11,456 bases of DNA, taken from the NCBI GenBank assembly GCA_039589315.1, contig JBDHHQ010000154.1, forward strand, positions 1 to 11,456, read 5' to 3'. Within the stretch, counting starts at the first letter, position 1. Each line of letters starts with the position of its first letter. A model generated the notes under the pieces. That model did not search any database. It was not told the origin of the DNA and saw only the letters and a program-made list of their open reading frames with translations. Positions 1 through 11,456 of the stretch are shown here, in pieces. Made by a program: the position numbers and the translations under genes. The DNA is from Gemmatimonadota bacterium (GTDB lineage Bacteria > Gemmatimonadota > Gemmatimonadetes > Longimicrobiales > Gaopeijiaceae).

Positions 1-62
1 GAACTGCGTTAGGTCAAGAGTTGCTCCTATCTTGCTTGTGGCGAGTGCACCCTTGATAGGGG

Positions 63-172
63 CGCCGCGCTTCGGAGCGATGAGCCTTGATCGCTTGCTC
101 CGTTCCCACCTACGGTGTTCACGTCGCTGCGCGGTCAGCACCGAGGTCGCGCAGCAGAACTGATCGTTAGGA
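63..172 (+). repeat. attC-like right portion upstream of cassette 1 (repeat copy X; paralogous to 1183-1330)
   Basis: 63-130 matches 1183-1250 at 62 of 68 positions by manual alignment. It ends in GGTCGCGCAGCAGAAC-TGATC-GTTAGGA (L'-spacer-R' layout). Internal stem GCTGCGCG 126-133 pairs with CGCGCAGC 148-155. Confidence 0.7.
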
Positions 173-186
173 GGCCGACGAACATC

Positions 187-1038
187 TTGGAACCTCCCAC
201 CTTCGCGCCCAAGTGGCAGCGGCTGATCACGGAATTGGTAGTGATCGTTGGCGGCATTCTGATCGCGTTCGGCGTGGACGCGGCGTGGGAGCGTCGACAG
301 GCCAGGTTGGAGCTCACGGCTGCCCTGACCGCCGCGCGTTCCGATCTGGCTTCGAGTCAAGCGCAGCTGAGTAGATACTGGCTCCCGTGGGACGAACAGG
401 TGCTCGTTGCCACTATCACGCTTCTCGCATCGGTCACAGACATCGCGATCGATGAGGCTCCGCCACCGGGCCCTGATCGGCTTGAATGGGTCGGCCCGGC
501 GATGGATCAGCTTGCCGCTGGCCTGCCTGAGGTTGTCCTGACCGACGACCGACAAATACTCGTGCCAGACTCGCTGCTAGGTCAGGCGCTGCTGGCTCCT
601 ACTCTAGATCCGTCATTGCCGGCAGTCATGGCGCTACTCGATAGCGGCCTGCTGGGATTGGCTGAGGACGAGGTGTTTGCACGCGCCCTTTCCGAACTCC
701 CCGGACAGTTAGAGGATCTGGCTGACGAGGAGGAGCAGGCCCGGGCGCATGTTTGGTCGGACCTAGTGCCTGTACTTTCGTCAGGGAACAACGTGGCTCA
801 CGTCAATCTGTTCAGTTTCTGGGGTGCTTTGGGCTTCTCTGAACCCGGCGCGAATGGTCCGCTCGAGGAGAGGCATCGGGGTGTCACGGAGATTCGAGTG
901 TCCCAGCGGTTGGTGAACGAACTTGCTACACGAGTGAAGTTGACGGCCGGCGTCGAGTTCACCGCCCGCGAGGTCAACCAGAGGCTCCTCAATCTGGTCC
1001 AGCTACTTGACGAGGAACTGGCCGGGTCGGCCTCCTAA
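187..1038 (+). CDS. DUF6090-like single-pass membrane protein (cassette 1), ~283 aa
   Basis: N-terminal motif W.RLITELVVIVGGILIAFGVD..WERRQ.R.E...L...RSDL resembles DUF6090-type proteins and the protein at 2503. The start is placed at TTG 187 because GTG 115 lies upstream of the cassette boundary at 166/167; AGGAGG at 169-174 is a candidate RBS. The stop TAA lies inside the inverse core site CCTCCTAAC. Confidence 0.75.
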   Translation: MEPPTFAPKWQRLITELVVIVGGILIAFGVDAAWERRQARLELTAALTAARSDLASSQAQLSRYWLPWDEQVLVATITLLASVTDIAIDEAPPPGPDRLEWVGPAMDQLAAGLPEVVLTDDRQILVPDSLLGQALLAPTLDPSLPAVMALLDSGLLGLAEDEVFARALSELPGQLEDLADEEEQARAHVWSDLVPVLSSGNNVAHVNLFSFWGALGFSEPGANGPLEERHRGVTEIRVSQRLVNELATRVKLTAGVEFTAREVNQRLLNLVQLLDEELAGSAS

Positions 1039-1125
1039 CACCCTTAAGAAGGACCGGGTCAAGAGGGTGGAGTGATCCCTGAGCGGCGGGCGCAGGCCGT
1101 CGCTTTTCATTGTTGCTGTTCCGAA
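1035..1125 (+). repeat. ~90-bp non-coding element, copy A (paralogous to 3228-3317)
   Basis: Manual alignment with 3228-3317 gives roughly 80% identity. Shared blocks are GACCGGGTCAAG, GCGCAG.CCGTCGCTT and TTGCTGTTCCGAA. Confidence 0.85.
1082..1107 (+). terminator. Possible weak intrinsic terminator hairpin inside the shared element
   Basis: AGCGGCGG 1082-1089 pairs with CCGTCGCT 1097-1104 (one G-U), followed by only TTT. A similar but weaker hairpin sits at 3275-3298 without a U-tract. Confidence 0.3.
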
Positions 1126-1182
1126 GCAGCTGTGCATCCGCGAGTAGACGCGGTGGACGGGAATCGGCTCAGGAGGCTCCTA

Positions 1183-1330
1183 CGCTGCGCTCCGGAGCGA
1201 TGAGCCTTGATCGCTTGGTCCGTTCACACTTACGGTGTTCACGCCGCTGCGGTGTTCACGTCGCTGCGCGGTGGCCGCTTGGGTCGCGCAGCCGAACCGC
1301 AAAGTCGTTCTATGAGAGCGATCGTTAGAC
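1183..1330 (+). repeat. Repeat copy Y (attC-like right portion) containing a 17-bp tandem duplication
   Basis: Paralogous to 63-170. CGGTGTTCACGCCGCTG 1233-1249 is followed directly by CGGTGTTCACGTCGCTG 1250-1266, and about 21 extra bp precede GATCGTTAG. Confidence 0.85.
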
Positions 1331-1452
1331 GGAGATCTCTCAGAGGATCAGGTTTCTTCTGAGGTTCCACACGAAACGGGTCTTCTGGCTTTCGTGGGCA
1401 CCGCCTCGTACGCTGAAGCTCACCTGAGATTCAGCTGCATCAGAGAGCGGAG

Positions 1453-2349
1453 GTGAGGGTGGAGTCGACTCGGCTAGCGCTCATCGGTGTTCCCTCCAGC
1501 GCAGGCGGACGCCGGACGGGCCAGGAGATGGGGCCGAGTGCGCTCCGGGCCGCCGGCCTCGCGGAGCGACTCCGTGCGAGTGGTCTCGATATTCGGGACC
1601 TCGGCGATCTGCCCGTGGTCCGCTTTCGGCCGAATCCCGAGTACCCGAAGCAGCAGAACGCCGAGCTGGTCCTCGATGTCGCGCGCGAAGTCGCGGAACT
1701 CGTGGGTCAAGCGATGGATGATGGCCGAGTACCGCTAGTCCTTGGGGGGGACTGCAGCATCAGTCTCGGGGTTATTGCCGGCCTCCTCCGGCACCGCCCG
1801 CACCTGGGGCTCCTCTACCTCGACGCAGACCTCGATCTCAACACTCCAGAGACCACCCTATCGGGAATCCTGGACGGAATGGTCCTCGCGCACCTTTTGG
1901 GGCGAGGCGTTCCCGAACTCGCCGCGGCAGGCCCGCGGCGTCCGATGCTCTCCGAATCCGACGTTGTCCTGTTCGGCTACGATCTGGAATCCGGTGCTGT
2001 AGATCCGTACGAGATCGAAGTGCTTGGGGAATCCGAGATGGCTTCTTACTCACTGCCTGCGGTCCGCGCGGACCCTGTGGGCTCTTCCCGCGCCGCGGAC
2101 CTTGAGTTCGGGGGTGACTTCGACGGATTCGTGGTTCACTTCGACGTCGACGTCACGAATCTCCGCTGCGTCGACGTGCCGCATCCGGGCGGACTCGAGG
2201 TTGAATCGGCGTTCCAGGCGTTGGAGGTGCTGGTCCAAGCCCCTAAGTGTGCGGCCGTGGTGGTCACTGAGTTCAACGCGGAACTCGATCCCGACGGGTC
2301 GGAGGCGGAGCGCCTCGTCGAAGGGCTGGTCGGAGCCTTCTCGCCGTGA
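1453..2349 (+). CDS. Arginase/ureohydrolase-family protein with atypical metal-site residues (cassette 2), 298 aa
   Basis: Family motifs are G...GPSALR.AGL, PLVLGGDCS, DADLDLNTPETT.SGILDGM, HFDVDV, PGGL and TEFN..LD. The start could be GTG 1453 or GTG 1459 (GGAGGT at 1449-1454). Confidence 0.9.
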   Translation: MRVESTRLALIGVPSSAGGRRTGQEMGPSALRAAGLAERLRASGLDIRDLGDLPVVRFRPNPEYPKQQNAELVLDVAREVAELVGQAMDDGRVPLVLGGDCSISLGVIAGLLRHRPHLGLLYLDADLDLNTPETTLSGILDGMVLAHLLGRGVPELAAAGPRRPMLSESDVVLFGYDLESGAVDPYEIEVLGESEMASYSLPAVRADPVGSSRAADLEFGGDFDGFVVHFDVDVTNLRCVDVPHPGGLEVESAFQALEVLVQAPKCAAVVVTEFNAELDPDGSEAERLVEGLVGAFSP

Positions 2350-2379
2350 GGGAGGGGGAGGGTCGTCCGGCCGATCTCC

Positions 2380-2482
2380 GTCTAACGTGCGGATGCTGCT
2401 GTCGCGGTCGAGATCCGGGTCCGTGCGCTTTGCGCACGGGTCAGGTATCGTGGTCGCGCAGCAGATCCGCTGACCGTTTGAG
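2380..2482 (+). other. attC recombination site (103 bp) closing the arginase cassette
   Basis: R'' GTCTAAC 2380-2386 is a perfect RYYYAAC. GCGGAT-G-CTGCTG-T-CGCG 2389-2406 pairs with CGCGCAGCAGATCCGC 2455-2470, leaving two unpaired bases (2395, 2402) at the usual extrahelical positions. The apical stem is CCGTGCGC-TTT-GCGCACGG 2421-2439, and R' GTT is at 2476. Confidence 0.88.
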
Positions 2483-2502
2483 AGCGCCGCCACCGGGGGT
2501 CA

Positions 2503-3231
2503 ATGAGTACTGATCGAAGGGCACCGCCTGCGGTACGGGTACTTGTCGAACTGGTCGTGATCGTGATCGGAGTGCTCATCGCTCTGTGGGTCGACAACCT
2601 CAACTCCGAACGTCAGGATCGGCTCCAGGAGCAGGCATACCTTCTCGGTATCGTCGAAGACCTTCAGGGCGACAGCTCTGCCCTGGCTGAGCGGCGAGCC
2701 ACGGCAATCCGCGGCCTTGAGGTTGCGGATCTCCTGCTTGCCCTCCGTGAAGACGCCTCTTCCTCGGCTTCCGCTGATTCACTGGCGGTGTGGTTGTTCC
2801 GGGCGGCCTTCGTGGACAATTTCCAGGTACTCGATCACACGTATCGGGAGATCCTGGGGGCAGGGGGACTGACCCTCATCCGTGACGAGCCGCTGCGGCG
2901 AAGTATTTCGGCGTACTATCGGAGCATCGAGTCGGCGGAGTTCTTCACCGAATACTACAAAGGCGAGGAGTCGGACTACTGGGATCTGCTCGCTGAGAGG
3001 CTGGATCCAGCAGACTTCGCCGCGCTAACCCGGGTCGACGAAGGACCGGGGAGACTCGACGTGGGCCGCCTACTTGGTCAGCTGCGCGGGGACAACGAGA
3101 TCGTCAACGCAATCCTGATGAACCGTCACTGGACTCAGTTGCGCCTCGAGATCACGGATCGGCGCATCGCAGCGAACGCGTCCCTGACCGGCCAGCTGAG
3201 AACACACTTAGCGGACAGGGGCGCACTCTAG
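2503..3231 (+). CDS. DUF6090-like single-pass membrane protein (cassette 3), 242 aa
   Basis: N-terminal ELVVIVIGVLIALWVDNLNSERQDRLQEQAYLLGIVEDL..D and internal TY.EI..AGGL.LIRDE.LR..I..YY motifs are typical of this family. The ATG is 27 nt after the GTT core, and the stop TAG lies within the degenerate inverse core CTCTAGC. Confidence 0.85.
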   Translation: MSTDRRAPPAVRVLVELVVIVIGVLIALWVDNLNSERQDRLQEQAYLLGIVEDLQGDSSALAERRATAIRGLEVADLLLALREDASSSASADSLAVWLFRAAFVDNFQVLDHTYREILGAGGLTLIRDEPLRRSISAYYRSIESAEFFTEYYKGEESDYWDLLAERLDPADFAALTRVDEGPGRLDVGRLLGQLRGDNEIVNAILMNRHWTQLRLEITDRRIAANASLTGQLRTHLADRGAL

Positions 3232-3317
3232 CACCATTATGAAAGACCGGGTCAAGGAGGCGGAATAATGCCTTAGCGGGGGGGCGCAGCCCGTCGCTTA
3301 GTGCTTGCTGTTCCGAA
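3228..3317 (+). repeat. ~90-bp non-coding element, copy B, after the degenerate inverse core of cassette 3
   Basis: Aligns with 1035-1125 in the same register relative to the stop codon (CTAACACC vs CTAGCACC). No convincing matching R' site is seen downstream. Confidence 0.85.
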
Positions 3318-3587
3318 ATGGGTTCCGCGAGGCAGCGCTGGGGAGGCCACTGTCGCAGCGGTGGTGCTCAACACCAGTCCTTCCTCCCGTCTCCCGACGC
3401 CCCTGGCGCGCCCCCGCCGCAGCCTTGCCCTCGGAACCCTCGACTCCACAACTTCGTAACGTCGGCACACGGACGGGCCACCCGCGCCTTCTGGCGGGAC
3501 GACTCACCTACCTGACGTGGCCCAAAGCCCTCCCCCGGTGTGCCGCTGTGTGAAGCTGTCGGTTCCTCTCGCCCGAGAGTCTTCGCC

Positions 3588-5816
3588 ATGGCGTCGTTCT
3601 TCGACCGCCTGAAGGAGAGGAAGCTGTTCCAGTGGGCTCTGGCCTATGCTGCTGGGGCTTGGGCGCTACTCGAAGGCGTGGACCTGGTAGGCGGCCAGTT
3701 CGGATGGCCCACGCGGTTGCTCCAGTCGGTCACCATCCTGGTCGCCGTTGGTTTCTTCGTCGTGCTCGTCCTCGCCTGGTACCACGGCGAGAGGGGACAG
3801 CAACGCGTAAGCGGCCGGGAGCTCCTGATCCTCACCGTGGTCCTCGCCTTTGGAGGTGGGCTGCTGGCCGCCCTGGGCGACCCGGAGGCGGGTTCCGAAC
3901 CGGCGGTCGGCGGAGAAGGTGCCGGAGTCTCCGCACCCGACGCGATCCCCTCGCCCCGTGAGGGGGTCAACCGCGTCTCCCTGATTCTCGCCGACTTCGA
4001 GAACCACACGACCGACCCGCATCTGGGTCTGATGACCACCGAAGCACTGCGCGTCGATCTGGCGGGGTCACGGCGCCTGGCGGTGTTGGAGCGCAGCTCG
4101 CTGGCAGGGGCGCTCCGGCGCATGGAGGTGGATCCATCCACGCCCCTGACGCGGGACGTAGCCGTCGAGATCGCGCAGCGGGAGGGTGTGCCGTTCGTCG
4201 TGGCGGGGCAGGTCGATGCTGTGGGCGGCGCGATCCAGTTTCTGGCGGAGCTGATTCGGCCCGGGGAAGACACGTCGGCCGGTGGCCGGAGAGTCGTCGC
4301 GAGTGACTCTACGGAGATCCTGTCCGCCATCGGCGAGCTCTCCAAGGGCCTTCGTGCAGACGCCGGTGAGTCCGCACGCTCCGTTTCGGAGGCTGGCCCG
4401 TTACCGGAAATCACGACGAGATCCTTCGAGGCGCTTCAGCTCTATGCCCGCGCAGTACGTCTCGGTGATGAGGGCGATTACCCGCGTGCCGTAGAGCTCC
4501 TGGAGCGAGCGGTGGCAGTGGACACCTCTTTCGCCATGGCGTACCTCAGGCTGGGCGCCTACGTCTCCAACATCCGCACTGACCGGACCCTACAGGTAGA
4601 GAGCTTCCGGAGAGCGTACCTCCTCCGCGACCGGCTCACGGAGCCGGAACGACTGCTCGCAGAGGACGGATACCAATGCTGCGTGACAGGGGACGTGAAG
4701 GCCGTGCTGGATGCAACTCGTACGATGGTCGAGCTGTATCCAGATCACAGGACCGGCCTCCAGAATCTGGGATCAGCGTACGGCCGGTTGGGACGCCATG
4801 AGCAGGCGGCGGCGGCGTTCCGGCGCGCCTTCGAGATCGACCCGACGTCATTCTCGACCTTAGGCAACCTCACCACTCACCTCATCGCCCTGGGTGAACT
4901 CGATGTGGCTGATCAGGTCATCGACGAGTTCGATGGGGCGTCTCCTGACCACTGGGGTGTGCTTTGGAGAAGATCTGAGGTCGAGAAGGCGCGAGAAAAC
5001 TATGGGGCTGCGGAGGAACACCTGCTGACACTGGCCAACTTGCCCCCACCCACTGGCTTCGCGACGACGGTCCTGGCAGGCGCCCGCCGCCGCTTGTATC
5101 AGCGCCGGGGGCAGGTGGCCAACGCTCTGGCCCAGGCCGCGGAGCTTCGAAGACTCCGGATGTCCGAGGGCGTCCCCGGAGAGGCCATACTGGAAGCGTC
5201 CCACGAGGCCAACCTGCACTCTCGGTTGCTGGGAGACCAGACGACCGCCGAGGCCGTCCTCGATCAGGCTTTGGCCGATCACCCCCTGGCGGCCATCGGG
5301 CCTCATGATGTTCCCTACCTCGACCTCATCGAGGCATATGCCTGGGCAGGGCGACCGGATAGGAGCCGGGCCCTCCACGCGGAGTACGAACAGCGCGTTC
5401 CATCCGACGAACGCGGCGCTCGAAGGGAGGTTCCGGGCGAGCAGCCGCGTGTCCTTTCGCAGGTAGCCCTCGCTGCAGGAGACAGTGAGGAGTCTATTGG
5501 TCTTCTGCGCGACGCGCGGGATCTCTACTGCCACCCGGCGCGCTGCGCTGTCCTGCTGTCGATCGCGCATGACGCGGCGGCCCGCCCCGACTCGGCGATC
5601 GCCTGGTACGAGAAGTACCTGGACACGTTTCGTCGAGCCGAAATCGACGACGAATACCTTGCCCCGGTTCTGGAGCGCTTGGCCCAGCTCCACGACGAAC
5701 ACGGTGATCCGGCACGAGCGGAGGCGCTATACACCCGGTTCGTCGATCTCTGGGAGGAGGCGGATCCGGAGCTCCAGCCTCGCGTCGAAGCCGCGAAGGC
5801 GAGGCTGGGCCGGTGA
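3588..5816 (+). CDS. Membrane-anchored TPR protein, paralogue 1 (3-TM N-terminal cap + TolB-N/CsgG-like alpha/beta domain + TPRs), 742 aa
   Basis: ATG 3588 (MASFFDRLKERKLFQW) aligns with the starts of the other two paralogues. It has three hydrophobic segments, the ILADFEN...ALRRM...AQREG...GES...PLPEITTRSFEAL module, TPR-like repeats (e.g. NLGSAYGRLGRHEQAAAAFRRAFEIDP), and C-terminal WEEADPELQPRV. Confidence 0.9.
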   Translation: MASFFDRLKERKLFQWALAYAAGAWALLEGVDLVGGQFGWPTRLLQSVTILVAVGFFVVLVLAWYHGERGQQRVSGRELLILTVVLAFGGGLLAALGDPEAGSEPAVGGEGAGVSAPDAIPSPREGVNRVSLILADFENHTTDPHLGLMTTEALRVDLAGSRRLAVLERSSLAGALRRMEVDPSTPLTRDVAVEIAQREGVPFVVAGQVDAVGGAIQFLAELIRPGEDTSAGGRRVVASDSTEILSAIGELSKGLRADAGESARSVSEAGPLPEITTRSFEALQLYARAVRLGDEGDYPRAVELLERAVAVDTSFAMAYLRLGAYVSNIRTDRTLQVESFRRAYLLRDRLTEPERLLAEDGYQCCVTGDVKAVLDATRTMVELYPDHRTGLQNLGSAYGRLGRHEQAAAAFRRAFEIDPTSFSTLGNLTTHLIALGELDVADQVIDEFDGASPDHWGVLWRRSEVEKARENYGAAEEHLLTLANLPPPTGFATTVLAGARRRLYQRRGQVANALAQAAELRRLRMSEGVPGEAILEASHEANLHSRLLGDQTTAEAVLDQALADHPLAAIGPHDVPYLDLIEAYAWAGRPDRSRALHAEYEQRVPSDERGARREVPGEQPRVLSQVALAAGDSEESIGLLRDARDLYCHPARCAVLLSIAHDAAARPDSAIAWYEKYLDTFRRAEIDDEYLAPVLERLAQLHDEHGDPARAEALYTRFVDLWEEADPELQPRVEAAKARLGR

Positions 5817-7834
5817 AGGCGGCGCTCTGGGACCGGCTCAGGCAAAGGAAGCTCTTCCAGTGGGCCCTAGCCTACGCCGCCGGCGCGTGGGTGATCTTCG
5901 AGGCTAGCGATGCGGTGGGTGGCCGCTGGGAACTCCCCAACGTCCTCTTCCAAGGCCTCTCGGTCGTCTTGATTGCCGGCTTCTTCGTCACGCTGGTTCT
6001 CGCTTGGTACCACGGGGAGAAGGGGCGGCAGCGCGTGAGCGGGCCCGAACTTCTGATGTTGACGGCGCTCTTCATCATCGCTGGCGTGGCTCTGTCGGCG
6101 GTGGGACCCTCCCCGGATCCGACGGGCGGGGCGTCCACCCCCTCAGCTTCCACTTCGGATGACGACCGGCCTTCTATCGCAGTGATGCCGTTCTCCAGCA
6201 CCAGCACTGATGCCGAGAGTCGCATGTTTGCCGACGGCGTCCACGACGACCTGCTGACACAACTGAGCAAGGTGAAGAGTCTTCGGGTGATCTCCCGCAC
6301 GTCGGTCGAACGCTTCCGCGAGACCGAACTTGGCGTACCTGAGATCGCGAACGTGCTCGGTGTCGATGCGGTGATGGAAGGGAGCGTTCAAAGAGTCGGG
6401 GGGCAGATCAGGGTGAACGCCCAGTTGATCGACGGAGTTACCGACGGGCACCTGTGGGCGGAGACGTACGATCGGGTCTTCACCGTAGAACAACTCCTCG
6501 ACCTTCAGGCCGAGATCGCTCGCAACGTGAGCATCGCGCTTCGCACCACCCTCAGCCCAGAGGACGAAGCCGAGATTCGGCTCGCGGGCACGGACAACCC
6601 GGAAGCCTATGCGGCCTACTTGGAGGGACTCGCGCTTCTTGCTCGGGGCTCCACGCCATACATCGGCGACGTGTCCGACGCGGCGTATGGCGCGGTGGAG
6701 GCGTTTCAAGAAGCAGTGCGGTTGGACCCGGAGTTTGCGCTGGCGCACGCACGGCTCTCTAGGGCGCATCGTGCCGTCGCTTTCACCGGCGCTGACCAAA
6801 GCGACGAGCGGTTCGACCTCATCAGGCAATCCGCCCAGACCGCGCTCGACCTGGACCCGGATCTGCCCGAAGCTATGATAGCGATGGGGAGCTACCACTA
6901 TCGTCTGGGTCGAGGGGGAGACTTCGATCTGGCTCTCCAGTTCATGCAGGCGGCACACGAGCGCCAGCCGAACAGATTTTTCTCGAGCGTGGCCAGCGTG
7001 CAAAGGCGGCGTGGCGAGTGGGAGCAAGCTGCAGAGTACCAATCGAGGGCCTCCGACCAAAACCCTCTCAGCTTCAATTCCGCACGCGAGTCTGCGTTGA
7101 ATTACCTGCGCATGAGGGAGTACGAGCGGTCCGAGAGATACCTCGATCGGTCGGACGCCATCAGGCCCACCCCGATCACAAACGCCCGAAGAGCTCTGCT
7201 GTTCCTGATGCGCGACGGCGACGTGGACTCGGCGATCAAGGTGTTGTATGCGATAGGCGACGGCGACCAAGGCCTCTGGCCGAGTATCGCTGCGTGGGCG
7301 GGTGCAAACCTGCCCAGGCGGATCGCGGCACGCGTCTTTTGTTCTCGTGAAATCTGCGCCGAGGCCACCAACGGGCCTCGGCCGCAGACCTGGGTAGGCT
7401 ATCGATCAAGAGCCGACCTTTTCGGCCTACTGGGCGACCGCGAGCGAGAGATGGCTTACAACGATTCGGCAGCAGTACTTCTCGAGCGGGATCTCGTGGA
7501 GCACCCTTGGGACTCACTCAGCATTCTGTCCGCCCTCTGCCTTTCCTATGCGGGTCTGGATCGCGCGGATCTCGTAAGACAGAAGGGCGAGGAATTGCAG
7601 CGGTTAGAGCCTCATAAGAAGGACGCACTCTGGGGAACCGATTACCTGAGGAACTTAGCTGAGGCCTACGTGCCTATCGGCGACCACGACTCGGCGATCG
7701 ATCAACTTGAGATCGTTCTGTCGGTCCCCTCAGTCATGTCTGCCAATTTGCTTGAGGTCGATCCTGTTTGGGACCCCCTCCGCGACCACCCCCGCTTCCA
7801 GGCGCTGCTCGAGAAGTACGGAAGCGAGCCCTGA
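5813..7834 (+). CDS. Membrane-anchored TPR protein, paralogue 2 (3-TM cap + TolB-N-like domain + TPRs), 673 aa
   Basis: The GTG start overlaps the previous stop (GTGA 5813-5816). Motifs include SIAVMPF, DGVHDDLLTQLSK...RVISRTSV, EGSVQR.G.QIRVNAQLID...HLWAETYDR, T.NPEAY..YL.G, and C-terminal DPVWDPLRDHPRFQALL. Confidence 0.92.
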   Translation: MKAALWDRLRQRKLFQWALAYAAGAWVIFEASDAVGGRWELPNVLFQGLSVVLIAGFFVTLVLAWYHGEKGRQRVSGPELLMLTALFIIAGVALSAVGPSPDPTGGASTPSASTSDDDRPSIAVMPFSSTSTDAESRMFADGVHDDLLTQLSKVKSLRVISRTSVERFRETELGVPEIANVLGVDAVMEGSVQRVGGQIRVNAQLIDGVTDGHLWAETYDRVFTVEQLLDLQAEIARNVSIALRTTLSPEDEAEIRLAGTDNPEAYAAYLEGLALLARGSTPYIGDVSDAAYGAVEAFQEAVRLDPEFALAHARLSRAHRAVAFTGADQSDERFDLIRQSAQTALDLDPDLPEAMIAMGSYHYRLGRGGDFDLALQFMQAAHERQPNRFFSSVASVQRRRGEWEQAAEYQSRASDQNPLSFNSARESALNYLRMREYERSERYLDRSDAIRPTPITNARRALLFLMRDGDVDSAIKVLYAIGDGDQGLWPSIAAWAGANLPRRIAARVFCSREICAEATNGPRPQTWVGYRSRADLFGLLGDREREMAYNDSAAVLLERDLVEHPWDSLSILSALCLSYAGLDRADLVRQKGEELQRLEPHKKDALWGTDYLRNLAEAYVPIGDHDSAIDQLEIVLSVPSVMSANLLEVDPVWDPLRDHPRFQALLEKYGSEP

Positions 7835-7837
7835 CCG

Positions 7838-9675
7838 ATGTCCCTCCTGACCCGCCTCAAGGAGCGCAAGCTGGTCCAATGGGCCGTGGCCTATCTGGCG
7901 GGTGCATGGGTCCTGCTACAGGTGATGGATGTGGTCGCGGAGCCGTGGGGCCTGTCCTCGTTCCTCCTGCGGTCGATCCAGGTGACGCTGGTTGCGGGGC
8001 TGTTCGTCACGCTCGTGCTCGCGTGGTACCACGGAGAGCAAGGTCGGCAACGGGTCAGCGGGATGGAGTTACTGATCCTCGCAGCCGTGCTGTTCACCGG
8101 GGGGACGCTACTGGCCCTGATCCAGCCTTCCGAAGACGATCAGGCCTCGCTCGACCCCGACGTGCTCGAACCCCCGCTTGGGCTGGACGACGACCGCCCC
8201 TCGGTGGCCGCTCTCCCCTTCGCGAACCGGAGCGGAGTCGAGGACGACCGCTACTTCACCGATGGCCTGCACGACGAGATCATCACCCGCCTCTCGACCG
8301 TGTCGGCCATGCGGGTCATCGCCCGCACCTCGGTGGAGGAATACCGGGAGACGCCGAAGAGCGTTCGCGTCATCGGCGAAGAGCTTGGAGTCCGCTACCT
8401 CCTTGCGGGCGGCGTCCGGCCATCACGGACTCCGTCGCATCGTACCTCCGAGTCGTCATTGAGGGCGCCGAGATCGCCCGCATAGCCCAACGCTCAACCG
8501 ACAACGCCGAGGCGTATGCACTGTACCTGGAGTCGCTGACAGCAGCCCCGTCATTGATGCCTGAGCTACTGTCTGAGGCTCGACTCCCATTCGTCGAAGA
8601 AGCGGTCCGCCTTGACCCGGAGTTCGCACTCGCTTGGACGCGACAGGCGCTGCTCCACGCACGCCTGGATCAGCTAGGCAGGGAGGACGCGAATCATGCC
8701 GGGCTTGCCCGGGCTGCCCTGGAGCAGGCGTTCCGGTTGGCCCCGGACCTACCGGAGGCACACTATGCCCATGCGATGGTCCTGTACCGCGTGGAGCGGG
8801 AGTACCAGAGGGCACTAACCGCTCTGGACCAAGCAGAAGCGGGGCGGATGCGGGACCTGGACATTTCGAGGTCAATCATTGAGCGACGGGCGGGGCGATG
8901 GGATGAAGCCCTGCTGTCCGGCCTTCGGGCACTTAAGACATATCCGCGTTCAAGGTCAGCTCACTTGGAGGTGGCTCGGACTCTACACCTTTCGCGTCGC
9001 TACGACGAGGCTGAGCCCTTCTACGATGCAGCTATGGAGCTAGAGCCGACCCACGTCCGCACACGAAGGAGCCGGGCGGAGATGTTGTGGCACCGGGACG
9101 GTGACATAGAAGAATATGTGGGACTCGTCGAGGAGCGCCGCTACAGGGGACCTTACATGCGGCGTGATTGGACGGCGTCCATCCTAAGACTCAGGGAACT
9201 GCCGGATGCGGTGCGCCTGAACGATCTTCGGGCTGAGTCCAGGGACTTCTACGTTGGCATGGCCCAACGTGGCTCGGGGGATGAAGCTGCCGCAGCCGAG
9301 GCGTTCCAGAACGCCGTTGACACCATGGAAGCCCGTGTCGCGAACGACCCAGACGACTTTCGCCTCGTGGAGGCTCTCGGACTCGCCTACGCGGGAACGG
9401 GGCAGGGCGACGAAGCTCTACAGGCTGGGCGTCGGGGTCTCGAACTCATGCCCCCGAAGAAGGACGCGATCTTCGGACCTTGGGCGTACACCAGGTTGGC
9501 CCAGATCCACGCCGTCCTAGGGCAGGCCGACTCGGCGGTGGCCTACCTCGAGCGAACGTTCGCCATCCCGGGCGACCTCTCTGCCTGGGACGTGAAGATG
9601 GATCCCATCTACGACAGCATCCGGGACCATCCCGGATACCATGCGCTGATGGAGCGATTCGGGCTGGAGCCGTGA
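7838..9675 (+). pseudogene. Membrane-anchored TPR protein, paralogue 3, disrupted by an internal deletion plus frameshift at ~8417-8420
   Basis: The frame from ATG 7838 matches paralogue 2 up to YLLAGGVR (8419). Homology continues in the -1 frame as AITDSVASYLR...TDNAEAYALYL through DPIYDSIRDHPGYHALM to the stop at 9675. About 40 residues of paralogue 2 (RVGGQIRVNAQLID...DLQA) have no counterpart. A sequencing or assembly artefact cannot be excluded. Confidence 0.82.
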
Positions 9676-9680
9676 CCCGC

Positions 9681-9705
9681 CACTGCTCTCCGTCCATGAG
9701 CAGTG
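9681..9705 (+). other. Perfect 8-bp intergenic hairpin without U-tract
   Basis: CACTGCTC 9681-9688 pairs with GAGCAGTG 9698-9705 around a 9-nt loop, just upstream of a GGAG RBS (9709-9712). Confidence 0.4.
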
Positions 9706-9721
9706 ACCGGAGATCGAACAG

Positions 9722-10447
9722 ATGAAGACAGAACACGAACGCAGCGTCCAGGAAGTCCTCGAGACTGCCCTGAATGAGTACCAGGCAGCCCATGAGGCGT
9801 ACTGGTCCGAGGAGCTTCCCAAACGAGACTACCTGGGTGACGGACATGAGGTACCACCCCCCTCCGAGTGGTACTCGTATTGCATGGCCCTGGGACGCGA
9901 GGCATTTCGTGTGGCGAATTCGCCTGCCGCTGAGGACTTCTCGGATAGCTACGAGCTCTTGTTGGCCGTGGAGCCTGACGGCACGTACCACAACGTGCCA
10001 CTTCACTCCTTGGAGATTGAGTTTACGCGCCGTCTTGTCGAAGAGCTACCAGGTTCGTTTAGCCGGTTGACGACGGTGGTCGCTCACGCTCTCGAAGGCA
10101 TCCCCGCCTCTCCCGTCGTCCGACACTACCTCGATCTACTCGGCCGCTCTTACGTCGCAGGACATGACGCGGCCTGTCGGACCCTTTGTCGGTCGTTGCT
10201 TGAGGTCGCGCTGAAGGACCGGCTTGGGTTTAGCAACGGACTATTCGGTCTCATCGAGGGCGCACACGACCGTGATGTCCTCAACAAGGCGGAGCAACTC
10301 TCAGCGCATCGCATCAGACTGGAAGGGCACGCCGCCGCTCATGCTGAGCTGATCGAAGCCACACCGGTCTGGGAGTCTATCAGCGACACACTCCTCTTGG
10401 TCGAGGCGCTCTCGGACGACGAAGAACAAGCCCGTAGAGAGAGATAG
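9722..10447 (+). CDS. Hypothetical protein with C-terminal DUF4145 (HEPN-like) domain, 241 aa
   Basis: C-terminal pattern AACRTLCRSLLEVAL...LFGLIE...AHRIRLEGHAAAH matches the DUF4145 consensus (A...CR..LE......L...I......IR..GN.AAH). GGAG lies 9 nt before the ATG. Confidence 0.7.
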   Translation: MKTEHERSVQEVLETALNEYQAAHEAYWSEELPKRDYLGDGHEVPPPSEWYSYCMALGREAFRVANSPAAEDFSDSYELLLAVEPDGTYHNVPLHSLEIEFTRRLVEELPGSFSRLTTVVAHALEGIPASPVVRHYLDLLGRSYVAGHDAACRTLCRSLLEVALKDRLGFSNGLFGLIEGAHDRDVLNKAEQLSAHRIRLEGHAAAHAELIEATPVWESISDTLLLVEALSDDEEQARRER

Positions 10448-10693
10448 GGCAAACCCGTTCGGATCGGCCTCGGACGGATGGCTCCCCCCTTCCCGACACG
10501 TGCATCTGGCCTCGTCACTGCCAGGTCCCCAAGATCAAAGGACCTGCTGACACCTGCCCGGAGACGCGCCTGTGACCCGCCTATCCCTGCCCCAGCTCGA
10601 ACGCCATCTCTTCGCAGCCGCCGACATCCTCCGGGGCGAGATAGACGCTTCGGAGCCTAGGGACACCCTTTACAACCTCCACCAACCGCTACC

Positions 10694-11456
10694 ATGGCCC
10701 GCCTGACCCTTGCCGAACTGGAGCGGCACCTGTGGGGTGCCGCCGACCTACTCCGGGGCTCGATCGACTCCGGTGACTTCAAGCACTACATCTTCGGCCT
10801 GCTGTTCTACAAGCGGCTGTGCGACGTGTGGGAGGAGGAGTACGAGGAGCGGCTGGCGGAGTACGGGGACCACGATCTGGCAATCGATCCCGAGGAGCAC
10901 CGCTTTCACATCCCAGAAGGCTGCTTCTGGCAGGACGTGCGGAAGGTGTCGGTGGACATCGGTACGGTCCTCAACGTGTCGTTCCGCGCCATCGAGGACG
11001 CGAACCCGAGGCTCAAGGGCGTCTTCCAGGACGTGGACTTCGCGAACAAGGAGCGGTTCCCCGACCACCTGCTCGACAGCCTGCTCCAGCACTTCGAGAT
11101 CCACCGGATGCGGAAGTCGGACGTGTCCTCGAACGTGCTCGGTGACGCCTACGAGTACCTGATCGCCAAGTTCGCCGACGACGCGGGTAAGAAAGGCGGT
11201 GAGTTCTACACGCCCAAGCAGGTCGTGAAGCTCATGGTTGAGATCCTGCAGCCTGAGGAGGGTCAGACCGTCTATGATCCCGCCTGCGGCTCAGGCGGCA
11301 TGCTGCTCGAAGCCACCCACTTCATGGAGCGGAACGAGCTCAACCCGAAGGCGCTCACCCTCTACGGCCAGGAGAAGAACCTCCACACCTGGGCCATCTG
11401 CAAGATGTCGCTGTTCCTGCACGACATCGATGACGCCTTCATCGAGCGCGGGGACA
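10694..11456 (+). CDS. hsdM: Type I restriction-modification system methyltransferase subunit M, 5' part (runs off the window)
   Basis: Manual translation from ATG 10694 gives MARLTLAELERHLWGAADLLRGSIDSGDFKHYIFGLLFYKRLCD...LGDAYEYLIAKFADDAGKKGGEFYTPKQVV...YDPACGSGGML...LYGQEKN. These are the HsdM N-terminal domain, the GEFYTP motif and SAM-binding motif I. No stop occurs before the window end. Confidence 0.97.
   Translation, partial: MARLTLAELERHLWGAADLLRGSIDSGDFKHYIFGLLFYKRLCDVWEEEYEERLAEYGDHDLAIDPEEHRFHIPEGCFWQDVRKVSVDIGTVLNVSFRAIEDANPRLKGVFQDVDFANKERFPDHLLDSLLQHFEIHRMRKSDVSSNVLGDAYEYLIAKFADDAGKKGGEFYTPKQVVKLMVEILQPEEGQTVYDPACGSGGMLLEATHFMERNELNPKALTLYGQEKNLHTWAICKMSLFLHDIDDAFIERGD

Follow-up and report, generated by a model that had tools for sequence, protein, structure and literature searches.

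Insertion sequences (ISs) that target attC sites have been known since 2008-2009, from clinical and Pseudomonas integrons. IS1111-attC elements lie 'near the 5'-end of attC' and antisense to the cassette array, and group IIC-attC introns enter the bottom strand of attC near its 5' end, opposite to cassette transcription, where they can block read-through (both as given in the available portion of PMC3001079). Members of the IS1111 family have subterminal repeats, and their downstream non-coding region encodes a seekRNA (PMC11187229, available portion). For ISPpu9, the MITEPpu9 (ssr9) modules are flanked by IS-end-like boxes and have minicircles of their own (PMC12288879, available portion). 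Among the papers listed by searches on IS1111-attC elements, seekRNA, Gemmatimonadota integrons and IS110 remnants in attC, we found no description of the element reported here.

The stretch of DNA that we analysed, called the window below, is the entire contig C154 (11,456 bp) of a Gemmatimonadota draft genome of 6.67 Mb (288 contigs, 95% complete). An integron integrase gene is found elsewhere in the assembly, on C97 (TIGR02249, 342.6 bits, cut-off 265). An earlier note on the window, made from the letters alone, had drawn attention to two non-coding stretches, 1035-1125 and 3228-3317, as about 80% identical and in the same register behind the inverse core sites of two cassettes. We confirmed this by a repeat search with gapless extension (79% for 1035-1090 versus 3228-3283 and 90% for 1085-1105 versus 3279-3299) and by blastn against the 6.67-Mb genome (79.6% over 93 nt, E 5e-14). 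Both copies begin in the same register directly after CCTCCTAAC (1031-1039) and CTCTAGC (3226-3232), and the stop codon of the upstream open reading frame (ORF) lies within the inverse core in each case (TAA and TAG, respectively). At about 80% identity the copies reach further than the stretches first noticed, as 1040-1146 and 3233-3388. Judging from sequence comparison, the element is very probably the right-end stub of an IS110/IS1111-type IS, here called IS-B, which sits in attC behind the inverse core and antisense to the cassettes. The features of the window are as follows.

1031-1039, plus strand: inverse core R'' of cassette 1, CCTCCTAAC; together with GG at 1029-1030 it is the 11-nt perfect complement of GTTAGGAGGCC at 166-176.
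1040-1146, minus strand: probable stub e1, the last ~107 nt of IS-B, covering the right end and an outer portion of the 3' non-coding region; in sense orientation the IS is read from the window's minus strand.
1040-1045: probable terminal extension of stub e1, next to AAGAAGGACCG at 1046-1056.
1046-1056, no strand assigned: right copy of the subterminal inverted repeat AAGAAGGACCG, whose inverted copy stands at the left end of full copies.
1081-1105, plus strand: GC-rich hairpin H1 followed by a T-run (terminator scan), resembling an intrinsic terminator on the cassette-sense strand.
1147-1328, plus strand: remainder of attC1, a ~185-nt canonical repeat without its L'' arm (AAGCGATTGCTGC); 91% identical to 63-131.
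3226-3232, plus strand: CTCTAGC, an R''-like site belonging to cassette 3; of 12 positions, 10 pair between GCGCACTCTAGC and the start of the cassette, GTTTGAGAGCGC.
3233-3388, minus strand: probable stub e2, the last ~155 nt of IS-B (nhmmer), followed by a ~200-nt spacer and a tetratricopeptide repeat (TPR) gene at 3588.

Because GGCCTCCTAAC (1029-1039) is complementary over 11 nt to the start of its own cassette, 1031-1039 is a true inverse core, and the position that had been proposed for the first copy stands. The next cassette carries this signature too, since 1323-1337 is the perfect 15-nt complement of 2373-2387; for cassette 3, one of the 10 paired positions between GCGCACTCTAGC and GTTTGAGAGCGC (2476-2487) is G.T. 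Two smaller observations on the element were also recovered, the near-palindrome (GACCGGGTC, at 1052-1060) and the GC-rich hairpin (1081-1105, plus strand, with a T-run). The upstream ORFs had been said to be alike only at their N-termini; such a match exists, and it is weak (15 of 41 residues, E 0.012). The label 'DUF6090-like' for these ORFs did not hold, as ORF 2503-3228, with 13.3 bits, stays below the cut-off of 23.5 and no match was obtained for ORF 187-1035.

In related Gemmatimonadota genomes, the same sequence runs into a transposase gene on the opposite strand. Hence, we read the element as the right end of an IS. In several relatives the first 24 nt of the element, its most conserved part (ACCATTAAGAAGGACCGGGTCAAG, the 24-mer below), head a longer conserved stretch of ~260 nt, after which comes a reverse-strand transposase frame. 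This frame encodes an IS110-family DEDD transposase of 338 aa, antisense to the cassettes; the copy in relative G138 (L094:6583-7596, minus strand) matches PF01548 (63.2 bits) and PF02371 (66 bits) above their cut-offs, and NF033542 with 199.7 bits (cut-off 140). The earlier note had proposed looking for copies beside an IS110/IS1111 transposase, and the full copies in relatives do adjoin such a DEDD gene. Intact frames are rare among relatives: one of 338 aa is present at 2 of the 11 loci examined, and such frames were seen in G138:C12 and G295:C3. Two other interpretations of the full-length form were tried and rejected: its reverse-strand gene is not a cassette-borne toxin, since the translation shows a transposase, and it is not a giant attC or ORF-less cassette bounded by TCTAAC...GTTAGAC, since this 'GTTAGAC' contains the transposase stop codon.

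The IS-B unit in G138:C12, antisense to the cassettes, is 1,343 bp long (~1.34 kb). Its left end and leader take up 63 nt; the transposase gene follows, and downstream of this a non-coding region of 263 nt terminates in the reverse complement of the 24-mer. The left end holds an inverted copy of AAGAAGGACCG (11/11 in the G085 copy and 9/11 in the G138 copies). Hence, the 24-mer can be parsed into 6 nt of terminal extension, then AAGAAGGACCG as the 11-bp subterminal inverted repeat, and a remainder of 7 bases. The terminal extensions are 7-10 nt on the left and apparently 6 nt on the right, with boundaries placed from the flanks to within about 3 nt. These flanks are the two halves of an attC, ...ATCTAAC on the left and (TCA)AGCAATTGCTGC...GCAGCAGAATTGCAAATC-GTTATAC on the right, and an attC L'-R' follows downstream in three of the four copies with a readable left end. 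The placement is R''(CTAAC)|IS-B|AAGCG-L''...L'-R', with the transposase gene on the opposite strand.

In its architecture IS-B resembles the IS1111-attC group (ISPa21, ISPst6, ISKpn4 and ISPa25), with which it shares a size of ~1.3 kb, a DEDD transposase with PF01548 and PF02371, subterminal inverted repeats, a long non-coding region downstream of the transposase gene, and an antisense position near the 5' end of attC with the right end beside the complement of the inverse core (GTTAG). Two described members lie in this way: a copy of ISKpn4 in a class 1 integron has its right end abutting GTTAGAT behind the qacL cassette, and a copy of ISPa25 lies antisense behind blaOXA-17. IS-B also has traits of the IS1111 family, as against IS110 proper, namely a non-coding region that is longer downstream (263 nt) than upstream (63 nt) and a subterminal inverted repeat (AAGAAGGACCG, 11 bp) within the range of 11-13 bp. 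The extensions reported for the family are 7 bp on the left and 3 bp on the right, compared with 7-10 and apparently 6 in IS-B, where the uncertainty is ~3 nt. IS-B differs from the IS1111-attC group in that its hosts are Gemmatimonadota chromosomal arrays, and the window has the right-end stub only.

A second attC-targeting IS, IS-A, is intact in relatives, with a 340-aa transposase and the ends TGATGGGATGGACTCC...GGAGTCCAGATA. IS-A is inserted after AAGCG, whereas IS-B is inserted directly after R'', ~5 nt earlier. The IS-A transposase is 48% identical to those of ISKpn4 and ISPa25, and the transposases of IS-B and IS-A share 25% identity over 248 aa. The best 15 plasmid matches listed for IS-B are all IS110-family genes of 30-34% identity, some of them ISGsu4-type and none named ISKpn4 or ISPa25. 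In a small and quick transposase tree (18 rows, midpoint root, SH-aLRT as the sole branch support), IS-B lies on the far side of the deepest branch, and a branch with an SH-aLRT of 100 separates IS-B and the ISGsu4-type genes from IS-A, ISKpn4 and ISPa25. Since IS-B is just 25% identical to the lineage related to ISKpn4 and ISPa25, its transposase sequence suggests a separate, second origin of attC targeting. IS-B behaves like an IS1111-attC element yet falls outside the ISPa21/ISPst6/ISKpn4 clade that serves as the phylogenetic criterion of that group.

IS-A was also considered as the parent of the stubs and rejected, as the element was found at 0 of 29 other IS-A loci and the non-coding region of IS-A gave no nhmmer match to the element. 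Relative G168 has a stub next to a truncated IS-A-like transposase gene, for which the best explanation is that one attC received a second insertion and later suffered a deletion.

The copies in the window retain the last 105-160 nt of IS-B only. With a profile built from full-length copies (nhmmer), e1 (1033-1140) corresponds to profile positions 2-103 (E 9e-17) and e2 (3227-3388) to positions 3-164 (E 4e-13); a third copy in the genome, e3 (C214:3738-3854, minus strand), which is 85% identical to e1 and stands behind an alpha/beta-hydrolase gene, corresponds to positions 2-150. The full copy in relative G222 is 84% identical to e1 (76 nt aligned), 78% identical to e2 (67 nt) and 73% identical to e3 (150 nt). 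The ORF list places no transposase ORF beside either stub in the window. A tblastn search of the assembly gave no close IS-B transposase, the best match being 30.5% over 118 aa on C75; there, 11500-12265 holds an internally deleted, 30%-identical transposase relic whose end, CTTGACGGGGTCCGCTTTATAGGT, resembles the right end of IS-B. The left-end motif of IS-B has 0 matches in the window and 0 in the assembly, which as a 95%-complete draft may lack unassembled repeats. It counts against the stub reading that the window's own genome thus offers no intact IS-B, so that the probable parentage of the stubs is judged from copies of other genera, at 73-84% identity.

The earlier note had read the element as a possible scar of an attC-targeting element, with IS1111-attC among its pointers, and both of these parts stand; the accompanying idea of a non-autonomous element in its own right falls, as no left end is present in the window or the assembly and the copies appear to be stubs of an autonomous IS instead. 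A related proposal is that of a MITE-like module, free of transposase and mobilised in trans by an IS110-family transposase, as MITEPpu9 is by ISPpu9. For it speak the precedent of ssr9 with its own minicircles (PMC12288879, available portion) and the presence of the element behind at least five different cassettes in the genome, and the likeness to MITEPpu9 includes transposase-less IS110-family pieces that carry sequence of the non-coding RNA region and are scattered at an IS-specific target (same source, available portion). However, MITEPpu9 keeps both end boxes and minicircles in that account, whereas the stubs in the window have one end and variable inner breaks, and the copies end at different internal points (24, ~48, ~107 and ~160 nt). 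With the left-end motif missing from window and assembly, and the relic on C75 as the assembly's sole related transposase, we consider a module mobilised in trans very unlikely.

Under the stub reading, IS-B would move as other IS1111-family members do, through a circular intermediate, and its DEDD recombinase would find the attC target with the help of a guide (seek or bridge) RNA that is made from the downstream non-coding region. Short matches, for example between AATGGTGTTTGAT in this region and the junction AATGGT|GTTAGAT, are suggestive, although the assignment as a guide is not a confident one. Later deletions, with 1-3 nt of microhomology at their junctions, would then have spared just the last 105-160 nt, at the cost of the left end, the transposase gene and the larger part of the non-coding region; the L'' arm of attC would have gone with them in cassette 1. 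The stub would now be immobile, because it has neither a left end nor a transposase gene.

The effect on attC1 was read against the canonical attC of this genome. Positions 1183-1328 are one of 27 matches to a repeat in the genome, and the complete repeat is a ~185-nt attC, R''(xxTAAC)-AAGCGATTGCTGCAGACGCGG ... GGTCGCGCAGCAGAATCGCAAGTCC-GTTRRRY, which in minimum-energy DNA folds closes R''/R' and L''/L'. In contigs from four public metagenome runs, a left arm CTAAC-AAGCGATTGCTGCAG precedes the point equal to window 1146-1149. In attC1, the element stands exactly where the canonical L'' arm would be, and the canonical attC sequence resumes at 1147. The neighbouring attC2 (2381-2483) folds as a textbook attC; attC1 fails to close, and the element stays outside any pairing with the right arm. 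It had indeed been reported as unpaired with that arm, which the minimum-energy folds bear out. Stub e1 joins the canonical attC at 1146/1147, downstream of the L'' position. Hence, we infer that the deletion of the IS body took L'' as well. The overlap at this junction, and at that in locus L042, is just 1-3 nt. Having lost L'', attC1 should no longer fold into a recombination substrate, and we predict that cassettes 1 and 2 are thereby welded together. The earlier suggestion of a device that holds cassettes in position would be a plausible, candidate consequence, since attC1 is without L''. In the contigs of the four metagenome runs, other attCs had their canonical left arm, and contigs broke off where the repeat begins; they offered neither an empty site nor an excision joint, nor RNA coverage that could be used.

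The same evidence bears on a further proposal, in which the element belongs natively to attC, as an extra arm between R'' and L'' in a new long or branched class. The element always begins right behind the inverse core, and in the window this R'' is that of a real cassette; attC1 continues on the right as the canonical repeat, and an attC right half ending in GTTRRRY follows in three places (attC1, L020 and L042), all of which such a class would share. However, L'' is replaced, not added to, and the element supplies no L'' arm and does not pair with the right arm; a normal attC with an overlooked partner arm is no better placed, as no such arm was found. Furthermore, the 24-mer is near-invariant across 12 genera, unlike attC arms, and the element aligns collinearly with an IS that bears a transposase, over its terminal inverted repeat and non-coding region. 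This homology refutes a new attC class in practice, and we hold it to be extremely unlikely.

The right end is widespread in the family. Allowing 3 mismatches at most, we found 31 occurrences of the 24-mer, distributed over 19 of 301 family genomes and 12 of 81 genera, and a reversed-pattern control on the 301 genomes gave 0 matches. The left flank directly before the 24-mer is AAC, GAC, CAC or AGC in 25 of the 29 distinct copies and ACC, TAC, TAA or AAG in the other 4, and an open frame of at least 60 codons ends no more than 80 nt upstream in 22 of the 29. The upstream genes that can be named by Pfam (PGA_cap, methyltransferase, GSDH, amidohydrolase and alpha/beta hydrolase) are mutually unrelated, which argues against the element being a gene-linked 3' UTR that occurs only behind DUF6090-like genes. 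Within the window's own genome, the stub e2, its ~200-nt downstream spacer and the start of the TPR gene recur at C214:3693-3849 (minus strand) after a different cassette, and two short 5' pieces of the element lie on C39.

More widely, a scan of one genome per prokaryote species with a degenerate form of the 24-mer returned 24 loci, 17 of them in Gemmatimonadota records. The remaining 7 (3 in Streptomyces, 2 in Nannocystaceae, 1 in Oscillospiraceae and 1 in Youngiibacter) all lie in coding sequence. Because they are coding, have no CTAAC in front and show no further similarity, we read these 7 as probable chance matches to the degenerate pattern.

We also weighed an origin from a retroelement, such as a group IIC-attC intron, of which a fragment truncated at its 5' end would remain. 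Such a fragment would follow the same logic of position and orientation, on the bottom strand near the 5' end of attC (PMC3001079, available portion), and would have one fixed end with the other variably truncated. However, a search of both strands of window 1-3700 and of five full-length loci against Rfam, with E values up to 5-10, returned no intron or other family, neither intron RNA domains nor a reverse transcriptase were found, and the full copies adjoin a DEDD transposase, not a reverse transcriptase. An intron fragment is barely conceivable on this evidence. Other candidates were rejected along with it. For a known RNA family, Rfam had nothing relevant on window 1-3700 or the five full-length loci, and neither a gene nor an RNA turned up in support of an IS200/IS605-type or retroelement origin. 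A small conserved ORF in the +1 frame (...TLKKDRVK..E*) was dismissed, as the copies differ by a 1-nt indel and in the position of the stop, and the substitutions are not concentrated at third codon positions.

In 12 aligned copies, the hairpin H1 has 10 pairs, of which 4 show compensatory changes. On the cassette-sense strand one pair is G.U in 9 of the 12; read on the transposase-sense strand, it would be A.C. For H1 at 1081-1105, the top strand folds at -23.2 kcal/mol versus -13.1 kcal/mol for the bottom strand, and in copies with an intact H1 the top-strand folds are about 8-10 kcal/mol more stable than those of the bottom strand. Since H1 pairs better on the transposase-antisense strand, it is not obviously part of a sense-strand guide RNA. 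The predicted folds fit an insulating terminator against read-through from the cassette gene, in which the hairpin and the T-run of the stub would stop transcription.

These features could also mean that the stubs have been domesticated, as a selected, strand-specific terminator or insulator and as a lock that disables attC and so fixes cassettes or the adjacent TPR genes. In keeping with this, H1 pairing is kept with compensatory changes and with G.U on the cassette-sense strand, a T-run follows H1 in e1 and e3, attC1 is without L'', and right-end-only stubs are common: the inner motifs are absent in about 24 of the 29 distinct 24-mer copies, so that such stubs outnumber copies with the full non-coding region. 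This count is, however, biased towards stubs because the search pattern is the right end itself. Intact copies share the hairpin, so that all of the compensatory changes may be older than the truncations, and the inner break points differ from copy to copy, as random decay predicts. Selected retention of the stubs is therefore, in our judgement, an unlikely account, and we prefer to read them as decaying right ends of IS-B.

The kind of element described here is already established, and what IS-B adds is modest: two attC-targeting IS lineages in Gemmatimonadota chromosomal integron arrays. A far-reaching version, in which IS-B is a second independent, attC-homing, RNA-guided IS110-type lineage whose right-end stubs were domesticated as terminators or attC locks that freeze chosen cassettes of Gemmatimonadota chromosomal integrons, has in our estimate only a slim chance of being right as a whole. 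Most traces of IS-B are right-end stubs, which could pass for a new attC class or a non-coding RNA and which break attC detection and assemblies. The compact 263-nt non-coding region of IS-B could interest collectors of programmable bridge- or seek-RNA recombinases, and a stub that removes L'' is a natural test case for the freezing of cassettes by IS damage.

The attC behind the arginase-family cassette (attC2) has the following position and form.

Window 2381-2483 (with 1323-1337): attC2, a textbook attC of ~105 nt, 3' of the arginase-family cassette.

We found its R'' side to be the perfect complement, over 15 nt, of the start of its own cassette (1323-1337). When folded as DNA, attC2 has a long central stem, and its single unpaired bases are confined to one strand.

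The attC behind cassette 1 (attC1) carries two irregularities in what is left of it. At 1235-1268 of the window there is a tandem duplication of 17 nt (GGTGTTCACGCCGCTGC / GGTGTTCACGTCGCTGC); hence, in the predicted fold, the L' arm can pair with an internal hairpin instead. At the end of attC1 (1306-1322), 17 extra nt (GTTCTATGAGAGCGATC) lie between two GTT cores, and exactly these 17 nt are absent from one metagenome contig. Integrase acting at a secondary site may have left the extra segment as its footprint. Elsewhere in the same genome (contig C214, 70-511), an insert of ~440 bp splits one copy of the canonical attC repeat after ...CACACCTACG; this insert has its own RBS and ORF, and the repeat picks up again at GGTGTTCACG.

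Further along the window (3588-9675), we found three tandem paralogous TPR genes, and a conserved N-terminal membrane segment is common to all of them. The third appears to be frameshifted: ORFs 7838-8485 and 7768-9675 do not share a frame. Near the contig end there is a direct repeat of 74 nt (10573-10646 and 10695-10768, 72% identical), and its second copy spans the first codons of an ORF that is open at its 3' side (10694-11455). From its translation alone, we tentatively assign this ORF as an hsdM-like type I restriction-modification methylase; on that reading, the copy at 10573-10646 would have arisen by duplication of the 5' part of the gene and would lie a short way upstream of it.

A relic of a third IS110-type element is present in the same genome on contig C75 (11500-12265). 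Its transposase gene is internally deleted, joining the N-terminal 30 aa to the C-terminal ~125 aa, and its non-coding tail of ~300 nt ends in CTTGACGGGGTCCGCTTTATAGGT, which is similar to the right end of IS-B (the IS110/IS1111-type IS of attC sites).

In relatives, intact copies of an ISKpn4/ISPa25-like IS (IS-A) occupy Gemmatimonadota attC sites at seven loci (L051, L052, L054-L057 and L059). The 3' non-coding region of IS-A is strongly conserved, and the attC target sequence recurs within it as CTCAAGCGATTGG. Within the non-coding region of one IS-B copy (L094, G138:C12), we found an internal AATGGTGTTTGAT, a near-copy of the element's own right-end/target junction AATGGT|GTTAGAT, as well as CGCT|TGATTGGGATG right after the transposase stop codon, which is similar to the IS-A left-end junction. 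Both segments are candidates that may serve as guides. At L082 / L095 (G222:C1), an element bearing an IS256-like transposase is inserted in the IS-B copy, near the 3' end of the IS-B transposase gene.

Two IS-B copies of G138 (L081 and L092) have identical left flanks over all 25 nt printed, whereas their attC right halves differ. Hence, these flanks suggest recombination between IS copies, reshuffling cassette neighbours.
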